Part shown: piece by piece, positions 1 to 64,000 of the stretch
Layout of the letters: every line of letters starts with the position of its first letter
How positions within the stretch are numbered: position 1 is the stretch's first letter
Source of the DNA: Escherichia coli
GTDB taxonomy: Bacteria > Pseudomonadota > Gammaproteobacteria > Enterobacterales > Enterobacteriaceae
DNA length: 64,000 nt
NCBI RefSeq assembly: GCF_003018255.1
Contig: NZ_CP027440.1
Reading direction: 5' to 3' (one strand)
The notes under the pieces: model-generated
What the model saw: only the letters and a program-made list of their open reading frames with translations
What the model was told of the DNA's origin: nothing
Database searches by the model: none
Program-made: the position numbers and the translations under genes

Positions 1-759
1 CACGCCGGCTTTTTCGGCAAATGCGTGCGTCGCCTGCTGGCAATCCTGAGTGGCGGACATTAATCCAGCCAGTAACTGGTGGGAGTAATCGGCGTGTTTA
101 TTTTCCAGCGCCAGAATCAGTTGCTTAATATGTGCCAGTGCCACCGGACCACATTTTTCCAGCTGCGCTAACTGGTTCGCCATCCAGCTTTCCACCTGTT
201 CTTTTTCTACCACTTCATCAATTAAATTCGCCACCTGGGCTTCCTGCGCCGTCAGGCGTTTACCCAGCATCAGCATCTGGCGACCGACCACCGGGCCAAC
301 CTGATTAAGCACGCGTTCAATGCCCATCCAGCCAGGCACCATGCCGAGCATCACTTCCGGGTTAGAGAATTTCGCGCCGGGGCGAGCGATACGAATATCG
401 CAGCACAAGGCAAGTTCAATACCGCCACCGATGGTATGACCGTTGAGATTCGCAACGGTTAATTGGGGTAAGTTGCGCAGGCGATTAAAAACCTCGTTAC
501 CGCGTTTAATCCATTTTCTGCCCATATCTAATGGCGAATAGGCCGACCACGATTTAATATCGCCGCCCGCACAAAAGAATTTATCGCCGGTTGCCGTTAA
601 TTCGACTAATCGTAATGTGGTGTCGTTTTCAATTTCATTTAAATAATGGTCGAGAGATTCGATCATTTCTTCATTAATAGCATGACATTTATCTTCACGG
701 TTCAATGTCAGGCGGCAAGAAGCCGCCGCTCTGCTGAACAGAACGGGTTGGTCACTCAT
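1..759 (-). CDS. enoyl-CoA hydratase/isomerase (crotonase-fold) family protein; 3' end lies beyond the window edge
   Basis: Open minus-strand frame starting at ATG 757-759 (SD-like aggaa upstream) and running off coordinate 1; my manual translation begins MSDQPVLFSRAAASCRLTLNREDKCHAINEEMI and contains a crotonase-like oxyanion-hole region (HTIGGGIELALCCDIRIA). Not in the ORF track because no stop lies in the window. Confidence 0.65.
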   Translation of the reverse strand, partial: MSDQPVLFSRAAASCRLTLNREDKCHAINEEMIESLDHYLNEIENDTTLRLVELTATGDKFFCAGGDIKSWSAYSPLDMGRKWIKRGNEVFNRLRNLPQLTVANLNGHTIGGGIELALCCDIRIARPGAKFSNPEVMLGMVPGWMGIERVLNQVGPVVGRQMLMLGKRLTAQEAQVANLIDEVVEKEQVESWMANQLAQLEKCGPVALAHIKQLILALENKHADYSHQLLAGLMSATQDCQQATHAFAEKAGV

Positions 760-768
760 GATTATTCC

Positions 769-1611
769 TTAGCAATAATGTGCGATGCGATCGACGCTAA
801 TATCCAGCGTGCTGTTAATATCTTTCTGCCACCAGTACGGTGAGAATATTTCCAGTTCAATAGCGCCATTAAATCCGGCGTTTTCAACCAGCCGACGAAT
901 TGACGGAATATTGATGACACCATCTCCCGGCATTCCACGGTCATTGACCAGATCGGTGGTCGGCACTAACCAGTCGGAAACATGAAACGCGAGGATGCGT
1001 TTTCCGGCACGCAGGATCTGACTGGCGAGATCCGGGTCCCACCAGACATGGTAGACATCTACCGCCACGCCGAGGCCAAATTCGCCATCGGGATCGAGTT
1101 CATCACACCAGTCCAGCGCCTGACGTAACGTGCACAGACAAGAACGATCGGCAGCAGTCATCGGGTGCAGTGGCTCCAGTGCAATTGGCACGCCGACCTC
1201 TTTCGAATGTGGCAGCAACTGGCGAATCCCTTGTTTCACCTGTTCCCGTGCTTCGTACAGATCTTTTGTTCCCATTGGCAGACCGCCAACCACCTGCATG
1301 TAACAGGCGGCATTTAGCACAGCGGCATCGTCCAGCGCCCGGCGGTTATCATCAATCGCCAGCTTGCGCTCCGCCAGCGTCGGTGCGGTGTAGTAGGTGC
1401 TACGGCACAAACCGGAAACGTTTATGTTACTGGCAGCAAGCTGGCGGGCGATTTGCTGGAGATCTTCACCCTGCAACTCCCTGCGCCAGGGGGCAATGGC
1501 GCCAATACCGCGTGCGGCGCAGGCATCAATAATGGCGGGTAGCGGCGTTTTATAGCCCAGTGTCGCGGTATTGATACTGAATAAATCCGGGCGTTGTAAC
1601 AGATCTCTCAT
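769..1611 (-). CDS. sugar phosphate isomerase/epimerase-like protein (xylose-isomerase-like TIM barrel)
   Basis: 280-aa ORF; family call from overall sequence character (my recognition, no search). Start ATG preceded by gagg SD; separated by about 10 bp from the SDR gene upstream and the crotonase gene downstream (operon). Confidence 0.6.
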   Translation of the reverse strand: MRDLLQRPDLFSINTATLGYKTPLPAIIDACAARGIGAIAPWRRELQGEDLQQIARQLAASNINVSGLCRSTYYTAPTLAERKLAIDDNRRALDDAAVLNAACYMQVVGGLPMGTKDLYEAREQVKQGIRQLLPHSKEVGVPIALEPLHPMTAADRSCLCTLRQALDWCDELDPDGEFGLGVAVDVYHVWWDPDLASQILRAGKRILAFHVSDWLVPTTDLVNDRGMPGDGVINIPSIRRLVENAGFNGAIELEIFSPYWWQKDINSTLDISVDRIAHYC

Positions 1612-1620
1612 GATTCAGCC

Positions 1621-2412
1621 TCAGAAGCGCGGCATACTTAAGCCGCCGTCGATGGCGACCGCCTGACCACAGGTGTAAATCAGTTTACCTTCCGCCATCG
1701 CGCGGACAGTGGAAGCAATATCAGCCGGATAACCCCAACGTCCCCACGGCACCAGACCTTTGGCAATCAGTTCGTCGTAATAGGCCGTTGCCGGAATAGT
1801 CATATCGGTTTTGATGAGACCAGGACGCACTTCATATACGCCAATTTGTTCATTACAAAGGCGAGCAGCAAATAGACGAGCAGCGGCAGAGACGGCAGTT
1901 TTGGCAATGGTATATTCGCCGCGATTCATCGCCAGCATGATGGCGTTGATGGAACTGACGAAAATAATCGAGCGGTGCGGCAGTTCTGCTTCCGGTTTCG
2001 GCTGTGCCAGTAAGCGCTTACTGAATGCCTGAGCGAGGAAGAACGGTGCGCGGGTGTTAATGGCAATATTTTGGTCGAAGCTGTCTGGTTCGAGGTCGAG
2101 AAGATCACCGCGTTTTTTCACTGAAATGCCTGCGTTGTTGAGCAGGCAGTCCAGACGTCCCCACTGGTTTTGCGCTGCGTCGAGCATCTCTTCATGCAGG
2201 GAGAGATCGCCCACATCAGCAGGGAAGCAAATCACTTCCACGCCTTCCGCCAGACATTCTTGTTGTGTGGCATGTAATTTTTCTACGCTATCCGCATCCG
2301 GACGATCATTAATCAGCAGATTAAATCCGCCACGCGCAAGCTCCAGCGCACAGCCCTTTCCAATACCACGAGCGGCTCCGGTAATCACGGCAACAGGAAG
2401 AGTGGATTTCAT
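1621..2412 (-). CDS. short-chain dehydrogenase/reductase (SDR) family oxidoreductase
   Basis: 263-aa ORF with N-terminal TGAARGIG cofactor motif and YTIAK catalytic Y-x3-K motif; first gene of a 3-gene minus-strand operon. Confidence 0.8.
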   Translation of the reverse strand: MKSTLPVAVITGAARGIGKGCALELARGGFNLLINDRPDADSVEKLHATQQECLAEGVEVICFPADVGDLSLHEEMLDAAQNQWGRLDCLLNNAGISVKKRGDLLDLEPDSFDQNIAINTRAPFFLAQAFSKRLLAQPKPEAELPHRSIIFVSSINAIMLAMNRGEYTIAKTAVSAAARLFAARLCNEQIGVYEVRPGLIKTDMTIPATAYYDELIAKGLVPWGRWGYPADIASTVRAMAEGKLIYTCGQAVAIDGGLSMPRF

Positions 2413-2624
2413 ACAATAGCTCTCTTTTTTTGAATTTTGTTTCCTTAGTGATGATTAGCTTGCGACTGGAGGGTAAAAAGATCAACCATCTAGTTGGTTG
2501 ATATGCGATGGCGATCACAGGACATTTGATAACCTGATGAAAGTACAAGTTTTTGCCCTTTTTTCTGAAGCTGAAATCAAATCAGGTTATGATAGTCACC
2601 ACGAAGAGGTCGTGGGGAAGCGTT

Positions 2625-3272
2625 ATGTATCTTGATACCAGCAACGTACAGAGCCTGAAAGAAAAGCTGCTGTTATGCGCGGTTAATGAATTTGCCGAAT
2701 ATGGTTACGAAGGGGCCAGAGTCGATAATATCGTCAAGGCCGCGGGGTGCAGTAAACAGACGGTTTATCACCACTTTGGTAATAAAGAAAATTTATTTAT
2801 CGAAGTACTGGAATATACCTGGAACGATATTCGACAAAAAGAAAAGGCCCTTGATTTCTCAGATCTTCCGCCACAGAAAGCCATTGAGAAAATAATCGAT
2901 TTTACATGGGATTATTATATTTCTAATCCCTGGTTTTTAAAAATTGTGCATAGTGAAAATCAAAGTAAGGGTGTGCATTATGCAAAGTCACAGCGTCTTT
3001 TAGAAATTAACCATGCGCACTTGCAGTTAATGGAATCCTTATTGGATGAAGGGAAGAAAAACAATATTTTTAAGCCAGATATCGACCCATTGCAGGTGAA
3101 TATTAATATTGCTGCGCTTGGGGGATATTATTTGATCAACCAGCATACGCTTGGTCTGGTTTATCACATCAGTATGGTTTCACCCCAGGCACTGGAAGCC
3201 AGACGTAAGGTCATCAAAGAGACAATCCTTAGCTGGCTTTTGGTTGACCCTTCATCTACCGCGCGCGAATAA
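2625..3272 (+). CDS. TetR/AcrR family transcriptional regulator
   Basis: ORF track frame 2553..3272; N-terminal HTH typical of TetR ([37 protein letters not shown]). I prefer ATG at 2625 (gggaag SD-like upstream) over the ORF-track start; divergent from the SDR operon. Confidence 0.75.
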
Positions 3273-3894
3273 AACTGCCATCCGGCTGGCGGGTAAACAG
3301 GACCTGTTGATTATTCCCCGTATCAATGGTTAAGCCCGTCACCACGCCGCTGGCGTTCTGGCGGATTTTCACCATCTGCCCGTTTTGCAAATTACTCAGT
3401 GGCTTATCCGCGCCTTCTACCTGCGCCATGGCATAGACATCGGTAGCGGGCAGTCCGTGGTCGCGGAACAGCTGCGCCATCGTTTTACCGGGTTCGACAC
3501 GATAGGAGCGCCATTGATTATCAATTCCGCTATCTGGCTGGAATGGTTGCGTATGGGTGGTTTGCGGCTGCTCTTCTGGCTGGCCTTCCTGTATTGGTTC
3601 TGGAGCGACCGGAGCCACCTGATCAGGATCATTTTGTGGCGTGACTAATTGCGCCCGCAGCTGTTCTTCTGTCGGTGGTTGTGATTGCGACTGAATATCT
3701 AACTGCGCTTCACGCGTCACCACCGGCGCGTTGGGCGTATCATCAGATGGAAGCAGAAATCCGACTACCAATACAATGGCGGCAATAATGATCCCCCGAC
3801 GATGCATCGGCGGCAGCGGGTCCATGAAGCGAAAATTGTCCGGCGCGTGCCAGACTTTCTCCAGGGTTGGTTTTAGTTCAAAGCGCCCGGGCAT
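3256..3894 (-). CDS. ytfB: cell-division protein YtfB (OapA/LysM-like domain)
   Basis: ORF 3256..3930; internal ATG at 3894 gives about 212 aa matching remembered YtfB length; membrane anchor plus Pro/Gln-rich linker plus C-terminal OapA-like domain. Confidence 0.8.
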
Positions 3895-4111
3895 GGTTTC
3901 CTCCTGCTCCGCGTCTTGTTCCTCAATCATAGCCTATGAATAAGCTAACGCTATGATGTCCGTGGTAAACCCGCCTTTATTATATTCATACGGGATATTG
4001 CTATTGTTTCTTTTTCCCCGGGATTTGTCATCATTCCCGCGACAAAGTTTTACCCAAAGAAGTGTGGCTGATATGCTGCCCGCTACTTTATACCCTAAGA
4101 AAGGAAATACG

Positions 4112-4732
4112 ATGACCACCCCAACTTTTGACACCATCGAAGCGCAAGCAAGCTACGGCATTGGTTTGCAGGTAGGGCAACAACTGAGTGAATCTGGCCT
4201 GGAAGGGCTGCTGCCAGAAGCACTGGTTGCAGGCATTGCCGATGCGCTGGAAGGCAAACATCCGGCTGTTCCGGTTGATGTGGTGCACCGCGCGCTGCGT
4301 GAAATCCACGAACGCGCCGATGCCGTTCGTCGTCAGCGTTTCCAGGCGATGGCTGCTGAAGGTGTGAAATACCTGGAAGAAAACGCCAAAAAAGAAGGTG
4401 TAAATAGCACCGAATCTGGCCTGCAATTCCGCGTGATCAACCAGGGCGAAGGCGCAATTCCGGCACGTACCGACCGCGTTCGTGTTCATTACACCGGAAA
4501 ACTGATCGACGGCACCGTGTTTGACAGCTCCGTTGCTCGCGGCGAGCCAGCTGAATTCCCGGTTAACGGCGTGATCCCTGGCTGGATTGAAGCACTGACT
4601 CTGATGCCGGTAGGTTCTAAATGGGAACTGACTATCCCGCAGGAACTGGCATATGGCGAGCGTGGCGCAGGCGCGTCCATCCCTCCGTTCAGCACCCTGG
4701 TGTTTGAAGTCGAACTGCTGGAAATCCTCTAA
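4112..4732 (+). CDS. fklB: FKBP-type peptidyl-prolyl cis-trans isomerase FklB
   Basis: ORF track frame 3953..4732; true start [18 protein letters not shown] at 4112 preceded by aaggaaa SD; 206 aa; FKBP domain at C-terminus. Confidence 0.9.
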
Positions 4733-5040
4733 GCAGCGCATTCTGTTCCCCTCGAACCAGAGGGGAGCAGACATTCAGCAATAAACCCTTCAGTTTGCCA
4801 AACGGCGCTATTTTGTGTTGCAAAGACCCCGTAAGCGTGTATTTTTGTGAGCTGTTTCGCGTTATCACCGTGATATGACACTCACTTTAAACATAAAATT
4901 AACATTAGATCTAAATCTTAGTATTCATACCGCGTATTGTTACCTAATATCGATGAGTCCCGATACAGATTCGTCGTATCATAGACTGACTAAAGGCCGT
5001 AGAGCCTGAACAACACAGACAGGTACAGGAAGAAAAAAAC

Positions 5041-6453
5041 ATGGTAGATCAGGTAAAAGTCGTTGCCGATGATCAGGCTCCGGCTGAACAGTCGCTACGG
5101 CGCAATCTCACAAACCGACATATTCAGCTTATTGCCATTGGCGGTGCCATTGGTACAGGGTTGTTTATGGGGTCCGGCAAAACGATTAGCCTTGCCGGGC
5201 CGTCGATCATTTTCGTTTATATGATCATCGGTTTTATGCTCTTTTTCGTGATGCGGGCAATGGGGGAATTGCTGCTTTCGAATCTGGAATACAAATCTTT
5301 TAGTGACTTCGCTTCCGATTTACTCGGGCCGTGGGCAGGATATTTCACCGGCTGGACCTACTGGTTCTGCTGGGTTGTAACCGGTATGGCAGACGTGGTG
5401 GCGATCACGGCTTATGCTCAGTTCTGGTTCCCCGATCTCTCCGACTGGGTCGCCTCGCTGGCGGTGATAGTGCTGCTGCTGACGCTTAACCTCGCCACCG
5501 TGAAAATGTTCGGTGAGATGGAGTTCTGGTTTGCGATGATCAAAATCGTCGCCATTGTGTCGCTGATAGTCGTCGGCCTGGTCATGGTGGCGATGCACTT
5601 TCAGTCACCGACCGGTGTGGAAGCGTCATTCGCGCATTTGTGGAATGATGGCGGCTGGTTCCCGAAAGGTTTAAGTGGCTTCTTTGCCGGATTCCAGATA
5701 GCGGTTTTCGCTTTCGTGGGGATTGAGCTGGTAGGTACAACAGCTGCGGAAACCAAAGATCCAGAGAAATCACTGCCACGCGCGATTAACTCCATTCCGA
5801 TCCGTATCATTATGTTCTACGTCTTCGCGCTGATTGTGATTATGTCCGTGACGCCGTGGAGTTCGGTAGTCCCGGAGAAAAGCCCGTTCGTTGAACTGTT
5901 TGTGTTGGTAGGTTTGCCTGCGGCTGCCAGCGTGATCAACTTTGTGGTGCTGACCTCTGCGGCGTCTTCCGCTAACAGCGGTGTCTTCTCTACCAGCCGT
6001 ATGCTGTTTGGTCTGGCCCAGGAAGGTGTGGCACCGAAAGCGTTCGCTAAACTCTCTAAGCGCGCAGTACCCGCGAAAGGGCTGACCTTCTCTTGTATCT
6101 GTCTGCTCGGCGGCGTGGTGATGTTGTATGTGAATCCCAGCGTGATTGGCGCGTTCACGATGATTACAACCGTTTCCGCGATTCTGTTTATGTTTGTCTG
6201 GACGATTATCCTTTGCTCGTACCTGGTGTATCGCAAACAGCGTCCTCATCTGCATGAGAAGTCGATCTACAAGATGCCACTCGGCAAGCTGATGTGCTGG
6301 GTATGTATGGCGTTCTTTGTGTTTGTTCTGGTGTTGTTGACACTGGAAGATGACACCCGCCAGGCGCTGCTGGTTACCCCGCTGTGGTTTATCGCGCTGG
6401 GGCTGGGCTGGCTGTTTATTGGTAAGAAGCGGGCTGCTGAACTGCGGAAATAA
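5041..6453 (+). CDS. cycA: D-serine/D-alanine/glycine:H+ symporter CycA (APC family)
   Basis: 470-aa polytopic membrane ORF, recognised as CycA. Confidence 0.9.
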   Translation: MVDQVKVVADDQAPAEQSLRRNLTNRHIQLIAIGGAIGTGLFMGSGKTISLAGPSIIFVYMIIGFMLFFVMRAMGELLLSNLEYKSFSDFASDLLGPWAGYFTGWTYWFCWVVTGMADVVAITAYAQFWFPDLSDWVASLAVIVLLLTLNLATVKMFGEMEFWFAMIKIVAIVSLIVVGLVMVAMHFQSPTGVEASFAHLWNDGGWFPKGLSGFFAGFQIAVFAFVGIELVGTTAAETKDPEKSLPRAINSIPIRIIMFYVFALIVIMSVTPWSSVVPEKSPFVELFVLVGLPAAASVINFVVLTSAASSANSGVFSTSRMLFGLAQEGVAPKAFAKLSKRAVPAKGLTFSCICLLGGVVMLYVNPSVIGAFTMITTVSAILFMFVWTIILCSYLVYRKQRPHLHEKSIYKMPLGKLMCWVCMAFFVFVLVLLTLEDDTRQALLVTPLWFIALGLGWLFIGKKRAAELRK

Positions 6454-6465
6454 TCGCATTATCAT

Positions 6466-6494
6466 GCTGGATGGCGCAATGCCATCCAGCTTTT
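6466..6494 (+). terminator. intrinsic terminator after cycA
   Basis: GCTGGATGGC-gcaat-GCCATCCAGC perfect 10-bp stem followed by TTTT. Confidence 0.7.
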
Positions 6495-6497
6495 AGA

Positions 6498-7160
6498 TCA
6501 CTCACCCGCCAGCGCGCGCGGGAATAGTACATTGTTTTCCAGACTGATGTGCTCCATCAGGTCATCAATCAGTTCATTAATGCCGTTATACATCGCTTTC
6601 CAGGTGGTGCAGGCTTCCGGCGGCGGTGTGACGTTATTGGTGGTGTGTTTGATCACTTCCAGCAGTTCGCCCGCTTCATCGTGCTCGCTTTCCATTACGC
6701 TGATTGGCCCCATTGCCTGGCTGCCCATGCCTTGTTTAATCATCGGGAAGAGAATTTGCTCTTCTTTCATCATGTGGCTGGAAAGCTCTTCATGCAGCAT
6801 AGTCAGGTATTTTGTCAGCCCTTTTGGCACACTTGGTTTGTCGGCGTGAACGCGCTCGACTTTAGTCGCTTGCAGGATCAGCTCCGGCAGTTGCTCGCGG
6901 TGGCGATCGTGGTAGCGCACGATGATATGGTCGATGATTTCTGCCAGCGGGGCGCTACGCCAGTCTTTCTCAATCGGTTGTTCAGCAAGCTTTGCCAGTT
7001 CGGCTTCAATGACGTCAACATCCAGTTCTTTACGTGCCGCCGCGCGCGCCAGCGTCTGCTTACCGCCACAGCAGTAATCCATATCATATTTACGAAACAG
7101 AGCCGAAGCGCGAGGAATAGAGAGCGCCAGTTCACCTAAAGGTTGGTCGCGATAAGCCAT
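6498..7160 (-). CDS. ytfE: iron-sulfur cluster repair di-iron protein YtfE (RIC)
   Basis: 220-aa ORF with hemerythrin-like His/Glu motifs; recognised as YtfE. Confidence 0.9.
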
Positions 7161-7186
7161 AGCTGATACCTCATTCTTAATAAGAT

Positions 7187-7209
7187 AAGATGCATTTTAA
7201 ATGCATCTT
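7187..7209 (-). promoter_or_regulatory. NsrR operator (11-1-11 palindrome) in the ytfE promoter
   Basis: AAGATGCATTT-T-AAATGCATCTT, perfect inverted repeat 27-49 bp upstream of the ytfE start codon; matches the NsrR binding motif as I remember it. Confidence 0.8.
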
Positions 7210-7267
7210 TATGGCAAATGCTATAACCCTTACGTAGCAGAGGCTTATTTAACTCACTGCCAGCGTG

Positions 7268-8242
7268 TCAACTTTCTGAGACAGATTCAGTTAAAGGTTT
7301 TTCTGGTTTTGCTCTGACTGCAATGACCACGCCAACCACTAACAGCGCGATACCGCTTAGCGTCATTAGCGGCGGCATTTGCTGGCGTAACAAAAAGGTG
7401 TACAGCAAGCCTGCCAGCGTTTCGAAAACAATCAGCGGCCCGAGAATCACTGTCGGTAATCGCTGGCTGGCGACGTTCCAGCAGAGTGCGCCAACCCATG
7501 AGCAAAGCACGGCTATCGCAACCATCAGACTAATAAACACCAGCGGACGGGGGCCAAAGGGTAGGGAGAAGCCCGGCGTTTGCGTATTCAGCCAGTAACA
7601 GGCGACGAGATAGCCGATGAGAGAAACCGGCAGCGTGACCAGCGCCTGCGCCGTCGCCCACATCATCGGATGTTTGTCGGGATTCTCCCGCAGCCAGCGG
7701 GCGTTGCGCAGGGCATACCATGCCCAGCAGACCACGGAAACTAACGCCAGCACGATGCCAGAGGTATAACGTGCCCAGTCAAAATCGGGGAGTCCGTGGT
7801 TTAACTCAGCAATATTCACACACGCCAGGCCGATGCCAATACAAACCAGTGCCGGGGCGAGTTTTCCCCACGCGAGTTTGCCGTCGCGCTGGCTATAAAG
7901 CAGATTGGCAAAAACGGGAATCACCACCGGCAGGGTGCCAATAATCATCGTGGAAACAGGCGCGCCAGTACGTTGAATGGCACTGGCAAGGCAGAAGTAA
8001 TAGATGAGGTTGCCCATCATGGTGAGCATCAAGGCGGTAAGCCAGTCGCGACGCGCCAACTGACGCAGACGCACGCGTCCCAGCCAGGCAATGGGCAGCG
8101 CAATTAACCCTAACGCCAGATAACGCCCCATCGACTGCAACATCGCCGGGTATTCCGGCACGATCAACGGCCCGACAAAAATAAGCCCCCACATCAACCC
8201 TGCTAACAGGGCGTACAGCACGCCGCTAATCATTACTGGCAT
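7268..8242 (-). CDS. ytfF: DMT-superfamily inner-membrane transporter YtfF
   Basis: 324-aa hydrophobic ORF; true start may be the internal ATG at 8233 (remembered length about 321 aa). Confidence 0.75.
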   Translation of the reverse strand: MPVMISGVLYALLAGLMWGLIFVGPLIVPEYPAMLQSMGRYLALGLIALPIAWLGRVRLRQLARRDWLTALMLTMMGNLIYYFCLASAIQRTGAPVSTMIIGTLPVVIPVFANLLYSQRDGKLAWGKLAPALVCIGIGLACVNIAELNHGLPDFDWARYTSGIVLALVSVVCWAWYALRNARWLRENPDKHPMMWATAQALVTLPVSLIGYLVACYWLNTQTPGFSLPFGPRPLVFISLMVAIAVLCSWVGALCWNVASQRLPTVILGPLIVFETLAGLLYTFLLRQQMPPLMTLSGIALLVVGVVIAVRAKPEKPLTESVSES

Positions 8243-8340
8243 CCATTGGTCTGTCAGAAGAAAGTTCAGGAAGCAGACATGATTGCTCCCGGCATCCCGT
8301 CATTATCAGAGAGGATGCGGGAGGATGCCACTTTAATTAA

Positions 8341-9201
8341 CTAGTTATTAACATTAAAAAGATGGCTTACGCTTTCGGCTAACGTTGTCGTTGGGCGGCC
8401 AATCAATTTGCTAAGCGTTTTGCTGTCATCAAACAGACCGCCTTTCGATGCGCCAACGTCAGAATCCGCCAGCATATCCGCCAGTCCATCAGGCAGTCCG
8501 ACGCTTTTCAGTGCCGCAGCGAAATCAGCTTCGCTCAGGTTTTGATAGGTAACCTGTTTGCCGCTCTGTTTGGTGAGTTCTGCCGCTAACTGTGTCAGCG
8601 TCCAGGCACTATCGCCCGCCAGTTCGTAAACCTTGCCTTCGTGACCGGCTTCGCTAATCACGCGTGCCGCAGCTACCGCATAATCAGCCCGCGTTGCTGA
8701 GGCAATTTTGCCATCGCCTGCGGCACCGATAAATACGCCGTGCTCCAGTGCTGCCGGGGCGCTGGCGAGGTAGTTTTCGGTGTACCAGCCGTTGCGCAGC
8801 AGGGTGTAAACGATGCCAGAATCAGCCAGCATTTTCTCCGTCTCGATGTGCTCATCGGCGAGGCCGAGCGGGGAGGAATCGGCATGTAGCAGGCTGGTAT
8901 AAGCGATAAATTTCACGCCGGCCGCCTTTGCGGCATTAATAACATTACGATGCTGCGGGGCACGTTGACCCACTTCGCTGGAAGAGATCAGCAGTAGTTT
9001 TTCCACTCCCTGAAGTGCAGATGTCAGTGCGGCTTCATCGCCGTAATCAGCCTGACGCACGGTAATGCCTTGTGCTGTCAGTGCCTGTGCTTTTGCCGGA
9101 TTACGAACGATAGCCACTATTTGGCTGGCAGGAACCGTTTTCATCAAGGATTCAATAACATAGTGACCAAGTTGGCCAGTGGCACCAGTAATAGCGATCA
9201 T
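8341..9201 (-). CDS. qorB: NAD(P)H:quinone oxidoreductase QorB (YtfG), NmrA-like
   Basis: 286-aa ORF starting MIAITGATGQLG (Rossmann motif). Confidence 0.85.
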   Translation of the reverse strand: MIAITGATGQLGHYVIESLMKTVPASQIVAIVRNPAKAQALTAQGITVRQADYGDEAALTSALQGVEKLLLISSSEVGQRAPQHRNVINAAKAAGVKFIAYTSLLHADSSPLGLADEHIETEKMLADSGIVYTLLRNGWYTENYLASAPAALEHGVFIGAAGDGKIASATRADYAVAAARVISEAGHEGKVYELAGDSAWTLTQLAAELTKQSGKQVTYQNLSEADFAAALKSVGLPDGLADMLADSDVGASKGGLFDDSKTLSKLIGRPTTTLAESVSHLFNVNN

Positions 9202-9249
9202 GGGAAGTCTCCATCGTTTTGTCTTGTGTTTAAATACGCTAACACTTAA

Positions 9250-9266
9250 ACTTACTTTTAGTAAGT
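9250..9266. promoter_or_regulatory. 7-3-7 inverted repeat in the qorB/ytfH divergent promoter region (candidate YtfH operator)
   Basis: ACTTACT-TTT-AGTAAGT perfect palindrome between the divergent qorB and ytfH starts. Confidence 0.4.
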
Positions 9267-9289
9267 ACGTACAAAAAGGTAAGTATGAG

Positions 9290-9670
9290 ATGAGTCAGGT
9301 TAGCCTGTCGCAACAACTGAAAGAGGGAAATCTCTTCGCTGAACAGTGTCCGTCGCGCGAGGTTTTGAAACACGTCACCAGCCGTTGGGGGGTGTTGATT
9401 CTGGTGGCGCTACGCGAAGGTACTCATCGCTTTAGCGACCTGCGGCGCAAAATCGGCGGGGTGAGTGAAAAGATGCTTGCGCAGTCGTTACAGGCGCTAG
9501 AGCAGGATGGTTTTCTTAACCGTATCGCGTATCCGGTAACGCCGCCGCATGTGGAATATAGCCTCACGCCGCTGGGCGAGCAGGTGAGCGAAAAGGTTGC
9601 TGCACTGGCGGACTGGATTGAGTTGAATTTGCCCGAGGTGTTGGCGGTGCGGGATGAACGTGCGGCGTAG
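9290..9670 (+). CDS. ytfH: HxlR-family transcriptional regulator YtfH
   Basis: ORF track frame 9179..9670; start MSQVSLSQQ at 9290 gives 126 aa; winged-helix HxlR-like. Confidence 0.8.
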   Translation: MSQVSLSQQLKEGNLFAEQCPSREVLKHVTSRWGVLILVALREGTHRFSDLRRKIGGVSEKMLAQSLQALEQDGFLNRIAYPVTPPHVEYSLTPLGEQVSEKVAALADWIELNLPEVLAVRDERAA

Positions 9671-9672
9671 CT

Positions 9673-9756
9673 GCAGGATGCGCGGCCTACGGTGTATGAC
9701 TTGTAGGGCGGATAAGATGCGTCATCATCGCATCCGCCAATAAATGCCGGATGCGG
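9673..9756. repeat. REP/BIME-type palindromic repeats between convergent ytfH and cpdB
   Basis: GTAGG(G/C)CGGATAAG...CGCATCCGCC and GCCGGATGCGG motifs typical of REP elements. Confidence 0.6.
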
Positions 9757-9787
9757 TTGATGATTTGCAGGCCGAAAAAGAAGTGTA

Positions 9788-11731
9788 TTACTTACTCAAA
9801 TCCACCTGATAAATCGCAAACCCGATATCATCGGTCGCGACTTTATTCATCGGATATTGCCCTTTCTCTTTAATAAACGCCGCGGCTTTATCTGATGGAG
9901 AGGTTTCGAAACGGATATCCAGTTTCTTATCGCCAGCTATTGGTGCTAAACGCCAGTTGTTATCTGCCGCCGGGTGAATTTCCCCCGCACGTTTCGACTC
10001 ATCAGCAATCCACGCTGCCAGCACCGAGCGGTTCTCATCCGGTGAAGCAAAAGCGATATGGCTGTCGCCCGTACCGGCAAATTTGCCGCCGTAAGCGCGA
10101 TAGTTATTGGTGGCAACGAGGAACATGGCGTTCGGATCAATCGGCTTGCCGTTAAAGGTCAGGTTCTTAATCCTTTCCGCATTGGCATTAACCATCTGGC
10201 ACTCGCCGTCATAACGGGCGGGCTGGGTAACATCAATCTGATAATTCACACCATCAATAACATCAAAGTTATAGGTGCGGAAACCATCCCAGTTGATGAG
10301 TGACTGTGGTTTCGTGCTGTTAGGATCAATCTGGTTAAACTGTCCGGCGGAGCACTCCAGCCACTCTTTCACCTCTTTACCGCTGGCTTTCACCACAATC
10401 AGCGTATTGGGGTAGAGATAAAGATCGGCGGCATTACGGAAGGTCAACTGGCCTTTTTCCACCTCCACATAGCTTGCCGGGTCATTTTTGCGACCACCAA
10501 CTTTAAACGGTGCGGCAGCTGAAAGCACTGGCAGTTTTGCCAGATCCGGATCGCCCTGAATGTAATGCTCGACATACGCTTTTTGCGCGTTGTTCACCAC
10601 CTGCACGGTCGGATCGTCCTGCACAAGCGCCAGATAGCTATACATATTGTCGGCAGATTTACCGATTGGCTTGCTGACGAACTGGCGTGTGGCATCGTGA
10701 TCGGCTTTGAGTGTTTCTACCAGCTTGCTGTCTTCCGCCGCGAGGGATTTTTTATTCGCGATGTCGTAAATCGGCCGTGCTTCCGCTTTCGCCTGCGTCA
10801 CCTGCCATTTACCGCTGTCATTACTGAGTTGTAAGTCGACCACACCAAGATGATCGCCCCACATGCCTGGCATTACCGCCGGAACACCATTCAGCGTGCC
10901 TTTCGCGATATCAGCCCCTTCGATATCAGCAAAATCTTTACCTGGGAAAACGGCGTGAGCATGGCCAAACATAATGGCGTTAACGCCCGGAATTTCACTG
11001 AGGTAATAAACTGAGTTTTCCGCCATCACTTTATACGGATCGGCAGACAGCCCGGAATGCGCCAGAACGACAACGACATCGGCACCTTTCTCGCGCATTT
11101 CAGGCACGTATTTGCGCACGGTTTCGGTAATATCATTCACCGTCACTTTCCCGGATAAATTAGCTTTATCCCAGCCCATGATTTGTGGCGGGACGACGCC
11201 AATATAACCAATCTTCAGCGTCTGTTTTTTTCCGTCTTTATCGACCACTTCGGTGTCTTTAATTAAATACGGTGTAAACATTGGCTGTTTGGTTCTGGCG
11301 TCAATGACGTTGGCATTTACATAAGGGAATTTCGCTCCCGCCAGCGCATTTTTCAGATAATCCAGACCGTAGTTAAACTCGTGGTTGCCAAGCGTGCCGA
11401 CGGTATAGTCCAGCGTATTTAATGCCTTATAGACCGGGTGAATATCACCTGCTTTTAAACCTTTCGCCGACATGTAATCTGCAAGCGGACTCCCCTGAAT
11501 CAAATCGCCGTTATCGACCAGTACGCTGTTTTTCACTTCATTGCGGGCATCGTTAATCAGGCTTGCGGTACGTACCAGTCCGAATTTTTCCGTGGCGGTG
11601 TCTTTGTAATAATCGAAATCCATCATGTTGCTATGCAGATCAGTGGTTTCCATGATACGCAGATCGACCGTCGCTGCATTCACACTGGCGGCAATCAGCG
11701 TGGCCAGGAGCGTTGCGCTAAACTTAATCAT
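9788..11731 (-). CDS. cpdB: 2',3'-cyclic-nucleotide 2'-phosphodiesterase/3'-nucleotidase CpdB (periplasmic)
   Basis: ORF 9788..11740; second ATG (11731) has aagga SD at good spacing and gives 647 aa; signal peptide plus metallophosphatase motifs. Confidence 0.9.
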
Positions 11732-11920
11732 CAGGGACATCCTTTTATCATCGGGAATACGAAAGAAAAGGGAGAATAAACGTCTTACTTATAGAACAGT
11801 GAAGAATGCCACAATTTTACGCTTTGAAAATGATGACACTATCACAGTTGGCGCATTCATTAACGATAGGGTATAAGTAAAACAATAAGTTAACACCGCT
11901 CACAGAGACGAGGTGGAGAA

Positions 11921-12661
11921 ATGTTAGATCAAGTATGCCAGCTTGCACGGAATGCAGGCGATGCCATTATGCAGGTCTACGACGGGACGAAACCGATGGA
12001 CGTCGTCAGCAAAGCGGACAATTCTCCGGTAACGGCAGCGGATATTGCCGCACACACCGTTATCATGGACGGTTTACGTACGCTGACACCGGATATTCCG
12101 GTGCTTTCTGAAGAAGATCCTCCCGGTTGGGAAGTCCGCCAGCACTGGCAGCGTTACTGGCTGGTAGACCCACTGGATGGTACTAAAGAGTTTATTAAAC
12201 GTAATGGCGAATTCACCGTTAACATTGCGCTCATCGACCACGGCAAACCGATTTTAGGTGTGGTGTATGCGCCGGTAATGAACGTAATGTACAGCGCGGC
12301 AGAAGGCAAAGCGTGGAAAGAAGAGTGCGGCGTGCGCAAGCAGATTCAGGTCCGTGATGCGCGCCCGCCACTGGTCGTTATTAGCCGATCCCATGCAGAT
12401 GCAGAGCTGAAAGAGTATCTGCAACAGCTTGGCGAACATCAGACCACGTCCATCGGCTCTTCGCTGAAATTCTGCCTGGTGGCGGAAGGGCAGGCGCAGC
12501 TGTACCCGCGCTTCGGACCAACGAATATTTGGGACACCGCCGCTGGTCATGCCGTGGCTGTAGCTGCCGGAGCGCACGTTCACGACTGGCAGGGTAAACC
12601 GCTGGATTACACTCCGCGCGAGTCGTTCCTGAATCCGGGGTTCAGAGTATCTATTTATTAA
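11921..12661 (+). CDS. cysQ: 3'(2'),5'-bisphosphate nucleotidase CysQ
   Basis: 246-aa ORF with inositol-monophosphatase-family motifs ([12 protein letters not shown]). Confidence 0.9.
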
Positions 12662-13208
12662 TTAATTTATGCAGCAGGTCCATCACTTGCTGCACCTCTT
12701 CCTGAGTAAGCGCCCCGTCTTTGGCCCATTGCACGCGACCGTCTTTATCCAGCACCACTACAGCGGAACTTTCTTCATCCAGCTGCCAGGCACCGCGCGC
12801 GACGCCATTGCTATCGACAATAAACTGCGACCAGGGATAAAGCTTTTTATTACTCTCCAGACTGCTGCGCACAAACATGCCGGAACCCGGAATTGCGTCG
12901 TCGGTGTTAACAATGGTGGTGGTCTGGTAACGATCGTGCGGTAACTTTGCTGATTTAATCGCTTCAATCAGCGTCGCGTTTTTCTCTTTTGCAGAGGTGC
13001 GACCAGCAATATGTTGCAGTACTCGCACTTTTCCCACTAGCTGCGCGCTGTTCCAGGTTTTGTAGCTAAACTGATCTTTATCAAGCACCAACTCGCCACG
13101 ATCGGTAATGCCAATCGGCGGCACTCGCTGACCGGTTTCGAACTGATGTGCGGAAGCCATCATCGGCAACAGCAGGCAGGTGAGTGCCAGAATCTTGCGT
13201 AGGGTCAT
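12651..13208 (-). CDS. ytfJ: periplasmic protein YtfJ (DUF1107-type, signal peptide)
   Basis: 185-aa ORF with N-terminal signal peptide; 3' end overlaps the cysQ 3' end by 11 bp (convergent). Confidence 0.8.
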
Positions 13209-13532
13209 GGTGTTTCCTTCTTATGATATGCAGGTGATCCGACCACTTGGGTCTGAGTTTTAATCATATGTGCTATTTATCGAATTTCCCGCAAGTGTGA
13301 TGCCAGTTTGCGGTCAAGCGCACAAATCATATGAAAAATGAATGCTTATACTGAAGACGGCGCTTCGGTAAAAAGATAATTCTGAATAATTGTAACCTTT
13401 AGGTAAAAAAAGTTATACGCGGTGGAAACATTGCCCGGATAGTCTATAGTCACTAAGCATTAAAATTTGCGCCTCATAATAGTTGGGCCGATTGTGGCAC
13501 CGCACAGGCGTAATACTCAGCAGGAGATAACA

Positions 13533-13739
13533 ATGAAAATTTTCCAACGGTACAACCCACTTCAGGTGGCGAAGTACGTAAAGATCCTGTTCCGTGGACG
13601 GTTATACATCAAGGACGTTGGCGCTTTTGAATTTGATAAGGGTAAGATTCTTATCCCAAAAGTGAAGGATAAGCTGCATTTGTCAGTGATGTCCGAAGTT
13701 AACCGTCAGGTTATGCGTCTGCAAACAGAGATGGCTTAA
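13533..13739 (+). CDS. ytfK: small protein YtfK (DUF1107)
   Basis: ORF track frame 13467..13739; start [22 protein letters not shown] at 13533 (aggaga SD upstream) gives 68 aa. Confidence 0.8.
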
Positions 13740-13762
13740 CCAAAGTGCTATGCAGTAATAAG

Positions 13763-13796
13763 ACGGCTCCTGATTCAGGAGCCGTTGATGTTTCTG
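13763..13796 (+). terminator. intrinsic terminator after ytfK
   Basis: ACGGCTCC-tgattc-AGGAGCCGT hairpin followed by T-rich tract. Confidence 0.55.
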
Positions 13797-13800
13797 GGGG

Positions 13801-15144
13801 TTACGCGACGCTTTCTTCTTTATCTTTAGCGTCAGGCAATTTTGGCGAAAGGGCGGTGGCCTTGCTGTCGATTCGGGTCACCAGCAGCTGGTCGATGCGG
13901 TAGTTATCGATATCCACCACTTCAAATTTGTAGCCGGCGAATTTCACCGAATCGGTGCGTTTCGGGATCTTACGCAGCATAAACATCATAAAGCCGCCGA
14001 TGGTTTCGTAGTTGCCCGACTGCGGGAACTCGTCAATATCCAGCACGCGCATGACGTCGTCAATAGGCGTGCCGCCGTCTATCAGCCATGAGTTCTCATC
14101 ACGGGCGACAATTTGCTCTTCCAGCCCCTGACCGACCAGATCGCCCATCAGCGTGGTCATCACGTCGTTGAGGGTGATGATCCCCACTACCAGCGCGTAC
14201 TCGTTCATGATCACCGCGAAGTCTTCACCTGCGGTTTTAAAACTTTCCAACGCCTCTGAAAGGGTTAACGTATCCGGCACAATCAGCGTATTGCGAATTT
14301 GTACGCCGCTGTTCAGTGCCAGGCTTTGGTTAGCCAGCACGCGGTTCAGCAGGTCTTTAGAATCGACATAGCCGATGATGTGGTCAATATCTTCATTACA
14401 GACGAGAAACTTAGAGTGCGGATGTTCCGCCACCTTATTCTTCAGACTTTGCTCATCTTCGTGGAGATCAAACCAAATCACGTTTTCACGCGGTGTCATT
14501 GAAGACGGAACGGTACGGGATTCCAGCTCAAAGACGTTTTCAATCAGCTCGTGTTCCTGTTTACGTAACACGCCCGCCAGCGCACCGGCTTCCACTACCG
14601 CGTAGATGTCATCAGAAGTGATATCATCTTTACGTACCATTGGCAGTTTGAAAATACGGAAGATTATGTTCGCCAGTCCGTTGAAGAACCACACCAGCGG
14701 GGTGCAAACGTACAGGCAGAAGCGCATCGGGTTGATGATACGCAAAGCCACCGCTTCTGGCGCAATCATACCGATGCGTTTCGGGGTTAAATCCGCAAAC
14801 AGGATAAACATGCCAGTCACTAACGAGAAAGAGAGAATAAAGCTCAGTTGCTCAGAGAGTTCTGCCGACATATAGCGGGAGAACAGGCTGTGAAAAGCTG
14901 GAGAAAATGCCGCATCACCGACGATACCGCCGAGAATCGCCACTGCGTTCAGACCGATCTGGACCACGGTAAAGAACATGCCGGGATTTTCCTGCATATT
15001 CAGAACGCGTTGGGCATTTATATTGCCTTCATCAGCCAGCAGTTTAAGTTTGATTTTGCGTGAGGCGGCAAGCGAGATCTCGGACATCGAGAAGAACGCA
15101 CTTACAGCGATCAAACAGAGTATGACTAAAATACTGTTTAACAT
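13801..15144 (-). CDS. ytfL: UPF0053 inner-membrane protein YtfL (DUF21 + CBS pair + CorC/HlyC transporter-associated domain)
   Basis: 447-aa ORF, recognised as YtfL. Confidence 0.85.
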   Translation of the reverse strand: MLNSILVILCLIAVSAFFSMSEISLAASRKIKLKLLADEGNINAQRVLNMQENPGMFFTVVQIGLNAVAILGGIVGDAAFSPAFHSLFSRYMSAELSEQLSFILSFSLVTGMFILFADLTPKRIGMIAPEAVALRIINPMRFCLYVCTPLVWFFNGLANIIFRIFKLPMVRKDDITSDDIYAVVEAGALAGVLRKQEHELIENVFELESRTVPSSMTPRENVIWFDLHEDEQSLKNKVAEHPHSKFLVCNEDIDHIIGYVDSKDLLNRVLANQSLALNSGVQIRNTLIVPDTLTLSEALESFKTAGEDFAVIMNEYALVVGIITLNDVMTTLMGDLVGQGLEEQIVARDENSWLIDGGTPIDDVMRVLDIDEFPQSGNYETIGGFMMFMLRKIPKRTDSVKFAGYKFEVVDIDNYRIDQLLVTRIDSKATALSPKLPDAKDKEESVA

Positions 15145-15321
15145 ATCTTATCCGACCTTTCAGGCCAGATCCTCGGAAGGGGAAGTTGATTAATTTGTGT
15201 GAAATACACATTGAAAGCCGATTCGAAGAAAGTGAACCGGCATTTTCAGTGGCTAGTATAGCGTAAGGTACTGTAAAGCCGCCAGAGGGTTAAAATTCAG
15301 ACAGCTGAAAAATGAAAAACT

Positions 15322-15420
15322 GCCTGATGCGCTATGCCGAACAGGCCTACGCAGTCCCCGCAATATATTGAATTTGGACGATTTTGTAGGCCTGGCAAGG
15401 CGTTTACGCCGTATCCGGCA
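15322..15420. repeat. REP/BIME cluster between ytfL start and msrA end
   Basis: GCCTGATGCG...GGCCTAC and GTAGGCCTGGCAAGGCGTTTACGCCGTATCCGGCA motifs. Confidence 0.6.
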
Positions 15421-15466
15421 TAAACAAAATGCACTTTATCAACAATCTACATTTGTACCCGTAACG

Positions 15467-16105
15467 CTATGCTTCCGGCGGCAGACAGACGCCAATTCCG
15501 CCAATTCCACAGTAACCATACGGGTTTTTATGCAGATATTGCTGGTGGTCATCTTCGGCATAATAAAACGGTGTGGCGTTAGCGATTTCCGTGGTGATGC
15601 GACGATCGTCATCGGCGGCAAGCATCGCCGCCTGAAAACGTTCCAGACTGGCGCGAGCGGCGGCATCCTGTTCTGGGGTCAGCGGATAAATCGCTGAACG
15701 ATACTGCGTGCCGTGGTCATTGCCCTGACGCATTCCCTGGGCGGGATCGTGATTCTCCCAAAATACTTGTAGCAACTGCTCATAGCTGATGACGGATGGA
15801 TCGTAAACAATGCGCACCGCTTCGGCATGGCCAGTATCGCCGGAGCACACTTCCCGATAAGTCGGATTTGGCGTATAGCCGCCGGTATAGCCTGCGGCGG
15901 TGCTGTAAACGCCGGGTAACTGCCAGAACAGACGCTCCACACCCCAGAAACAACCCATCGCAAAAATGGCAATCTCCATTCCGTCAGGTACATTGGTCAT
16001 TGAGTGACCGTTGACCGCATGCAGCGTGGCTACGGGCATCGGGGTGTTACGTCCAGGCAGGGCATCGGCGGGGGAAACCAGATGCTTTTTATCAAATAAA
16101 CTCAT
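15467..16105 (-). CDS. msrA: peptide-methionine (S)-S-oxide reductase MsrA
   Basis: ORF 15467..16171; start [10 protein letters not shown] at 16105 gives 212 aa; GCFWG active-site motif. Confidence 0.9.
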
Positions 16106-16268
16106 GGTGTCGCTCTCCCGAAAATCGGTCATTGGGGTTAAGGTTGTAACAAGAGGCGTATTTGCACACAATAACCGCTGTGAATAGGTCTAAAGTAAAA
16201 CATAAGAAATATTTGGGGTTTAGTCTGCTTTTTAATCCATATTACTGGATTTTTGTTAAGCCGTTTAA

Positions 16269-21820
<5,552 letters not shown>

Positions 21821-21822
21821 CA

Positions 21823-22164
21823 ATGCGAATATTTGTCTACGGCAGTTTACGCCACAAACAAGGCAACAGTCACTGGATGACCAATGCCCAGTTACTGGGC
21901 GATTTCAGTATCGATAACTACCAGTTGTATAGCCTGGGCCACTATCCAGGCGCAGTTCCGGGGAACGGAACAGTACACGGTGAAGTTTATCGTATTGATA
22001 ACGCCACGCTGGCCGAACTTGATGCCTTGCGCACCAGGGGCGGTGAATACGCGCGCCAGTTGATTCAGACGCCGTACGGGAGTGCATGGATGTACGTTTA
22101 TCAACGACCCGTCGATGGATTAAAGCTAATTGAAAGCGGCGACTGGTTAGACAGGGATAAGTAA
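21823..22164 (+). CDS. ytfP: gamma-glutamylcyclotransferase-like protein YtfP
   Basis: 113-aa ORF starting 3 bp after the tamB stop. Confidence 0.8.
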   Translation: MRIFVYGSLRHKQGNSHWMTNAQLLGDFSIDNYQLYSLGHYPGAVPGNGTVHGEVYRIDNATLAELDALRTRGGEYARQLIQTPYGSAWMYVYQRPVDGLKLIESGDWLDRDK

Positions 22165-22174
22165 TAATAAAAGC

Positions 22175-22200
22175 ACGCCACCTTCGGGTGGCGTTGTTTT
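22175..22200 (+). terminator. intrinsic terminator of the tamAB-ytfP operon
   Basis: ACGCCACC-ttcg-GGTGGCGT stem-loop followed by TGTTTT. Confidence 0.75.
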
Positions 22201-22543
22201 ATGCGATGTATCTCGCGATTTTTTTTGTAACTTTCCCATCTTTTGCTTTTCTCTCCGGGCCGCTTTCCATATCTGCAATCGCATAAAAAACTCTGCTGGC
22301 GTTAACAAATGTACAGGGGTAAAACGGGGACACGCTTTGAACGGTGAGTATGAGTGAGGCCGGCTAACTTCCAGCAAGTGGCTATGAACAGCAAAATGGT
22401 GGTCGAGTTTAGCTTGTTCTTACCGTTCAAGCCTTTCAACTGCTGAAAATAATAATAGTGGAGTAGAGAGTTTATAAATTGCGGGCATAAAAAAACCCTT
22501 ACTAACCGAAGCCCGGTGTTCAGGGTTATTGCGCCAGAAGAAC

Positions 22544-23074
22544 TTATTTATTCTTGGCGCGCTCGAAGGAAGCAACGATTTCAGCTTTAGCGGCTTCTGC
22601 GTTTTCCCAACCTTCAACTTTAACCCACTTGCCTTTTTCGAGGTCTTTGTAGTGCTCGAAGAAGTGAGCGATTTGCGCTTTCAGCAGCTCTGGCAGATCG
22701 TTAACGTCTTTAATGTGATCGTATTCTTTGCTCAGCTTGGTGTGCGGAACAGCAATCAGTTTCGCATCTTCACCGGCTTCGTCGGTCATTTTCAGTACGC
22801 CAACCGGACGGCAGCGGATCACAGAACCCGGCTGCAGCGGGTACGGAGTCGGGACCAGTACGTCAACCGGGTCACCGTCCAGAGACAGAGTGTGGTTGAT
22901 GTAACCGTAGTTGCACGGATAGAACATCGCGGTGGACATGAAGCGGTCAACGAACAGTGCGCCGCTCTCTTTGTCGATTTCGTATTTGATTGGATCTGCG
23001 TTAGCCGGGATCTCAATAACAACGTAGATGTCTTCCGGCAGATCTTTACCCGCAGGGACGTTGAGTAAGCTCAT
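22544..23074 (-). CDS. ppa: inorganic pyrophosphatase
   Basis: 176-aa [35 protein letters not shown], recognised as Ppa. Confidence 0.95.
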
Positions 23075-23293
23075 GTCTGTTTCCTTTAAAAATATGTGGC
23101 AAACAAGTGCCGAGTATTATAGCCAACTCGCGCCGAATGTCTTCGCTTGTTTTCGTCTTCATTTTCCTTTTTCGCCAGTTTTAAGACGGTATACAGAGCA
23201 GGAAAATCCATAACCGTAGCCGCATTTTTCATAGTGAGATGAAAGCGATTACAAACTTGTGATTAACGTTTTATTTACTTTTTTGAAGTGTGA

Positions 23294-23312
23294 TGTAACG
23301 CAATCCGTTACA
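23294..23312. promoter_or_regulatory. 7-5-7 inverted repeat upstream of ytfQ (candidate operator)
   Basis: TGTAACG-caatc-CGTTACA, about 72 bp upstream of the ytfQ ATG. Confidence 0.35.
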
Positions 23313-23383
23313 TAACGAATTGTCTATAGTTTTTTCGCGAACATCTTTTCACCAATAATAATTACCCCGACGAGGACAACCCT

Positions 23384-24340
23384 ATGTGGAAACGCTTACT
23401 TGTAGTCTCTGCAGTCTCGGCAGCCATGTCGTCTATGGCGTTGGCCGCTCCATTAACCGTTGGATTTTCGCAGGTCGGGTCGGAATCCGGCTGGCGCGCC
23501 GCAGAAACCAATGTGGCGAAAAGTGAAGCCGAAAAGCGCGGAATTACGTTGAAAATTGCCGATGGTCAGCAAAAGCAGGAAAACCAGATTAAAGCGGTAC
23601 GTTCCTTCGTCGCGCAAGGGGTGGATGCGATCTTTATCGCTCCAGTGGTAGCGACCGGTTGGGAGCCGGTATTAAAAGAGGCGAAAGATGCCGAAATCCC
23701 GGTCTTCTTGCTTGACCGTTCCATCGATGTGAAAGACAAATCTCTCTATATGACCACTGTCACCGCCGACAACATCCTCGAAGGCAAGTTGATTGGTGAC
23801 TGGCTGGTAAAAGAAGTGAATGGCAAACCATGCAACGTGGTGGAGCTGCAGGGCACCGTTGGGGCCAGCGTCGCCATTGACCGTAAGAAAGGCTTTGCCG
23901 AAGCCATTAAGAATGCGCCAAATATCAAAATTATCCGCTCGCAGTCAGGTGACTTCACCCGCAGCAAAGGCAAAGAAGTGATGGAGAGCTTTATCAAAGC
24001 GGAAAACAACGGCAAAAACATCTGCATGGTTTACGCCCATAACGATGACATGGTGATTGGTGCAATTCAGGCAATTAAAGAAGCGGGCCTGAAACCGGGC
24101 AAAGATATCCTGACAGGCTCTATCGACGGTGTGCCGGACATCTACAAAGCGATGATTGATGGCGAAGCGAACGCCAGTGTTGAACTGACGCCGAATATGG
24201 CAGGTCCCGCCTTCGACGCGCTGGAGAAATATAAAAAAGACGGCACCATGCCTGAAAAGCTGACGTTAACCAAATCCACCCTTTATCTGCCTGATACCGC
24301 AAAAGAAGAGTTAGAGAAGAAGAAAAATATGGGGTATTGA
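23384..24340 (+). CDS. ytfQ: galactofuranose ABC transporter periplasmic binding protein YtfQ
   Basis: 318-aa ORF with signal peptide; periplasmic sugar-binding fold. Confidence 0.9.
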   Translation: MWKRLLVVSAVSAAMSSMALAAPLTVGFSQVGSESGWRAAETNVAKSEAEKRGITLKIADGQQKQENQIKAVRSFVAQGVDAIFIAPVVATGWEPVLKEAKDAEIPVFLLDRSIDVKDKSLYMTTVTADNILEGKLIGDWLVKEVNGKPCNVVELQGTVGASVAIDRKKGFAEAIKNAPNIKIIRSQSGDFTRSKGKEVMESFIKAENNGKNICMVYAHNDDMVIGAIQAIKEAGLKPGKDILTGSIDGVPDIYKAMIDGEANASVELTPNMAGPAFDALEKYKKDGTMPEKLTLTKSTLYLPDTAKEELEKKKNMGY

Positions 24341-24350
24341 GGGTTGCTAT

Positions 24351-24450
24351 GCCTGATGCCGATTCGTAGGCCGGATAAGGCGCTCGCGCCGCATCCGGCG
24401 GTTGTGCGCTGAAGCCTGATGCGACGCTTACCGCGTCTTATCATGCCTAC
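24351..24450. repeat. REP/BIME cluster inside the ytfQ-ytfR intercistronic region
   Basis: Two REP units (GCCTGATGCCGATTCGTAGGCCGGATAAGGCG...GCATCCGGCG and GCCTGATGCGACGCTTACCGCGTCTTATCATGCCTAC). Confidence 0.7.
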
Positions 24451-24479
24451 TGGGAGCACGCTTTACACCGGGGGAAACC

Positions 24480-25982
24480 ATGACGACCGACCAACACCAG
24501 GAAATCCTCCGCACCGAAGGATTAAGTAAATTTTTCCCCGGTGTCAAAGCGTTAGACAACGTTGATTTCAGCCTGCGCCGTGGCGAAATCATGGCGCTGC
24601 TCGGTGAAAACGGGGCGGGAAAATCGACGCTAATCAAAGCATTAACCGGTGTATACCACGCCGATCGCGGCACTATCTGGCTGGAAGGCCAGGCTATCTC
24701 ACCGAAAAACACCGCCCACGCACAACAACTCGGCATCGGCACCGTCTATCAGGAAGTCAACCTGCTACCCAATATGTCGGTCGCTGATAATCTATTCATA
24801 GGTCGCGAACCCAAACGTTTCGGCCTTCTACGCCGTAAAGAGATGGAAAAGCGCGCCACCGAACTGATGGCATCTTACGGTTTCTCCCTCGACGTGCGCG
24901 AACCGCTCAACCGCTTTTCAGTCGCGATGCAGCAAATCGTCGCCATTTGCCGGGCTATCGATCTCTCCGCCAAAGTGCTGATCCTCGATGAACCCACCGC
25001 CAGTCTCGACACTCAGGAAGTAGAGTTACTGTTTGGCCTGATGCGTCAGCTTCGCGATCGCGGCGTCAGCCTGATCTTCGTCACTCATTTTCTCGATCAG
25101 GTTTATCAGGTTAGCGATCGGATCACCGTCTTACGTAACGGCAGTTTTGTGGGCTGTCGGGAAACCCGCGAGCTACCGCAGATCGAACTGGTAAAAATGA
25201 TGCTGGGGCGTGAACTGGACACCCACGCGCTTCAGCGTGCCGGGAGAACATTGCTGAGCGACAAACCCGTTGCCGCGTTCAAAAATTACGGCAAAAAAGG
25301 AACGATCGCACCGTTTGATCTCGAAGTACGCCCCGGCGAGATCGTTGGCCTGGCAGGCTTGCTGGGATCCGGACGTACCGAAACCGCCGAAGTGATCTTC
25401 GGGATCAAACCTGCTGACAGCGGCACGGCGTTGATCAAAGGCAAACAGCAAACCCTGCGATCGCCACATCAGGCTTCGGTACTGGGTATCGGCTTCTGCC
25501 CGGAAGACAGGAAAACCGATGGCATCATCGCCGCCGCCTCGGTGCGGGAAAATATCATCCTCGCTCTCCAGGCCCAGCGCGGCTGGCTACGACCGATTTC
25601 CCGCAAAGAACAGCAAGAGATTGCCGAACGCTTTATCCGCCAGCTTGGCATTCGCACACCTTCAACTGAACAACCGATTGAATTTCTCTCTGGCGGCAAT
25701 CAGCAAAAAGTGTTGCTTTCACGTTGGCTACTGACTCGTCCGCAATTTTTGATCCTCGACGAGCCAACCCGCGGCATTGATGTTGGTGCCCACGCTGAAA
25801 TCATCCGCCTGATTGAAACGCTGTGCGCTGACGGTCTGGCGCTGCTGGTGATCTCCTCTGAACTGGAAGAGCTGGTGGGCTATGCCGACCGGGTGATTAT
25901 CATGCGCGATCGCAAACAGGTGGCGGAGATCCCGCTGGCAGAGCTTTCCGTTCCGGCGATCATGAACGCCATTGCGGCGTAA
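24480..25982 (+). CDS. ytfR: sugar ABC transporter ATP-binding protein YtfR (duplicated ATPase domains)
   Basis: 500-aa ORF with two Walker A motifs (GENGAGKST; GLLGSGRTE). Confidence 0.9.
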   Translation: MTTDQHQEILRTEGLSKFFPGVKALDNVDFSLRRGEIMALLGENGAGKSTLIKALTGVYHADRGTIWLEGQAISPKNTAHAQQLGIGTVYQEVNLLPNMSVADNLFIGREPKRFGLLRRKEMEKRATELMASYGFSLDVREPLNRFSVAMQQIVAICRAIDLSAKVLILDEPTASLDTQEVELLFGLMRQLRDRGVSLIFVTHFLDQVYQVSDRITVLRNGSFVGCRETRELPQIELVKMMLGRELDTHALQRAGRTLLSDKPVAAFKNYGKKGTIAPFDLEVRPGEIVGLAGLLGSGRTETAEVIFGIKPADSGTALIKGKQQTLRSPHQASVLGIGFCPEDRKTDGIIAAASVRENIILALQAQRGWLRPISRKEQQEIAERFIRQLGIRTPSTEQPIEFLSGGNQQKVLLSRWLLTRPQFLILDEPTRGIDVGAHAEIIRLIETLCADGLALLVISSELEELVGYADRVIIMRDRKQVAEIPLAELSVPAIMNAIAA

Positions 25983-25992
25983 GGAGAATAGT

Positions 25993-27018
25993 GTGATGCC
26001 TCAATCTCTCCCGGACACTACGCCGCCGAAAAGGCGTTTTCGCTGGCCAACAGGAATGCCGCAGCTGGCGGCACTGTTGCTGGTGCTGCTGGTCGATAGC
26101 CTGGTGGCCCCGCATTTCTGGCAGGTGGTGCTTCAGGATGGGCGTTTGTTCGGTAGCCCTATCGACATTCTTAACCGTGCGGCCCCCGTTGCGCTACTGG
26201 CGATTGGCATGACGCTGGTTATCGCCACCGGTGGGATTGATCTCTCCGTAGGGGCGGTGATGGCTATCGCCGGAGCCACAACGGCTGCGATGACGGTCGC
26301 GGGATTCAGCCTGCCGATTGTTTTGTTAAGCGCCCTGGGCACTGGCATCCTGGCAGGATTGTGGAACGGCATACTGGTAGCGATCCTCAAAATTCAGCCG
26401 TTTGTCGCCACCCTGATCCTGATGGTCGCCGGGCGCGGTGTGGCGCAACTGATCACCTCCGGACAGATCGTCACATTTAACTCACCGGATCTCTCCTGGT
26501 TCGGCAGTGGATCGCTGTTGTTCCTGCCAACGCCAGTCATTATTGCGGTGCTGACGCTTCTCCTGTTCTGGCTGTTGACCCGCAAAACGGCACTGGGGAT
26601 GTTTATCGAAGCCGTTGGTATCAATATTCGGGCGGCAAAAAATGCCGGGGTAAACACGCGAATCATCGTCATGCTCACCTACGTGTTGAGCGGGCTATGT
26701 GCGGCGATTGCGGGCATTATCGTGGCGGCGGATATTCGCGGTGCCGATGCCAATAACGCCGGGTTATGGCTGGAGCTGGACGCCATTCTCGCGGTGGTGA
26801 TTGGCGGCGGATCGCTGATGGGCGGGCGCTTTAACCTGCTGCTTTCGGTGGTGGGGGCGCTGATTATTCAGGGAATGAACACCGGAATTTTGCTTTCTGG
26901 ATTTCCGCCGGAGATGAACCAGGTGGTGAAAGCGGTGGTGGTGCTTTGCGTGCTGATTGTCCAGTCGCAACGCTTTATCAGTCTGATTAAAGGGGTACGT
27001 AACCGTGATAAAACGTAA
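25993..27018 (+). CDS. ytfT: sugar ABC transporter permease YtfT
   Basis: ORF track frame 25972..27018 (TTG); GTG at 25993 after aaggaga SD gives MMPQSLPDT and 341 aa. Confidence 0.8.
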   Translation: MMPQSLPDTTPPKRRFRWPTGMPQLAALLLVLLVDSLVAPHFWQVVLQDGRLFGSPIDILNRAAPVALLAIGMTLVIATGGIDLSVGAVMAIAGATTAAMTVAGFSLPIVLLSALGTGILAGLWNGILVAILKIQPFVATLILMVAGRGVAQLITSGQIVTFNSPDLSWFGSGSLLFLPTPVIIAVLTLLLFWLLTRKTALGMFIEAVGINIRAAKNAGVNTRIIVMLTYVLSGLCAAIAGIIVAADIRGADANNAGLWLELDAILAVVIGGGSLMGGRFNLLLSVVGALIIQGMNTGILLSGFPPEMNQVVKAVVVLCVLIVQSQRFISLIKGVRNRDKT

Positions 27019-28000
27019 TTTGCCACTGATGATCACCATCGGCGTCTTTGTGTTGGGTTATATCTACTGTCTGACCCAGTTTCCCGGTTTTGCTTCCACA
27101 AGAGTGATCTGCAATATCCTGACCGATAATGCCTTTCTTGGGATAATCGCCGTTGGCATGACCTTTGTGATCCTCTCCGGTGGGATCGATCTCTCCGTCG
27201 GTTCGGTGATCGCCTTTACCGGCGTGTTTCTGGCAAAAGTGATTGGCGATTTCGGCCTCTCGCCGCTGCTGGCGTTTCCGCTGGTGTTGGTGATGGGCTG
27301 TGCCTTCGGCGCATTTATGGGGCTTCTGATTGACGCCCTGAAGATCCCGGCGTTTATCATTACTTTGGCAGGAATGTTCTTTTTGCGTGGCGTCAGCTAT
27401 CTCGTTTCGGAAGAGTCGATCCCGATAAACCATCCTGTTTATGACACGCTCTCAAGCCTTGCGTGGAAAATCCCTGGCGGCGGTCGCTTAAGTGCGATGG
27501 GGCTGCTGATGCTGGCGGTGGTGGTTATCGGCATATTCCTCGCGCATCGTACGCGTTTTGGTAATCAGGTGTACGCCATTGGCGGCAACGCAACGTCGGC
27601 GAACCTGATGGGGATTTCCACTCGCAGCACCACTATTCGCATTTATATGCTCTCTACCGGGCTGGCGACACTGGCGGGGATTGTCTTCTCGATTTATACC
27701 CAGGCCGGATATGCGCTGGCGGGCGTAGGTGTGGAACTGGATGCTATCGCCTCAGTGGTAATTGGCGGTACGCTTTTGAGTGGTGGCGTTGGAACGGTAT
27801 TAGGGACGCTTTTTGGCGTGGCGATTCAGGGACTGATTCAGACTTACATAAACTTTGATGGCACGCTGAGCTCATGGTGGACGAAAATCGCCATCGGTAT
27901 TTTGTTGTTTATTTTTATAGCATTACAGCGTGGATTAACGGTGCTGTGGGAGAATCGTCAGAGTTCGCCTGTGACAAGAGTCAACATTGCGCAGCGATAA
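27005..28000 (+). CDS. yjfF: sugar ABC transporter permease YjfF
   Basis: 331-aa polytopic ORF overlapping the ytfT 3' end by 14 bp. Confidence 0.85.
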   Translation: MIKRNLPLMITIGVFVLGYIYCLTQFPGFASTRVICNILTDNAFLGIIAVGMTFVILSGGIDLSVGSVIAFTGVFLAKVIGDFGLSPLLAFPLVLVMGCAFGAFMGLLIDALKIPAFIITLAGMFFLRGVSYLVSEESIPINHPVYDTLSSLAWKIPGGGRLSAMGLLMLAVVVIGIFLAHRTRFGNQVYAIGGNATSANLMGISTRSTTIRIYMLSTGLATLAGIVFSIYTQAGYALAGVGVELDAIASVVIGGTLLSGGVGTVLGTLFGVAIQGLIQTYINFDGTLSSWWTKIAIGILLFIFIALQRGLTVLWENRQSSPVTRVNIAQR

Positions 28001-28032
28001 AAACGCCTCTCCGTGTGGAGAGGCGCAGGAGA

Positions 28033-29031
28033 TTACGCGTCCGGGAACTCACGGATAAAGCGTTCGACATCTTCAACCATATGGTCGTTGCCGACAAAGA
28101 ATGAACGGCGCTGGTGCAGGGTTTCCGGGATGATATCCAGAATACGCTCTTTGCCATCGCTCGCTTTACCGCCTGCTTGTTCCGCCAGGAATGCCATCGG
28201 GTTGCACTCATACAGTAAACGCAGTTTACCGTCCGGGTGGCTGGCGGTGCTTGGGTAGAGATAAATACCGCCTTTCAGCAGGTTACGGTGGAAATCCGCG
28301 ACCAGTGAACCGATATAACGTGAGGTATACGGGCGGTTGGTGGATTTATCTTCTTCCTGGCAGAATTTAATGTACTTCTTCACCCCGTTCGGAAACTTAA
28401 TGTAGTTTCCTTCGTTGATGGAGTAGGTTTTGCCTTTCTCCGGGAAGCGCATCCGTTCCTGGCACAGGCAGAAAACACCCAGCGAAGGATCATAAGTAAA
28501 GGCGTGAACACCGCATCCGGTGGTGTAAACCAGCATAGTAGAGGAGCCGTATACCACGTAACCTGCCGCAACCTGTTTGTTACCAGGCTGGAGGAAATCT
28601 TCTTCCGTTACCGGCGTGCCAACAGGCGTAACGCGGCGGTAGATGGAGAAAATGGTACCGACAGAGACGTTAACATCGATGTTGGACGAGCCATCCAGTG
28701 GGTCCATCAGCACCACGTATTTTGCGTGTTCACAGCCTTCAAAGACGACAATCTCATCTTCTTCTTCAGAGGCAATGCCCGCAACGATATCGCGTGCTTT
28801 CAGTGCGGCTTTCAGTTTCTCATTAGCGAACAGGTCGAGTTTCTGCTGAACCTCGCCCTGCACGTTCTCAGCACCGCTGGCACCCAGGATATCAACCAGT
28901 CCTGCTTTGTTGATATCGCGATGGATAATCTTGGCGCCCAGTTTTATTGCCGACAGCAAAGCAGTGAGCTCACCGGTAGCATGAGAAAACTCGTGCTGCT
29001 TTTCGACAATAAATTCACCTAACGTTTTCAT
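28033..29031 (-). CDS. fbp: fructose-1,6-bisphosphatase class 1
   Basis: ORF 28033..29094; start [12 protein letters not shown] at 29031 gives 332 aa. Confidence 0.9.
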
Positions 29032-29206
29032 AAAACTTTCCCTGCAATGTTTATGGAGTAAAGCGACCGCAACAATCTTAACAAATAATCCCAATGTTGC
29101 GCTCAGGTGAATCGCGCCAGCAAATTACGGATTATCCTGAAATGCGTTTCTCACTTGCCCGACATATGCGTAAAATGAGCGCCAGATTAAAAAAGGATAG
29201 TGACGT

Positions 29207-30580
29207 ATGCGCATTCATATTTTAGGAATTTGTGGCACGTTTATGGGCGGTCTGGCGATGCTGGCGCGCCAGTTAGGCCATGAAGTAACGGGTTCGGACG
29301 CCAATGTGTATCCGCCGATGAGCACCTTACTTGAGAAGCAAGGCATTGAACTGATTCAGGGTTACGATGCCAGCCAGCTCGATCCACAGCCGGATCTGGT
29401 GATTATTGGTAACGCCATGACCCGTGGAAATCCGTGTGTGGAAGCGGTACTGGAAAAAAACATCCCTTATATGTCAGGTCCGCAGTGGCTGCACGATTTT
29501 GTGCTGCGCGACCGCTGGGTGCTGGCCGTTGCCGGTACACATGGCAAAACCACCACCGCGGGAATGGCAACCTGGATTCTGGAACAGTGCGGTTACAAAC
29601 CGGGATTTGTGATCGGCGGTGTGCCGGGGAACTTTGAGGTTTCGGCGCGTCTGGGCGAAAGCGACTTCTTTGTTATCGAAGCGGATGAGTATGACTGCGC
29701 CTTCTTCGACAAACGCTCTAAATTTGTCCATTACTGCCCGCGTACGCTGATCCTCAACAACCTTGAGTTCGATCACGCCGATATCTTTGACGACCTGAAA
29801 GCGATCCAGAAACAGTTCCACCATCTGGTGCGTATCGTTCCGGGGCAGGGCCGTATTATCTGGCCGGAAAATGACATCAACCTGAAACAGACCATGGCGA
29901 TGGGCTGCTGGAGCGAGCAGGAGCTGGTGGGCGAGCAAGGTCACTGGCAGGCGAAAAAGCTGACCACCGATGCTTCCGAATGGGAAGTCTTGCTGGATGG
30001 CGAAAAAGTGGGCGAAGTGAAATGGTCGCTGGTAGGCGAACATAATATGCACAATGGCCTGATGGCGATTGCGGCGGCTCGCCATGTTGGTGTAGCGCCG
30101 GCAGATGCCGCTAACGCGCTGGGTTCGTTTATTAATGCTCGTCGCCGTCTGGAGTTGCGTGGTGAAGCGAATGGTGTGACGGTATATGACGATTTTGCCC
30201 ATCACCCGACGGCGATTCTGGCAACGCTTGCGGCGCTGCGTGGCAAAGTTGGTGGTACGGCGCGCATTATTGCCGTGCTGGAACCGCGCTCAAACACCAT
30301 GAAAATGGGGATCTGCAAAGACGATCTGGCACCTTCATTAGGTCGTGCCGATGAAGTCTTCCTGCTGCAACCGGCGCATATTCCGTGGCAGGTGGCAGAA
30401 GTGGCAGAAGCCTGCGTTCAGCCTGCACACTGGAGCGGCGATGTGGATACGCTGGCAGATATGGTGGTGAAAACCGCTCAGCCGGGCGATCACATTCTGG
30501 TGATGAGTAACGGCGGTTTTGGTGGGATCCATCAGAAACTGCTGGATGGGTTAGCGAAGAAAGCGGAAGCCGCGCAGTAA
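29207..30580 (+). CDS. mpl: UDP-N-acetylmuramate:L-alanyl-gamma-D-glutamyl-meso-diaminopimelate ligase
   Basis: 457-aa ORF, Mur ligase family (GTHGKTTT P-loop). Confidence 0.9.
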   Translation: MRIHILGICGTFMGGLAMLARQLGHEVTGSDANVYPPMSTLLEKQGIELIQGYDASQLDPQPDLVIIGNAMTRGNPCVEAVLEKNIPYMSGPQWLHDFVLRDRWVLAVAGTHGKTTTAGMATWILEQCGYKPGFVIGGVPGNFEVSARLGESDFFVIEADEYDCAFFDKRSKFVHYCPRTLILNNLEFDHADIFDDLKAIQKQFHHLVRIVPGQGRIIWPENDINLKQTMAMGCWSEQELVGEQGHWQAKKLTTDASEWEVLLDGEKVGEVKWSLVGEHNMHNGLMAIAAARHVGVAPADAANALGSFINARRRLELRGEANGVTVYDDFAHHPTAILATLAALRGKVGGTARIIAVLEPRSNTMKMGICKDDLAPSLGRADEVFLLQPAHIPWQVAEVAEACVQPAHWSGDVDTLADMVVKTAQPGDHILVMSNGGFGGIHQKLLDGLAKKAEAAQ

Positions 30581-30586
30581 TTCACA

Positions 30587-30710
30587 GCCTCAGCCTGATA
30601 GAGTGTGTGTAGGCCGGATAAGGCGTTCACGCCGCATCCGGCATTTGAGCATAGTGCCTGATGCGACGCTTGATGCGTCTTATCAGGCCTACAGGTGCAC
30701 CGCATCCGGC
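30587..30710. repeat. REP/BIME cluster between convergent mpl and yjgA
   Basis: At least two full REP units (GTAGGCCGGATAAGGCGTTCACGCCGCATCCGGC; GCCTGATGCGACGCTTGATGCGTCTTATCAGGCCTAC). Confidence 0.7.
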
Positions 30711-30737
30711 AAACCATACTCACATCAACAACGAAAA

Positions 30738-31289
30738 TTACCCTTCGTTTTCCGCTAACTCACGCAGATACTGGAAAATCTGGCGCGCGGATTTCGGCGG
30801 CTTATTCCCTTCTTTCTCTTTCTTCGCGTTACGGATCAGAGTACGCAGTTGCTGACGATCGGCATCGGGCCACAGATTCAATACTTCAGCGATGGCGTCA
30901 TCACCTTGCTCGATCAGACGATCGCGCAGGTTTTCCAGTTTATGGAACAACACCACTTGCTGGTTGTGGCGGTTTTTCAGCTTATCCAGCGCCTGACGAA
31001 TAGGCTCAACATCGCGCTGGCGCAGCATCTTACCGATGAGCTGCAACTGGCGGCGGCGACCTTCCATCTTAATACGCTGGGCGAGCTCAATAGCCGCGCG
31101 CAGATCCGCATCTAACGGGATCTTATCCAGCGCGTTTTTCCCCAGATCAACAATTTCCGCGCCAAGGCGTTTTAGCTCCTCGGCATCGCGTTTAATTTCA
31201 CTTTTACTGACCCAGATAATTTCATCGTCTTCGTCTTCGATGTCATCACCGGGAACGTCGTCGAGCCAGTCTTCGGGCTGCTTAGTCAT
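30738..31289 (-). CDS. yjgA: ribosome-associated protein YjgA (DarP, DUF615)
   Basis: 183-aa highly charged [38 protein letters not shown]. Confidence 0.85.
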
Positions 31290-31382
31290 CTCAGGCTCCT
31301 TAAAAAAAGAGGCTAATGTTACCAGTTAAGATGCGCACTGAAAAACGGTTCTCTGTTAGACTTCAGAGAAACTCTCTACATT

Positions 31383-32735
31383 ATGGCACTTGCAATGAAA
31401 GTAATCTCTCAAGTTGAAGCGCAGCGCAAGATTCTGGAAGAAGCAGTTTCGACTGCGCTGGAGTTGGCCTCAGGCAAATCGGACGGTGCAGAAGTTGCCG
31501 TCAGCAAGACCACCGGCATTAGCGTAAGCACGCGTTATGGTGAAGTGGAGAATGTTGAATTCAATAGCGATGGCGCGTTGGGGATCACTGTTTATCACCA
31601 GAACCGCAAAGGTAGCGCATCGTCTACCGATTTAAGCCCGCAGGCCATTGCCCGCACCGTACAGGCGGCGCTAGATATTGCCCGTTATACCTCGCCAGAT
31701 CCCTGTGCCGGCGTGGCAGACAAAGAGCTGCTGGCCTTTGACGCACCGGATCTCGACTTGTTCCACCCTGCGGAAGTTTCCCCGGATGAAGCCATTGAAC
31801 TGGCGGCCCGCGCAGAACAGGCAGCATTGCAGGCGGACAAACGCATCACCAATACCGAAGGTGGCAGCTTTAACAGCCACTACGGTGTCAAAGTTTTTGG
31901 CAACAGCCACGGCATGTTGCAGGGTTACTGCTCTACGCGTCATTCGCTCTCCAGCTGTGTAATTGCCGAAGAAAATGGCGATATGGAGCGTGATTACGCC
32001 TACACCATTGGTCGTGCGATGAGCGATCTGCAAACGCCAGAGTGGGTCGGGGCCGACTGTGCTCGCCGCACTTTATCGCGTCTGTCACCGCGTAAACTCT
32101 CCACCATGAAAGCGCCGGTCATTTTTGCCAATGAAGTGGCAACCGGGCTTTTTGGGCATCTGGTTGGGGCGATAGCGGGTGGATCGGTTTACCGTAAATC
32201 TACCTTCCTGCTGGATTCGCTGGGTAAACAAATTCTGCCGGACTGGCTGACCATTGAAGAGCATCCGCATCTGCTGAAAGGGCTGGCCTCTACGCCATTC
32301 GACAGCGAAGGTGTGCGCACCGAGCGTCGCGATATTATTAAAGATGGCATCCTGACTCAGTGGCTGCTGACCAGCTATTCGGCGCGGAAACTGGGGCTGA
32401 AAAGCACCGGACATGCGGGCGGTATTCACAACTGGCGGATTGCCGGACAAGGGCTAAGCTTCGAACAAATGCTCAAAGAGATGGGCACCGGGCTGGTGGT
32501 GACGGAGCTGATGGGCCAGGGCGTGAGTGCCATTACCGGTGATTATTCCCGTGGTGCAGCGGGCTTCTGGGTAGAGAATGGCGAAATTCAGTATCCGGTT
32601 AGCGAAATCACCATCGCAGGTAATTTAAAAGATATGTGGCGCAATATTGTCACCGTCGGTAACGATATTGAAACACGCAGTAATATACAGTGTGGTTCTG
32701 TGCTGTTGCCGGAGATGAAAATCGCCGGGCAGTAA
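31383..32735 (+). CDS. pmbA: metalloprotease PmbA (TldE)
   Basis: 450-aa ORF, recognised as PmbA. Confidence 0.9.
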
Positions 32736-32914
32736 AAAACTGGCGCGACCTGCCGCGCTATAAACTAAAAAATTACACAAAATCATTCGCACTGCATCGA
32801 GACGGAAAGTGAATGAGGACCGGGGAGCGTACTCGCAGTACGTGACTCGGGCGAATGAGCGTAGCCGTCGATGAGGCAGTGTGAAGGATGAAGTGTAAAT
32901 AAAAAAGGAAGTGA

Positions 32915-33304
<390 letters not shown>

Positions 33305-33314
33305 TTCCTTATTT

Positions 33315-33342
33315 CCCTGTTGCCTGCACTCAGGTAACAGGG
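33315..33342. terminator. stem-loop between convergent cybC and nrdG (weak or bidirectional terminator candidate)
   Basis: TCCCTGTTGCCTG-cact-CAGGTAACAGGGA, 13-bp stem with one mismatch; no clear U-tract. Confidence 0.35.
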
Positions 33343-33348
33343 AACTTA

Positions 33349-33813
33349 TCATCGCAAATGATGCACCACCTGATTGCTGCTGCCGCGCCAGATCAGGGAA
33401 GGGTCTTTTAAATCCTGCACAAATTTGCCGTCGACCAGCACGTTAATCAAATCAACAACCTGCATTTGCGCAGCGTTGAGTTCGTCGAGTTTATAGCCTG
33501 TCCACACCCAGATGTCTTTACCCGGACATTCGGCGCGGATGCGTTGTACCAGTTTCAGAATATCCGGCACGTTTTGCGGATGCAGCGGATCGCCGCCGGA
33601 GAGGGAAATACCCTGGCGTTTGATGCGAGTGTCATTCAGATCGTTAATGATCTGGTCTTCCATTGCTTTGGTAAATGGCTGACCGGAATTTACCCGCCAG
33701 GTGCTTTTGTTATAGCAACCGGGGCATTCATGAACACACCCGGAGACAAACAGGGTGCAGCGAGTGCCGGGGCCGTTGACGATGTCGACAGGATAGTACT
33801 GATGATAATTCAT
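33349..33813 (-). CDS. nrdG: anaerobic ribonucleoside-triphosphate reductase activating protein (radical SAM)
   Basis: 154-aa ORF with CxxxCxxC-type radical-SAM cysteines (GCVHECPGC). Confidence 0.9.
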   Translation of the reverse strand: MNYHQYYPVDIVNGPGTRCTLFVSGCVHECPGCYNKSTWRVNSGQPFTKAMEDQIINDLNDTRIKRQGISLSGGDPLHPQNVPDILKLVQRIRAECPGKDIWVWTGYKLDELNAAQMQVVDLINVLVDGKFVQDLKDPSLIWRGSSNQVVHHLR

Positions 33814-33863
33814 TATTTCGCCTGGCTTATCAGTCCGCGTGTAGGCTGCATCCAGTAATCAAC

Positions 33864-33947
<84 letters not shown>

Positions 33948-33970
33948 ATTTGCTTAACGCAGAGTGAAGA

Positions 33971-36109
33971 TTAACCTATCTGCCCATTCCCCAAATGTTT
34001 AACGCGGCGCTTAACTTCTTCCTGCTTACCGGCGTTAAATGGACGTGCATCCGGGCTACCTAAATATCCGCACACGCGGCGAGTCACCGACACACGGGAG
34101 GCGTCATGGTTACCACATTTCGGACAAGTGAAGCCTTTGCTGGTGCACTCGAACTCACCGGTAAAGCCACACTCGTAGCACTCATCGATCGGCGTATTGG
34201 TGCCGTAATACGGTACATGCTGATAGCTGTAATCCCAGACATCTTCCAGCGCCTTCAGGTTGTGCTGAATGTTTGGATACTCGCCGTAGCAAATGAAACC
34301 ACCGTTCGCCAGCGGCGGGTAAGGCGCTTCAAAGTCGATCTTGTCATACGGGTTCACCTTTTTCTCCACATCAAGGTGGAAACTGTTGGTGTAGTAACCT
34401 TTATCGGTCACGCCCGGCACCACGCCAAACTCAGCGGTATCGAGACGGCAGAAGCGGTCGCACAGGTTTTCACTTGGCGTGCTGTAGAGACTGAAACCAT
34501 AACCCGTTTCTTCTTTCCACTGATCCACCGCCTGACGCAGACGCTCAACAATCGCAATACCTTTCGCGCGCAGCTGCTCGTTGTCGTAAACATGCTCGCC
34601 GCCGAACAGCGCGTTAATGGTTTCGTGGATGCCGATGTAACCCAGCGAAATAGACGCACGACCGTTTTTGAAGATTTCAGAAACGTCGTCGTCAGCATTC
34701 AGACGCACGCCACAAGCACCTTCCATATAGAGGATCGGGGCCACGCGCGCTTTCACGCCTTCGAGACGAGCGATACGGGTCATCAACGCCTTACGTGCCA
34801 GCACCAGACGTTCATCCAGCAGCTTCCAGAAGGTGGCTTCATCGCCTTTTGCCTCCAGAGCAATACGCGGCAGGTTCAGGCTGATCACGCCGAGGTTGTT
34901 ACGACCATCGTGGATCTGCTCGCCGTTTTCATTTTCCCACACGCCGAGGAAGCTGCGGCAGCCCATCGGGGTTTTAAACGAACCGGTGACTTTCACTACC
35001 TGATCGTAGTTCAGGATATCCGGATACATGCGCTTGCTTGCGCACTCCAGCGCCAGCTGTTTGATGTCGTAGTTCGGATCGCCTTTTTTATGGTTCAGGC
35101 CATCGCGAATCGCAAACACCAGTTTCGGGAACACCGCCGTTTTACGGTTTTTACCGAGGCCGGCGATACGGTTACGCAGGATAGATTCCTGAATCAGGCG
35201 CGACTCCCAGCTGGTGCCCAGACCAAAACCAAAGGTTACAAACGGCGTTTGACCGTTGGCGGTGTGCAGGGTGTTTACTTCGTACTCCAGCGACTGGAAG
35301 GCATCGTAGCACTCTTTGATGGTACGAGAGTTAGCGTAGCCTTCGGCGTCCGGGATGTTCCACTCTTCTGCGGTCTTGCGATGTTTGTTGTAGCTGGCGG
35401 TGACAAACGGTGCCAGCACTTCATCGATACGGTTAATGGTGGTGCCGCCATAAATATGGCTGGCGACCTGGGCAATAATCTGCGCAGTTACCGCGGTTGC
35501 CGTAGAGATCGACTTCGGCGGTTCAATCTCGGCGTTCCCCATTTTAAAGCCCTGGGTCAGCATGCCTTTCAGGTCGATCAACATGCAGTTGAACATCGGG
35601 AAGAACGGTGAGTAATCGAGATCGTGATAGTGAATATCACCACGTTCATGTGCCTGCACCACGTCACGCGGCAGCAGGTGCTGGCGTGCATAGTGTTTAG
35701 CCACAATCCCGGCCAGCAGGTCGCGCTGGGTTGGAATCACCTTGCTGTCTTTGTTGGCGTTTTCGTTGAGCAACGAGGCGTTGGTCTGCTCAACCAGACC
35801 ACGGATCTCCTGATTCAGGCGACCGCGTTTTTCACGTTCAATGTCGCGATCGTGACGGTACTCGATGTAAGCACGAGCCAGTTGTTTGTATGGACCCGAC
35901 ATAAGCTGGTTTTCAACGGCGGTCTGGATCTCGTTGATATCCACCTGGCTGCGGCCCTGCATCTGCTCGCTGACAACCGCGGCAACAGTGGCGCAATAAT
36001 CTGCATCATCGACTTCCGCTGCTTTAGCTGCACGCAGAATCGCTTCTTTGATGCGCTCTGATTTAAACGGCACTTTGCAGCCGTCTCGTTTCATCACATG
36101 CGGTGTCAT
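33971..36109 (-). CDS. nrdD: anaerobic ribonucleoside-triphosphate reductase (class III)
   Basis: 712-aa ORF with ATP-cone N-terminus and C-terminal glycyl-radical motif region. Confidence 0.95.
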   Translation of the reverse strand: MTPHVMKRDGCKVPFKSERIKEAILRAAKAAEVDDADYCATVAAVVSEQMQGRSQVDINEIQTAVENQLMSGPYKQLARAYIEYRHDRDIEREKRGRLNQEIRGLVEQTNASLLNENANKDSKVIPTQRDLLAGIVAKHYARQHLLPRDVVQAHERGDIHYHDLDYSPFFPMFNCMLIDLKGMLTQGFKMGNAEIEPPKSISTATAVTAQIIAQVASHIYGGTTINRIDEVLAPFVTASYNKHRKTAEEWNIPDAEGYANSRTIKECYDAFQSLEYEVNTLHTANGQTPFVTFGFGLGTSWESRLIQESILRNRIAGLGKNRKTAVFPKLVFAIRDGLNHKKGDPNYDIKQLALECASKRMYPDILNYDQVVKVTGSFKTPMGCRSFLGVWENENGEQIHDGRNNLGVISLNLPRIALEAKGDEATFWKLLDERLVLARKALMTRIARLEGVKARVAPILYMEGACGVRLNADDDVSEIFKNGRASISLGYIGIHETINALFGGEHVYDNEQLRAKGIAIVERLRQAVDQWKEETGYGFSLYSTPSENLCDRFCRLDTAEFGVVPGVTDKGYYTNSFHLDVEKKVNPYDKIDFEAPYPPLANGGFICYGEYPNIQHNLKALEDVWDYSYQHVPYYGTNTPIDECYECGFTGEFECTSKGFTCPKCGNHDASRVSVTRRVCGYLGSPDARPFNAGKQEEVKRRVKHLGNGQIG

Positions 36110-36270
36110 GATCGCTCCATATTTTTAAGAACAGGTTATCCACAGAAATTGGGAAAGGTGTTTTCCGGTTTTTTCGTTTCGTTTTCCGGCGCTTTCCGCA
36201 ATCGCCATCCGCTTATCCACAACGCCGCACCTTTTTCGTGGGGAGTTGTAGTAGCAATTATAGTCGATTA

Positions 36271-36317
36271 ATACAACATATTGGGTCGGGACGCATTTTA
36301 AAGTCTATATATAGTGC
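36271..36317 (-). promoter_or_regulatory. two NrdR-box-like 16-mers (36271-36286 and 36302-36317) spanning the predicted nrdDG promoter
   Basis: ATACAACATATTGGGT and AGTCTATATATAGTGC, each about 13/16 to my remembered NrdR-box consensus acaCwAtATaTwGtgt, spaced 31 bp start-to-start; -10-like TAAAAT (minus strand) at 36295-36300. Confidence 0.4.
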
Positions 36318-36358
36318 TTTGCATCAAGGATGTTTGAACTTTTTTTGATGTAGCTCAA
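36314..36358 (-). promoter_or_regulatory. tandem FNR sites (36314-36327 and 36345-36358) of the nrdDG promoter
   Basis: TTGATgtagCTCAA (9/10 to TTGAT-N4-ATCAA) and gtgctTTGCATCAA (perfect right half); centres 31 bp apart, matching the -64.5/-33.5 FNR architecture I recall for nrdDG. Confidence 0.5.
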
Positions 36359-36440
36359 AGTAAAAAGCAGAGCGTACGGATGACGGGCGCTACAGCGTTA
36401 TGTAAATTTTTTAATGAATTTTTTGATTATAAAATCAACA

Positions 36441-36471
36441 TGCTGAAAGGCAAAACCCCGGAATGACCAGT
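36441..36471 (-). terminator. intrinsic terminator after treC
   Basis: On minus strand CCCCGG-taatactggtcatt-CCGGGG followed by TTTTG. Confidence 0.55.
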
Positions 36472-36493
36472 ATTACCGGGGCTTAGCGGATAC

Positions 36494-38149
36494 TTACTTC
36501 TGTAACCACCAGACAGCCTCAAAAGGCCGTAAAGTCATGGCACAGGGTTGTGGTGAGGCTTCTTCGTAGTTATGCATCACAAGCTGCCAGTTGCCGAGCA
36601 TTTTCCCTGGCTGCCAGGGTTGGGTCTCACGGCTAAGGTTGGCAATGACCAGTAAGGTTTGCCCCTTCCACTCACGGCGATAGCACCACAATACAGGGCT
36701 GTTTGGCAGCAGATCCTGGTAATCGCCCCATGTCAGGACGGCTTCTTGCTTACGCAGTGCGATTAACTTTTGGTAGGTGTAAAACACCGAGGACTCATCG
36801 GCCAGCGCTGCTTCTACGTTGATTTCCTGATAGTTATCGCCCAGGCCAATCCACGGTTCGCCAGCCGTAAACCCGGCATTATCGCCGTTGCTCCATTGCA
36901 TGGGTGTGCGACTGTTGTCACGGGATTTACTGGCGAGGATTGCCAATAACTCGTCGGCATCACGACCATCGTTGCGCAGCTCGGCAAACATATTGAGGCT
37001 CTCCACGTCGCGATAGTCAGTAATGCGCGTGAAATGCGGGTTGGTCATGCCAATCTCTTCGCCCTGGTAGATATACGGCGTTCCCTGCATGCCATGCAGC
37101 ACCATCGCCAGCATTTTTGCCGCAGGCACGCGGTATTCACCTTCATCACCAAAGCGAGAAACAATGCGCGGCTGATCGTGGTTACACCAGAACAAGGCAT
37201 TCCATGCCACGTTGTGCATTCCTTGTTGCCAGTGGCGGAACAATGTTTTCAACGCCACAAAGTCAGGTTTAGCCAGCGTCCATTTTTCACCACTGGGATA
37301 ATCGACTTTCAGGTGATGAAAATTAAAGGTCATCGACAATTCACTGCCTGTCAGTGTCGCATATCGCTGGCAATGCTCAAGGCTGGTGGAGGACATTTCA
37401 CCTACGGTCATTAACCTGCGTGGCGTAAACACATCGCGGTTCATCTCGTGCAAAAACTCGTGTGCTCGTGGCCCGTCGGTGTAGAAGCGACGCCCGTCGC
37501 CATCCAGGTCATCAGGGAAACGCGGGTCTTTGGAGATCAGATTCACCACATCCAGGCGCAACCCGTCGACCCCACGATCGGCCCAGAACTCACAGACTTT
37601 TTTCAGCTCTGCGCGTACCGCTGGATTCTCCCAGTTGAGATCCGCCTGTTCTGGTGCAAAGAGATGCAAATAGTACTGTTCGCTTTCCGCATGCCAGCGC
37701 CACGCACTACCGCCAAATTTTGAACGCCAGTTGTTCGGTGGCGTTTCTGATTCTCCATCGCGCCAGATATAAAACTGGCGGTAAGGGCTTGCTTTGTTCA
37801 GCGCCTCGCGAAACCAGGCATGTTGGGTAGAGGTATGGTTAAACACCATATCGAGAATGATACGAATCCCGCGCGATTTTGCCTGTGTCACCAGTTCGTC
37901 AAAATCGTCCAGCGTGCCGTAGGTGGGATCAATAGCCGTATAGTTCGCTACGTCGTAACCGTTATCAACCTGGGGAGAGACATAAAAGGGGGTTAGCCAG
38001 ATGGCATCAACGCCCAGTTTATGCAGATAGTCCAGGCGCTGGATAACGCCACGTAAATCGCCGGTGCCGCTACCCGTGGTGTCCTGAAAACTCTTTGGAT
38101 AAATCTGGTAGATAACGCCGTTTTGCCACCAGTGGGGAAGATTAGTCAT
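36494..38149 (-). CDS. treC: trehalose-6-phosphate hydrolase
   Basis: ORF 36494..38296; start MTNLPHWWQNGVIYQIYPKSF at 38149 gives 551 aa; GH13 family. Confidence 0.9.
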   Translation of the reverse strand: MTNLPHWWQNGVIYQIYPKSFQDTTGSGTGDLRGVIQRLDYLHKLGVDAIWLTPFYVSPQVDNGYDVANYTAIDPTYGTLDDFDELVTQAKSRGIRIILDMVFNHTSTQHAWFREALNKASPYRQFYIWRDGESETPPNNWRSKFGGSAWRWHAESEQYYLHLFAPEQADLNWENPAVRAELKKVCEFWADRGVDGLRLDVVNLISKDPRFPDDLDGDGRRFYTDGPRAHEFLHEMNRDVFTPRRLMTVGEMSSTSLEHCQRYATLTGSELSMTFNFHHLKVDYPSGEKWTLAKPDFVALKTLFRHWQQGMHNVAWNALFWCNHDQPRIVSRFGDEGEYRVPAAKMLAMVLHGMQGTPYIYQGEEIGMTNPHFTRITDYRDVESLNMFAELRNDGRDADELLAILASKSRDNSRTPMQWSNGDNAGFTAGEPWIGLGDNYQEINVEAALADESSVFYTYQKLIALRKQEAVLTWGDYQDLLPNSPVLWCYRREWKGQTLLVIANLSRETQPWQPGKMLGNWQLVMHNYEEASPQPCAMTLRPFEAVWWLQK

Positions 38150-38198
38150 TACGTTATTCCTGCAAATGCGAGGGGGCGCAATTGCGCCCCGAAGAAAA

Positions 38199-39620
38199 TT
38201 AAACAATGTCCAGCGTGCCCAGGCGGTATTTCCGCTGATAGATAAACGAGGTGAGTACAATCGGGATGATGATGGCGATAGCCATTGCCAGCGCAAACAC
38301 CTGCCAGTAGCTCGGTTGAATCGAGAGAATTCCCGGCAGGCCGCCTACGCCGATGCCATTCGCCATAACGCCGTTCAGGCCGCATAGCAATCCTGCCAGA
38401 CCAGAACCAATCATCGCGCACAGCATCGGGAAGCGATATTTCAGGTTGATGCCGTACATAGCAGGCTCAGTGACTCCAAGCCAGGCGGAGATAGCGGCAG
38501 GCACGGAGATCTCGCGTTCATTGTGCTTGCGGCTGGAAATGATAATGCCTATCACGGCGGAACCCTGAGCGATATTCGACAGCGCAATCAGCGGCCACAC
38601 TGGCGTACCACCCATGCTTTGAATCATCTGCAAATCAATAGCAAGCGTGGTCTGATGTACGCCGGTGATCACCAGCGGGGCGTACAGGAAGCCAAACAAT
38701 GCCGCGCCAATCGGAGCAAAGCTGCCGGTCATCAGGTGACGTACCGCAAAGGCAACGCCATCGCCAATCATGCGACCAAACGGACCAATCAGCGCATGGG
38801 CGAGGAACACCGCGAGGATCAGCGAACAAACGGGCACCACCACCAGATAGAGGTAATCCGGCACGATGCGCTTAAGACGAGTTTCAATAACGCCCAGCGC
38901 CAGCCCGGCTAACAGTGCCGGGATCACCTGCGCCTGATAGCCCACTTTGGCGATGCTGAACATGCCAAAGTCCCACACTTCCGGCAGCTGCTGCCCGAGC
39001 AGATAAGCGTTCATCAGCTGTGGAGAAACCAGCGTTACGCCAAGCACGATACCAAGGATCGGCGTGCCGCCCATTTTTTTCACCGCTGACCAGCAAATCC
39101 CGACCGGCAGGTAGAAGAAGATCGCTTCACCGATCAACCACAGAAAATCGTAGATCGTTTGCAGGGAAGGGTACATTTGCGCCAGCGTTTGACCGTTGCT
39201 CATGGGCAAATCGCCGATCACATTGCGAAAACCGAGGATCAAACCGCCGCTAATCAACGCGGGCAGCAACGGGAAGAAAATCTCCGCGAAATGAGAGATC
39301 AACTGCTCATGCCATTTCATATTCTGCCGGGCGGCTTTTTTTACCTGCTCTTTATCAACCTGCGCCTGTCCGGTTGACGCTATCAGTGCTTGATAGTAAT
39401 CACCCACGTTGGTGCCAATCACCACCTGAAATTGCCCGGCATTGGTGAAACAGCCTTTCACCATGGGGAGTTGCTCAATTTCTTTCGGTCTGGCATTGGC
39501 CGGTTGGTTGAGGACAAAGCGCAGACGAGTAATACAGTGGCTCACCGTCGCAATATTGCCGCGCCCGCCGACCAGTTCAATCAACCGATCGATATCCGTT
39601 TGGTTTATTTTGCTCATCAT
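38199..39620 (-). CDS. treB: PTS trehalose-specific EIIBC component
   Basis: 473-aa ORF with N-terminal EIIB cysteine motif (HCITRLR) and EIIC membrane domain. Confidence 0.9.
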   Translation of the reverse strand: MMSKINQTDIDRLIELVGGRGNIATVSHCITRLRFVLNQPANARPKEIEQLPMVKGCFTNAGQFQVVIGTNVGDYYQALIASTGQAQVDKEQVKKAARQNMKWHEQLISHFAEIFFPLLPALISGGLILGFRNVIGDLPMSNGQTLAQMYPSLQTIYDFLWLIGEAIFFYLPVGICWSAVKKMGGTPILGIVLGVTLVSPQLMNAYLLGQQLPEVWDFGMFSIAKVGYQAQVIPALLAGLALGVIETRLKRIVPDYLYLVVVPVCSLILAVFLAHALIGPFGRMIGDGVAFAVRHLMTGSFAPIGAALFGFLYAPLVITGVHQTTLAIDLQMIQSMGGTPVWPLIALSNIAQGSAVIGIIISSRKHNEREISVPAAISAWLGVTEPAMYGINLKYRFPMLCAMIGSGLAGLLCGLNGVMANGIGVGGLPGILSIQPSYWQVFALAMAIAIIIPIVLTSFIYQRKYRLGTLDIV

Positions 39621-39686
39621 AAAGCCCCATGGCAGATGACATTTTTGGTTGGCTGCAGAATATATTGCGCTGAAAAATTTAAAAAA

Positions 39687-39700
39687 CGGGAACGTTCCCG
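39687..39700. promoter_or_regulatory. TreR operator (perfect 14-bp palindrome) in the treB promoter
   Basis: CGGGAACGTTCCCG, 67-80 bp upstream of the treB start codon; CG-centred LacI-family-type operator. Confidence 0.65.
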
Positions 39701-39739
39701 AAACGCAGCGAAGATCACAATTTATCGTTCAGGAAACGA

Positions 39740-40687
39740 TCAGGACAGGGTGGCGGGAATGATGATTTGTTGCGGTTCGCTGCGCCCGGTTACCTGCGCG
39801 ATCAACTGGCAGGCCGCCTGGCGTCCAGCTTCGGCGTAACCGGGATCTACGGTGACGATCTCCGGATGGAGGAATTTCATTAACGGCGTATTACCGACGC
39901 TCGCCAGTTGCAAGGTGTCGATGCGTTGCTCTTGCAGGTATTTACTTGCGCCAAGTGCCAGCGTGTCGGTTGCGCACAGTAACGCGGTAGTTTCAGGCGT
40001 AATCACTTTTGCTACGTTCTCATAGCCTTGCTTCATAGCAAGCCCTGGCAGAGCGGCAACGGGATGCAATTTATGCGCTTTGCAGAACGCCAGGTAGGCT
40101 TCGTGACGTCGCTTACCGGTCGTCACGTCACTGTGCGGCACGCCGAGATAACTGATATTACGATGTCCCTGGTCATACAGCCGTTGCATCAGGATCTTGA
40201 TTGCCCCTTCGTCGTCATAACAGACCGAAGCAAAGCCTTTTGCGTCACGCGCCAGCAGAACCAGCGATGACTGCCAGTGGGCTAACATTTCTTCTGTTAT
40301 GCCGGTAAAACCGAACAGCACTACGCCGTCGATATTACGCCGTTTCAGCACCCCCAAATGTTCGGCAACTAATTGTGGGGAAAACTGACTTTCCATCATG
40401 ATTGGATCGTAACCTTGTTCATAGAACGCTGGCAGCATGGTTTGAACGGCGAGATTTTCTGACAACGAATCCAGACGGGTAACAATGATGGCGACCACTT
40501 TATCGCTTTGCCCACGCATAGCGCGCGCAGAGCGGGAAGGGGAAAATCCATGCTGATTCATCACTGCTTCAACACGCTCGCGCGTGCGCTGGCTCACGCC
40601 GCTTTCGTTATTCAGCACCCGGGAAACCGTAGATTTCCCCACGCCGCTTAAGCGCGCGATGTCTTTGATGGTCAGCCGATTTTGCAT
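39740..40687 (-). CDS. treR: trehalose operon repressor (LacI family)
   Basis: 315-aa ORF with N-terminal HTH (TIKDIARLSGVGKSTVSRVLNN). Confidence 0.9.
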   Translation of the reverse strand: MQNRLTIKDIARLSGVGKSTVSRVLNNESGVSQRTRERVEAVMNQHGFSPSRSARAMRGQSDKVVAIIVTRLDSLSENLAVQTMLPAFYEQGYDPIMMESQFSPQLVAEHLGVLKRRNIDGVVLFGFTGITEEMLAHWQSSLVLLARDAKGFASVCYDDEGAIKILMQRLYDQGHRNISYLGVPHSDVTTGKRRHEAYLAFCKAHKLHPVAALPGLAMKQGYENVAKVITPETTALLCATDTLALGASKYLQEQRIDTLQLASVGNTPLMKFLHPEIVTVDPGYAEAGRQAACQLIAQVTGRSEPQQIIIPATLS

Positions 40688-40761
40688 CCTGTTGTCCCAT
40701 AACGTGTTGTTTAATTATTTGAGCCTAACTTTACCTGTGCATTCAGCAATGGGTAAAGTCT

Positions 40762-40778
40762 GGTTTATCGTTGGTTTA
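40762..40778 (+). promoter_or_regulatory. PhoP box of the mgtA promoter
   Basis: GGTTTA-tcgtt-GGTTTA direct repeat, with -10-like TATTAT 12 bp downstream (40791-40796). Confidence 0.7.
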
Positions 40779-40871
40779 GTTGCCAGCAGGTATTATATCG
40801 CCATAAATGCTACGAATATTATTGGATTCTCCTTATTATTTGCGGCGCTTTTTTCACTTACCGGAGGTTAT

Positions 40872-40925
40872 ATGGAACCTGATCCCACGCCTCTCCCTCG
40901 ACGGAGATTAAAACTTTTCCGGTAA
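40872..40925 (+). CDS. mgtL: mgtA leader peptide MgtL (17 aa, proline-rich)
   Basis: ATG preceded by ggaggt SD; encodes [17 protein letters not shown] within the mgtA 5' leader; the ORF-track 113-aa frame 40584..40925 is mostly non-coding. Confidence 0.75.
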
Positions 40926-41065
40926 GCCCGTCTTTTCACGGCGTTACCGGATGCGTAAGGCCGTGACGTTTTAACGTCCCTGCTCAGCTTTATTACCTTC
41001 AGGTAAGGCTTCGCCACGCCTGAAGACATTTCTGTACTGTTTCAGACAGTGCGGAGGGACTCCTT

Positions 41066-43762
41066 ATGTTTAAAGAAATTTTTACCCGGTTCATTCGCCA
41101 TTTACCTTCCCGTCTGGTTCATCGCGATCCATTGCCTGGCGCGCAGCAGACAGTGAATACGGCGGTCCCGCCGTCCTTAAGTGCGCATTGCCTGAAAATG
41201 GCGGTGATGCCCGAAGAAGAATTGTGGAAAACGTTCGACACCCATCCGGAAGGATTAAATCAGGCGGAAGTGGAATCTGCCCGCGAACAACATGGTGAAA
41301 ATAAATTACCCGCACAACAACCGTCGCCGTGGTGGGTTCATTTATGGGTCTGCTATCGCAACCCCTTTAATATTTTACTCACCATTCTCGGCGCTATTTC
41401 TTACGCCACGGAAGATTTATTTGCCGCGGGCGTTATCGCGCTAATGGTCGCTATTTCTACGTTGCTGAACTTTATTCAGGAAGCACGTTCCACTAAAGCG
41501 GCAGATGCCCTGAAAGCGATGGTCAGCAATACTGCGACGGTGCTGCGCGTAATTAACGACAAAGGCGAAAATGGCTGGCTGGAGATCCCGATCGACCAAC
41601 TGGTGCCCGGCGATATTATAAAACTGGCGGCAGGGGATATGATCCCGGCAGATTTACGTATCTTGCAGGCGCGGGATCTGTTCGTCGCTCAGGCGTCGTT
41701 AACCGGTGAGTCTCTGCCCGTGGAAAAAGCCGCTACTACTCGCCAGCCGGAGCACAGCAATCCGCTGGAGTGCGACACCCTGTGTTTTATGGGCACCACC
41801 GTGGTGAGCGGTACGGCACAAGCAATGGTGATTGCCACAGGGGCCAATACCTGGTTTGGTCAACTGGCGGGGCGTGTTAGTGAGCAGGAAAGCGAGCCGA
41901 ATGCCTTTCAGCAAGGGATTAGCCGCGTCAGTATGCTGCTGATTCGCTTTATGCTGGTGATGGCTCCGGTGGTGTTGCTTATCAACGGTTACACCAAAGG
42001 CGACTGGTGGGAAGCGGCACTGTTTGCGCTTTCGGTCGCGGTAGGCTTAACGCCAGAAATGTTGCCGATGATTGTTACCTCGACGCTGGCGCGCGGCGCA
42101 GTAAAGCTGTCGAAACAGAAAGTGATCGTCAAACATCTGGATGCCATTCAGAACTTTGGCGCAATGGATATTCTGTGCACTGATAAAACCGGCACCCTGA
42201 CGCAGGACAAAATTGTGCTGGAGAATCATACCGATATCTCCGGTAAAACCAGCGAACGCGTGCTGCATAGCGCGTGGTTGAACAGTCATTACCAGACCGG
42301 ACTTAAAAACCTGCTTGATACCGCGGTGCTCGAAGGTACGGATGAAGAGTCAGCGCGTTCGCTGGCCAGCCGTTGGCAAAAAATTGATGAGATTCCGTTT
42401 GATTTCGAGCGTCGTCGGATGTCGGTGGTAGTGGCAGAAAATACCGAACACCATCAGCTGGTTTGCAAAGGTGCATTGCAGGAAATCCTCAATGTGTGTT
42501 CGCAGGTGCGTCACAATGGCGAGATTGTGCCGCTCGATGACATCATGCTGCGTAAGATTAAGCGGGTTACTGATACGCTGAATCGTCAGGGGCTGCGCGT
42601 GGTTGCGGTGGCGACGAAATACCTGCCAGCGCGTGAAGGAGATTACCAGCGGGCGGATGAATCCGACCTGATCCTCGAAGGATATATTGCTTTCCTTGAT
42701 CCGCCAAAAGAGACAACCGCTCCGGCACTGAAGGCATTAAAAGCGAGTGGAATTACCGTAAAAATCCTTACTGGCGACAGTGAGTTAGTTGCAGCGAAAG
42801 TGTGCCATGAAGTGGGGCTGGATGCGGGAGAGGTGGTCATTGGTAGTGATATTGAAACGCTATCTGACGATGAACTGGCAAATCTCGCACAGCGCACCAC
42901 GCTGTTTGCCCGCCTGACGCCGATGCATAAAGAACGCATTGTGACCTTACTGAAGCGCGAAGGGCATGTGGTTGGCTTTATGGGCGATGGTATTAATGAT
43001 GCGCCCGCCTTACGCGCTGCGGATATCGGCATTTCTGTGGACGGCGCGGTAGATATTGCCCGTGAAGCGGCTGATATCATCCTGCTGGAAAAAAGCCTGA
43101 TGGTGCTGGAAGAGGGGGTTATTGAGGGACGTCGCACTTTCGCCAACATGCTGAAATACATCAAAATGACGGCGAGTTCTAACTTCGGTAATGTGTTCAG
43201 CGTGCTGGTGGCGAGTGCTTTCTTGCCCTTCCTGCCGATGTTGCCGTTACACTTGCTTATTCAGAACTTGCTGTACGATGTGTCACAGGTGGCGATCCCG
43301 TTTGATAACGTCGACGACGAGCAAATTCAAAAGCCGCAGCGTTGGAATCCGGCGGATCTGGGGCGCTTTATGATCTTCTTCGGACCGATCAGCTCGATCT
43401 TCGATATTCTGACGTTTTGCCTGATGTGGTGGGTATTCCATGCCAACACGCCGGAAACGCAAACGCTGTTCCAGTCGGGCTGGTTTGTGGTGGGCTTACT
43501 GTCGCAAACGCTGATTGTGCATATGATCCGTACCCGTCGTGTACCGTTTATTCAGAGCTGTGCATCGTGGCCGTTAATGATCATGACCGTGATCGTGATG
43601 ATTGTCGGGATCGCATTGCCGTTTTCACCGCTGGCCAGTTATCTGCAGCTGCAGGCGCTGCCGTTAAGCTATTTCCCGTGGCTGGTTGCGATTCTGGCAG
43701 GGTATATGACGTTAACCCAGTTGGTGAAAGGGGTCTATAGCCGTCGTTACGGCTGGCAGTAA
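41066..43762 (+). CDS. mgtA: Mg2+-importing P-type ATPase
   Basis: 898-aa ORF with DKTGTLT phosphorylation motif and GDGINDAPAL hinge motif. Confidence 0.95.
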   Translation: MFKEIFTRFIRHLPSRLVHRDPLPGAQQTVNTAVPPSLSAHCLKMAVMPEEELWKTFDTHPEGLNQAEVESAREQHGENKLPAQQPSPWWVHLWVCYRNPFNILLTILGAISYATEDLFAAGVIALMVAISTLLNFIQEARSTKAADALKAMVSNTATVLRVINDKGENGWLEIPIDQLVPGDIIKLAAGDMIPADLRILQARDLFVAQASLTGESLPVEKAATTRQPEHSNPLECDTLCFMGTTVVSGTAQAMVIATGANTWFGQLAGRVSEQESEPNAFQQGISRVSMLLIRFMLVMAPVVLLINGYTKGDWWEAALFALSVAVGLTPEMLPMIVTSTLARGAVKLSKQKVIVKHLDAIQNFGAMDILCTDKTGTLTQDKIVLENHTDISGKTSERVLHSAWLNSHYQTGLKNLLDTAVLEGTDEESARSLASRWQKIDEIPFDFERRRMSVVVAENTEHHQLVCKGALQEILNVCSQVRHNGEIVPLDDIMLRKIKRVTDTLNRQGLRVVAVATKYLPAREGDYQRADESDLILEGYIAFLDPPKETTAPALKALKASGITVKILTGDSELVAAKVCHEVGLDAGEVVIGSDIETLSDDELANLAQRTTLFARLTPMHKERIVTLLKREGHVVGFMGDGINDAPALRAADIGISVDGAVDIAREAADIILLEKSLMVLEEGVIEGRRTFANMLKYIKMTASSNFGNVFSVLVASAFLPFLPMLPLHLLIQNLLYDVSQVAIPFDNVDDEQIQKPQRWNPADLGRFMIFFGPISSIFDILTFCLMWWVFHANTPETQTLFQSGWFVVGLLSQTLIVHMIRTRRVPFIQSCASWPLMIMTVIVMIVGIALPFSPLASYLQLQALPLSYFPWLVAILAGYMTLTQLVKGVYSRRYGWQ

Positions 43763-43819
43763 AGAATAAACTGGGCATGGTGGCCCGGATTCAGATTGCA
43801 GACAAAGTGAGCTTTGTTC

Positions 43820-43909
43820 ATGCCGGATGCGGCGTAAACGCCCAATCCGGCCTACAAATTCAATAAATTGCAGGAATCACGTAGGCCTGATAAGCGTAGC
43901 GCATCGGGC
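43820..43909. repeat. REP/BIME cluster between convergent mgtA and ridA
   Basis: ATGCCGGATGCGGCGTAAACGCCCAATCCGGCCTAC and GTAGGCCTGATAAGCGTAGCGCATCGGGC. Confidence 0.65.
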
Positions 43910-43967
43910 GATTTTGCTTTTGTCATCAGACTTAATCCGGGCATGATAGCCCGGATTTCCATCAAGA

Positions 43968-44354
43968 TTAGCGACGAACAGCGATTGCTTCGATCTCAAT
44001 CTTCACGTCTTTCGGCAGACGGGCAACTTCAACGCAAGAACGTGCCGGGAAGGTGGCATTGTGCTCGGTGAAGAACGCTTCGTAAGTGGCGTTTACGGTT
44101 GCGAAGTCGTTCAGATCTTTCACGAACACGGTGGTTTTAACGATGTCGCCCACTTTCAGACCAGCGGCTTCGACGATCGCTTTTACGTTATCCAGCGACT
44201 GACGTGCCTGTGCAGCGACGTCTGCCGGTACTTCGCCCGTTTTCGGATTTACCGGGATCTGACCGGAGGTGATGATCATATTGCCCAGATCAACGCCCTG
44301 TACGTAAGGACCGATAGCTGCCGGTGCATTTTCCGTCGCGATAGTTTTGCTCAT
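43968..44354 (-). CDS. ridA: 2-iminobutanoate/2-iminopropanoate deaminase RidA (YjgF)
   Basis: ORF 43968..44426; start MSKTIATENAPAAIGPYVQG at 44354 gives 128 aa. Confidence 0.9.
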   Translation of the reverse strand: MSKTIATENAPAAIGPYVQGVDLGNMIITSGQIPVNPKTGEVPADVAAQARQSLDNVKAIVEAAGLKVGDIVKTTVFVKDLNDFATVNATYEAFFTEHNATFPARSCVEVARLPKDVKIEIEAIAVRR

Positions 44355-44426
44355 GATTTCTCCTTTATTACAGCGGTAAAAAGTCTGGCTCATTATAGGG
44401 AGCCAGACTTTTATTACCAACCGCAA

Positions 44427-44888
44427 TTAATTGGCCAGCACCACATTATGGGAAAACTCTTTTTCACAGTATTTGCATTTGAGCGCGATGGCATTGGCGC
44501 GTTTTCGCACGGCAAAGCTGGAAGAAACCGGTTCGGCATGGCTGATACAGTTGCTGTTCGGGCAGACCAGCACATTGTCGATGCGCTCCGGCAGACTGGG
44601 GCGCGATTTGCCAACCACTTCATAGTTGTCGATACGGTTAACCGTGGCTTGCGGTGCATACAATGCCAGTTGATCTACCTGATCTTCACTCAAAAAGGTA
44701 TTTTCGATTTTGATCAGATCTTTGCGGCCCATCTCGCCAGAAGGCAGGTTCAGACCAATGGTGATCCGCTGATCCGTTTCGGTCAGCTTGAACAGACTCA
44801 ACAGCTTAAAACCGATCTGGGCGGGGATATGGTCAATTACCGTGCCGCGTTTAATAGCTTCAACCTGCAATTTATTATCGTGTGTCAT
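44427..44888 (-). CDS. pyrI: aspartate carbamoyltransferase regulatory subunit
   Basis: 153-aa ORF with C-terminal Zn-binding cysteines (CPNSNC...CKYCEKEF). Confidence 0.95.
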
Positions 44889-44900
44889 CTCTATTTCCCC

Positions 44901-45836
44901 TTACAGTACCAGATCGCGATTCAGAACCAGTGCCAGTAACGCCTGGCGAGCGAAAATCCCGTTGCCTGCTTGCTGGAAGTACCAGGCGTGAGGCGTTTTA
45001 TCCACATCCGTCGCAATCTCATCAACACGCGGCAGCGGATGCAGCACTTTCATATTGGCTTTGGCGTTGTGGAGATCGCTGGCGCGAAGAACAAACTGCG
45101 CTTTCACGTTGGCGTACTCGGACGGGTCCAGACGCTCTTTTTGCACGCGGGTCATGTACAGGATGTCTACTTCCGCCATCACTTCTTCAATAGAGCTGTG
45201 CAGACTCCAGGCGATCCCTTTTTCATCGAGCATATCAAGGATGTATTGCGGCATTGCCAGCGCATCCGGCGCGATAAAGTAAAAACGGTTGCCGTCGAAC
45301 TTCGCTAGCGCCTGGGTCAGGGAGTGAACGGTGCGGCCATATTTCAGGTCACCAACCATTGCGACGTGGAGATTGTCCAGACGCCCCTGGGTTTCCTGAA
45401 TGGTGAATAAGTCCAGCAAGGTTTGCGTCGGATGTTGGTTGGAGCCATCACCGGCATTCAGTACCGGTACATTGCCAGAAAATTCGGTGGCCAGGCGCGC
45501 CGCACCTTCCTGCGGATGACGCATCACTATCGCATCGACGTAAGTGCTGATAACCGAAATGGTATCGGCCAGCGTTTCGCCTTTTTTACCCAGTGATGTA
45601 TTGGCGCTGTCGGAGAAGCCCACCACGCTGGCACCCAGGCGGTGCATGGAAGTTTCGAAAGAGAGGCGGGTACGGGTAGAGGCTTCGAAGAAACAGCTGG
45701 CAATGACTTTGTGCTTCAACAGCTCTGGTTGCGGGTTTGCTTTCAGTTTCGCCGCTGTCGCCAGCACCAGATTAAGGTCATCGCGACTAAGGTCGTTTAT
45801 GGAAATGATATGTTTCTGATATAGCGGATTAGCCAT
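44901..45836 (-). CDS. pyrB: aspartate carbamoyltransferase catalytic subunit
   Basis: 311-aa [28 protein letters not shown] with STRTR carbamoyl-phosphate motif. Confidence 0.95.
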
Positions 45837-45839
45837 CTT

Positions 45840-45974
45840 TTATCTCCTGACGCCTGGGCAAAAAAAAGCCCCTCGATTGAGGGGCTGGGAATGGGTGATC
45901 AACGGGAAGAAAAACGGCAGGCCAGCGTCTTTTTTCAGACGCGGTAAGACAAAATGTCGAACACACTGAACCAT
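45840..45974 (-). CDS. pyrL: pyrBI operon leader peptide
   Basis: ORF track frame 45840..46040; start MVQCVRHFVLPRLKK at 45974 gives 44 aa; reads through the attenuator hairpin and U-tract. Confidence 0.75.
   Translation of the reverse strand: MVQCVRHFVLPRLKKDAGLPFFFPLITHSQPLNRGAFFCPGVRR
45861..45889 (-). terminator. pyrBI attenuator (intrinsic terminator inside pyrL)
   Basis: Minus-strand GCCCCTC-aatc-GAGGGGC stem followed by eight T; lies just upstream of the pyrB start. Confidence 0.85.
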
Positions 45975-46254
45975 ACATCCTCCCGGCAAATTGTCCGGCA
46001 TTATACTCATCGTCAGAAGCGGTGCAAGCATTTGATGCAATATTTTGTCAGCGCAAACGGTTTATTTGAATTAAAAGTCAAAATACATGCATTTTTATTT
46101 GATGTGATTCTGGGGGAGAACTGTCGTTCGGTATCAATAATTGCAGACATTTCCTGCTTTTTTCTTTTTCACTTTCACGCAATCAGATATGCATTTTATT
46201 CCATTCATCCGACTTATAGGGCGGAGTGTGAAAACGAACGGCTAACACTATTGC

Positions 46255-46650
46255 TTATAGCTCAGGGATGCGCGCTATCACTTTAATTTCAAAATCAAAG
46301 CCTGCCAGCCAGGTAACACCCACCGCCGTCCAGTTTGGATAAGGTGGGGCGCTAAATATTTCATTTTTGACCGTCATGATGTCTTCAAATTGTTTTTCTG
46401 GATCGGTATGAAAGCTCGTAACATCAATGATATCGTCAAAAGTGCATCCCGCAGCAGCCAGGGTCGCATGCAAATTATCAAATGCCAGTCTGACTTGTTG
46501 CTGAAAATCGGGTTCTGGTGTTCCGTCCTCTCGACTTCCTACTTGCCCGGAAACAAACAGCAAATCGCCGGAACGAATAGCCGCAGAATAACGATGCTCA
46601 GCATACAGTGAATGTCGGCCAGCAGGGAAAACAGCGGTTCTTTCTACCAT
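46255..46650 (-). CDS. yjgH: RidA/YjgF-family protein YjgH
   Basis: ORF 46255..46734; start MVERTAVFPAGRHSLY at 46650 gives 131 aa. Confidence 0.8.
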   Translation of the reverse strand: MVERTAVFPAGRHSLYAEHRYSAAIRSGDLLFVSGQVGSREDGTPEPDFQQQVRLAFDNLHATLAAAGCTFDDIIDVTSFHTDPEKQFEDIMTVKNEIFSAPPYPNWTAVGVTWLAGFDFEIKVIARIPEL

Positions 46651-46781
46651 TTGGTTATCCTCAAGATTTACGACATGAACAGAAGATTTATATTTACCGG
46701 GAGCCGCTTTTAGGGGGACGACGTTAGTAAACAAAACCCAGACATCATGGATAATGGCTGGGCTTAATTGAGCGTAGTCGG

Positions 46782-59178: not shown

Positions 59179-59441
59179 CTACGCTCCTGAATCTTAAAGA
59201 CAACGGCGGTGGCTACAGATAGAATTGCAAGCTTTCGTAACTCATGTCCGCTGTTGCGATGACTTCGTGTTAATCTTAACGTTATTACGGCATTGGCACG
59301 TCAGAACAAAATCTGAGAGGTGAATCCGTTGAGTATAATTATCTTAGCGACGATTTCGACGACTCAAGAGAATAAATGACGTTTAAGCCATGAAACAAGC
59401 TAAAATCCTGCAAAAGACGAGTTTTTACGGGCGTATTTAAA

Positions 59442-60542
59442 GTGATAATCATAAGATATCTGGTGCGGGAGACGCTCAAAAGCCAGCTGGCGATACTCTT
59501 CATCTTGCTTTTGATCTTCTTCTGTCAAAAGTTAGTGAGGATCCTCGGCGCAGCGGTTGACGGCGATATTCCGGCGAATCTGGTGCTCTCCCTTCTCGGG
59601 TTGGGCGTGCCGGAAATGGCGCAGCTTATCCTGCCATTAAGCCTGTTCCTCGGGCTGCTGATGACGCTGGGCAAACTGTATACCGAAAGTGAAATTACGG
59701 TAATGCATGCCTGCGGCCTGAGCAAAGCGGTTCTGGTGAAAGCGGCAATGATCCTTGCGGTATTCACGGCAATCGTCGCGGCGGTTAACGTGATGTGGGC
59801 GGGACCGTGGTCATCGCGTCATCAGGATGAAGTGTTAGCAGAAGCGAAAGCGAACCCTGGCATGGCGGCGCTGGCGCAAGGGCAATTCCAGCAAGCGACT
59901 AATGGCAGCTCGGTGCTGTTCATCGAAAGCGTTGACGGCAGCGATTTCAAAGATGTGTTCCTCGCGCAAATTCGACCAAAAGGTAATGCACGTCCTTCTG
60001 TGGTGGTGGCCGATTCCGGACATTTAACCCAGCTGCGCGACGGCTCCCAGGTCGTCACTCTCAACCAGGGAACGCGCTTCGAAGGCACTGCACTGTTACG
60101 TGATTTCCGCATTACGGACTTCCAGGATTATCAGGCGATCATTGGTCACCAGGCGGTGGCGCTCGACCCGAACGATACCGACCAGATGGACATGCGCACA
60201 TTGTGGAACACTGACACCGATCGTGCCCGTGCAGAACTGAACTGGCGTATCACGTTGGTATTCACCGTGTTTATGATGGCACTTATGGTCGTACCGCTGA
60301 GCGTGGTTAACCCGCGTCAGGGACGCGTACTGTCGATGCTGCCAGCCATGCTGCTGTATCTACTTTTCTTCCTGATCCAGACCTCCCTGAAATCGAACGG
60401 CGGTAAAGGTAAGCTGGACCCGACGCTGTGGATGTGGACCGTTAACCTGATTTATCTGGCTTTGGCGATTGTTCTCAACCTTTGGGACACCGTGCCGGTC
60501 CGCCGCCTGCGCGCCAGTTTTTCGCGTAAAGGAGCGGTGTGA
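59442..60542 (+). CDS. lptF: LPS export ABC transporter permease LptF
   Basis: 366-aa ORF, GTG start, MIIIRYLVRETLKSQ. Confidence 0.9.
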   Translation: MIIIRYLVRETLKSQLAILFILLLIFFCQKLVRILGAAVDGDIPANLVLSLLGLGVPEMAQLILPLSLFLGLLMTLGKLYTESEITVMHACGLSKAVLVKAAMILAVFTAIVAAVNVMWAGPWSSRHQDEVLAEAKANPGMAALAQGQFQQATNGSSVLFIESVDGSDFKDVFLAQIRPKGNARPSVVVADSGHLTQLRDGSQVVTLNQGTRFEGTALLRDFRITDFQDYQAIIGHQAVALDPNDTDQMDMRTLWNTDTDRARAELNWRITLVFTVFMMALMVVPLSVVNPRQGRVLSMLPAMLLYLLFFLIQTSLKSNGGKGKLDPTLWMWTVNLIYLALAIVLNLWDTVPVRRLRASFSRKGAV

Positions 60543-61624
60543 TGCAACCTTTTGGCGTACTTGACCGCTATATCGGTAAAACTATTTTCACCACCATCAT
60601 GATGACGCTGTTCATGCTGGTGTCGCTGTCGGGCATTATCAAGTTTGTCGATCAGCTGAAAAAAGCCGGGCAGGGGAGTTACGACGCGTTAGGCGCAGGA
60701 ATGTATACCTTGCTGAGCGTGCCGAAAGATGTGCAAATCTTCTTCCCGATGGCGGCTCTGCTTGGGGCGTTGCTTGGTCTTGGGATGCTGGCGCAGCGCA
60801 GCGAACTGGTGGTGATGCAGGCTTCTGGTTTTACCCGTATGCAGGTAGCGCTGTCGGTGATGAAAACCGCCATTCCACTGGTCTTGCTGACGATGGCGAT
60901 TGGCGAATGGGTCGCGCCGCAGGGCGAGCAGATGGCGCGTAACTACCGTGCGCAGGCGATGTACGGCGGCTCGTTGCTCTCTACCCAGCAAGGCTTATGG
61001 GCGAAAGATGGCAACAACTTCGTCTACATTGAGCGGGTTAAAGGTGACGAGGAGTTAGGTGGCATCAGTATTTATGCCTTTAACGAGAATCGTCGTCTGC
61101 AATCCGTACGTTATGCCGCTACCGCGAAGTTTGACCCGGAACATAAAGTCTGGCGTCTGTCGCAGGTTGATGAATCTGACCTGACCAATCCGAAACAGAT
61201 TACCGGTTCGCAGACGGTGAGCGGCACCTGGAAAACCAACCTCACGCCAGACAAACTGGGCGTGGTGGCGCTGGACCCGGATGCACTCTCCATCAGTGGT
61301 TTGCACAACTACGTGAAGTATCTGAAGTCGAGCGGTCAGGATGCCGGACGTTATCAGCTCAACATGTGGAGCAAAATCTTCCAGCCGCTATCCGTGGCGG
61401 TGATGATGCTGATGGCGCTGTCGTTCATCTTTGGCCCACTGCGTAGCGTACCGATGGGCGTGCGTGTGGTCACCGGTATCAGCTTCGGTTTTGTCTTCTA
61501 CGTACTGGACCAGATCTTCGGCCCGCTGACGTTGGTTTATGGCATCCCGCCGATCATCGGCGCACTGTTGCCAAGCGCCAGCTTCTTCTTAATCAGCCTG
61601 TGGCTGTTAATGAGAAAATCGTAA
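60542..61624 (+). CDS. lptG: LPS export ABC transporter permease LptG
   Basis: ORF track frame 60539..61624 (GTG); ATG at 60542 gives 360 aa MQPFGVLDRYIGKTIF; start overlaps the lptF stop. Confidence 0.9.
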   Translation: MQPFGVLDRYIGKTIFTTIMMTLFMLVSLSGIIKFVDQLKKAGQGSYDALGAGMYTLLSVPKDVQIFFPMAALLGALLGLGMLAQRSELVVMQASGFTRMQVALSVMKTAIPLVLLTMAIGEWVAPQGEQMARNYRAQAMYGGSLLSTQQGLWAKDGNNFVYIERVKGDEELGGISIYAFNENRRLQSVRYAATAKFDPEHKVWRLSQVDESDLTNPKQITGSQTVSGTWKTNLTPDKLGVVALDPDALSISGLHNYVKYLKSSGQDAGRYQLNMWSKIFQPLSVAVMMLMALSFIFGPLRSVPMGVRVVTGISFGFVFYVLDQIFGPLTLVYGIPPIIGALLPSASFFLISLWLLMRKS

Positions 61625-61632
61625 TCTAACAA

Positions 61633-61660
61633 GGGAGCGAAAGCTCCCTTTATTATTGTT
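61633..61660 (+). terminator. intrinsic terminator after lptG
   Basis: GGGAGC-gaaa-GCTCCC followed by TTTATTATTGTT. Confidence 0.7.
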
Positions 61661-61688
61661 GACAAAGTCAAATACGAGTTCGAACGGT

Positions 61689-61725
61689 CCCCTCGCCCCT
61701 TTGGGGAGAGGGTTAGGGTGAGGGG
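61689..61725. repeat. boxC-like GC-rich intergenic repeat (copy 2, lptG-yjgR spacer)
   Basis: CCCCTCGCCCCTTTGGGGAGAGGGTTAGGGTGAGGGG; minus-strand ORF 61537..61728 (PLTLTLSPKGRGD) is just its translation. Confidence 0.6.
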
Positions 61726-61742
61726 CACAGATCACGTCTGAC

Positions 61743-63245
61743 TTATCTTTTTCTCCCCCCCAGCAAACTCCCCAACATCCCGCGTACAATCTGATTCGTC
61801 ACCTGGCGAGCGGCGCTTTTCGCCATTGTTTGCACCACACCATCTTTCTTCCCGCCGCGTGGTCCGGTAGTGCCAAACAAAATATCCTTCAATCCACCAA
61901 GAATACCGTCATCCACCGCCACCTCTTTCCCTTTCACGGGGGGATTATTTTGCTGCTCGGTACTGGCCTGAAAGCCTTTTTGCAGCATCTCATAGGCGGA
62001 CTCGCGGTCCACCTCATCTTCATATTTGCCATACACCGGGGAGTGATTAATCAGGCCATTACGCTCATCTTCCGTCACCGGCCCCATTCGCGAACAAGGT
62101 GCGATCACCATCGCCCGTTCCACCACAGAAGGACTCCCTTTTGCATCGAGAAACGAGATTAACGCCTCGCCGGTCCCCAGTTCCTGGATTGCCTTTTCGG
62201 TATCAAATGCCGGATTGGCCCGCATGGTTTGCGCCGCAGCTTTTACTGCTTTCTGATCTTTGGGCGTAAAAGCCCGCAAAGCGTGTTGAACACGATTACC
62301 GAGCTGCCCGAGCACATTATCCGGAATATCAGACGGGTTTTGCGAAACGAACCAGACGCCCACGCCTTTTGAGCGAATAAGCCTTATCACCTGCTCAATC
62401 TTATCCAGCAGTACCTGAGGCGCATCGTTAAACAGCAGATGTGCTTCGTCGAAGAAAAACACCAGTTTTGGTTTCTCCAGATCGCCCGCTTCAGGCAATT
62501 GTTCATATAACTCTGAAAGCATCCACGGCAGGCTGGCGGCGTACAGTTTCGGCATCTGATAAAGTTTCTCGGCGCTGAGGATATTGATAACGCCTTTACC
62601 GTTGGCATCGGTGCGCATCCAGTCTTTGATATCCAGCATCGGCTCACCAAAGAAGTGTGCTGCGCCTTGCTGTTCCAGCGACAGTAATCCGCGCTGGATG
62701 GCACCAACCGATGCGCTACTGATATTTCCGTACTGATTCTGGAAGGATTTGGCGTTATCGCCGATGTACTGGGTAATCGCCCGCAAATCTTTAAAGTCGA
62801 GCAGCAACAATCCCTGATCGTCCGCAATGCGGAAGATAATATTCAGCACGCCAGATTGCACATCGTTGAGATTCAACAGTCGCGCCAGCAACAGCGGCCC
62901 CAGATCCGAAACCGTCGCCCGCACCGGGTGGCCTTTCTCGCCAAAGATATCCCACACCACCACCGGATTAGCATGAGGTTGCCAGTCATTTACGCCGATA
63001 TTTTTAAGCCTTGCGAGCAGTTTTTCCGAAGAAGTACCTTCCTCCGCTACTCCCGTTAAATCACCTTTCACATCGGCCATAAACACCGGCACGCCGATTT
63101 CAGATAGAGACTCTGCCAGTTTTTGCAGCGTAACGGTTTTACCCGTCCCCGTTGCGCCAGTAATCAGCCCGTGACGATTCGCCATTCCCGGCAATAAAAA
63201 CAGTTCTGTGTCCGACGTGCGGGCAATTAACAGGGGTTCGCTCAT
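61743..63245 (-). CDS. yjgR: DUF853-family P-loop NTPase YjgR (HerA/FtsK-like ATPase fold)
   Basis: ORF 61743..63293; start [38 protein letters not shown] at 63245 (ggagg SD) gives 500 aa; Walker A GATGTGKT. Confidence 0.85.
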
Positions 63246-63330
63246 GAGATATCCTCCAGTTTCCTGCCTGGAGTATAGGCAACGGCTGCGCACTCTTCAC
63301 CGCTAAATTCAGCAGATTGCGAGACGCCTT

Positions 63331-63367
63331 CCAAAGAGATTTAAACGCCGGGCGACAGGCACCCGGC
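63331..63367 (-). terminator. candidate terminator after ahr
   Basis: GCCGGG-cgacaggca-CCCGGC hairpin followed on the minus strand by a U-rich stretch (gtttaaatctcttt). Confidence 0.4.
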
Positions 63368-63374
63368 AAAGGGA

Positions 63375-64000
63375 TCAGAAGTCGGCTTTCAGAACCACGC
63401 GGTAGCGCGCTTTACCATCGCGTACATGCTGGATAGCGTCGTTAATTTTCGACATCGGGAACAGTTCGGTAGTCGGCGCAACCTTGCTGCGGGCGGCAAA
63501 GCGCATCAGCTTACGCAGCTCATAAGGCGTGCCGGTAGCAGAACCAGAGACGCTGCGGTCGCCCGCAATTAACGTAAAGGCCGGAACAGACAGCGGCGTG
63601 AGAACCGCACCGACCGTATGGAAATTACCGCCATACGTCAGCGCCTCAAAATAAGGCTGCCAGTCGAGGCTGACGTTGACGGTGTTGATAATGAGATCAA
63701 ACTGCCCCGCCAGTGCTTTGAGTGCCTGCGGATCGCGGCTATTCACCACTTTATCGGCACCCATCGCCAGTACTTCCTGCTCTTTCGCCGGATTAGAACT
63801 AAAGGCTGTCACCTCGCATCCCATTGCGTGCAGAAGTTTTATAGCGATATGCCCCAGCCCGCCAATACCAATCACGCCGACGCGGCTGGTGGCAGTGATA
63901 TGGTGCATCAACAGTGGTTTAAAGACCGTGATACCGCCGCACAACAGCGGCCCAGCAGATTCAATGTCGATATTTTCTGGCAGTGGGATTACCCATTGCC
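63375..64000 (-). CDS. ahr: NADPH-dependent aldehyde reductase Ahr (YjgB), Zn-dependent MDR family; 5' end beyond window
   Basis: Open frame continues to the window edge; C-terminal Rossmann region [16 protein letters not shown] and ending [10 protein letters not shown]. Confidence 0.8.

What the first reader, a model, noticed from the sequence alone, without database searches (positions are those of the whole stretch)
1..3272. Accessory TetR-controlled three-enzyme operon (SDR, TIM-barrel isomerase/epimerase-like, crotonase) at the edge of the window
Three minus-strand genes are packed with about 10-bp spacers and their own SD sequences (SDR 1621-2412, xylose-isomerase-like TIM-barrel protein 769-1611, enoyl-CoA hydratase/isomerase from 759 off the window edge). 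A TetR regulator (2625-3272) is transcribed divergently. As far as I recall, K-12 has only a TetR-like pseudogene remnant (ytfA) at this position, so this is a variable-genome module. The enzyme combination (crotonase-fold + sugar-phosphate-isomerase-like TIM barrel + SDR) does not match any named pathway I recognise, which makes it the best candidate here for an uncharacterised catabolic system. The rest of the operon presumably continues beyond coordinate 1.
Basis: partly seen in the sequence, partly recalled or inferred. Interest (0 to 1): 0.6.

Follow-up and report, generated by a model that had tools for sequence, protein, structure and literature searches.

The report
Uncharacterised sugar-acid CoA operon in E. 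coli
The three genes are the front end of a six-to-eight-gene, TetR-controlled operon that K-12 has lost but 57% of complete E. coli genomes keep; it most likely breaks down an imported uronic-acid-like compound through CoA-bound intermediates, and no enzyme in it has a published function.

Summary
SDR (1621-2412), TIM barrel (769-1611) and crotonase (1-759, five codons cut off) lie on the minus strand, 9 bp apart, each with its own ribosome-binding site. A TetR gene (2625-3272) diverges from them. The closest genome (99.6% identical) shows that the operon continues with a YdiF-like CoA-transferase, a 693-aa stand-alone SdhA/NadB-like flavoprotein and a TRAP transporter.

- **Distribution:** 3,118 of 5,426 complete E. 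coli genomes carry the core. 1,446 carry the TRAP genes and 1,685 an ACS-family MFS gene instead. K-12 keeps only a 3' TetR fragment.
- **Regulation:** a 22-bp palindrome (2481-2502) recurs upstream of the SDR gene in gamma- and beta-proteobacteria.
- **Substrate clues:** the binding protein is 54-58% identical to homologues inside canonical glucuronate clusters. The TIM barrel is structurally closest to the inosose isomerase IolI. Distant relatives of the flavoprotein sit beside sugar transporters, KDG-kinase-like kinases and aldolases.
- **Pathway logic:** no thiolase was found near the cluster in any locus examined, and acyl-CoA dehydrogenases replace the flavoprotein in some clusters.

Best reading: catabolism of a uronate-like sugar acid by beta-oxidation-type chemistry on a CoA thioester. 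The substrate is unknown. I found no publication or curated family that assigns a function. Interest is moderate.

The parts
1..759 (-). Enoyl-CoA hydratase (crotonase) gene. The window holds codons 1-253 of 258; the last five codons and the stop lie beyond coordinate 1.
   Evidence: ORF and translation. The full gene is L001:17983-18759. It matches many enoyl-CoA hydratase models at about 1e-40, none reaching its cut-off. Both catalytic glutamates are present, E115 in GGGIEL and E135 in NPEV. The best solved relative is 3-hydroxypropionyl-CoA dehydratase 5zai at 143 bits.
769..1611 (-). Metal-dependent xylose-isomerase-like TIM-barrel gene (280 aa).
1621..2412 (-). NAD-type short-chain dehydrogenase gene (263 aa), first gene of the operon.
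   Evidence: NCBIfam PRK12745, 417 bits against a cut-off of 250; FabG TIGR01830 reaches only 126 against 298. It has TGAARGIG, Y167/K171 and Asp36. It is the neighbour most often linked to the flavoprotein gene, in 33 of 81 loci. A PRK12745-class SDR also sits beside the flavoprotein gene in Subdoligranulum.
2481..2502 (.). 22-bp palindrome ATCAACCAtCTAGtTGGTTGAT in the SDR/TetR intergenic region; the probable TetR operator.
   Evidence: Inverted repeat, 11-nt arms, no gap. It is the only match in the 64-kb window to TCAACYA-N6-TRGTTGA; none of 100 shuffles gave a match. Related palindromes or half-sites lie upstream of the SDR gene in E. coli, Brenneria, Phytobacter, Mangrovibacter, Pseudescherichia, a Rhodocyclaceae MAG and Succinatimonas; E. 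albertii keeps a weaker 8-nt-arm version.
2413..2624 (.). Divergent 212-bp control region between the SDR and TetR start codons.
   Evidence: Sequence. The consensus scan found no sigma-70 promoter match here, so the promoters are not located.
2625..3272 (+). TetR/AcrR-family regulator gene (215 aa). Its 3' end overlaps the 3' end of convergent ytfB by 17 bp.
   Evidence: N-terminal matches to many TetR-family models, none reaching its cut-off. Orthologues carry Pfam TetR_N plus TetR_C_29. RefSeq annotates it as intact here, and as a 3' fragment in K-12.

Best explanation
The three genes are the promoter-proximal part of one TetR-repressed catabolic operon: SDR, TIM barrel, crotonase, family-I CoA-transferase, a stand-alone SdhA/NadB-like flavoprotein, and a carboxylate transporter. 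The transporter is a TRAP system in the genome closest to this window and an ACS-family MFS in about half of carrier strains. The window ends inside the crotonase gene, so which transporter this strain carries is not shown.

Shown: the gene order, the tight spacing, the protein families, the intact catalytic motifs, the conserved palindrome, and the distribution.

Inferred: the substrate is an imported uronic-acid-like sugar acid, related to but distinct from D-glucuronate. It is handled with CoA-thioester intermediates in these steps:
1. The CoA-transferase activates the carboxyl group.
2. The carbons next to the thioester undergo beta-oxidation-type chemistry: flavoprotein dehydrogenation, crotonase hydration or dehydration, and NAD-dependent oxidation by the SDR.
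3. No thiolase is present. CoA is therefore handed back by the same transferase.
4. The IolI-like metal TIM barrel isomerises, epimerises or decarboxylates the resulting keto-acid into something core metabolism accepts.
5. TetR binds the palindrome at 2481-2502 and is released by the substrate or an intermediate.

My confidence differs by layer: about 0.85 for the operon and its regulation, about 0.6 for the sugar-acid substrate class, and about 0.3 for the order of steps.
For: **Operon.** Eight same-strand genes have gaps of 52 bp or less, and the CoA-transferase stop overlaps the flavoprotein start. The same order, plus a MaoC gene, occurs in a Rhodocyclaceae MAG.

**Regulation.** The TetR gene is divergent and the palindrome is conserved across genera.

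**Sugar-acid substrate.**
- The TRAP binding protein is 54-58% identical to homologues inside UxaC/UxuB/UxuA/KdgK/GH2 glucuronate clusters of Vibrio, Aeromonas and Providencia; the Aeromonas cluster also carries Eda.
- Its best solved relatives include hexuronate binders: 4n8y was solved with galacturonate and 4x8r with glucuronate, and Bamb_6123 (4n15) served as the modelling template for the glucuronate binder STM3169.
- The binding proteins linked to this operon differ at pocket-adjacent motifs, AENS-VM against AENN-PT/IP.
- The alternative transporter belongs to the D-galactonate-transporter subfamily (315 bits; best solved relative DgoT).
- The TIM barrel is structurally closest to keto-cyclitol and keto-sugar isomerases.
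- Flavoprotein relatives at 53-59% identity sit with LacI, a sugar ABC transporter, GMC and Gfo/Idh/MocA oxidoreductases, an aldehyde dehydrogenase, a KdgK-like kinase and a class I aldolase.
- In Subdoligranulum the neighbours are an IlvD/Edd-type dehydratase, a TIM epimerase, a Zn-ADH and the same SDR family.

**CoA chemistry.**
- The catalytic residues of the crotonase, the CoA-transferase and the SDR are intact.
- The CoA-transferase/crotonase pair accompanies the flavoprotein gene in alpha-, beta-, gamma- and delta-proteobacteria.
- Acyl-CoA dehydrogenases take the flavoprotein's place next to SDR and TIM genes in Marinobacterium and in another contig.
- No thiolase was found near the cluster in any locus examined.

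**Flavoprotein.** It has the FrdA/SdhA fold (TM up to 0.8). The carboxylate-binding Arg is conserved (R469). There is no signal peptide.
Against: - No experiment or publication links any of these proteins to a substrate.
- Several relatives (Brenneria, Phytobacter, Lentisphaeria, Coraliomargarita) have SDR, TIM and flavoprotein without a CoA-transferase or crotonase within 10 kb. The flavoprotein may therefore act on the free acid, and the CoA pair may be a separate step.
- Brenneria uses a PcaK-like aromatic-acid symporter (369 bits), which fits a cyclitol or aromatic carboxylate at least as well as a sugar acid.
- The flavoprotein lacks the first active-site histidine of NadB (an invariant Gly, SQFG, aligns just before NadB H244; the FrdA H232 equivalence is from my own knowledge of those enzymes) and has no electron-transfer partner in the operon. 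Its reaction and its direction are therefore open.
- No promoter was located.
Confidence: 0.45

Rival explanations
1. Conversion of a cyclitol carboxylate (quinate, shikimate or dihydroshikimate). The SDR oxidises a ring hydroxyl. The IolI/IolE-like TIM barrel isomerises or dehydrates the ring ketone. The fumarate-reductase-like flavoprotein reduces or introduces the ring C=C next to the carboxylate. The CoA-transferase and crotonase then process the cyclohexane-carboxyl-CoA, either as an anaerobic electron sink or as a feed into ring degradation.
For: - IolG-like Gfo/Idh/MocA genes sit in the Phytobacter, Lentisphaeria and Coraliomargarita clusters.
- Brenneria's transporter is PcaK-like.
- In a betaproteobacterial cluster the linked acyl-CoA dehydrogenase scores against cyclohexane-1-carbonyl-CoA dehydrogenase (303 bits, second after acryloyl-CoA reductase at 360) and comes with ETF genes.
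- FAD_binding_2 reductases of other gut bacteria reduce the enoate of shikimate (bioRxiv 10.1101/2022.12.26.521950).
- From my own knowledge, quinate is similar in shape to a pyranuronate, so a uronate-type binding protein could bind it.
Against: - The nearest relatives of the binding protein are in glucuronate clusters, not quinate clusters.
- Alpha-proteobacterial and Firmicute relatives sit with sugar ABC transporters, KdgK-like kinases, aldolases and an IlvD/Edd dehydratase.
- The TIM barrel shows no sequence-level match to the solved dehydroshikimate dehydratases AsbF and QuiC1.
- A crotonase has no obvious beta-hydroxyl to act on in quinoyl-CoA or dihydroshikimoyl-CoA (chemical reasoning).
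Confidence: 0.2
2. CoA-dependent dehydratase logic, as in carnitine metabolism (CaiB/CaiD). The transferase and the crotonase together dehydrate a 2,3-dihydroxy acid, or a uronate across C4-C5, to a 2-keto-3-deoxy acid that enters KdgK/Eda. SDR, TIM barrel and flavoprotein act on the free acid before or after this step; for example the SDR and TIM barrel could serve as KduD-like and KduI-like enzymes.
For: - KdgK-like kinase genes directly follow the flavoprotein gene in 16 loci, and Eda-like aldolase genes directly precede it in 12 Planctomycete loci.
- The CoA-transferase and crotonase genes are adjacent to each other wherever both were seen.
- The SDR scores 117 bits against KduD models.
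- SDR/TIM/flavoprotein modules exist without any CoA genes.
Against: - The flavoprotein, the most conserved component, has no role in a redox-neutral dehydration.
- The CoA-transferase here is family I (YdiF-like), not the family III CaiB type (the CaiB family assignment is from my own knowledge).
- Acyl-CoA dehydrogenases replacing the flavoprotein point to a real dehydrogenation of a thioester.
Confidence: 0.2
3. An ordinary short-chain fatty-acid or lipid module, as the database names suggest ('3-ketoacyl-ACP reductase', 'enoyl-CoA hydratase', 'acetate/3-ketoacid CoA transferase'). This would be an ato/ydiF-like beta-oxidation set.
For: The CoA-transferase is 385 bits to E. coli YdiF and 381 bits to Staphylococcus FadX. 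The crotonase resembles short-chain enoyl-CoA hydratases. The TetR's best, weak hit is Bacillus FadR (47 bits).
Against: - There is no thiolase.
- The transporters are of sugar-acid type.
- A keto-sugar/cyclitol-type TIM barrel is conserved in the operon.
- The SDR fails the FabG models.
- The contexts in other phyla are carbohydrate contexts.
Confidence: 0.07

Closest known systems
Acyl-CoA route for 2-deoxy-D-ribonate in Klebsiella michiganensis (Price et al. 2019, PMC6365646)
   Same: A sugar acid is taken up by MFS transporters and converted to its CoA thioester. It is oxidised at the beta-hydroxyl by a hydroxyacyl-CoA dehydrogenase, and a CoA-transferase is in the cluster. It is the only documented precedent I found for sugar-acid catabolism through acyl-CoA intermediates in Enterobacteriaceae.
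   Different: That cluster has a CoA synthetase, a thiolase and a glycerate kinase, and no flavoprotein, crotonase or TIM barrel. It is a different locus with different protein families.
Carnitine system CaiTABCDE of E. coli (from my own knowledge)
   Same: One operon holds a transporter, a CoA-transferase, a crotonase-family (de)hydratase and a flavin-dependent enoyl-CoA reductase or dehydrogenase. CoA is recycled from product to substrate, and there is no thiolase.
   Different: CaiB is a family III transferase and CaiA an acyl-CoA dehydrogenase with FixABCX as electron donor. Here the transferase is family I and the flavoprotein is SdhA/NadB-like with no partner. Cai has no SDR or TIM barrel, and its substrate is a quaternary amine, not an anion carried by a TRAP or ACS transporter.
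Canonical hexuronate pathway UxaC-UxuB-UxuA-KdgK-Eda with a TRAP or ExuT transporter
   Same: The TRAP binding protein is 54-58% identical to those of Vibrio, Aeromonas and Providencia glucuronate clusters. The alternative MFS belongs to the ACS family, which by my recollection also contains ExuT.
   Different: None of UxaC, UxuB or UxuA is encoded here; the enzymes are SDR, AP_endonuc_2 TIM barrel, crotonase, CoA-transferase and flavoprotein. The operon-linked binding proteins differ from the glucuronate-cluster ones at conserved motifs.
Complex II flavoprotein / L-aspartate oxidase family (FrdA, SdhA, NadB)
   Same: Four-domain fold (Foldseek E = 1e-30, TM up to 0.8 to FrdA). Pfam FAD_binding_2. 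The Arg that binds the substrate carboxylate is conserved (R469).
   Different: About 17% identity. An invariant Gly aligns just before the NadB H244 position, and the capping domain is unalignable. There is no Fe-S subunit gene. About 100 extra C-terminal residues are present. It forms a distinct family with 416 representatives below E = 1e-30 in the 50%-clustered library.
Inosose isomerase IolI and other keto-sugar or cyclitol TIM barrels (IolE, YcjR, OtnI/YgbM, QuiC1)
   Different: Only 15-20% identity, and no NCBIfam equivalog comes near its cut-off. The only close relative, SMc04130, is uncharacterised.

Membership tests
TetR/AcrR repressor with divergent target operon | N-terminal TetR-type helix-turn-helix domain | tested here: met
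   Residues of about 7-70 match many TetR-family NCBIfam models. Orthologues carry Pfam TetR_N plus TetR_C_29.
TetR/AcrR repressor with divergent target operon | Palindromic operator in the divergent intergenic region | tested here: met
   22-bp palindrome at 2481-2502, unique in the window with no shuffle matching, and conserved upstream of the SDR gene in gamma- and beta-proteobacteria.
TetR/AcrR repressor with divergent target operon | Ligand-dependent release from DNA and derepression of the operon | not testable with these tools
   Needs EMSA, ITC and expression data.
FabG (3-oxoacyl-ACP reductase), the name in the annotation | Reaches the curated FabG equivalog score | tested here: not met
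   TIGR01830 126 bits against 298, and PRK05653.1-3 113 against 296. Only the legacy model PRK12745 is passed (417 against 250). A second PRK12745-class SDR found here also sits next to the flavoprotein gene, in a carbohydrate context.
Classical SDR | TGxxxGxG cofactor motif and Ser-Tyr-Lys catalytic residues | tested here: met
   TGAARGIG at 11-18, Y167 and K171; Asp36 suggests NAD rather than NADP.
Crotonase-fold enoyl-CoA hydratase | Both catalytic glutamates | tested here: met
   E115 in GGGIEL and E135 in NPEV. No specific equivalog reaches its cut-off.
Family I CoA-transferase (YdiF/Pct type) | Fused alpha/beta CoA_trans domains with the catalytic glutamate | tested here: met
   385 bits to YdiF (PDB 2ahu) over residues 8-508. 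Matches to subunit A and B models. SVEQG motif with E324.
Xylose-isomerase-like TIM barrel (AP_endonuc_2) | Pfam domain and conserved metal-ligand residues | tested here: met
Named TIM-barrel enzymes (IolO, hydroxypyruvate isomerase, FrlC, OtnI) | Reaches the curated equivalog score | tested here: not met
   21-28 bits against cut-offs of 300-353.
Fumarate reductase / succinate dehydrogenase / L-aspartate oxidase | FAD_binding_2 fold with capping, helical and C-terminal domains | tested here: met
   Pfam E = 4e-25. Foldseek TM 0.67/0.80 to FrdA. Model pLDDT 89.7.
Fumarate reductase / succinate dehydrogenase / L-aspartate oxidase | Full set of dicarboxylate-binding and catalytic residues (two His, two Arg) | tested here: not met
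   In one search NadB H244 immediately follows the aligned block; the family's invariant G276 (SQFG) aligns just before it and no His follows. The capping domain does not align. Only the R386 equivalent (R469) is kept. The residue numbers for NadB and FrdA are from my own knowledge.
Fumarate reductase / succinate dehydrogenase / L-aspartate oxidase | Fe-S partner subunit (complex II, TfrB) encoded alongside | tested here: not met
   No such gene is in the operon.
TRAP transporter (DctPQM type) | Binding protein, small permease and large permease encoded together | tested here: met
   In the closest genome L001: NF037995 252 bits, TIGR00786 461 bits, and a YiaM-like small subunit. These genes lie outside the window. 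1,446 genomes carry this version.
Canonical glucuronate/galacturonate isomerase pathway | UxaC, UxuB/UxaB and UxuA/UxaA encoded with the transporter | tested here: not met
   These genes are absent from the operon but present next to the 54-58% identical binding proteins of other genera.

The most novel reading that the evidence does not exclude
The operon encodes a route not yet described for a uronic-acid-like or cyclitol carboxylate. In it a stand-alone SdhA-like flavoprotein (a family with several hundred 50%-identity clusters across Proteobacteria, Planctomycetota, Verrucomicrobiota, Lentisphaerota and Firmicutes) dehydrogenates the C-C bond next to the carboxyl of a polyhydroxylated acid or its CoA ester. 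A CoA-transferase/crotonase pair and a keto-sugar TIM barrel then complete a 'beta-oxidation without thiolase' that shortens or opens the sugar acid.
Probability: 0.3. Interest if true: 0.65.

Novelty: new variant of a known kind. Interest (0 to 1): 0.5.

Why it matters
- **A gap in E. coli metabolism.** This is a complete catabolic module (regulator, transporter, five enzymes) with no assigned substrate. More than half of sequenced E. coli carry it, including BL21 and ATCC 25922. The reference strain K-12 has lost it, which is probably why it has escaped study.
- **Annotation reach.** Finding the substrate would give a function to several large protein families at once: the SdhA-like flavoprotein, the SMc04130-type TIM barrel and the PRK12745 SDRs. 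It would probably also correct the name '3-ketoacyl-ACP reductase'.
- **Gut ecology.** It would show which gut or plant-derived acid separates carrier strains from non-carriers.
- **Tractability.** The work can be done directly in standard laboratory strains.

Tried and rejected
- **Literature.** All ten full-text searches found no paper on this cluster. They covered PDB codes 7VPF/3JU2/3QC0, SMc04130, WP accessions, ytfA plus TRAP, quinate/shikimate plus CoA enzymes, Prokka-style gene names, DUF993, enzyme-combination terms and deoxyribonate.
- **False leads in the literature.** The BEN2908 genome paper's TRAP cluster is a different locus, ygiQ..ftsP. The K. michiganensis deoxyribonate cluster is also a different locus.
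- **Dehydroshikimate dehydratase identity for the TIM barrel.** Rejected at the sequence level: no match to AsbF or QuiC1 in the PDB sequence search. They appear only as fold neighbours.
- **Periplasmic respiratory reductase for the flavoprotein.** Rejected: the N-terminus shows no signal-peptide-like sequence by eye, and I found no cytochrome or FMN_bind domain.
- **CoA-transferase/flavoprotein fusion.** The 1,078-aa E. coli entry P0002 is 99% identical to the separate genes. It probably reflects a lost stop at the 4-bp overlap, so I did not use it as evidence. The genuine distant fusion, P0149, is to an OYE-like domain, not to a CoA-transferase.
- **Metagenome contigs.** Those carrying distant flavoprotein homologues were mostly too short to be informative.
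- **Promoter and terminator scans.** They gave nothing above the shuffle expectation.

Full report
**1. The observation**

The window is E. coli chromosome (ytfB, fklB and cycA follow the region). The minus strand carries three ORFs:
- SDR, 1621-2412, 263 aa.
- TIM barrel, 769-1611, 280 aa.
- Crotonase, from 759 off the window edge.

A TetR gene (2625-3272) diverges from them. The two spacers are 9 bp. Each start codon is preceded by GAGG or AAGGA, overlapping or following the upstream stop codon. The family assignments are secure: AP_endonuc_2 at E = 1.2e-37, SDR model PRK12745 at 417 bits, and many enoyl-CoA hydratase and TetR models. The finding as described is confirmed.

**2. The rest of the operon**

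The best match among 5,426 complete E. coli genomes is NZ_AP025214.2, 99.6% identical over 3,272 bp. I read its flanks as locus L001, where window coordinate = L001 coordinate minus 18,000. The window lacks only the last five codons of the crotonase. Further genes follow on the same strand:
- A 513-aa CoA-transferase, 9 bp downstream of the crotonase gene.
- A 693-aa 'FAD-binding protein', whose start overlaps the transferase stop by 4 bp.
- The TRAP small permease, large permease and binding protein, with gaps of 20, 42 and 52 bp.

A hipB/hipA-like pair and rplI come next. The unit therefore has eight genes plus TetR. Consensus scans located no promoter in the control region and no excess of terminators inside the operon.

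**3. The proteins**

- **CoA-transferase:** a fused family-I enzyme, 385 bits to E. coli YdiF (PDB 2ahu) and 381 bits to Staphylococcus FadX. The glutamate motif SVEQG is present.
- **Crotonase:** has both catalytic glutamates, so it is a true hydratase/dehydratase. It reaches no specific equivalog cut-off.
- **SDR:** has TGAARGIG, Y167/K171 and Asp36, which suggests NAD. It fails the FabG models and passes only the legacy model PRK12745.
- **TIM barrel:** 51% identical to the uncharacterised S. meliloti protein SMc04130 (PDB 3qc0/3ju2). E146, D185, H210 and E252 are invariant in 19 homologues.
- **Flavoprotein, fold:** Pfam sees only FAD_binding_2, and I saw no signal-peptide-like N-terminus. 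The model is confident (pLDDT 89.7, pTM 0.92) and has the four-domain fold of FrdA/SdhA/NadB, with TM up to 0.8 but about 17% identity.
- **Flavoprotein, active site:** in profile alignments the carboxylate-binding Arg of NadB/FrdA is conserved (R469). An invariant Gly (SQFG) aligns just before the first active-site His of NadB, and the capping domain does not align. No Fe-S partner is encoded.
- **Flavoprotein, family:** it belongs to a distinct family with 416 representatives below E = 1e-30 in a 50%-clustered library.

**4. Distribution within E. coli**

- 3,118 of 5,426 complete genomes carry at least 80% of the 3.27-kb query. The others keep only the last 403 bp or 47 bp.
- K-12 MG1655 has yjfZ plus a TetR 3' fragment. 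O157:H7 and strain W have IS609 inside the remnant.
- Alleles fall into bands of about 98-99%, 95% and 92% identity. This looks like an old, vertically inherited but repeatedly lost locus.
- BL21 and ATCC 25922 have a single MFS gene where L001 has the TRAP genes.
- 1,446 genomes carry the TRAP genes and 1,685 the MFS gene. Together these roughly account for all carriers.
- DNA homology between the two types breaks inside the flavoprotein gene. The proteins are about 98% identical up to roughly residue 612 and about 55% identical after it.
- The TRAP segment has lower G+C, 0.41-0.45 against 0.50-0.56.

So one enzyme set is coupled to either of two uptake cassettes. Which cassette the window's own strain has cannot be read from the window.

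**5. Regulation**

The intergenic region holds a 22-bp palindrome, ATCAACCAtCTAGtTGGTTGAT, at 2481-2502. It is the only match in the window to TCAACYA-N6-TRGTTGA, and none of 100 shuffles gave a match. Related palindromes or half-sites lie between the TetR and SDR genes in other E. coli, Brenneria, Phytobacter, Mangrovibacter, Pseudescherichia, a Rhodocyclaceae MAG and Succinatimonas; E. albertii keeps a weaker 8-nt-arm version. This is comparative evidence for a TetR operator. Binding and the inducer remain to be shown.

**6. Context in other organisms**

I scanned one genome per species with a profile of the flavoprotein. The scan gave 592 relatives, and I analysed the best 80 loci.

Most frequent neighbours:
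- The SDR, in 33 of 81 loci.
- The TIM barrel, in 14 of 81 loci.

Same or near-same operon:
- Brenneria: TetR | SDR-TIM-flavoprotein-MFS, with a PcaK-like MFS.
- Phytobacter, Mangrovibacter, Pseudescherichia and Escherichia sp. ESNIH1: TetR | SDR-Gfo/Idh/MocA-TIM-MFS-flavoprotein.
- Lentisphaeria and Coraliomargarita: TIM, Gfo/Idh/MocA, SDR and flavoprotein with no transporter. In Lentisphaeria they lie among housekeeping genes.
- A Rhodocyclaceae MAG: the E. coli operon plus a MaoC gene and the TRAP genes.

Carbohydrate contexts:
- A Rhizobium plasmid carries one 15-gene run: LacI, Gfo/Idh/MocA, CoA-transferase, crotonase, aldehyde dehydrogenase, a four-gene sugar ABC transporter, two GMC oxidoreductases, Gfo/Idh/MocA, flavoprotein (55% identical), a KdgK-like kinase and a class I aldolase.
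- Planctomycete loci place an Eda-like aldolase, the SDR, a BNR-repeat protein and an OYE/GltD fusion beside a 37-40% identical flavoprotein.
- Subdoligranulum variabile has an IlvD/Edd-type dehydratase, LacI, a TIM epimerase, an OYE-like protein, a Zn-ADH, a PRK12745-class SDR and the flavoprotein.

CoA contexts:
- A betaproteobacterial cluster: CoA-transferase, crotonase, TRAP, MaoC, acyl-CoA dehydrogenase, EtfBA, TIM, flavoprotein.
- A Desulfobacterales cluster combines the flavoprotein with acyl-CoA dehydrogenases, two SDRs, a CoA-transferase and a crotonase.
- In Marinobacterium and in another contig an acyl-CoA dehydrogenase, with ETF and ETF-QO genes nearby in Marinobacterium, stands next to the SDR and TIM genes where the flavoprotein would be.

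A thiolase did not turn up in any locus examined.

**7. Substrate class**

- **TRAP binding protein, solved relatives:** they include hexuronate binders. 4n8y was solved with galacturonate and 4x8r with glucuronate. Bamb_6123 (4n15) was the modelling template for the glucuronate binder STM3169.
- **TRAP binding protein, genomic relatives:** homologues at 54-58% identity in Vibrio cholerae, Aeromonas veronii and Providencia rettgeri lie inside canonical glucuronate clusters with UxaC, UxuB, UxuA and, variously, KdgK, Eda and a GH2 enzyme.
- **Operon-linked binding proteins:** those of E. coli, Klebsiella huaxiensis and Rhodocyclaceae (75-80% identical to each other) keep the arginine pair and the Asn/Asp framework. 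They differ from the glucuronate-cluster proteins at several conserved motifs, for example AENS-VM against AENN-PT/IP.
- **Alternative MFS:** it falls in the D-galactonate-transporter subfamily (315 bits), and its best solved relative is DgoT.

Taken with section 6, the simplest reading is a uronic-acid-like sugar acid that is not glucuronate itself. A cyclitol carboxylate such as quinate or shikimate remains possible. The points in its favour are the PcaK-like transporter in Brenneria, the IolI and QuiC1 fold neighbours, the IolG-like genes, and the known reduction of shikimate by FAD_binding_2 reductases in other gut bacteria.

**8. Mechanism**

Shown: the families, the intact catalytic motifs, the operon structure and the linkage patterns. 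The rest is inferred.

The enzyme set is that of one beta-oxidation turn: activation, flavin dehydrogenation, hydration, NAD-dependent oxidation. There is no thiolase, and the transferase belongs to the acetate/3-ketoacid class. Acyl-CoA dehydrogenases can stand in for the flavoprotein.

I therefore propose the following. The imported acid is converted to its CoA ester. The carbons next to the thioester are dehydrogenated, hydrated and oxidised. CoA is returned by the transferase. The TIM barrel then isomerises, epimerises or decarboxylates the resulting keto-acid.

In a uronate the carbons next to the carboxyl are C5 and C4. [quoted passage not shown] That parallel is chemistry from established knowledge and is not tested here.

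A close variant treats the transferase and crotonase as a CaiB/CaiD-like CoA-dependent dehydratase that produces a 2-keto-3-deoxy acid for KdgK/Eda. In that variant the SDR, TIM barrel and flavoprotein work on the free acid. Modules that lack any CoA genes favour this variant.

The direction of the flavoprotein reaction and its electron partner are unknown. Fusion or adjacency to OYE-like ene-reductase domains in distant members hints at coupled C=C chemistry.

**9. Comparison with known systems, and verdict**

The closest documented logic is the acyl-CoA route for deoxyribonate in Klebsiella and, from my own knowledge, the carnitine Cai system. Neither shares the locus or the key families.

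The proteins are members of well-known superfamilies. None reaches a curated functional family except the SDR, and that family's name looks unfounded.

This is a widespread, accessory, TetR-controlled catabolic operon of unknown substrate. It is moderately interesting: not a new kind of system, but a clear and easily testable gap in E. coli metabolism that also concerns several large uncharacterised families.

Noticed in passing
L001:11489-14595 versus L091:5984-7586 (outside the window, beyond coordinate 1): The same enzyme core is joined to either a TRAP system (1,446 genomes) or an ACS-family MFS (1,685 genomes) in E. coli. The recombination breakpoint lies inside the flavoprotein gene at about codon 612, and the TRAP segment has lower G+C.
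   Followed up: yes
L001:9670-11432; L092:4087-5850: A helix-turn-helix/HipA-like toxin-antitoxin pair sits between rplI and the operon in the closest genome and in ATCC 25922, where hipA is frameshifted. It is absent from BL21.
   Followed up: partly
window 2870-3272 and its counterparts in other genomes: Non-carrier strains keep only the 3' 403 bp of the TetR gene. K-12 has yjfZ next to it. O157:H7, W and others have an IS609 (tnpA plus insQ/TnpB) splitting the remnant. A few genomes keep only 47 bp.
   Followed up: partly
window 3256-3272: The TetR coding region and the convergent ytfB coding region overlap by 17 bp at their 3' ends.
   Followed up: no
window 6454-6497 versus L001:24578-26175: The closest genome has two extra genes between cycA and ytfE, one partial and one hypothetical protein. 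The window lacks them: here cycA (5041-6453) is followed directly by ytfE (6498-7160). The window's strain is therefore not identical to that genome.
   Followed up: partly
P0149 (metagenome protein); L064:4157-6796; L093:5756-7114: Distant members of the flavoprotein family are fused to, or sit beside, OYE-like (BaiCD/FadH-type) ene-reductase domains.
   Followed up: partly
P0308-P0322 (E. coli and Shigella proteins): Some E. coli and Shigella genomes encode a 207-aa TIM-barrel variant only 72% identical over 64% of the query. It may be a divergent or truncated allele of the same gene.
   Followed up: no
L089 and L090: A protein of unknown function, DUF993 (PF06187, E = 3e-180), is embedded in or adjacent to the acyl-CoA dehydrogenase/SDR/TIM clusters of Marinobacterium and another contig. 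No paper mentions the family.
   Followed up: partly

Follow-up and report, generated by a model that had tools for sequence, protein, structure and literature searches.

Genes at the locus and their distribution

The window, which is the whole 64,000-nucleotide stretch of Escherichia coli DNA that was analysed, carries close to its left end an intergenic region of 212 bp (2413-2624, 39.6% G+C). This region separates an operon on the minus strand, here called the SDR operon, from the TetR-family gene ytfA on the plus strand, and positions 1-4000 of the window are 99.2% identical to E. coli strain 536. The first gene of the divergent operon is the SDR gene (1621-2412, minus strand), which encodes a short-chain dehydrogenase/reductase, falls in PRK12745 and is annotated as '3-ketoacyl-ACP reductase'. 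It is followed on the same strand by an AP_endonuc_2 TIM-barrel gene (769-1611) and by a crotonase gene that runs off the window at position 1. The complete operon comprises six genes, the remainder lying past the left edge of the window (in the reference locus L001 the operon occupies 6993-14412). The genes outside the window encode a family-I CoA-transferase, which is FadX-like with a match below the family cut-off, a 690-aa FAD_binding_2 flavoprotein of fumarate-reductase-like type and an ACS-type MFS transporter of the D-galactonate-transporter subfamily. From its gene content the operon looks like one whose products take up an organic or sugar acid, activate it with CoA and reduce or dehydrate it. 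A literature search on this combination of genes gave nothing relevant.

The full-length form of ytfA (2625-3272, plus strand) encodes 215 amino acids and is annotated in RefSeq as TetR/AcrR. Two Pfam domains are found in 2625-3269, TetR_N (E 1.9e-14) and TetR_C_29 (E 4.2e-30). In a survey ytfA was listed as a TetR-family regulator of some E. coli strains only, with no function, target or site assigned (PMC6790063). The searched literature contained no characterisation of ytfA, its motif or TetR_C_29, and no published binding, footprint, transcription-start or expression data for the ytfA/SDR locus. The closest solved structure is 3npi, an unnamed TetR protein, and no DNA complex of a close YtfA relative was found. 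At their 3' ends, ytfA (plus strand) and ytfB (minus strand) show a convergent overlap of 17 bp (3256-3272).

Of 5426 complete E. coli genomes, 3133 (~58%), among them strains 536 and UTI89, have the intergenic region, in single copy, and it is found in Salmonella too. Two allele classes with a mutual identity of ~85% can be distinguished, one matching the window at >=95% in 1180 genomes and the other at 80-90% in 1952. This divergence is unusually deep within one species, and both classes retain the operator, the CRP site and the -10 boxes described below. One locus (L007) contains a truncated ytfA remnant that has neither the N-terminal part nor the operator; the K-12 ytfA is a remnant of the same kind.

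The intergenic palindrome and its association with the TetR gene

The first-pass annotation of this DNA had described a palindrome with perfect 8-bp arms at 2481-2502, between the SDR operon and the TetR gene, and these coordinates are confirmed. The 22-bp sequence, palindrome 1, reads ATCAACCA-tctagt-TGGTTGAT in an 8-6-8 register, and when the spacer is counted 10 of the 11 pairs match. Dinucleotide shuffling of the 212-bp region produced a perfect hairpin-type repeat with arms of at least 8 bp and a spacer of at most 12 in 4.8% of cases. Palindrome 1 is not compelling by within-window chance alone (P ~0.05); it is placed above chance by its conservation across genomes and not by within-window statistics.

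Conservation was followed in 16 orthologous loci, defined by a TetR gene divergent from the same SDR operon. The set comprises five Escherichia lineages, Citrobacter, Klebsiella spallanzanii, Salmonella, Lelliottia, Leminorella and Entomohabitans, and in addition five loci, mostly metagenomic, with a TetR identity of 59-67%. The gene order of the SDR operon beside the TetR gene is unchanged in all Enterobacterales orthologues. A search for the palindrome in orthologous loci had been proposed earlier as a check, and the core CAACCAnnTrGTTGGTT was found in all 16, down to 59% TetR identity. Among these loci the 18-bp site at 2481-2498 varies only at two spacer bases, at 2492 (A/G) and at one base in one locus, while the DNA that flanks the core is diverged or rearranged. 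The Entomohabitans region is longer (423 bp), and its palindrome adjoins the SDR gene, with 359 bp separating it from the TetR ATG. About 210 extra bases are located there between the CRP site and the ytfA promoter (L008, 3690-3940), and the operator is thereby set apart from the TetR gene.

The same motif, with the consensus ATCAACCAnnTGGTTGAT, flanks homologues of the TetR protein with 34-40% identity in Alphaproteobacteria (Belnapia, Oceanibaculum, Ferrovibrio, Tistrella, a Xanthobacteraceae genome and others). Palindromes of the ATCAACCAACTGGTTGAT type, including the perfect 18-mer itself, closely border the TetR gene at these loci, on its upstream side, its downstream side or both. Seven matches with at most two mismatches were obtained in 102 kb, where 0.03 were expected, and every one is located within 250 bp of the TetR gene. 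By comparison, the 446 kb surrounding 59 unrelated TetR genes gave no match to the motif. In Oceanibaculum (L014) the motif covers the -10 of a TTGACA-17-TAACAT promoter of the downstream gene. No synteny with the SDR operon was detected beside the alphaproteobacterial homologues (BLASTP, 1e-5), and in the two loci checked (L013 and L014) the gene next to TetR encodes an ABC-transporter permease. The regulator is thus separable from the operon as the partner of the motif.

The recognition helix, K44 Q45 x V47 Y48 H49 H50 x G52 N53 K54 E55, is invariant between E. coli and the alphaproteobacterial homologues. With a matrix made from alphaproteobacterial sites only, 2481-2498 ranked at the top of the 64-kb window (21.5 bits vs 13.5 for the next unrelated match) and the equivalent site ranked first in every enterobacterial locus, a test that is not fully independent since the alphaproteobacterial sites had been found with an E. 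coli-derived pattern; the positional enrichment is independent of it. The TetR gene is the sole element common to all motif-bearing loci in the entero- and alphaproteobacterial genomes, which is the strongest argument short of experiment for the predicted binding of YtfA to palindrome 1. The earlier proposal of palindrome 1 as a candidate TetR operator is therefore supported, because the motif follows this TetR subfamily in 16 of 16 loci and into the Alphaproteobacteria and is absent near unrelated TetR genes. Scanning the 64-kb window and the 28-kb locus with the matrix revealed no second operator. The next-best match in the window is TTCAACCATATGGTCGTT at 28072-28089 (13.5 bits), probably a chance similarity.

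An imperfect 18-bp palindrome with an 8-2-8 layout, ATCAACCA-TC-TAGTTGGT at 2481-2498, describes the conserved unit best, and this was taken as the primary form of the predicted YtfA-dimer site. In the same layout the family consensus is ATCAACCA-nn-TGGTTGAT. Six of the eight pairs match in the window, where an A is found at 2492 and all alphaproteobacterial sites have a G; on the sequence, this A weakens the 8-2-8 reading in the window and favours 8-6-8, in which it falls in the spacer. The 22-bp form corresponds to the 18-bp core followed by TGAT (2499-2502), the end of a right half-site that is 'slipped' by 4 bp.

A less likely but viable reading is that the operator consists of the full 22-bp 8-6-8 palindrome, or of two YtfA dimers bound in overlapping 8-2-8 registers 4 bp apart (2481-2498 and 2485-2502). 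The 8-bp arms at a spacing of 6 are perfect in E. coli and in six further lineages (E. whittamii, Citrobacter, Lelliottia, Leminorella, Entomohabitans and L087), and TG at 2499-2500 is conserved beyond the 18-mer in many lineages. The TGAT following TGGTTGrT also recurs in unrelated lineages (Belnapia, Oceanibaculum, L018, Tistrella and L087), and the second register, 2485-2502, scores 17.4 bits with the alphaproteobacterial matrix. Against this, the arms are imperfect in E. albertii, Klebsiella, Salmonella and L083-L086, where the terminal GAT is lost and the 18-mer is kept, and the cleanest alphaproteobacterial sites (L010 and the downstream site of L020) are 8-2-8 only. A 4-bp shift in half-site spacing is also hard to square with a single dimer. 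The site proposed earlier stands, and the 8-6-8 register given for it is the less likely one: several lineages no longer have the GAT that ends its right arm, and the evolutionarily conserved unit is 8-2-8.

A composite operator would combine the two forms, with two dimers on different helix faces or with one left half-site and two alternative right half-sites, and is here regarded as a minority possibility. If it were true, TGGTTGrT-TGAT would be a device of the TetR_C_29 subfamily conserved from Alpha- to Gammaproteobacteria, and it might tune cooperativity against the CRP-dependent activation of an organic-acid/CoA pathway. In QacR-type regulation two TetR-family dimers bind one extended palindrome, the 28-bp IR1. 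The YtfA element resembles QacR-IR1 in being an extended palindrome with overlapping pseudo-palindromic sub-sites, as the registers offset by 4 bp can be read, but it is only 22 bp long and half of the orthologues are without the second register.

The putative SDR-operon promoter and its proposed regulation

A strict scan of 2350-2700 for the sigma-70 consensus gave no promoter. Promoters were instead assigned by a weighted scan together with cross-species anchoring on the operator. The putative -35 hexamer of the SDR operon is TTGATC (2480-2485, minus strand), inside the left arm of the operator; this sequence is found in 14 of the 16 orthologues and is replaced by TTGATA and TTGTTC in the other two. 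A weak -10 hexamer, CAAGCT (2457-2462, minus strand), is predicted at a fixed distance of 17 bp from the -35. The variants found among the 16 loci are CAAGCT, CATTTT, CATCTT, CATCGT, CATGTT and TAAGTT; the A at position 2 and the T at position 6 are present in 16/16, while the 17-bp spacer is free to vary. Judged from the position of the -10 only, transcription would start at 2448-2452 (~2450, minus strand) and give a leader of ~38 nt. In the 59%-identical metagenomic orthologue L087 an extra operator copy, ACCAACCATTCGGTTGGT, was observed at 2826-2843 over the putative SDR-operon start, in addition to the operator adjacent to the CRP site.

A CRP-like site, which had gone unmentioned in the first-pass annotation, abuts palindrome 1 at 2504-2519 (centre 2511.5). 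It reads TGCGAtggcgaTCACA (TGCGA-tggcga-TCACA), agrees with TGTGA-N6-TCACA at 9 of 10 core positions and is the only match with at most one mismatch in the 64-kb window. All 16 orthologues have such a site with 8-10 of the 10 positions, its centre 29.5-30.5 bp from the start of the operator, and the spacer bases vary among them. Relative to the putative transcription start the CRP site is centred at -61.5 (or -60.5) and the operator extends from -31 to -48, or to -52 in the 22-bp form. The weak -10 and the negative strict scan fit an activator-dependent promoter, but they also count against the proposed model.

The palindrome had earlier been assigned to a promoter region shared by the two divergent units. 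This holds for the SDR-operon promoter, where the palindrome lies over the conserved putative -35, but not for the TetR promoter, which is ~100 bp away and >300 bp away in Entomohabitans. A class II CRP geometry (-41.5) was rejected, as it needs a -10 at 2482-2477 (ATCTTT) and none is conserved there. An FNR site was likewise rejected, the half-sites of TTGAT-N4-ATCAA being in the opposite order. Two Dam sites (GATC) are present in the region, one at 2480-2483 in the -35 and operator left arm, which is kept in 14 of 16 orthologues, and one at 2513-2516 inside the CRP site.

Taken together, palindrome 1 is interpreted with a probability of about 0.8 as the operator of YtfA, whose gene begins 123 bp to the right, in the predicted CRP-activated promoter of the divergent SDR operon. 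What the analysis shows is the sequence, how well it is conserved, that it occurs together with the regulator and that the elements keep a fixed spacing; YtfA binding, the transcription start, the direction of regulation and the ligand are inferred. A YtfA dimer would bind the 18-bp site at 2481-2498 and so cover the -35, with its left half-site, and the gap up to the CRP site at about -61.5. Because the operator fills the gap between the -35 and the CRP site, bound YtfA would be expected to block the contacts of sigma-70 and alpha-CTD and in this way to override CRP activation. A ligand would release YtfA and allow cAMP-CRP-dependent transcription from about 2450. The relatives that align with YtfA over both the ligand domain and the HTH include Bacillus FadR and KstR2. 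These two regulators respond to acyl-CoA, and for this reason the most likely inducer of YtfA is a CoA thioester, probably one made by the operon's own CoA-transferase.

The proposed arrangement shares features with several known systems. As in systems of the TetR-tetO and AcrR-acrAB type, the gene of an HTH regulator is divergent from its target operon and a short intergenic palindrome overlaps a core promoter element of the target, in the present case the putative -35. Unlike in those systems, the YtfA operator is not shared with the promoter of the regulator (~100 bp away), and it is combined with a CRP-like site in a putative class I position. The likeness to class I promoters of the lac P1 type lies in a CRP site near -61.5 (here counted from the putative start), a weak core promoter and a specific repressor that would add substrate control above catabolite control; the difference is that the predicted YtfA site is located between the CRP site and the -35 and not over the start.

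With this model YtfA gains a precise candidate operator and a promoter at which YtfA repression would act on top of CRP activation. The family motif ATCAACCAnnTGGTTGAT can be used for regulon prediction in other genomes, and the inducer and the substrate of the six-gene operon of E. coli and Salmonella become experimentally approachable. General concepts of gene regulation are unchanged by what appears to be an ordinary, well-supported regulatory site.

The putative ytfA promoter and other readings of the inverted repeats

The putative -10 hexamer of ytfA is TATGAT (2588-2593, plus strand), with a start near 2600. All orthologues, Entomohabitans included, have a hexamer of the form TATGAT, TATAGT or TATAAT ~31 nt upstream of the ytfA start codon. 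The top matrix score on the plus strand was obtained for another candidate, TTGATA (2498)-17-GACATT (2521), which was rejected as a conserved ytfA promoter because E. albertii has a disrupted -10 and neither Klebsiella nor Salmonella retains it. A hairpin at 2596-2618 in the ytfA leader was also discarded, as it is not conserved. Elsewhere in the intergenic region the alphaproteobacterial matrix gave no operator-like site of >=3 bits. Since the separate ytfA promoter has no operator-like sequence, autoregulation is not indicated, and ytfA is probably not autoregulated in E. coli. The alphaproteobacterial homologues differ from E. coli ytfA in this respect and have the motif at their own promoter.

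The second inverted pair that had been noted earlier closer to the TetR start (2531-2538 and 2581-2588) is present, and its arms in fact extend to 10 bp. In this pair, IR2, the left arm ATAACCTGAT (2529-2538) and the right arm ATCAGGTTAT (2581-2590) are perfect and 42 bp apart. Only ATAAC is conserved in the left arm. The right arm runs through the spacer and 3 nt into the ytfA -10; the conserved part of this arm, GTTAT, belongs to the -10 region.

It is improbable that IR2 serves YtfA as a further operator or acts as a structural element in the autoregulation of ytfA, and by within-window chance alone the pair is not compelling either. A perfect inverted pair of at least 10 bp was obtained in just 1.6% of dinucleotide shuffles of the 212-bp region (at least 8 bp in 22%), its right arm overlaps the ytfA -10 region, and autoregulation would find a parallel in the operators at the promoters of the alphaproteobacterial homologues. 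The pair is perfect only in the E. coli lineage of the window and in E. whittamii, however, and decays elsewhere: of the 10 pairs, 8 are left in E. coli E69 and in Citrobacter, 7 in E. albertii and in L005 (SCPM-O-B-8794 Escherichia), 5 in Klebsiella and 1 in Salmonella, with the changes on either arm uncompensated. In addition IR2 is unlike the operator motif, its arms are too far apart for a TetR-type site, and a start near 2600 would put both of them upstream of the ytfA mRNA. IR2 is probably fortuitous and without a role, and the suggestion that it might be an operator is not sustained.

A 7-bp inverted pair, ATTTGAT/ATCAAAT (2524-2530 and 2576-2582), is interleaved with IR2 and survives in E. 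albertii and L005, two lineages with a broken IR2. TGAT and ATCA words abound in the region and probably inflate the number of chance repeats.

It is equally doubtful that palindrome 1 is bound by another protein, for example by the paralogous TetR regulator RutR, and that YtfA acts elsewhere. The RutR box TTGACCAnnTGGTCAA, bound by a TetR-family protein, is palindromic over 16 bp around a 2-bp centre and has ACCAnnTGGT as its core, and some of the RutR sites detected by ChIP match at just 7-9 of 14 positions (PMC2475637). Its geometry (7-2-7/8-2-8) is that of the 8-2-8 reading of the YtfA site and the core is the same, but direct comparison with 2482-2497 gave agreement at 8 of 14 positions only. 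In every orthologue the outer bases of the half-sites depart systematically from those of the RutR box, with TCAAC/GTTGA at the YtfA site vs TTGAC/GTCAA for RutR. YtfA resembles RutR in the HTH region only (E ~1e-9, far below the family cut-off). The motif moreover follows YtfA-type genes into Alphaproteobacteria where the neighbours are others, and the YtfA recognition helix is invariant together with it; both observations argue for YtfA as the binding protein.

Least probable of all is that palindrome 1 represents a minus-strand RNA hairpin or intrinsic terminator, or a chance palindrome. A terminator scan did pick out the stem on the minus strand, with CTTTTT after it, folding of the hairpin gave -9 kcal/mol (z = -3.4), and the shuffles alone would leave room for chance. 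However, the minus strand has no gene ending upstream of the palindrome, the stem is a weak one (3 G-C pairs of 8), the T-run is missing in Entomohabitans, Lelliottia and L087, and the arms are conserved as sequence without compensatory change. Chance is excluded, since the site persists down to 59% protein identity and occurs in a second bacterial class.

Follow-up and report, generated by a model that had tools for sequence, protein, structure and literature searches.

The 107-nt intergenic region between ytfF and ytfE contains a 23-nt palindrome, and the question raised by this locus is whether the palindrome is an operator of the repressor NsrR, a target mainly of some other regulator, an RNA hairpin, or an A+T-rich sequence that arose by chance. 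Comparison of its sequence, position, conservation and allelic variation with published data leaves us in little doubt that the 23-mer is the NsrR operator of the ytfE promoter, and that it is an already known and ordinary one. None of the observations speaks against this assignment. Below, the window denotes the whole analyzed stretch of 64 kb, and the coordinates of the features are collected in Table 1.

The regulated gene was identified by homology and by genomic context. Its open reading frame encodes 220 aa and matches NCBIfam NF008221 (iron-sulfur cluster repair protein YtfE) with 417.7 bits at a cutoff of 254, and TIGR03652 with 270 bits. The gene order in the window, cycA / ytfE / ytfF / qorB / ytfH, is that of E. 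coli K-12 MG1655. Of the 5426 complete E. coli genomes, 5416 contain a match to a 1-kb piece around the operator; in all records among the matches listed, the matched part is annotated as ytfE, ytfF and cycA. The 64-kb window holds no nsrR gene; E. coli JNE23-011, the closest complete genome, has one annotated in the arrangement nsrR-rnr, approximately 34 kb upstream of ytfE. The operator can also be used as an anchor: it confirms that the window comes from the Escherichia coli chromosome (segment cycA-ytfE-ytfF-qorB-ytfH) and that ytfE lies on its minus strand.

Table 1. Features of the ytfE locus in the window (offsets in brackets are counted from the ytfE ATG)
Feature	Position	Strand	Basis or remark
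cycA	5041-6453	+	neighbour of ytfE
ytfE (RIC), di-iron iron-sulfur cluster repair protein, regulated gene	6498..7160	-	ORF, NCBIfam matches and annotation
Shine-Dalgarno GAGG of ytfE (putative, by position)	7169..7172 (-12 to -9)	-	invariant in 81/81 sequences
Alternative candidate -10 hexamer TATCTT	7182..7187	-	overlaps the last operator base; inferred
NsrR operator, 23-bp 11-1-11 palindrome	7187..7209	-	exact sequence, identity to published site, matrix, conservation
Promoter-proximal half-site AAATGCATCTT (ytfE strand)	7187..7197	-	contains polymorphic base 7193
Candidate -10 hexamer TAAAAT, 5/6 vs TATAAT	7194..7199	-	operator centre; inferred
Promoter-distal half-site AAGATGCATTT (ytfE strand)	7199..7209	-	fits AANATGCATTT; columns nearly invariant in 81 sequences
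Conserved block TGCTACGTAAGGGTTA, resembles NarL/NarP 7-2-7 site	7224..7239 (-79 to -64)	-	alignment and rule matches
ytfF	7268-8242	-	neighbour of ytfE, read in the ytfE direction

Several other features of the neighborhood were recorded. Between the convergent cycA and ytfE genes, a strong hairpin GCTGGATGGCGCAATGCCATCCAGC followed by TTTT (6466-6490, -20.2 kcal/mol) is probably the cycA terminator and possibly a bidirectional one. At 7165-7185, just after the operator hairpin in the predicted RNA fold, AUCUUAUUA pairs with the Shine-Dalgarno region of ytfE (GAGG), a motif that from its position would be the ribosome-binding site of the gene. The spacer RNA between ytfF and ytfE, folded as a 103-nt stretch, has a z-score of -2.83, and the predicted pairing of AUCUUAUUA may be due to chance. 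At the other end of the region (window 1-3300), K-12 has ytfA and ytfB before fklB, and the closest genome has an extra cluster upstream of ytfB that encodes an enoyl-CoA hydratase, a sugar-phosphate isomerase, a 3-ketoacyl-ACP reductase and a TetR regulator; this cluster resembles an insertion that varies between strains and adjoins the ytfE region.

The operator reads AAGATGCATTTTAAATGCATCTT on the plus strand and AAGATGCATTTAAAATGCATCTT on the ytfE strand, and forms a perfect 11-1-11 palindrome of 23 nt. A search of the window with the AAGATGCATTTTAAATGCATCTT pattern returned one match per strand, and the reverse-strand match was off at the central base alone; thus, each 11-nt arm is the exact reverse complement of the other, with one unpaired base between them, which is A, not T, on the ytfE strand. 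The operator spans positions -49 to -27 from the ytfE ATG, leaving 26 nt between its end and the start codon. These observations bear out the preliminary description, which had placed a perfect 11-1-11 palindrome directly upstream of ytfE; its assignment of the gene and of the orientation agrees with the NF008221 match, the minus-strand reading frame and the K-12 gene order. When up to three mismatches were allowed, the same pattern had no matches in 100 dinucleotide-preserving shuffles of the 64-kb window.

The site was compared with the published descriptions of the NsrR motif. Its core fits gATGyAT-N5-ATrCATc, the consensus of Rodionov et al. 2005 (PMC1274295), which was reported upstream of dnrN (ytfE) and conserved in enterobacteria. 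Both arms are AAGATGCATTT with a spacer of 1 nt, and fit AANATGCATTT, the half-site consensus that PMC8151001 quotes from Partridge et al. 2009. The accepted geometry of NsrR sites is an 11-1-11 inverted repeat (PMC5320621), and Table 4 of the same paper (Mehta et al. 2015) contains 27 predicted 11-1-11 sites of E. coli CFT073. The first entry of this table is ytfE, with the sequence AAGATGCATTTAAAATGCATCTT, the best PatSer ln P (-25.13) and a ChIP-seq peak, and the site in the window, read on the ytfE strand, is identical to it letter for letter.

From the other 26 CFT073 sites of this table, with ytfE left out, we constructed a symmetrised log-odds matrix. With this leave-one-out matrix, the operator scores 31.35 of a possible 31.54 bits; among 50 shuffled windows, the highest score was 18.98 bits (mean 13.3), 12 bits lower. 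The matrix scan revealed no other strong NsrR site in the 64-kb window; the next best matches reach 17.1 bits (51696-51718) and 15.7 bits (52989-53011), no more than shuffled windows attain, and both fall in a low-GC stretch. Such a near-maximal score makes the operator usable as a positive control for motif scans. The preliminary description had called for comparison with the curated motif, a substantially different motif being what would speak against it; the operator was found to be essentially the motif consensus. Its view of the site as a known element, not a novel one, is borne out by the identical CFT073 site, and its term "textbook NsrR site" stands as to identity but needs refinement, as the perfect palindrome is the CFT073-type allele and K-12 MG1655 has one mismatch.

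The low-GC stretch mentioned above (48000-54000), in which the weak secondary matrix matches fall, has a GC content of 0.41-0.42, compared with about 0.52 elsewhere. It corresponds to the yjgL / argF / rraB / yjgM / yjgN region and is 100% identical to E. coli JNE23-011, where yjgL is annotated as a frameshifted pseudogene.

To assess conservation, one genome per species was scanned with the YtfE protein, which yielded 80 loci in Escherichia, Enterobacter, Citrobacter, Klebsiella, Kosakonia, Kluyvera, Lelliottia, Raoultella, Buttiauxella and other genera. The 23-mer is present with zero to four mismatches in 80/80 other Enterobacteriaceae species sampled, at a distance of 24-27 nt, mostly 26, from the ATG, and it is a perfect palindrome in 12 of these 80. 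In the alignment of the 130-nt upstream regions, the commonest base of a column has a mean frequency of 0.95 in the operator, 0.66 in the upstream intergenic part and 0.85 between the operator and the ATG. Variation within the operator is concentrated at positions 4, 7, 14, 17, 20 and 21 (81 sequences). The r and y of the consensus of Rodionov et al. (PMC1274295) correspond to position 17 and to its mirror image, position 7, respectively, and the commonest variable base of the operator is such a y/r position. Conservation as high as that of the operator extends just beyond it: T at -27, the last operator base, and A at -26 and T at -25 outside it show no variation in 81/81 sequences.

These data bear on the possibility that the palindrome is a chance product of intergenic sequence and has no function. 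Intergenic DNA is A+T-rich, and short palindromes are common in such DNA; however, the pattern is absent from the shuffles, the matrix score exceeds that of the best shuffle by 12 bits, and both the sequence and the spacing are kept in 80/80 other species while the flanking DNA diverges. In addition, a 30-mer spanning the operator occurs once per genome in all 887 genomes where it was found. The conservation and the matrix score refute a chance origin, to which we assign practically no probability.

An inverted repeat downstream of ytfF, which is transcribed in the same direction, might also form a functional RNA hairpin, such as an intrinsic terminator for ytfF. A terminator scan flagged the palindrome on the ytfE strand, with 10 pairs, a 3-nt loop and five T in the next eight bases, and the operator hairpin is present in the minimum-energy fold of the intergenic RNA, where the perfect allele folds at -9.7 kcal/mol. 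Palindromic operators, however, inevitably resemble hairpins, and the details do not fit a terminator, i.e. a stable G+C-rich stem followed directly by a U-tract: the stem has only three G-C pairs, and the tail AUCUUAUU is no U-tract. Moreover, the majority E. coli allele and 38/81 species have a C-A mismatch in the middle of the stem, which reduces the stability to -3.0 kcal/mol. Evidence for a structured RNA, in the form of pair-preserving covariation or a match to a curated family, was likewise not found for the palindrome. The two arms pair in 90.5% of cells in the alignment, against 90.7% with shuffled partners (80 distinct sequences), and the arm covariation score of 0.022 shows no excess over the shuffled mean of 0.026. 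An Rfam search of 6300-7500 returned no relevant family and one chance match (E = 0.9) inside the ytfE coding sequence. Thus, we rejected the terminator or RNA hairpin on the basis of stem composition, the missing U-tract, the mismatch in the majority allele and the lack of covariation, and consider it highly improbable. Independent variation of the arms points to a site that binds a protein dimer rather than to a hairpin.

The protein in question is expected to be NsrR, an NO-sensitive [Fe-S] repressor of ytfE, hmp, hcp and other genes (PMC5320621). Expression of ytfE is increased 69.6-fold in CFT073 under nitrate respiration (PMC5320621), 544-fold in a Salmonella nsrR mutant (PMC2884951) and >100-fold under nitrosative stress in Yersinia, where a delta-nsrR mutant expresses it constitutively at a high level (PMC6759291); the ytfE promoter has been employed as an NO reporter in EHEC (PMC7336997). 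As ytfE is an established member of the NsrR regulon, the operator sits in a promoter region of the NO-stress regulon.

The site could alternatively be mainly the target of another regulator, either an IscR-like Rrf2 protein or a nitrate/nitrite response regulator, with NsrR in a secondary role. In Yersinia delta-nsrR, ytfE is slightly further induced by nitrogen stress (PMC6759291), and in the window a separate conserved NarL/NarP-like block lies 33.5 bp upstream of the operator, centre to centre. This block, however, is a distinct element outside the palindrome, and the 23-mer itself is nearly maximum-scoring for the NsrR matrix. In CFT073, NsrR occupies this very sequence in vivo (PMC5320621), and in relatives the absence of nsrR is by itself sufficient for derepression of ytfE by hundreds of fold (PMC2884951, PMC6759291). 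We therefore see very little room for another regulator as the main ligand, and retain NsrR. For the strain of the window itself, occupancy of the operator by NsrR is most likely, as predicted from sequence identity with the CFT073 site.

The upstream block was characterized further. In most species, it has a form like TGCCTCT-AA-AGGGGTA or CACCCCG-AA-AGGGGTA, with a nearly invariant right heptamer and a loose left half, and in most Enterobacteriaceae species it is fixed at 32.5 bp from the operator, centre to centre. With the 7-2-7 rule TACYYMT-NN-AKRRGTA for NarL/NarP sites, 67 of 82 sequences agree at 11-13 of the 14 positions, and of 1640 trials with shuffled upstream regions, 12 gave agreement at 12 or more of the 14. 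In Escherichia, the copy is degenerate (10/14) and lies 1 bp further from the operator. Rodionov et al. 2005 (PMC1274295) placed the enterobacterial dnrN (ytfE) among the genes with NarQ/NarP control. If TAAAAT were the -10 element, the block would be centred at about -44.5. A centre near -44.5 is typical for NarL/NarP activation. The block is possibly a co-regulator site, separate from the NsrR operator, and we offer it as a lead. As a second conserved block with NarL/NarP-like heptamers, at a fixed upstream distance in most Enterobacteriaceae, it is a minor piece of new information.

The location of the ytfE core promoter was approached by several methods. A promoter scan detected no canonical sigma-70 pair of -35 and -10 elements near the operator, and a relaxed enumeration in the same area gave weak -35 candidates only; a full-text literature search retrieved no ytfE start-site or NarL data. 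Two hexamers are candidate -10 elements. The hexamer TAAAAT at the operator centre would place the transcription start near -27 from the ATG, and the operator would then extend from about -22 to +1 of the transcript. The alternative hexamer adjoining the operator is TATCTT in Escherichia and TATATT in most other species, with A at -24 in 78/81 sequences; it may be a -10 element or an extended NsrR contact.

The following mechanism is proposed, in which the steps of dimer binding, release by NO and repair by YtfE are taken from published work on NsrR of E. coli, Salmonella, Yersinia and Streptomyces: (i) NsrR, a winged-helix repressor of the Rrf2 family with an iron-sulfur cluster, would bind the operator as a dimer, each subunit reading one 11-bp arm (AAGATGCATTT) of the 23-bp palindrome, (ii) the bound repressor would block RNA polymerase, as the operator covers or abuts every plausible -10 element, (iii) nitric oxide would nitrosylate the cluster, NsrR would leave the DNA and ytfE would be strongly induced, and (iv) the produced YtfE/RIC would repair iron-sulfur clusters damaged by NO. 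Since NsrR would lie on the core promoter with either candidate -10 element, occlusion of RNA polymerase at the core promoter is the most likely mode of ytfE repression, judged by position.

The operator is polymorphic within E. coli. At window position 7193, which is operator position 17, the base on the ytfE strand is G here and A in K-12, and it decides between a perfect and an imperfect palindrome: the K-12 MG1655 site, AAGATGCATTTAAAATACATCTT, has ATACAT instead of ATGCAT in one arm. Alleles were counted by exact 30-mers spanning the operator in 5426 complete E. coli genomes. The K-12 allele was found in 3540 of them (65%) and the perfect allele, always single-copy, in 887 (16%); the remaining genomes carry other operator variants, as exemplified by strain AHM8C160RI. 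Across species, position 17 is G in 43 and A in 38 of the 81 sequences, and the two states alternate among the genera of Enterobacteriaceae.

The closest complete genome, JNE23-011, carries A at this position and thus the K-12 allele. Over 1 kb around the site, it is 99.9% identical to the window, position 7193 being the sole difference. We considered the window as a clonal variant of JNE23-011 that differs only at the operator, and rejected this since the two sequences are 99.6% identical over 61.7 kb, with 232 differing positions.

The matrix score is 31.40 bits for the perfect allele and 30.76 bits for the K-12 allele, a difference of about 0.6 bit. Because the difference in score is so small and the position is an r in the consensus, the G/A polymorphism is most likely neutral. 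It is unlikely, in our estimate, that the two states represent recurrent, selected tuning of the strength of ytfE repression instead of neutral drift; if they did, a perfect operator would be expected to keep ytfE under tighter repression, or to raise the amount of NO required for induction, in the lineages that carry it. Two descriptive points are minor new information: a minority of E. coli genomes carry the perfect palindrome, and the single variable base falls at a y/r position of the consensus. The ytfE operator has been described as an NsrR target from 2005-2006 onwards, and in vivo mapping located it in K-12 and CFT073. Its value as a discovery is small, because it has been described for so long. 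The NsrR site of the K-12 ytfE promoter reportedly goes back to Bodenmiller and Spiro in 2006 and Partridge et al. in 2009.

Comparison of the operator with known systems revealed relatives at several distances. The ytfE site of CFT073 (PMC5320621) agrees in all 23 nt, in the downstream gene and in its distance from the start codon; among the 11-1-11 sites in the CFT073 genome it has the best score, and a ChIP-seq peak covers it. The host strain alone differs, as the window is closest to JNE23-011. The ytfE site of K-12 shares the locus, the position and the 11-1-11 geometry, and is identical in 22/23 bases, whereas it has A and not G at operator position 17, which makes its palindrome imperfect. 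The E. coli hcp, hmp, ygbA and yeaR operators belong to the same motif family and to the same NO-stress regulon; they are, however, imperfect, with 20-27 bits compared to about 31.4 for the ytfE operator under the same matrix.

The most distant of the compared systems is [4Fe-4S]-NsrR of S. coelicolor on the hmpA1 operator, for which a crystal structure is available (PMC9338935). There, a dimer of the same Rrf2 family likewise binds a 23-bp pseudo-palindrome, covering an operator of about the same length, and NO abolishes the binding in a stepwise manner (PMC9338935). The sequence of the hmpA1 operator, AACACGAATATCATCTACCAATT, is different from that of ytfE, and the S. coelicolor protein binds the E. 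coli hmpA operator very weakly (PMC9338935). Thus, the recognition code of NsrR is not interchangeable between the two systems.

Follow-up and report, generated by a model that had tools for sequence, protein, structure and literature searches.

Thiol-based sensors of the HxlR/DUF24 family have so far been characterised mainly in Gram-positive bacteria. YodB of Bacillus subtilis and QsrR of Staphylococcus aureus are winged-helix dimers with a reactive N-terminal cysteine, which bind short palindromes in adjacent major grooves overlapping the promoters of quinone and azo reductase genes and come off the DNA upon S-alkylation or disulfide formation (PMC8063818); the box recognised by YodB reads TACT-N7-AGTA (PMC8063818). 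HypR (YybR), also from B. subtilis, recognises a 16-bp 7-2-7 inverted repeat that is found downstream of its own promoter as well, where it serves autorepression (PMC3351151). A DUF24/HxlR repressor of a quinone oxidoreductase gene is on record from Corynebacterium glutamicum, in the form of the QorR-qorA pair of Ehira et al. (2009, J Biol Chem), here as cited in PMC3351151 and PMC8524982.

The locus considered here lies in a 64,000-nucleotide stretch of Escherichia coli DNA (the window), in which ytfH, encoding a protein of this family, and qorB, encoding a quinone oxidoreductase, are transcribed divergently. YtfH is assigned to the Pfam family HxlR (PF01638; E 3.4e-32, 110.6 bits against a cut-off of 20.8), and its relatives in the PDB comprise entry 1YYV (E 1e-69), HxlR, HypR, YodB and QsrR. 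Entry 1YYV is the crystal structure of Salmonella typhimurium YtfH, a direct orthologue (matching over residues 5–122), and the fold is already known; the entry comes from structural genomics and is titled only ‘putative transcriptional regulator’, a title from which neither DNA, ligand nor function can be gathered. In some databases, YtfH orthologues from Citrobacter already go by the name ‘QorR’. YtfH has a single cysteine, Cys20, which forms part of a CPS[RH] motif and is found without exception in 81 close and 14 distant homologues. Its position corresponds to that of the N-terminal cysteine that serves as sensor in the DUF24 family, as documented for HypR, YodB and CatR (PMC3351151).

In function, the qorB-ytfH pair comes closest to QorR of C. 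glutamicum; in the geometry of the operator it is nearest to YodB and QsrR. QorR resembles YtfH in having a single N-terminal cysteine (the sensing C17 in QorR, C20 in YtfH) and is described, in the work that cites it, as responding to thiol oxidants; the C. glutamicum protein is not among the close relatives of YtfH, and the likeness is best taken as one of functional analogy. The pattern of the YodB box fits positions 9253–9267 of the window literally, as TACT-TTTAGTA-AGTA. The QsrR box, GTATA-N5-TATAC, has the same 5-5-5 geometry as the CTTAC-N5-GTAAG of the palindrome described below as IR1. Sequence similarity of YodB and QsrR to YtfH is low (E 2e-10 and 5e-4, respectively), and a YodB-type Cys6-Cys101' disulfide is impossible in YtfH, because YtfH has one Cys. 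The two systems further differ from the present one in controlling several operons, whereas only one site was seen for YtfH in the 64-kb window, and the qorB-ytfH element has two dyads and a pair of invariant direct repeats.

HypR belongs to the same Pfam family as YtfH, and its Cys14 stands at the same C-P position relative to a conserved Trp. The distance from Cys20 of YtfH to that Trp is 13 residues, which in our own alignment is also the distance for Cys14 of HypR. HypR is an activator, acting on its target from −53 to −95 and using a two-Cys intersubunit disulfide; the putative YtfH site, by contrast, overlaps the predicted core promoter, and knock-down of ytfH indicates repression (see below).

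The palindrome and the composite element

Gene identities in this part of the window agree with those of a RefSeq E. coli locus that is 99.3% identical and carries cycA, ytfE, ytfF, qorB, ytfH and cpdB. QorB matches the Pfam NmrA-like family, and the RefSeq annotation for E. coli is NAD(P)H:quinone oxidoreductase. The intergenic spacer between qorB and ytfH measures 88 bp. The genes and the elements between them are as follows.

8341–9201, minus strand: qorB (ytfG), NmrA-like NAD(P)H:quinone oxidoreductase; the presumed target
9290–9670, plus strand: ytfH, encoding a 126-aa winged-helix regulator of the HxlR/DUF24 family; its only cysteine, Cys20, lies in a CPSR motif
9250–9266, no strand assigned: IR1, the palindrome first noticed, ACTTACT-TTT-AGTAAGT; conserved form R-CTWAC-T / T-rich spacer / A-GTAAG-T
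9266–9285, no strand assigned: IR2, TACGTAC-AAAAAG-GTAAGTA, with near-invariant columns; consensus TACnYAC-N6-GTAAGTA
9249–9285, no strand assigned: putative composite operator region of 37 bp with three GTAAGT-type half-sites

An earlier note on this DNA had reported a 7-3-7 palindrome between the divergent qorB and ytfH genes, together with its distances from both, and the sequence bears this out. Positions 9250–9266 read ACTTACTTTTAGTAAGT, that is ACTTACT-TTT-AGTAAGT, with 7-nt arms that are exactly complementary across a 3-nt spacer and a complementarity that ends where the arms end; the palindrome lies 23 nt upstream of the ytfH ATG (9290) and 48 nt upstream of the qorB ATG (9201). The description was right as to the palindrome and too narrow as to its extent, since a second dyad, lying over the ribosome-binding site and start of ytfH, makes up the other half of a 37-bp composite. 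The same holds for the arms: they are present as drawn, but in the conserved core of IR1 the fourth arm position may be either A or T, and 9260, the innermost base of the right arm, varies among orthologues.

By itself the palindrome is not significant, because nine perfect 7-3-7 palindromes occur in the window where 4.9 ± 2.1 are expected from Markov-1 simulations; perfect inverted repeats with 7-nt arms and spacers of 0–10 number 91 in all. The palindrome exceeds chance because its columns are conserved across genomes, as set out in the next section. Apart from the site at 9250, a search of the 64-kb window for further copies of the motif returned a single match to the IR1 pattern, at 36762–36778 (ATTAACTTTTGGTAGGT), which has three mismatches and is taken as chance. 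One of the nine 7-3-7 palindromes forms the core of a perfect 11-1-11 palindrome at 7187–7209 (AAGATGCATTT-T-AAATGCATCTT), which precedes the start of ytfE on the minus strand (7160) by 27 nt; we take it to match the NsrR-type operator known for ytfE.

The composite element contains three half-sites of the GTAAGT type, one inverted (9250–9256) and two direct (9261–9267 and 9279–9285), and its invariant GTAAGTA direct repeats are 18 bp apart. Written as CTWAC-N5-GTAAG, IR1 has half-site centres separated by 10 bp and thus displays the trait of the family, a short inverted repeat (∼15–17 bp) with centres about one helical turn apart. IR2 overlaps the right arm of IR1 by 2 bp and spans the Shine-Dalgarno region of ytfH (AAGG, 9277–9280); within it, TACGTAC (9266–9272) is an imperfect inverted partner of the third half-site. 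In the register of 5-nt arms the spacers of the two dyads differ, at 5 in IR1 vs 6 in IR2. The full consensus reads RCTWACT-TTT-AGTAAGTACnYAC-N6-GTAAGT, and in each of the substitutions tolerated, at 9253 (T/A), 9270 (T/C) and 9281 (A/T), it is the equivalent base of the CTTAC/GTAAG half-site, the third, that changes.

Conservation across enteric genomes, distant orthologues and metagenomes

Using the YtfH protein, we collected 80 species-level genome loci from Enterobacteriaceae, Morganella and Proteus, and aligned 79 of their spacers. The qorB gene is divergent from ytfH in 78 of the 80 genomes, and the element lies next to ytfH in every one of the 79 aligned. Of the 36 columns at 9251–9286, 25 show no variation and 31 are conserved at 95% or above, whereas the half of the spacer proximal to qorB (9202–9248) and the first ytfH codons reach a conservation of only 0.4–0.8. 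A neutral yardstick was provided by 148 4-fold degenerate sites in qorB and ytfH of the same genomes, at which the mean major-allele frequency is 0.63–0.65. Since these sites vary and none of the 148 is invariant, the block is constrained far more than the surrounding coding sequence; measured in this way, the putative operator is under very strong purifying selection.

Within IR1 the invariant columns are 9251, 9252, 9254–9256 and 9261–9266, and 9253 is T in 22 and A in 56 of the 79 genomes. The left arm reads ACTAACT in 56 of the 79, with 6 of 7 positions matching, so that only some genera have a perfect palindrome, namely Escherichia, Pseudocitrobacter, most Citrobacter, Superficieibacter, Intestinirhabdus, Salmonella, Morganella and Proteus. 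Among complete E. coli genomes the element was found in 5406 of 5426, and the polymorphisms inspected in that species sit at 9250, 9269 and 9270, columns that are also variable between genera.

The right-hand end of the block also carries an ATG, at 9285–9287 within the conserved GTAAGTATG, at which the ytfH reading frame begins in most other genera. In Escherichia this ATG is out of frame (ATG-AGA-TGA) and opens a two-codon mini-ORF (9285–9293) that overlaps the annotated ATG at 9290. The first residues of YtfH, before about residue 6, are correspondingly unconserved.

More remote relatives were represented by 11 protein-anchored orthologues of 50–68% identity, obtained from a representative search and from contig look-ups. 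The composite element is present in nine of the 11. In eight of these nine the neighbour is a divergent NmrA/qorB-like gene or, for L092, a SnoaL gene, and the contig of the ninth (L085) ends before that neighbour; in the other two orthologues (L086 and L218) the element is absent and no NmrA neighbour was seen. Throughout this set the CTWAC, GTAAG, TACnYAC and GTAAGT half-sites are kept and both spacers are free to vary, as in GCTTAC-TTTTG-GTAAGTACGCAC-TTTTTG-GTAAGTA (L082), CTGAC-AAAAG-GTAAGTACCTAC-AAAAAG-GTAAGTA (L088) and GCTAAC-CATGC-GTAAGTACGTAC-CTTGAG-GTAACTA (L217). The variants of the IR2 spacer include TTTTTG, ATAAAG, CTGAAG, ATTCTT, TTTCGG and CTTGAG.

Metagenome contigs were scanned for the core pattern GTAAGTACNYAC-N6-GTAAGT. 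In 69 of 76 evaluable matches an HxlR gene begins 28–106 nt downstream on the same strand, mostly accompanied by a divergent qorB/NmrA homologue, and at some of these metagenome loci the second dyad is a perfect TACTTAC-N6-GTAAGTA. The left arm of IR1, which lay outside the search pattern, carries 1–1.55 bits per position at 9250–9256 (0.68 at 9253) over 68 distinct contexts, in which there is no information at or before 9249. Kept half-sites, free spacers and linkage to a regulator gene together make up the pattern expected of a cognate operator.

The element also accompanies ytfH where the partner gene has been exchanged, be it for the SnoaL gene of L092 or for scs-like thiol-disulfide genes in two enteric genomes, in which at least IR1 is retained. 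The latter two are Lelliottia nimipressuralis CCUG 25894 (L042) and Enterobacteriaceae RIT714 (L054), and in both qorB is replaced by co-directional DsbA/thioredoxin-like (scsC/scsD-like) genes. IR1 of the Lelliottia locus is a perfect ACTAACT-TTT-AGTTAGT, with both arms changed symmetrically, and its IR2 is decayed; both dyads are kept in RIT714.

Two metagenome contigs (L099 and L107) encode HxlR homologues that are 37% identical to YtfH, with GTAAGTACGCAC-TTTTTT-GTAAGT upstream. Neither has a recognisable left arm of IR1, and one has a divergent NmrA-like gene, 30% identical. These two loci suggest that IR2 and the adjacent GTAAGTA may be the older core of the operator.

The element, with its architecture of half-sites and spacers, is thus a strongly selected feature that co-occurs with ytfH-like genes.

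Promoters and the predicted action of YtfH

Candidate promoter elements on both sides of the block are listed below.

9236–9244, minus strand: predicted extended −10 of qorB, TGT-TAGCGT, with the hexamer at 9241–9236 and a predicted start near 9229
9259–9264, minus strand: inferred −35 of qorB, TTACTA, with a 17-bp spacer, within IR1; from a consensus PWM only
9224–9252, plus strand: tentative ytfH promoter candidate of this strain, TTGTGT-17-TAAACT

On the qorB side, columns 9236, 9240, 9241, 9243 and 9244 are invariant in the 79 genomes, and TTACTA-17-TGnTAGCGT is the best minus-strand promoter in 63 of them according to our own, approximate sigma-70 PWM. Among 65 orthologous regions of diverse origin, 56 have a minus-strand TAnnnT at a constant distance of 8 nt from IR1; the only upstream columns with information in these 65 are 9236 (A), 9240 (T) and 9241 (A), and in the enteric set the TG precedes them. 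Because of this conserved TAnnnT at 8 nt, IR1 is predicted to lie over the −35 and spacer of the qorB promoter, at about −21 to −37, with IR2 further upstream.

On the ytfH side, the candidate −10 in most other genera is TAACTT at 9252–9257, inside the left arm of IR1, and the best plus-strand −10 by the same PWM falls at 9252 in 43 and at 9247 in 18 of the 79 genomes. These placements hint that ytfH transcription may start within or just after IR1, which would put IR2 in the leader, over the Shine-Dalgarno sequence.

A strict scan of 9100–9400 for sigma-70 promoters and terminators returned no promoter, and one irrelevant terminator-like site inside qorB. The literature searched yielded no experimental start sites for qorB or ytfH, and the supplements of Kim 2012 do not include these genes. 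For a constitutive qorB promoter, Shimada 2014 gives the hexamers TCGACA-15-TACATT (PMC3946193); these are absent from both strands of the window between 8000 and 10500.

The sign of regulation cannot be read from family membership alone, because HxlR and HypR are activators. Evidence on this point comes from a preprint of December 2025, in which CRISPRi of ytfH raised qorB by log2 4.6 as the sole differentially expressed gene (bioRxiv 10.64898/2025.12.20.695731, supplementary note 6), an effect seen in ∼4% of cells; according to its authors, no ytfH binding data existed. The result is to be read with the caveat that dCas9 sat close to the shared qorB/ytfH promoter region. It supports repression of qorB by YtfH, without mapping a site. 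Our own search of the literature found no description of YtfH binding or of a binding site and no data on a YtfH inducer, and a whole-word search found nothing on the regulation of qorB.

The earlier note had gone on to propose the palindrome as a candidate operator for the HxlR-family protein YtfH, a suggestion now strengthened by the conservation of the site, its linkage to HxlR genes and its pattern of half-sites and spacers. Its choice of ytfH as the local regulator of qorB gains support from the preprint, and its premise that HxlR-type regulators bind short inverted repeats agrees with the geometry of IR1 and with the HypR and YodB boxes. In our judgement it is highly probable that the palindrome is IR1, one dyad of a two-dyad operator (9249–9285) for the neighbouring HxlR/DUF24-type YtfH. 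The best reading of the data is that this predicted operator serves to repress qorB, and probably ytfH, and that repression is likely relieved by thiol modification.

A mechanism along these lines would run as follows. Dimers of reduced YtfH would occupy both IR1 and IR2. Occupancy of IR1 would block the −35 and spacer of the qorB promoter as well as the −10/+1 region of the ytfH promoter, and occupancy of IR2 would cover the early ytfH leader and its ribosome-binding site; between them, the two dimers would keep qorB silent and let ytfH limit its own expression. If YtfH behaves as YodB, QsrR and QorR do, a quinone, some other electrophile or an oxidant would then modify Cys20, whereupon YtfH would leave the DNA and the quinone reductase would be induced.

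Other explanations and the meaning of the element

The block might instead be an operator for another transcription factor, either a global one or another redox sensor, with YtfH acting on qorB indirectly. We regard this as quite unlikely. Knock-down of ytfH might, in principle, act on qorB through an intermediary, but the element adjoins ytfH-like genes in proteobacterial metagenomes down to ∼37% protein identity, stays with ytfH when qorB is replaced, and occurs once in the 64-kb window; that qorB alone changed upon knock-down likewise argues for a local, dedicated pair. Two motifs recognised by other regulators were considered separately and set aside: a marbox (SoxS/MarA/Rob) does not fit the block, as judged by eye, and the sequence of the GalR-like motif that PMC5110547 places near qorB does not resemble it.

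It is very unlikely that the block lacks a dedicated regulator site and owes its conservation solely to the core promoters, Shine-Dalgarno sequences and start codons that overlap where two divergent genes are packed tightly together. Space is certainly short, with candidate −35 and −10 elements and the AAGG Shine-Dalgarno all inside the block, in a spacer of just 88 bp, and with an ATG at 9285–9287 that serves as the ytfH start in most genera. Sigma-70 signals, however, fix few positions (compare the TAnnnT at 9236–9241) and not 25 invariant columns, nor do they arrange three GTAAGT-type copies into dyads. The half-sites are also still in place where the start codon and its Shine-Dalgarno sequence have shifted to a distance, as in L082 and at many metagenome loci, and the side of the spacer that holds the qorB ribosome-binding site is much less conserved.

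An RNA element in the ytfH 5′ leader, whether through pairing of 9250–9259 with 9274–9284 that hides the Shine-Dalgarno sequence or through the 7-3-7 hairpin acting in the transcript, is hardly credible. Folding of 9240–9300 as RNA does yield a stem, ACUUACUUUU / AAAAGGUAAGU, of −12.7 kcal/mol (z = −2.3 vs shuffles), but this stem lacks covariation: positions 9253 and 9281 vary independently, leaving A opposite A in most genomes and T opposite T in several Citrobacter. In L082 the second spacer has become TTTTTG while the first is still TTTTG, which destroys the central pairing and leaves the half-sites intact. An Rfam scan at E ≤ 1 gave no match, the best candidate ytfH promoters start inside or after IR1 and leave its left arm outside the transcript, and the element is conserved where the ytfH start codon sits 40–100 nt further downstream. 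A cis-regulatory RNA was rejected for this absence of compensatory change and for the break of the helix in L082.

Finally, a functionless chance palindrome in an AT-rich spacer, for which the abundance of perfect 7-3-7 palindromes in the window might speak, is effectively refuted by column conservation far over the 4-fold degenerate baseline in 79 genomes and by the recurrence of the element in distant orthologues and metagenomes.

Taken as an operator for YtfH, the element looks like one half of a standard-looking DUF24/HxlR repressor-operator pair that guards a quinone reductase gene, and as such it is not surprising. The analysis supplies a precise 37-bp site, its consensus, a predicted qorB promoter and one candidate sensor residue, Cys20. 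A wider proposal, which we hold only tentatively, is that YtfH may be an enteric HxlR/DUF24 thiol-based sensor of quinones or electrophiles, acting via the single Cys20. Its composite operator would be unusual in that the two dyads overlap and carry their invariant GTAAGTA repeats 18 bp apart, so that a pair of dimers could close off the two divergent promoters and the start of ytfH translation simultaneously. If true, one local link would be added, repression by YtfH of qorB and probably of ytfH, and with it possibly a new enteric response to electrophiles or quinones. General concepts would be unchanged, and the finding would help to close one remaining gap in the regulatory map of E. coli.

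Follow-up and report, generated by a model that had tools for sequence, protein, structure and literature searches.

The 64-kb stretch of Escherichia coli DNA analysed here, referred to as the window, carries cysQ and ytfJ as a convergent overlapping pair: the two coding sequences lie on opposite strands, share nucleotides at their 3' ends and are arranged in the same manner in relatives (Table 1). A first-pass annotation of this DNA had proposed that the two 3' ends overlap by 11 bp, and the list of open reading frames and the sequence itself agree with it on the position of both stop codons. The common segment, which is part of tctATTTATTAATTAATTTAtg, is read as Ser-Ile-Tyr-stop in the cysQ frame and as Ile-Asn-Lys-stop in the ytfJ frame. 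It extends into a tract composed exclusively of A and T, and the AT-rich setting ascribed to the stops was thus correctly seen.

Table 1. Features at and around the cysQ/ytfJ junction of the window.
Feature	Position	Strand	Description
Rfam ES239 sRNA match	11732-11854	+	157 bits (gathering score 62), E = 3.5e-32
cysQ CDS	11921-12661	+	246 aa, 3'(2'),5'-bisphosphate nucleotidase; stop TAA at 12659-12661
H1, hairpin-like (CTGAATCCGGGGTTCAG)	12629-12645		cysQ codons 237-242, 5 nt beyond the ytfJ stop (- strand)
ytfJ CDS	12651-13208	-	185 aa, periplasmic YtfJ family protein, C-terminus ...HKLINK
ytfJ stop	12653-12651	-	TAG (reads CTA on the + strand)
CDS overlap, tail-to-tail	12651-12661	both	11 bp, CTATTTATTAA
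AT-only tract TTTATTAATTAATTTA with palindrome TTAATTAA	12654-12669		from alignment of 71 junctions
Empty site of the ytfI islet	12662-12669		8 bp against 1,228 bp in K-12 (L001 2813-4040); megablast breakpoints, K-12 sequence, local BLAST
rut-like C-rich, G-poor stretch	12662-12840	+	cysQ-sense RNA past the stop, antisense to ytfJ
H2 hairpin	12670-12694	+	10-bp stem (12670-12679 with 12685-12694), 5-nt loop

Both reading frames are genuine genes up to their C-termini. CysQ matches the Pfam family Inositol_P (2.5e-51) and YtfJ the family YtfJ_HI0045 (1.6e-77, residues 24-181 of 185). Only the general caution that ORF listing is a mechanical procedure would speak for a spurious overlap, produced by wrongly called reading frames or by a mistake in sequencing the window, and we assign this explanation next to no probability: both proteins align with their homologues through the final residue (in most species tblastn alignments run to CysQ residue 246 and YtfJ residues 183-185), RefSeq (PGAP) annotates the same pair with identical stops and overlap in matching genomes, the identical locus L002 included, and an 80-bp piece across the junction is found at full length and at least 95% identity in 3,792 E. 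coli genomes, for example that of ATCC 8739. Convergent overlap of coding sequences is as such ordinary; in one E. coli reference genome, 75 of 663 overlapping gene pairs are convergent (PMC4161906). Like other convergent overlapping pairs of bacteria, cysQ and ytfJ are two real opposite-strand coding sequences with a short common 3' segment around their stops, and nothing essential sets them apart, although their overlap is unusually stable: 74 of 80 enterobacterial species retain it, in one of three registers. The overlap was therefore correctly observed, but the arrangement is of a known and ordinary kind.

The K-12 locus has the same flanking genes as the window (cpdB, cysQ, ytfJ, ytfK and paeA/ytfL), and the order between them is cysQ, ytfI (312 aa) and convergent ytfJ (184 aa); a distance of 1,212 bp separates the stop of cysQ from that of ytfJ. 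The first-pass annotation, which had placed ytfI between the two genes in K-12 and found no such gene here, was right in both respects: ytfI is present in the K-12 genome, where alignment reveals no overlap, and it always adjoins ytfJ instead of being located elsewhere. Its description as a small gene did not hold, as the 312 codons sit on an insert of 1,228 bp. YtfI is absent from the whole 64-kb window (best tblastn match at E = 2.8; no blastn match to the islet) and the junction is contiguous, so that the window does not have a K-12-type ytfI islet locus. It corresponds to the ytfI-less locus of strains SE11 and SE15; ytfI has been described as a K-12-specific insertion between cysQ and ytfJ that nucleates H-NS binding and is absent from these two strains (Higashi et al., 2016; PMC4720273, S10 Fig). 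The strain-specific nature of ytfI is hence already known. Compared with K-12, the window lacks the islet and the hairpins that the islet places next to cysQ and ytfI, and its YtfJ ends in HKLINK (185 aa) rather than in QKLLK (184 aa).

The distribution of the two arrangements was assessed with a 611-bp query across the junction (12350-12960), which found a match in 5,418 of 5,426 complete E. coli genomes. The junction is contiguous in 3,795 of the 5,426, the non-contiguous matches break exactly at the cysQ stop, and the 1,228-bp islet of K-12 is present in exactly 1,623 genomes, every time beside ytfJ. Since these two counts add up to the 5,418 matched genomes, the locus exists in two forms: an empty, overlapping allele in about 70% of the complete genomes and one with the ytfI islet in about 30%, K-12, O157:H7 and O145 included. 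The implication of the first-pass annotation that the window is the odd one is thereby turned around. Most E. coli genomes have the overlap, which is also ancestral in Enterobacteriaceae, and K-12 is the exception, with ytfI and the K-12 intergenic terminators representing a minority, horizontally acquired state. As side observations, the cysQ-ytfJ allele of the window is itself rare, with at least 99% identity over the 611 bp in 2 of the 5,418 genomes and about 97% in most, and the genome nearest to the window over 10000-15460 is that of E. coli JNE23-011 (human, Japan), at 99.96% over 5.4 kb.

Judged from these genome comparisons, ytfI is a derived, horizontally acquired AT-rich islet. Its GC content is 34.5%, as opposed to 49% in the flanks, and its alleles within E. 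coli range from 100% to 80-90% identity to that of K-12. A candidate target-site duplication around the K-12 islet is not a clean one: the left copy (CTATTTACTAA) is exact, but the right copy (CCATTATTTGA) agrees at only about 8 of 11 positions, in AT-rich sequence. YtfI has no match in Pfam or NCBIfam, and in PADLOC it produced only an insignificant match to Cas6b (E = 8e-4, 17 bits). Two hairpins belong to the islet in K-12, one directly after cysQ (L001 2813-2870; GATGGCAGAA...TTCTGCCATC, -21 kcal/mol, z = -5.9) and one after ytfI (L001 3960-4000; CCCCTATC...GATAGGGG, then a T-rich run). Because the islet carries strong hairpins of its own, K-12 transcript-end maps report islet-borne elements at this place, and they do not describe the cysQ/ytfJ locus of 70% of E. 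coli.

Beyond E. coli, a YtfJ scan with one genome per species yielded 80 enterobacterial loci, in each of which the stops of cysQ and ytfJ were located. A tail-to-tail overlap of 11, 7 or 4 bp is found in 74 of these 80 other Enterobacteriaceae species. The 11-bp register (CTATTTAYTRA) occurs at 40 loci and includes E. whittamii and other Escherichia clades, Citrobacter, Salmonella enterica subsp. arizonae, the Klebsiella oxytoca group, Raoultella and Kosakonia; an overlap of 7 bp occurs at 28 loci (Enterobacter, Lelliottia, Pluralibacter, Leclercia) and one of 4 bp, with TTAA in common, at six (Kluyvera, Yokenella, Trabulsiella, the register of the Trabulsiella locus L028 being uncertain owing to a partial CysQ match). 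One assembly, L031 (CACSKA010000007.1), is titled 'Chryseobacterium sp. 18061' and contains an enterobacterial locus, with YtfJ 81% and CysQ 90% identical to E. coli; it is probably mislabelled or contaminated.

The two genes are separated at the remaining six loci, and what separates them differs. An E. coli locus (L007) has a divergent ytfI allele with 69% amino acid identity, and E. albertii (L009) a 1.5-kb AT-rich insert encoding a pentapeptide-repeat protein. In Citrobacter youngae ATCC 29220 (L045) the insert is 2.1 kb long and codes for a radical-SAM/SPASM enzyme as well as a membrane protein; in two Kluyvera species (L062, L063) it measures 0.9 kb and contains an S11 D-Ala-D-Ala carboxypeptidase-like gene, and K. 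intermedia (L070) has a spacer of 71 bp. Altogether, at least five mutually non-homologous inserts are found at the same cysQ/ytfJ junction in different lineages, which makes ytfI one of several independent insertions there and suggests that the hairpin and AT-rich tract described below form a recurrent insertion site. The ytfJ 3' end, hairpin H2 included, is duplicated over more than 30 bp at the flanks of the C. youngae insert, and it is only in this species that such a duplication is unambiguous. Within this insert, the radical-SAM/SPASM enzyme comprises 350 aa and the adjoining membrane protein 298 aa with a Cys/Gly/Ser-rich tail (GSSCGGSSCGGSSCSGSSCGGSGCGGCGGD); the two may constitute a maturase/substrate pair.

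The overlap in 74 of 80 species, together with the non-homologous nature of the inserts, indicates that the compact cysQ/ytfJ arrangement with its 11-bp overlap is ancestral in Enterobacteriaceae and that ytfI was inserted later. It is conceivable that the window lineage once had ytfI and that a deletion secondarily created the overlap, as the ytfI alleles are old and diverse within E. coli (100% to 80-90% identity to K-12) and the 77%-identical ytfI allele of L007 points to a long-standing polymorphism. Such a deletion, however, must have recreated the junction of the outgroups base for base: the CTATTTAYTRA overlap and a 185-aa YtfJ ending in ...HKL(L/I)(N/S)K are found in E. whittamii, Citrobacter, Salmonella arizonae, Klebsiella, Raoultella and Kosakonia, and the composition of the islet is foreign to its surroundings. 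We regard a loss of ytfI in the window lineage as highly improbable and effectively excluded. The explanation that we favour, and hold to be quite probable as a whole, comprises an ancestral overlap, an islet that never inserted in the window lineage, for which reason ytfI is absent there, and a hairpin, H2, that acts as a 3'-end element of cysQ.

The AT-only tract at the junction is a derived trait of E. coli sensu stricto, with ...TTGAGCAACTTA in its place in the rest of Escherichia and in other genera. These relatives have ...TATTGAGCAACTTATG where ...TATTAATTAATTTATG is found in E. coli. A cluster of G/C-to-A/T substitutions at 12660-12668, in which GAGCAAC became AATTAAT, is seen in E. 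coli sensu stricto only (compared with L004, L005 and L008). It creates the AT-only tract together with the palindrome TTAATTAA, alters the C-terminus of YtfJ from KLLNK to KLINK and turns the TGA stop of cysQ into TAA. The K-12-type allele has an ancestral-like GAGCAAC at the end of ytfJ, which there encodes ...QKLLK; the two haplotypes thus diverged before, or independently of, the AT-rich change.

The first-pass annotation had also concluded that the overlapping stops leave no room for terminators. This is accurate in so far as there is no intergenic space, but it overlooks the conserved hairpin H2, which starts 9 nt past the cysQ stop and lies inside ytfJ, within codons 172-180 (VQQVMDLLH). 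In a 60-nt context on the cysQ-sense strand, H2 folds with -16.5 kcal/mol (z = -3.06), and on the ytfJ-sense strand it folds as well, with -14 kcal/mol. For 71 distinct species junctions, RNAalifold yields a consensus that contains H2 and no other structure. All 71 sequences retain the eight core pairs, and a single pair varies (G-C in 65, A-U in 3, G-U in 3) by way of the synonymous changes CAG to CAA (Gln) and CTG to TTG (Leu). Covariation is accordingly minimal (1 of 10 pairs), and since most pairs never vary it is by itself uninformative on the structure. On the cysQ-sense RNA each of the two one-sided changes produces G-U, where the ytfJ-sense RNA would have A-C, a weak hint, consisting of two events, that the cysQ-sense strand may be the relevant one.

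Codon usage in the stem is more telling. Among the 71 sequences, V172 is GTG in 70, Q173 is CAG in all, Q174 is CAG in 65 and CAA in 6, L178 is CTG in 68 and TTG in 3, and L179 is CTG in all. Ranked for synonymous invariance among the conserved columns of cysQ and ytfJ taken together, the stem leucines are 1st and 3rd of 29, the valine is 1st of 22 and the glutamines are 1st and 3rd of 10. Codons outside the stem vary freely, with four codons in use for V175 in the loop and four to six for the neighbouring L167, L182 and L183. By this comparison of codons, the nucleotide sequence of H2 is more strongly conserved than the encoded protein would demand. A strong stem-loop is moreover found about 5-17 nt after the cysQ stop in all 11 arrangements that were folded, those bearing an islet included. 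Beside cysQ, both Kluyvera and C. youngae have kept a hairpin that resembles H2 (GCAGCAG...CTGCTGC), and ytfJ retains its own copy. The copy beside cysQ has no called ORF in three Kluyvera loci and forms part of the duplicated ytfJ 3' end in C. youngae; both Kluyvera species that carry the 0.9-kb insert have an identical H2-like stem and a different loop.

Measured against known terminators, H2 is of mixed character. It has the GC-rich stem-loop downstream of a stop codon that is typical of a canonical intrinsic terminator, but its tail (CCUCUUCC) contains 4 U in 8, where at least 5 U in the 8 positions directly after the stem are called for, and the consensus terminator scan did not list it, its tail CCUCUUCCUG having no U-tract. 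H2 was rejected as a canonical intrinsic terminator for this reason. The untranslated RNA past the cysQ stop does have the C-rich, G-poor composition expected of a Rho-dependent terminator: in 78-nt windows along the initial 150 nt or so past the stop, C exceeds G by a factor of 1.6-2.0, as compared with a C/G ratio of about 1.0 downstream of ytfJ. We infer that H2 is a 3'-end element of cysQ, be it a pause site, a terminator or an RNA-stabilising stem, and that it is possibly assisted by Rho. The second candidate, H1, was listed by the terminator-like scan, yet it is weak, restricted to Escherichia and missing from the RNAalifold consensus of the 71 species. Its pairing is realised in 65% of cells in the Escherichia register and in 85% in an alternative register, with frequent breaks and no covariation. 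H1 was thus dismissed as a conserved terminator of either ytfJ or cysQ; termination in its U-rich tail would, furthermore, precede the cysQ stop.

As to how such an element might work, H2 would form in the nascent RNA once the ribosome leaves the cysQ mRNA at the stop codon. The hairpin could then pause or terminate RNA polymerase, or it could shield the 3' end that is left when Rho terminates transcription in the C-rich antisense stretch downstream. Two alternatives, which are not mutually exclusive, would be a weak factor-assisted terminator and a hairpin that pauses polymerases and positions their collision. The cysQ terminator would in effect be embedded in ytfJ. Transcripts of ytfJ are translated through H2, for which reason the hairpin would be melted in them and should not stop ytfJ transcription. 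These transcripts are expected to run at least into the last cysQ codons, and no conserved element marks their end.

A comparable function has been proposed for bidirectional terminators, non-canonical stem-loops that are located at the boundary of convergent genes and form on both strands (Ju et al. 2019; Wang et al., bioRxiv 10.1101/2022.10.23.513370). According to this model, the hairpin pauses polymerases and thereby fixes the place of head-on collisions (bioRxiv 10.1101/2022.10.23.513370). H2 resembles these elements at the sequence level in its location and in its ability to fold on both strands. It differs from them in that it is part of a coding sequence, not of an intergenic spacer, and is translated through on the ytfJ strand.

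Conservation of H2 could also have causes that are independent of any transcript end, such as codon or protein constraint on the QQVxxLL segment of YtfJ, a DNA-binding site, or an element governing the translation or stability of the ytfJ mRNA. The stem is built of CAG and CTG, which are preferred codons, and part of its synonymous invariance could therefore be codon bias; the near-invariance also leaves covariation unable to discriminate. The hairpin forms on the ytfJ-sense strand too, and as a perfect DNA palindrome H2 could instead be bound by a protein. Yet the other conserved Leu, Gln and Val columns of both genes vary freely at synonymous positions, and the few changes in the stem are either compensatory or give G-U on the cysQ-sense strand only. 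A hairpin, often an H2-like one, also stays beside cysQ where an insert intervenes, and in the Kluyvera loci it is non-coding. A role of H2 unrelated to 3' ends consequently appears rather unlikely to us.

The 3'-end role for cysQ that we prefer bears on the question of interference, which the first-pass annotation had raised. If both full-length mRNAs are made, the overlap of the coding sequences entails at least 11 nt of complementarity, and more if cysQ transcripts end at H2; at their 3' ends the two mRNAs would then share some 11-45 nt or more, probably several tens. Because transcripts of convergent genes often overlap in E. coli, interference in both directions is in principle plausible. 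On this basis the overlap might be viewed as a regulatory excludon, in which transcription of one gene, for instance ytfJ driven by sigma-E or sigma-S, represses the other, either through colliding polymerases or because RNase III cleaves the 3' duplex. Besides the complementarity of at least 11 nt and a synteny and overlap conserved across the family, this idea draws on precedent: 165 convergent excludons have been mapped in MG1655 (PMC12288877), mscL-arfA is a worked example of regulation by 3' overlap (PMC10070815), and other convergent pairs are terminated by RNAP collisions positioned by hairpins (bioRxiv 10.1101/2022.10.23.513370). In addition, binding at the ytfJ promoter is associated with sigma-E and sigma-S (PMC4447067). 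In convergent excludons, mscL-arfA included, the terminator of one gene is situated inside the other's transcription unit (PMC12288877; PMC10070815). What cysQ and ytfJ have in common with them is that they are neighbouring convergent genes whose transcripts are predicted to overlap at the 3' ends. The main text of the MG1655 excludon map makes no mention of cysQ/ytfJ, and K-12 carries the islet at this place.

Against regulation of this kind stands the fact that 30% of E. coli and several other species tolerate between 0.07 and 2.1 kb of DNA between the two genes, from which it follows that tight coupling is dispensable. We also know of no functional link between the PAP phosphatase and YtfJ. 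Altogether, an excludon strikes us as distinctly unlikely, and any interference between cysQ and ytfJ would probably be modest. One may combine the various elements into a bolder reading, in which H2 is a family-wide, coding-embedded terminator or pause site of cysQ, an obligatory 3' antisense overlap couples envelope-stress (sigma-E) expression of ytfJ to the level of the PAP phosphatase encoded by cysQ, and the junction with its hairpin and AT-tract may in addition serve as a landing site for small islets; we see this as a long shot. If it were true, H2 would have restricted synonymous change in ytfJ from a time earlier than the separation of the enterobacterial genera, and the junction would have received ytfI, the pentapeptide-repeat gene, the radical-SAM pair and the S11 peptidase, each in a different lineage.

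Our search of the literature found nothing specific on the cysQ/ytfJ overlap or on the 3' ends of the two genes. H2 offers a small and clean example of a putative transcript-end signal that lies inside the coding sequence of a neighbour and constrains its synonymous sites; as a conserved hairpin embedded in coding sequence it adds modestly to a type of element that is already known, and its importance for biology at large is small. The natural variants with and without the islet nevertheless make the locus usable for testing models of convergent-gene termination. An Rfam scan of 11700-13600 gave no match at the junction itself. It did identify an ES239 sRNA match in the divergent intergenic region between cpdB and cysQ, directly upstream of cysQ, a position that would possibly fit a cysQ leader or a transcript of the promoter region.

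Follow-up and report, generated by a model that had tools for sequence, protein, structure and literature searches.

The ytfP–ppa gap of an Escherichia coli genome as a probable relic of the chpS–chpB toxin–antitoxin cassette

The 379-bp gap between ytfP and ppa (22165–22543) in the window, a 64,000-nucleotide stretch of E. coli contig NZ_CP027440.1 (assembly GCF_003018255.1), very probably consists of the terminators of both genes together with the non-functional relic of a chpS–chpB (MazE/MazF-type) type II toxin–antitoxin (TA) cassette. Approximately 255 of the 379 bp, lying between the two terminator regions, are cassette-derived. They comprise an upstream leader, a fragment of the toxin gene chpB and a remnant of its 3′ untranslated spacer, joined across two deletions.

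The gap is flanked on the left by ytfP, a gene of the gamma-glutamylcyclotransferase family (21823–22164, plus strand; ORF list and annotation in identical or homologous records), and on the right by ppa, encoding inorganic diphosphatase (22544–23074, minus strand; ORF list and annotation of homologous records), with tamB (18041–21820) and ytfQ (23384–24340), both on the plus strand, lying beyond them. A first-pass annotation made from the letters alone had described a gap of about 380 bp with no credible ORF, preceded by the ytfP terminator, at the place where K-12 carries chpSB, and each part of this description holds. The ORFs listed in the gap (25–76 aa) are mechanical and are broken by indels that vary among alleles. 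For example, the frame of the 76-aa minus-strand ORF is shifted by a run of T that has eight in the window and nine in the B strain, and a 30-aa plus-strand ORF is disrupted by a 1-nt indel when alleles are compared. The ytfP intrinsic terminator (22175–22200, plus strand) is formed by the stem ACGCCACC-TTCG-GGTGGCGT followed by a T-run; by terminator scan and folding, its stem (22175–22194) reaches −24.5 kcal/mol (z = −4.7), and it is kept in every Enterobacteriaceae genus compared. The terminator scan also returned a second terminator-like hairpin, GCGATGTATCTCGC followed by T8 (22203–22226, plus strand), with homologues in K-12 and other chpSB-bearing genera. The ppa terminator (22483–22533, minus strand) has an AACCCT...AGGGTT stem followed by T7 on the minus strand; its fold energy is indistinguishable from that of shuffled sequences, its A-run and hairpin occupy an identical position in all genera compared, and the region 22470–22543 matches K-12 at 93% over 74 nt (blastn). 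The order in K-12 MG1655 is ytfP, 211 bp, chpS, chpB, 79 bp and ppa, the same layout that is tabulated for K-12 in PMC5120126.

Aligned with K-12, the gap follows the ytfP–chpS spacer collinearly as far as GGGGTAAAACG (22165–22326), and as a whole it is not collinear with K-12. The retained chpSB upstream leader (22228–22326, plus strand), defined by alignments and a cross-genus footprint, ends at GGGGTAAAACG, and together with the terminator region it matches K-12 at 84% over 152 nt (blastn; gap positions 11–162). Directly 3′ of GGGGTAAAACG begins deletion 1, of approximately 311 bp, through which the operator palindrome, the Shine-Dalgarno sequence, the entire chpS gene and chpB codons 1–6 are gone; in the alignments its junction is occupied by the 9-nt filler GGGACACGC (22327–22335, plus strand). 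There follows a chpB pseudogene fragment covering codons 7–48 (22336–22461, plus strand), recognised by tblastn, blastn and an identity matrix and carrying a TGA stop (22345–22347), a TAG stop (22410–22412) and a frameshifting 1-nt deletion. Searching the whole 64-kb window with ChpB by tblastn gave a single significant match (22371–22460, E = 6e-6), corresponding to ChpB amino acids 19–48 at 60% identity with an in-frame stop, while the nucleotide match of chpB in the gap is 80% over 76 nt (blastn, E = 1e-15); codons 10–18 align poorly with the relic (approximately 48% identity).

Deletion 2 removed exactly 201 bp in frame (chpB nt 146–346, codons 49–115) and is bounded in intact chpB by the direct repeats GCTGGTGG and GGTGGTGG (TGGTGG), a typical signature of slippage or microhomology. 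Alignments place its junction at 22456–22466 (plus strand), where TAGTGG, derived from TGGTGG, is followed by AG TAG, the remainder of chpB codon 116 and the stop codon (22462–22466, plus strand). Beyond it lies a remnant of the chpB 3′ untranslated spacer, AGAGTTTATAAATTG, for which K-12 has GGTGTGTTTATTTATCG (22467–22482, plus strand). The first-pass annotation had proposed that two terminators would not require so long a spacer, that a scar or a small RNA could be retained in it, and that direct repeats might be found at the junctions: at 379 bp the gap exceeds the 100–170 bp of terminator-only sites and does contain a scar, and repeats flank one of the two junctions, that of the 201-bp chpB deletion. 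At several metagenome loci (L110, L117, L128 and others) a further 2 nt are missing at the deletion-2 junction (approximately 22454–22463), with AATAGGAG for AATAGTGGAG, which implies that erosion is ongoing at the repeat.

A functional module of this type would be recognised by a complete toxin ORF encoding a PemK/MazF domain (PF02452), an upstream antitoxin gene of MazE/AbrB type (PF04014) overlapping the toxin start, and the operator palindrome AGTTATACTTTGTATAACT with its Shine-Dalgarno sequence. The gap contains none of these, and the palindrome does not occur in the window. ChpS has no similarity in the gap and no significant match within the 64-kb window (best E = 1.5). Similarly, Pfam returned nothing in the translated chpB fragment, compared with 90 bits for PemK_toxin in K-12 ChpB and a MazE_antitoxin assignment for ChpS. 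What the gap does contain are the marks of a relic, namely similarity to chpB, the position and flanks of the cassette, and disabling lesions. The relic thus shares with K-12 chpSB (chpBI/chpBK; MazE/MazF–PemI/PemK family) the site, leader, 3′ untranslated region, chpB codons 7–48 and the terminal codon, but differs in having neither antitoxin nor operator and in a toxin gene that lacks codons 1–6 and 49–115 and is interrupted by stops and a frameshift. The relic codes for no protein, cannot act as a TA system and, apart from a possible role of the hairpin described below, is most probably without function. The first-pass statement that the TA module is absent from this strain is therefore borne out, the antitoxin being gone and the toxin reduced to a broken fragment.

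The same annotation had allowed that the module might never have been inserted, in which case the 379 bp would be ordinary intergenic DNA that resembles chpB by chance. One genome per species was searched with a YtfP query, giving 80 loci. In most Citrobacter, Enterobacter, Klebsiella, Kluyvera and Raoultella and in S. enterica diarizonae, the ytfP–ppa gap is 100–170 bp long and contains the ytfP terminator hairpin and the ppa terminator only. These are the dimensions and content of a truly empty site, two convergent terminators and nothing else, and the gap in the window is 379 bp. The leader (22228–22326) is missing at such sites, and is therefore part of the cassette and not ancestral spacer. 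The lack of ORFs agrees with a site that was never occupied, but the similarity to chpB is significant by both tblastn and blastn, the leader and 3′ untranslated region are collinear with K-12, and the truly empty sites are much shorter; this reading, to which we assign next to no probability, is already refuted. Given that it holds chpB sequence, the cassette leader and the 3′ untranslated region, the gap is a deletion derivative of an occupied site.

Occupied sites are taxonomically widespread. Several Escherichia lineages carry chpSB at the same site, with chpS approximately 213 bp past ytfP, as do Lelliottia, Enterobacter asburiae, Pseudocitrobacter, Kluyvera genomosp. 1 and isolate RIT691 (62–78% amino acid identity), indicating that the cassette is an old resident of the locus. 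Independent relics with other borders were found in Citrobacter sedlakii (ChpB amino acids 63–107; locus L030, 3430–3562) and Enterobacter cloacae DSM 26481 (a 5′ fragment of chpS; locus L036, 5100–5168), so loss of the module is recurrent and chpSB has been lost independently in several genera. By eye, the 171-bp gap of C. amalonaticus resembled the relic, but blastn did not support this and the resemblance was set aside.

The cassette was present in the lineage of the window, and two deletions removed its function; their sequence in time can be proposed from the biology of toxins and antitoxins. An ancestor carried an intact chpSB at the ytfP–ppa site, as K-12 does today. The first lesion would have been the 201-bp in-frame deletion in the toxin gene between the TGGTGG repeats, and the second the deletion of approximately 311 bp that took the operator, the antitoxin and six toxin codons and left the 9-nt filler. 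If chpS alone were lost, ChpB would be set free, and for this reason the toxin lesion should have come before or together with the loss of the antitoxin, and an order from toxin lesion to antitoxin loss is the most likely one. The leftover sequence has since drifted to approximately 70–74% identity with intact chpB, gaining stops and a frameshift on the way. Read in this order, the locus would represent a clean, dated case of the death of a chromosomal TA system, with a toxin crippled by a slippage deletion and an antitoxin lost afterwards.

The relic is an old, common allele. A megablast of ytfP–gap–ppa against 5,426 complete E. coli genomes found the locus in 5,425, with a 100% identical best match in strain 104 (chicken). 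At a coverage of at least 80%, intact chpSB was present in 3,098 of the 5,426 genomes (approximately 57%), all at least 95% identical to K-12, and a relic-type gap in 2,311 (approximately 43%), together 5,409 genomes. The two deletion borders are identical in the window, the B strain, the B2 strain PBP8, the E. albertii type strain and SCPM-O-B-8794, a strain that is labelled E. coli yet has a fourfold-site divergence like that of E. whittamii. E. whittamii and three other divergent Escherichia lineages have an intact chpSB.

Over codons 7–48, intact Escherichia chpB alleles are approximately 95% or more identical to each other and relic alleles 83–99%, while the relic has 70–74% identity with Escherichia chpB and 46–59% with chpB of other genera. 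Its 26–30% divergence from E. coli chpB, set against at most 5% among intact Escherichia alleles, might suggest that the fragment stems from a separately acquired mazF/pemK-like gene and not from Escherichia chpSB. We regard such an origin as very improbable: the fragment is nearer to Escherichia chpB than to the same-locus chpB of any other genus, its leader and 3′ untranslated region are of the Escherichia type, and the combination of 60% amino acid identity with 80% nucleotide identity, with stops inside strictly conserved motifs, indicates decay after coding constraint was lost and not a functional allele that has diverged. For a relic of Escherichia chpSB, the divergence from intact alleles would require either very long coexistence of the two alleles or transfer between species.

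Comparison with E. albertii bears on this history. Between the window and E. albertii the relic has diverged by 17% and the fourfold-degenerate sites of ytfP and ppa by 13–15%, a similarity of the kind that would be expected for neutral, unconstrained DNA. Fourfold-site identity is 85–87% in ytfP and ppa, compared with 63–66% in tamB and ytfQ (divergence 34–37%), suggesting that a short segment may have moved between species. The ytfP–ppa segment resembles a recombination patch that has had a separate history, and flank haplotypes do not follow the allele state but form a mosaic, a pattern suggestive of recombination within the spacer. Between the window and strain 104, ytfP–gap–ppa is 100% identical, and fourfold sites are 92% identical in the 3′ end of tamB and 91% in ytfQ (window 20321–24337).

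In other strains, DNA has been inserted at the ytfP terminator region. For example, in PBP8 and AST85 ytfP is separated from the chpB relic by the esiB island (at the equivalent of approximately 22165–22200), so the esiB state is not an empty site either; in PBP8 a separate copy of the terminator-like hairpin is carried by the DNA 3′ of esiB. The relic of CFSAN051542 is adjoined by a phage integrase gene, which takes the place of ytfP. Strain HH45 was considered as an intermediate stage of decay and rejected as unreliable (locus L007, 1198–1709). Its relic, annotated by PGAP as a PemK/MazF pseudogene, has the same borders, a central 101 bp that is 100% identical to K-12 chpB and approximately 130 nt of G/C-rich low-complexity sequence at the junction, and the allele probably reflects a mixed sample whose assembly was chimeric or mis-polished, and not a conversion tract. 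Two apparent further alleles (H69 and H70) turned out to match the normal chpSB and esiB alleles in part.

The locus polymorphism itself is of an already documented, ordinary kind. Pastorello 2013 in mBio (PMC3735183) gives, in its account of this locus, three states among 47 genomes, chpBS (53%), esiB (15%) and neither (32%), and the window corresponds to the ‘neither’ state. In that account the genes are treated as absent, whereas here both the ‘absent’ and the esiB states carry the chpB relic. It is well known that chromosomal TA systems of E. coli occupy conserved sites and degenerate through deletions and nonsense mutations (PMC7167474, which for TA decay cites the Fiedoruk 2015 survey and Mine 2009 on ccdO157). 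So far as that source describes such cases, the chpSB relic is alike in being a degenerating chromosomal TA system at a conserved location that segregates within the species, but differs in that the antitoxin is wholly lost, a toxin fragment remains and the relic occurs in E. albertii as well. What is added here is the anatomy of the ‘absent’ state, borders that are fixed across species, and the oddity of the hairpin. The presence of chpB or chpS has been scored in PCR surveys and in a bacteraemia association study (PMC11059956, PMC6096937). As chpSB-negative E. coli (B/BL21, B2 uropathogens and the strain of the window) carry the relic allele and not an empty site, such presence/absence and association surveys of chpB score two old haplotypes of a single locus.

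Folding of the chpB fragment showed a long imperfect hairpin at 22336–22431 (plus strand), with arms of approximately 30 bp and a loop at 22371–22394; the relic segment 22336–22482 folds at −43 kcal/mol (z = −2.9). The same hairpin, of approximately 96 nt, is formed by codons 7–39 of intact Escherichia chpB at −46 to −50 kcal/mol (K-12 and loci L003, L008–L010 and L012), and is not found in chpB of Lelliottia, E. asburiae or Kluyvera. In the intact gene it is more stable than synonymous recodings (p = 0.003 with uniform codons and 0.03 with usage-weighted codons), and there it might modulate translation of the toxin. In the relic, the 5′ arm, which includes the poorly aligning stretch of codons 10–18, still pairs with the 3′ arm. 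The possibility that this arm is an inverted duplication of the 3′ arm was rejected and the arm treated as a diverged homologue: it matches the intact 5′ arm at 12–15 of 22 positions, compared with 11 of 22 for the Watson–Crick complement of its own 3′ arm.

The degree of preservation was assessed by a decay simulation in which the observed substitutions were placed at random on the intact sequence. Relic hairpins have −36 to −40 kcal/mol, compared with a random-placement mean of −24 to −28 kcal/mol (p = 0.002–0.006), in a post hoc test on five to seven distinct alleles whose shared ancestry makes them one event. Such preservation beyond random placement would not fit pure neutrality. One reading is that the relic was exapted as a structured RNA. 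By this account deletion 1 would have fused a promoter-like element of chpS, freed of its operator and repressor, to the pre-existing chpB hairpin, giving a constitutive RNA of approximately 100–200 nt that starts near 22332 and has its stem kept by selection. We consider this unlikely. If it were true, a structured non-coding RNA would have been born from a dead toxin gene and recruited by selection in approximately 43% of E. coli and in E. albertii.

The pattern of changes in the stem is in part what selection on an RNA would leave. Two stem pairs differ on both sides between intact and relic sequences (G.U to U-A, and C-G to A-U or G.U), and the remaining stem changes are mostly one-sided, to or from G.U pairs. 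A u/u mismatch at stem position 14 is closed differently in two lineages, by G in SCPM-O-B-8794 and by A in E. albertii. The loop is the best conserved part, at 91–100% among relic alleles compared with 68–98% for the tail, and the plus strand folds better than the minus. Against this, the minus strand also has excess structure (p = 0.007–0.04) and the difference between strands is weak (p = 0.02–0.14), the stem of the E. albertii type strain is damaged, with two basal pairs broken (−27.8 kcal/mol, p = 0.15), and in one metagenome allele a G-to-A change disrupts the hairpin. A metagenome scan with a relic-specific 17-mer gave 24 true relic loci among 74 matches; these added just two hairpin variants, a number too small to test for covariation.

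Mutation templated by an imperfect palindrome is established in E. coli, and it offers a way in which the hairpin of a neutral relic could be kept without selection, by intrastrand template switching. The changes in the 5′ arm form a cluster (9 of 11 adjacent positions), and with 13 of 24 changes being transversions this clustering suggests multi-nucleotide events; the excess complementarity of both strands also fits. A freshly templated patch, however, should be perfectly Watson–Crick paired, whereas five of the nine pairs in the changed patch are G.U and 7 of 12 positions in the patch depart from what an exact complement of the 3′ arm would have, so that templating is a doubtful, if possible, explanation.

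In the leader, the promoter-like pair CTGGCG-18 nt-TAAAAC (22296–22301 and 22320–22325, plus strand) falls in a cross-genus footprint with the consensus CTGG(C/T)A, 18 nt, TA(A/G)AAC 5′ of chpS, and in the relic TAAAAC stops one base short of the deletion-1 border. Conservation of these −35/−10-like elements across genera, and their retention up to the border, are what an RNA reading would predict, and it is from this conservation that a putative promoter is proposed. When the window gap and the region upstream of K-12 chpS were scanned for consensus promoters, no plus-strand site was returned, CTGGCG-18-TAAAAC being below threshold, which counts against the RNA; the gap had one chance-level minus-strand site (22478–22449). 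Nor is there a clear plus-strand terminator, with no T-run terminator before ppa. Rfam 15, searched with an E-value threshold, gave no real match for 21800–23400 on both strands, the one chance hit being an S15-leader in ppa (E = 0.27, 17.9 bits compared with a gathering score of 39.5), so that the hairpin belongs to no Rfam family, and a literature search found no transcript data on relic-bearing strains.

In enteric bacteria, degraded genes have reportedly given rise to small RNAs such as EcsR2 (Raghavan, Kacharia and Ochman). Like these, the relic is a pseudogene fragment with a stable hairpin near a promoter-like element. Unlike them, it is known here from sequence alone, and the resemblance serves as a lead only.

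In intact cassettes a palindrome with perfect arms, AGTTATAC-TTT-GTATAACT, lies beside the Shine-Dalgarno sequence 5′ of chpS (K-12, approximately 1975–2050) and is kept in seven chpSB-bearing taxa of six genera (K-12 and loci L010, L034, L043, L052, L070 and L087). It is likely the ChpS/ChpB operator, to judge from its position and conservation, and CTGG(C/T)A-18-TA(A/G)AAC lies approximately 40 nt farther upstream. A literature search found no published mapping of the chpS operator or promoter.

Two further observations concern ytfP and its upstream side. The sequence CAGGCACTGGATTTGCT at 21785–21801, in the 3′ end of tamB shortly 5′ of ytfP, is identical to the K-12 sigma-54 binding site IS51 (PMC4591121). 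On the strand opposite ytfP (minus strand of 21823–22164), an antisense RNA common to E. coli and Salmonella has been described (PMC3419515), as has ECS0021, a 57-nt cis-antisense candidate against ytfP/ytfN (PMC3175480).

Follow-up and report, generated by a model that had tools for sequence, protein, structure and literature searches.

The control region of the ytfQRT-yjfF operon (gafABCD) of E. coli contains a 21-bp dyad, ATGTAAC-N7-GTTACAT (23293-23313, centred on base 23303; no strand is assigned to this element or to the CRP-type and GalR-type sites described below), which is near-invariant in the ytfQ promoters of the Enterobacteriaceae. Positions refer to the window, i.e., the whole 64-kb stretch of E. 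coli DNA that was analyzed, and are converted to K-12 MG1655 positions by adding 4,426,578. On balance, the position and sequence of this dyad favor a functional operator, which would be bound by a homodimer encoded in trans and would form part of the core of a ytfQ promoter of the class II, CRP-dependent type. The operon encodes the sole known furanose-specific sugar importer of E. coli and three regulators have been mapped or inferred at the ytfQ control region, yet the most conserved block in this region is left over. The palindrome adds one more example to a common class of elements; it is short and sharply defined and carries a modest chance of an unusual binding mode.

Conservation of the palindrome in ytfQ promoters

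A reading of the sequence alone had described a 7-5-7 palindrome, TGTAACG-caatc-CGTTACA, about 70 bp upstream of ytfQ and had proposed this palindrome as the site of a regulator encoded elsewhere. The window does read TGTAACGCAATCCGTTACA at 23294-23312, and its right arm ends 72 bp before the ATG at 23384. The gene assignments were also correct; ytfQ (gafA; 23384-24340, plus strand), the first gene of ytfQRT-yjfF, lies downstream and ppa (22544-23074, minus strand) is the divergent neighbor upstream, as it is across the Enterobacteriaceae sensu stricto. This region was found in 5,422 of 5,426 complete E. coli genomes. In the strain studied, the 7-5-7 palindrome extends to a perfect 8-5-8 palindrome at 23293-23313 and, with one mismatch, to an 11-5-11 inverted repeat (23290-23316) with arms at 23290-23300 and 23306-23316; this longer extension is not conserved in other genera. 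On the far side of ppa, the gap between ytfP and ppa is only ~380 bp (22165-22543). In K-12 MG1655 this gap is occupied by the chpS-chpB toxin-antitoxin pair, which is apparently missing from the strain studied and from the representative E. coli genome (L001).

By itself, a perfect 7-5-7 palindrome is not beyond chance, but its conservation exceeds chance. The 64-kb window contains seven perfect 7-5-7 palindromes, compared to 4.3 ± 1.9 in composition-preserving shuffles, and 20 of 100 shuffles contained the specific pattern with up to two mismatches. A palindrome that arose by chance and has no function would be in line with the roughly four perfect 7-5-7 palindromes expected per 64 kb. This explanation is extremely improbable, and is excluded by conservation, as it does not account for a palindrome that hardly varies and keeps its register across genera in which the flanking non-coding DNA has reached saturation with changes. 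Perfect 8-5-8 palindromes are found at six positions in the window (6468, 7188, 13764, 23293, 39443 and 57619), with 0.9 expected from shuffles.

A scan of representative genomes with YtfQ yielded 80 loci with ytfQ orthologues. The TGTAAC-N7-GTTACA core was found upstream of ytfQ in 22 Enterobacteriaceae, including Escherichia, Citrobacter, Enterobacter, Pseudocitrobacter, Phytobacter, Superficieibacter, Mangrovibacter and a Pluralibacter species, among others. The core is located 86-91 bp from the ATG in all of these except RIT691, in which an insert of ~113 bp downstream of the promoter moves the core to 200 bp from the ATG. Counted by promoter, 23 of 24 enterobacterial ytfQ promoters carry the exact 6-7-6 core and the remaining one carries it with one mismatch; no 6-7-6 core was found outside the ytfQ promoters in the 579 kb of retrieved loci. 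Among 21 aligned promoters, identity is 97% in the arms ATGTAAC/GTTACAT, 77% in the 7-bp spacer and only 29% in the 5 bp 3' of the right arm. Conservation in orthologous promoters, on which the sequence-only reading had made its proposal depend, is thus a property of this palindrome, which is near-invariant across the orthologues. The insert in Enterobacteriaceae bacterium RIT691 (L013, ~2830-2950) separates the conserved promoter block from the ribosome-binding site, giving a longer leader.

The conserved unit differs from the palindrome as it was initially described. The arms of the 7-5-7 palindrome are conserved, but its inner G...C pair is variable; CAATCT-GTTACA, in which a T breaks the inner pair, is found in K-12 MG1655 and in the representative E. 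coli genome. Since the inner pair is not conserved, the functional unit is taken to be the 7-7-7 dyad ATGTAAC-N7-GTTACAT centered on 23303. This dyad is confined to the Enterobacteriaceae sensu stricto; its arms are missing from the ytfQ upstream regions of the Erwiniaceae, Pectobacteriaceae, Yersiniaceae, Aeromonas and Vibrio.

Overlap with a CRP-type site and the probable core promoter

The left arm of the palindrome occupies the 6-bp spacer of a CRP-type site, aagTGTGAtgtaacGCAATccg (23286-23307, centered on 23296.5), which reads TGTGA-tgtaac-GCAAT, with TCATT as the right half in other genera. The TGTGA is invariant and abuts the palindrome on its left, such that its A is the first base of the palindrome. 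The right half, GCAAT or TCATT, matches a TCACA-like half at two to three of five positions, and its C16 and A17 are invariant. As the invariant bases of the palindrome spacer, C and A, are those needed by the CRP right half-site, the spacer can be explained by CRP, whereas the arms cannot. In a cya mutant, ytfQ and ytfR were found to be down 3.6-fold and 5.2-fold, respectively, indicating cAMP-CRP dependence (PMC4512719). In Serratia, Yersinia, Pectobacterium and Rahnella, all of which are without the arms, a TGTGA-N6-TCAtt sequence is also found at the same position upstream of ytfQ.

Downstream of the palindrome, an invariant CTATAGT (23324-23330, plus strand) probably represents the -10 element, with a -13C. 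The distance from the palindrome center to the C of CTATAG is exactly 21 bp in 22 of 22 species, including RIT691. The CRP-type site is centered 28.5 bp before the invariant TATAGT; this would correspond to -40.5 or -41.5 if transcription starts 7-8 nt past the -10 element. We thus infer a start site at ~23337-23338, which would make this a class II CRP site at -40.5/-41.5 and would place the palindrome at -44 to -24, with its center at about -34. A search of published supplements for a measured start site yielded a RACE primer for ytfQ (PMC2760140) but no coordinate. The sequence-only reading had correctly placed the palindrome upstream of the operon, but had overlooked both its interleaving with the CRP site and its location in the core promoter. 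Neither arm qualifies as a promoter hexamer; GTTACA was rejected as a -35 element as it is only 12 bp from the -10 element, and TGTAAC was rejected as a -10 element as it is without A-11 and T-7.

The two 7-mers are conserved independently and are exact reverse complements, which argues for a dimer with two-fold symmetry. The position and strict conservation of the palindrome, moreover, are those expected of the operator of a dimeric regulator and support the earlier idea of a site for a trans-encoded regulator. Under the operator interpretation, a homodimeric DNA-binding protein encoded in trans would occupy ATGTAAC-N7-GTTACAT, with the left arm located within the spacer of the CRP site, the right arm between the -35 and -10 positions and the center near -34. 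A protein bound to this dyad would compete with CRP and RNA polymerase, and repression would therefore be its likeliest action; judging from this arrangement, a symmetric dimer would most likely act by occluding both CRP and RNA polymerase.

The same arrangement could suggest that no separate protein is involved and that the arms owe their conservation to the promoter architecture used by CRP and RNA polymerase, for example via the shape or bendability of the spacer or via discriminator-like contacts, given that the arms fall within two spacers, that of the CRP site and that between -35 and -10, and co-occur with the invariant TGTGA and CTATAGT. However, CRP spacers and promoter spacers are normally without sequence constraint, and promoter architecture gives no cause for two blocks that are exact reverse complements. 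Furthermore, Pluralibacter gergoviae has lost both arms but retains TGTGA-N6-GCATT as well as CTATAG, and the CRP-like site is likewise retained without the arms in relatives outside the Enterobacteriaceae, i.e., Yersiniaceae and Pectobacteriaceae. As these organisms keep the neighboring motifs without the arms, the palindrome is, by sequence comparison, separable from the motifs that surround it, and we consider an explanation by promoter architecture quite unlikely.

Known regulators of ytfQ and their sites

The premise that this operon has no known regulator, from which the sequence-only reading had started, was wrong, as GalR, GalS, AraC and cAMP have already been linked to ytfQ. It does hold that no regulator gene adjoins the operon (15 of 15 enterobacterial loci inspected, within 3 kb upstream). 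Regulation of ytfQ by AraC and by GalR/GalS is reported (PMC10191376, citing Stringer 2014 and Horler 2009). GalR is bound at ppa/ytfQ in vivo, with a 22-fold ChIP-chip signal that was the third strongest and with GTGGAAACGCTTACT as the listed site; at probe resolution this peak spans the whole intergenic region and does not tell the palindrome apart from the two canonical operators, O1 and O2 (PMC5110547). O2, GTGGAAACGCTTACTT (23386-23401), is the ChIP-chip site (PMC5110547, Table 3) and lies on the ytfQ start codon; it scored 18.8 with a GalR position weight matrix built from the other 18 ChIP sites of that study, which themselves scored 14.4-22.1. O1, ATGAAAGCGATTACAA (23239-23254; also written ATGAAAGCGATTACA, 23239-23253), is a GalR/GalS-type operator with a matrix score of 15.3, and this canonical operator is absent from the list in the 2016 ChIP-chip paper (PMC5110547).

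O1 and O2 are 147 bp apart, center to center, and bracket the promoter. Paired canonical GalR-type operators were found at every enterobacterial ytfQ locus examined. Their distance ranges from 132 to 249 bp among loci and helical phase is not kept; with distances so variable and unphased, we make no claim of GalR looping. A distal CRP-like sequence, TGTGAttaacgTTTTA (23258-23273), lies beside O1 and was found only in the Escherichia/Citrobacter/Enterobacter clade; the order of operator and then CRP site is the layout at mglB. With O2 lying on the start codon, the choice of synonymous codons in the signal peptide is constrained, such that in the Enterobacteriaceae Leu5 is always TTA and Leu6 is always CTT, with six codons possible for each.

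Two AraC-like half-sites, GAGCAGGAAAATCCATA and TAGCCGCATTTTTCATA (23196-23233, plus strand), form a direct repeat with a spacing of 21 bp, which is also the spacing of araI1 and araI2, and each half-site matches araI1 at 11 of 17 positions (AGC and TCCATA blocks). These repeats are conserved only in the group formed by Escherichia, Citrobacter, Enterobacter cloacae and Pluralibacter and are unusually distant from the inferred start, at about -105 to -142. In Serratia, Yersinia and Pectobacterium, AraC-like repeats identified by eye directly adjoin the CRP-like site.

With AraC sites ~60-100 bp upstream, the palindrome could in principle form an RNA hairpin (or a DNA cruciform) in a long 5' leader that starts at an upstream AraC-dependent promoter. 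The 8-bp stem and 5-nt loop would have a folding energy of -9.2 kcal/mol, but this fold is no better than that of shuffled sequences (z = -1.3; equaled by 19 of 200 shuffles). The arms, moreover, show no compensatory changes, with the GTAACA of E. cloacae representing an uncompensated arm change; the invariant -10 element lies downstream of the palindrome; no recognizable promoter was found between the AraC sites and the palindrome; and the palindrome is kept in species without upstream AraC sites. A hairpin is therefore very unlikely.

As the AraC and the canonical GalR/GalS sites lie elsewhere in the intergenic region, these regulators do not obviously account for the palindrome. The most conserved non-coding block is thus explained by none of AraC, GalR/GalS and CRP, save for the CRP bases inside it. 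Among the papers found for the ytfQ promoter and for this motif, none assigns a factor to the palindrome site. NrdR was rejected as indirect, as ytfQ appears in the NrdR study only among the proteins down-regulated upon NrdR overexpression.

A possible connection of the palindrome to GalR and GalS comes from its arms. TGTAAC and GTTACA fit the GalR/GalS consensus half-sites TGKAAN and NTTMCA, and a GGTTACA(T) half-site occurs in the galE OI, mglB, galS, chiP and cytR sites (PMC5110547). Compared to the GalR/GalS operator (GTGKAANC.GNTTMCAC), the palindrome has the same 7-bp arms, including the flanking A/T, and the same target operon, in which two canonical copies flank the promoter; its place over a CRP-dependent promoter also recalls mglB. 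The gap between the half-sites, however, is 2 bp with a central CpG in the GalR/GalS operator, whereas in the palindrome it is 7 bp, centered on a base pair and without a CpG. The palindrome is thus not a 16-bp even dyad whose half-sites meet at a central CpG; its hexamers are 7 bp apart with the dyad axis on base 23303, and K-12 reads CT where the center of a GalR operator would fall. The best 15-mer in the palindrome scored 7.2 with the GalR matrix, below all 18 training sites, and the K-12 score was lower still.

These observations bear on the interpretation of the palindrome as a third, non-canonical operator of GalR and/or GalS with a 7-bp gap and an unfolded hinge, perhaps stabilized by CRP as in CytR-CRP anti-activation. 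Within the LacI family of E. coli, we take GalR and GalS to be alone in having the V-A start of the recognition helix that reads TGTAA, and galS presumably shares with the palindrome its restriction to the Enterobacteriaceae sensu stricto. The arms are the commonest GalR half-sites, and ytfQ is both bound by GalR in vivo (22-fold; PMC5110547) and reported to be GalR/GalS-controlled (PMC10191376). On the other hand, the five extra bp put the half-sites nearly on opposite faces of the helix, the central CpG is missing and the matrix score of 7.2 (lower in K-12) falls well short of 14.4-22.1. A LacI-family dimer with a folded hinge is unable to span a 7-bp gap between half-sites, and variable half-site spacing is documented for CytR, but, to our knowledge, not for GalR or GalS. 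CytR, a LacI-family protein that tolerates non-canonical half-site spacing, does provide a parallel, as in CytR-CRP anti-activation (deoP2, cdd, udp) the site of a repressor is likewise interleaved with that of CRP, at transport or catabolic promoters that depend on CRP. CytR differs in that it reads TGCAA rather than TGTAA and usually binds between two CRP dimers ~52 bp apart, and ytfQ is no known target of CytR.

Additional copies of the palindrome were searched for in six 50-kb MG1655 segments around promoters of the gal and ara regulons (300 kb, ~8% of the K-12 genome). In these 300 kb, which include the galE, galP, galR, galS, mglB, araBAD, araC, araE and araFGH promoters, no second copy was found, and none of these promoters has a similar split site, which also argues against a split GalR/GalS operator. 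The sole match with up to one mismatch is located within the yghE coding sequence. Chance alone would give about 0.02 exact copies of ATGTAAC-N7-GTTACAT per genome. Within the sampled ~8% of K-12, no regulon supports a dedicated factor, which counts against the operator interpretation.

Given its conservation and its position, the palindrome very probably serves as the binding site of some regulator, with no known candidate having a motif that fits. We consider it unlikely that this regulator is GalR or GalS acting in a non-canonical mode, and it would otherwise be a factor outside the candidates named here. It is a tentative possibility, for the two options taken jointly, that an undescribed regulator-DNA interaction shuts off the furanose transporter in E. 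coli and close relatives. The first option would be a split operator of GalS or GalR, perhaps bound only with CRP, whose half-sites would be half a helical turn farther apart than in any known LacI-family site and which would represent a CytR-like mode for the gal repressors. The second would be an uncharacterized core transcription factor with ytfQ as its main or only target. Once the protein is named, the regulatory circuit of a transporter induced by hunger would be complete in the best-studied bacterium. The result would either reveal a new binding mode of GalR/GalS or provide both a target and a motif for one of the E. coli transcription factors, several dozen in number, that have neither.

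Comparison with the motifs of other regulators

Several regulators recognize inverted repeats that resemble the palindrome. The TyrR box (TGTAAA-N6-TTTACA) and the UvrY/GacA box (TGTAAG-N6-CTTACA) are likewise TGTAA...TTACA repeats of similar length, but have an 8-bp gap between TGTAA and TTACA, compared to an invariant 9 bp at ytfQ, where the sixth base is C/G. On the basis of spacing or half-site, TyrR, UvrY/GacA, HexR, KdgR, NsrR, IscR, ArcA, OmpR/RstA, LexA, MerR-type regulators, LysR-type regulators (T-N11-A), FNR, NagC/Mlc, DeoR and GntR/IdnR were rejected as candidates.

A closer counterpart was found outside E. coli. A metagenome scan for the 14 specified bases of ATGTAAC-N7-GTTACAT identified 80 loci, and in 8 of these an Rrf2-family gene (PF02082, E values from 1e-16 to 1e-31) lies 0-750 bp from the motif; in many cases, the palindrome contains the start codon of this gene. 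Other matches are located beside Flavodoxin_2/azoreductase, Old Yellow Enzyme and MFS genes, and some precede flavin reductases. This context suggests that ATGTAAC-N7-GTTACAT is a widely conserved operator of a YwnA-like Rrf2 subfamily in other bacteria. Since the motif occurs beside Rrf2 genes, a winged-helix dimer could read the geometry of this dyad. The YwnA-like operators, as deduced from the metagenome context, are identical to the ytfQ dyad in their 14 specified bases and in their 7-7-7 geometry and, as would be expected for a repressor, overlap either the promoter of the regulated gene or its start. They differ in that they occur in unrelated bacteria and flank their own regulator gene, a flavin reductase gene or MFS genes, whereas the target at ytfQ is a sugar transporter.

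An E. coli Rrf2 regulator, NsrR or IscR, might accordingly be proposed to bind the palindrome, as an identical motif flanks or overlaps an Rrf2 gene in 8 of the 80 metagenome matches and further matches adjoin flavin reductases. The metagenome proteins, however, are of the YwnA-like subfamily and have NPVVVRR as their recognition helix. NsrR and IscR, which we take to be the only Rrf2 proteins of E. coli K-12, presumably have helices and motifs unlike those of this subfamily, which we believe to be absent from E. coli. The NsrR operator (GATGYAT-N5-ATRCATC) is also a palindrome of ~20 bp with a GATGTA-like start that is read by an Rrf2-family protein, but on each side its half-sites, including those of the NsrR site in the window, lie nearer to the dyad by 2 bp, and its inner half-site bases are unlike those at ytfQ. 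In addition, a furanose transporter has no known link to NO or Fe-S sensing, and we regard binding by either protein as highly doubtful. The NsrR-type site in the window is a perfect palindrome, GATGCATTTTAAATGCATC (GATGCAT-N5-ATGCATC), at 7189-7207 and is presumably the operator of the ytfE promoter.

The Rrf2-linked loci in the metagenome set are L101, L114, L125, L132, L142, L143, L155 and L160, and at L114 the regulator gene is flanked by two copies of the motif. No Rrf2 gene was found near a longer, AT-rich palindrome, AACATGTAACG-N5-CGTTACATGTT, which is carried by four metagenome contigs of high GC content (62-69%; L091:6533, L158:5509, L159:11034 and L163:7432) and has the same 8-5-8 core as the window allele.

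Follow-up and report, generated by a model that had tools for sequence, protein, structure and literature searches.

A catalogued REP pair, REP336, between ytfQ and ytfR of Escherichia coli and its likely effect on the operon message

The ytfQ-ytfR junction and its REP pair

The stretch of E. coli DNA analysed here, 64,000 nt in length and called the window below, carries the genes for the periplasmic binding protein (ytfQ) and the ATP-binding subunit (ytfR) of a galactofuranose ABC transporter. Both genes lie on the same strand, separated by a spacer of 139 nt (24341-24479) that begins directly after the TGA stop codon of ytfQ (24338-24340), and in MG1655 they are annotated as a single transporter gene set. 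According to the MG1655 annotation and our survey of gene junctions, ytfT follows ytfR after 10 nt and yjfF then overlaps ytfT. Of 5426 complete E. coli genomes, 5412 contain the 500-nt stretch around the REP pair described below; its identity is 100% with strain 2014C-3338 and 98% with K-12 MG1655. The positions of the genes and of the features between them are collected in Table 1. Further upstream, between ytfP and ppa, we observed that the chpS-chpB toxin-antitoxin pair of MG1655 (~650 nt) is missing from this strain, and that 143 nt of unrelated sequence (22327-22469) stand in its place.

Table 1 Features at the ytfQ-ytfR junction, in window positions unless a surveyed locus is named
Feature	Position	Strand	Evidence or remark
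ytfQ, galactofuranose ABC transporter periplasmic binding protein	23384-24340	+	ORF list (318 aa); annotated as ytfQ by RefSeq in MG1655 and in the 100% identical sequence
9-mer GCCTGATGC, identical to the REP-2 head	24351-24359	+	direct repeat D1
REP-1, Y-type palindromic unit GCCGGATGCGGCGCGAGCGCCTTATCCGGCCTAC	24366-24399	-	head/tail pattern scan; inverted repeat I2; RNA hairpin; first naRNA4 hairpin
Rfam RF02564 naRNA4 match	24369-24447	+	full length (model positions 1-77 of 77); 64.8 bits, above the gathering score of 59.5
Linker ggttgtgcgctgaa, 14 nt, head-to-head	24400-24413	.	sequence
REP-2, Z2-type palindromic unit GCCTGATGCGACGCTTACCGCGTCTTATCATGCCTAC	24414-24450	+	pattern scans; RNA hairpin; second naRNA4 hairpin
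GGGGG, Shine-Dalgarno-like run	24470-24474	+	5 nt 5' of the ytfR ATG; unpaired in the predicted fold, not sequestered by the REPs
Published RNA 3' end	24480	+	first letter (A) of the ytfR ATG; 30 nt 3' of the end of REP-2 and away from the hairpin base
ytfR, ATP-binding subunit	24480-25982	+	ORF list (500 aa); RefSeq annotation of the identical and 98% identical genomes
CCCCTCGCCCC/GGGGAGAGGG/GGGTGAGGGGG element	~897-939 of locus L002		ytfQ-ytfR spacer of the 309-nt form
CCCCTCGCCCC/GGGGAGAGGG/GGGTGAGGGGG element	~800-845 of locus L003		ytfQ-ytfR spacer of the 212-nt form

REPs are the most abundant of the short palindromic repeats in E. coli. We scanned the window for REP units with a pattern describing an imperfect palindrome of ~34-37 nt with the head GCC(G/T)GATG and the tail TTATC(C/A)GGCCTAC. 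Ten units at six sites matched, compared with a mean of 0.01 in 100 shuffled sequences, and a stricter Z2 pattern gave two matches where 0.00 were expected. Both units in the ytfQ-ytfR spacer fit the head/tail pattern, and REP-2 fits the Z2 pattern with one mismatch; going by the consensus sequences of the types, we take REP-1 to be of the Y type and REP-2 of the Z2 type. A single G-to-T change in the REP-2 tail breaks one base pair, which appears as one non-standard pair in the naRNA4 alignment. The repeat search returned the corresponding inverted repeats, I2 for REP-1 and I1 and I3 for the inverted pair. An earlier note on this DNA had placed two REP units inside an operon, after its binding-protein gene and before its ATPase gene, and the pattern scans, the inverted repeats and the naRNA4 match all bear this out.

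The REP pair is wholly extragenic. Between the ytfQ stop codon and REP-1 there is a gap of 25 nt, and REP-2 is followed by CUGGGAGCA. The interval given in the earlier note, 24351-24450, is correct as well, with the qualification that no REP unit covers its first 15 nt, where only the head-like 9-mer GCCTGATGC lies. This 9-mer occurs in every aligned E. coli spacer variant and could be what is left of a third REP unit. Its weak pairing with 24451-24461 in the minimum-energy fold lengthens the long hairpin that the two REPs can form. Elsewhere in the species such sequences are plentiful, a query spanning the REP pair finding a median of five matching places per E. coli genome.

The arrangement of the two units, a Y on the minus strand and a Z2 on the plus strand in alternating orientation with a 14-nt linker between them, is that of a BIME-2. 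It shares with the BIME-2 elements described by Gilson, Bachellier and colleagues the alternating Y/Z2 order, the short linker, the lack of an IHF site and the extragenic position; it consists here of a single Y/Z2 pair, while other E. coli strains have three units at the site. We rejected the alternative assignment to BIME-1 (RIB/RIP, an IHF-binding element made of Y plus Z1 with a long linker), because the linker measures only 14 nt and the IHF consensus WATCAANNNNTTR is absent from both strands of the spacer even with one mismatch allowed. The naRNA4 model of Rfam has a structure of two hairpins, and the match to it amounts to one Y/Z2 BIME unit. The pair also has the structure of a REPIN, namely two inverted REPs able to form one long hairpin; rayT lies at 247637-248134 in MG1655, outside the window.

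The element has in fact been catalogued already. Table S16 of bioRxiv 10.64898/2026.03.23.713779 lists REP336 at MG1655 4450945-4451029, of the class 'tandem', between ytfQ and ytfR, and since the spacers of MG1655 and the window are equally long (139 nt) this entry maps to window 24367-24451. The RefSeq feature table of MG1655 has no repeat_region feature at the ytfQ-ytfR spacer. REP336 of MG1655 and the pair in the window are one and the same element, located at one locus within the 98% identical stretch, and the MG1655 copy differs from that in the window by a few linker substitutions, reading gatggtgcactgaa there and ggttgtgcgctgaa here. The ytfQ-ytfR element is a two-unit BIME, a known element of a well-described class, and it occupies a classic place in an ABC importer operon, behind the gene for the binding protein.

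Predicted folding and published transcript data

We then folded the plus-strand RNA and compared the energies with those of shuffled sequences. REP-1 alone is predicted to form a hairpin of -19.5 kcal/mol (z -3.0) and REP-2 alone one of -14.7 kcal/mol (z -5.3), and the two together can fold as one long hairpin of -43.5 kcal/mol (z -3.8). The 139-nt spacer as a whole folds no better than shuffles (z ~-0.4); its total energy is therefore not a useful statistic, and we used the folds of the units and of the pair instead.

Hairpins of intra-operonic REPs classically shield the upstream cistron from 3' exonucleases. We consider it somewhat probable (roughly 0.55) that the REP pair, carried on the operon mRNA, acts as a stabiliser, with a possible contribution as a partial stop, and thereby yields ytfQ-rich transcripts and more binding protein than transporter. 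Once transcribed, the pair would fold directly 3' of ytfQ, either as two stable hairpins or as one long hairpin. The folded pair would slow 3'-to-5' exonucleases, and possibly it would also stop some polymerases ahead of ytfR. The ytfQ segment of the message would then outlast or outnumber the ytfR-ytfT-yjfF segment, and the periplasmic binding protein would be made in excess of the membrane transporter. Translation of ytfR would be independent of that of ytfQ, starting from its own exposed ribosome-binding site.

Published transcript data can be placed on this scheme. A Term-seq dataset of MG1655 reports an RNA 3' end on the plus strand at MG1655 4451058, printed together with its flanking sequence (PMC7815308, supplementary file 1), and because both spacers are 139 nt long this coordinate maps exactly to 24480 of the window. 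The end appears on the LB OD600 2.0 sheet only, the other two conditions lacking it, and its read count of 1505 is low (PMC7815308). The earlier note had proposed the mapping of RNA 3' ends as a check; the mapped end lies at the spacer, but it does not fall at the foot of the hairpin. Possible causes of an end at 24480 include an extended weak stem, a bound 30S subunit, cleavage and a pause.

The abundance of the two transcripts, which the earlier note had proposed to compare, is unequal in one published RNA-seq table. The DESeq2 baseMean values are 300.4 for ytfQ (957 nt) and 205.8 for ytfR (1503 nt) (bioRxiv 10.64898/2026.03.23.713779), and dividing each by its gene length gives ~2.3-fold more reads per nucleotide over ytfQ than over ytfR. 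This ratio is computed from raw normalised counts in a single RNA-seq table at low expression, and causes other than the REP pair could produce it. The claim of the earlier note that protection from 3' exonucleases gives excess binding protein is therefore partly and indirectly supported: the behaviour of the class, the stable folds, the 3' end at the spacer, the ~2.3-fold excess of ytfQ and the stem conserved at the junction (see below) speak for it, and the position of the 3' end, 30 nt past REP-2, speaks against it. Our literature searches combining ytfQ with REP terms returned no study of the ytfQ-ytfR spacer, and a search for ytfQ, ytfR and ytfT together returned none about the spacer, as far as titles and abstracts tell. 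The supplements of Mori 2021 contain no ytf entries.

What is known of REPs elsewhere is broadly in line with a stabilising role. Pairs of tandem genes with a REP between them show a median log upstream/downstream ratio of 0.96, compared with -0.09 in controls (bioRxiv 10.64898/2026.03.23.713779). The homologous REP325 has a double effect, stabilising the yjdM mRNA upstream of it and attenuating yjdN downstream, partly via Rho, and REP elements in general were found to be both partial terminators and stabilisers, with an outcome that depends on context (bioRxiv 10.64898/2026.03.23.713779). Transcripts containing REPs are degraded via RNase E and the degradosome, and they accumulate on depletion of ATP (PMC10100675). 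Some REPs placed behind a reporter gave no stabilisation.

The position of the 3' end, downstream of the REP pair and not at its base, would agree with the pair being mainly a transcription attenuator, causing partial termination ahead of ytfR, Rho-dependent or pause-driven, instead of acting on mRNA decay. So would the report of 78 REPs that overlap an in vitro Rho site and another 72 that have one within 100 bp (bioRxiv 10.64898/2026.03.23.713779). At this locus, however, the in vitro Rho site beside REP336 belongs to the minus strand and is antisense to ytfQ; ytfQ and ytfR are both absent from the Rho-termination table of PMC7815308; and the spacer has no U tract. Portions of REP325 with two to four hairpins showed no sensitivity to bicyclomycin (bioRxiv 10.64898/2026.03.23.713779). 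The sense strand of the spacer, with 41 C and 45 G, has no C-over-G skew. Taken with these observations, a role mainly in attenuation is unlikely.

Several other candidate signals in the spacer were examined and rejected. A Rho loading site on the sense strand was dismissed because of the missing skew and because the reported in vitro site is antisense. An intrinsic, Rho-independent terminator was dismissed since no U run follows the hairpin and the terminator scan of the spacer found no hairpin-plus-U structure. An internal promoter for ytfR was likewise dismissed, as the scan of the spacer returned no sigma-70-like candidate. The in vitro Rho site itself depends on NusG and covers window 24215-24366, opposite the 3' end of ytfQ and 1 nt from REP336 (bioRxiv 10.64898/2026.03.23.713779); the minus-strand RNA at this site has 38 C and 30 G.

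The distance between the stop codon and REP-1 bears on yet another reading, in which a stop-proximal REP of the class of Liang, Rudd and Deutscher would stall terminating ribosomes and lower the amount of YtfQ via tmRNA. REPs that follow an ORF at a distance of 15 nt or less count as candidates for such translational control (PMC12306157). REP-1 begins 25 nt past the ytfQ stop, outside the 15-nt rule, and what begins 10 nt after the stop is only a set of weak predicted pairs. For the reason of this distance we rejected the pair as a stop-proximal down-regulator of translation and regard a ribosome-stalling role as barely credible.

Spacer variation within E. coli and across species

Comparison of E. 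coli genomes revealed at least three allelic forms of the spacer. A 309-nt form with three REPs and an additional CCCCTCGCCCC/GGGGAGAGGG/GGGTGAGGGGG element is found in 640 of the 5426 genomes, and a 212-nt form with one REP and the same element in 241; the remaining E. coli genomes have the two-REP form of ~139 nt, diverged copies included. The three-block pattern of the additional element is that described as BoxC or 'potential intrastrand triplex' (PMC4666352). Among the diverged copies, that of strain FFFEB2 has a truncated REP-2 tail. Given such differences in content between strains, the exact element in the spacer is not strongly constrained, and the variation in REP copy number is compatible with mobility as well as with recombination.

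This turnover is what one would expect if the pair were a selfish or neutral mobile repeat (REPIN/BIME) sitting in a tolerant spacer, with no meaningful effect on the expression of ytfQ and ytfR. The REPIN-like long hairpin formed by the inverted units and the occurrence of decayed copies, as in FFFEB2, would agree with a neutral passenger, as would the finding that the effects of REPs on half-life are not uniform across the genome (bioRxiv 10.64898/2026.03.23.713779). Against this, every E. coli spacer variant examined retains at least one REP hairpin, and distant species that lack REPs still have a stem-loop at the junction, whereas other junctions of the operon have no spacer, which points to selection for structure. 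We therefore regard a neutral passenger as the main rival of the stabiliser reading, though a rather improbable one.

The evidence from other species comes from a scan of one genome per species, which gave 80 loci with YtfQ homologues of 66-100% identity. In 78 of the 80, ytfR follows ytfQ, and across these 78 species most ytfQ-ytfR spacers are ~50 to 200 nt long. With a simple stem finder, we detected a significant stem (one that beats 95% of shuffles) in the spacer of 61 of the 78 species. As a control, stretches of equal length 5' of ytfQ contained a significant stem in 10 of 75 cases; the median best-stem score was 15 there, compared with 29 in the ytfQ-ytfR spacer. A second control is the next junction, which is tight, the distance between ytfR and ytfT having a median of -4 nt and a maximum of 32 nt in 72 species. 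The counts should be read knowing that the stem finder is crude, the E. coli representative (L004) scoring p = 0.15, and that the surveyed species are not phylogenetically independent.

Between clades, the stems themselves show no sequence relationship. Citrobacter and Enterobacter (L005, L007, L011, L015 and L038) have other REP pairs in the spacer. BoxC-type repeats occupy it in Pseudocitrobacter, Pluralibacter, Superficieibacter and Enterobacter cloacae (L008, L009, L014, L019 and L033), and in Erwinia and Pantoea (L024-L027) a hairpin is followed by a T run. Aeromonas and many Alphaproteobacteria have private hairpins of their own. Two Serratia species (L032 and L035), with spacers of 22-23 nt, have no stem.

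The contrast with the two controls is large all the same, and argues that some structure at the ytfQ-ytfR junction is maintained, whichever sequence provides it. A bolder and quite tentative interpretation, drawn from these sequence comparisons, is that the junction is a stem-loop slot which selection keeps filled across Gamma- and Alphaproteobacteria with lineage-specific repeats, and that the REP and BoxC alleles of E. coli might set differing ratios of binding protein to transporter. If this were true, mobile repeats would serve as a population-level dial on operon stoichiometry. By itself, one more catalogued REP pair is of little weight. The modest value of the locus is that of a natural test case, with at least three allelic forms in E. 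coli and unrelated hairpins in other species: allele swaps could gauge how the number and type of REPs tune operon stoichiometry, which bears on the debated purpose of REPs.

Related REP systems and further elements in the window

The closest precedent for the proposed stabilising role is the malE-malF junction, where REPs likewise immediately follow the gene for the periplasmic binding protein in an ABC importer operon and precede the genes of the transporter subunits, with the same proposed outcome, an excess of binding-protein mRNA. Newbury et al. are said to have demonstrated the malE-malF effect in 1987 by deletion and half-life measurements. Whereas that case is backed by deletion, the likeness of the ytfQ-ytfR junction to it rests on position and on the Term-seq and RNA-seq data.

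A second comparison is with REP325 of the yjdM-yjdN junction, the founding member of the naRNA4 family, which has the same two-hairpin architecture and also separates two tandem genes within an operon. REP325 consists of six repeats in an array (12 hairpins), whereas the ytfQ-ytfR site has one repeat. Its Rho dependence was seen in the full array only, and its HU-related function is disputed (bioRxiv 10.64898/2026.03.23.713779).

Membership of the naRNA4 family raises the question of a role at the level of the nucleoid or the DNA, with no action on the mRNA, in which an naRNA4-type RNA would bind HU and bridge REP cruciforms or the BIME-2 would serve as a gyrase site. DNA gyrase binds BIME-2, and the family model is matched here over its full length. 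REP325 RNAs have been reported to bind HU and to condense the nucleoid (Qian et al. 2015); yet deletion or overexpression of REP325 left the nucleoid volume unchanged, and no long-range contacts between REPs were detected (bioRxiv 10.64898/2026.03.23.713779). Moreover, no sequence feature sets the ytfQ-ytfR copy apart. We accordingly consider a nucleoid or DNA-level role very unlikely.

Five further REP sites were found in the window, at 9703-9738, 15386-15419, 30609-30692, 33864-33947 and 43822-43909. The site at 30609-30692 is a near-consensus Y/Z2 pair with a pair fold of -49.1 kcal/mol, and its naRNA4 match (30612-30689) scores 86.2 bits, higher than the ytfQ-ytfR copy. That at 43822-43909 combines a Y unit with a short unit of 29 nt and is possibly of the Z1/BIME-1 type. 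Rfam matches above the gathering score also include a magnesium riboswitch (40857-40972), Ysr276 (58423-58617), ES239 (11732-11854), STnc450 (15206-15263) and ES036 (15343-15385), the last of which adjoins the REP at 15386-15419.
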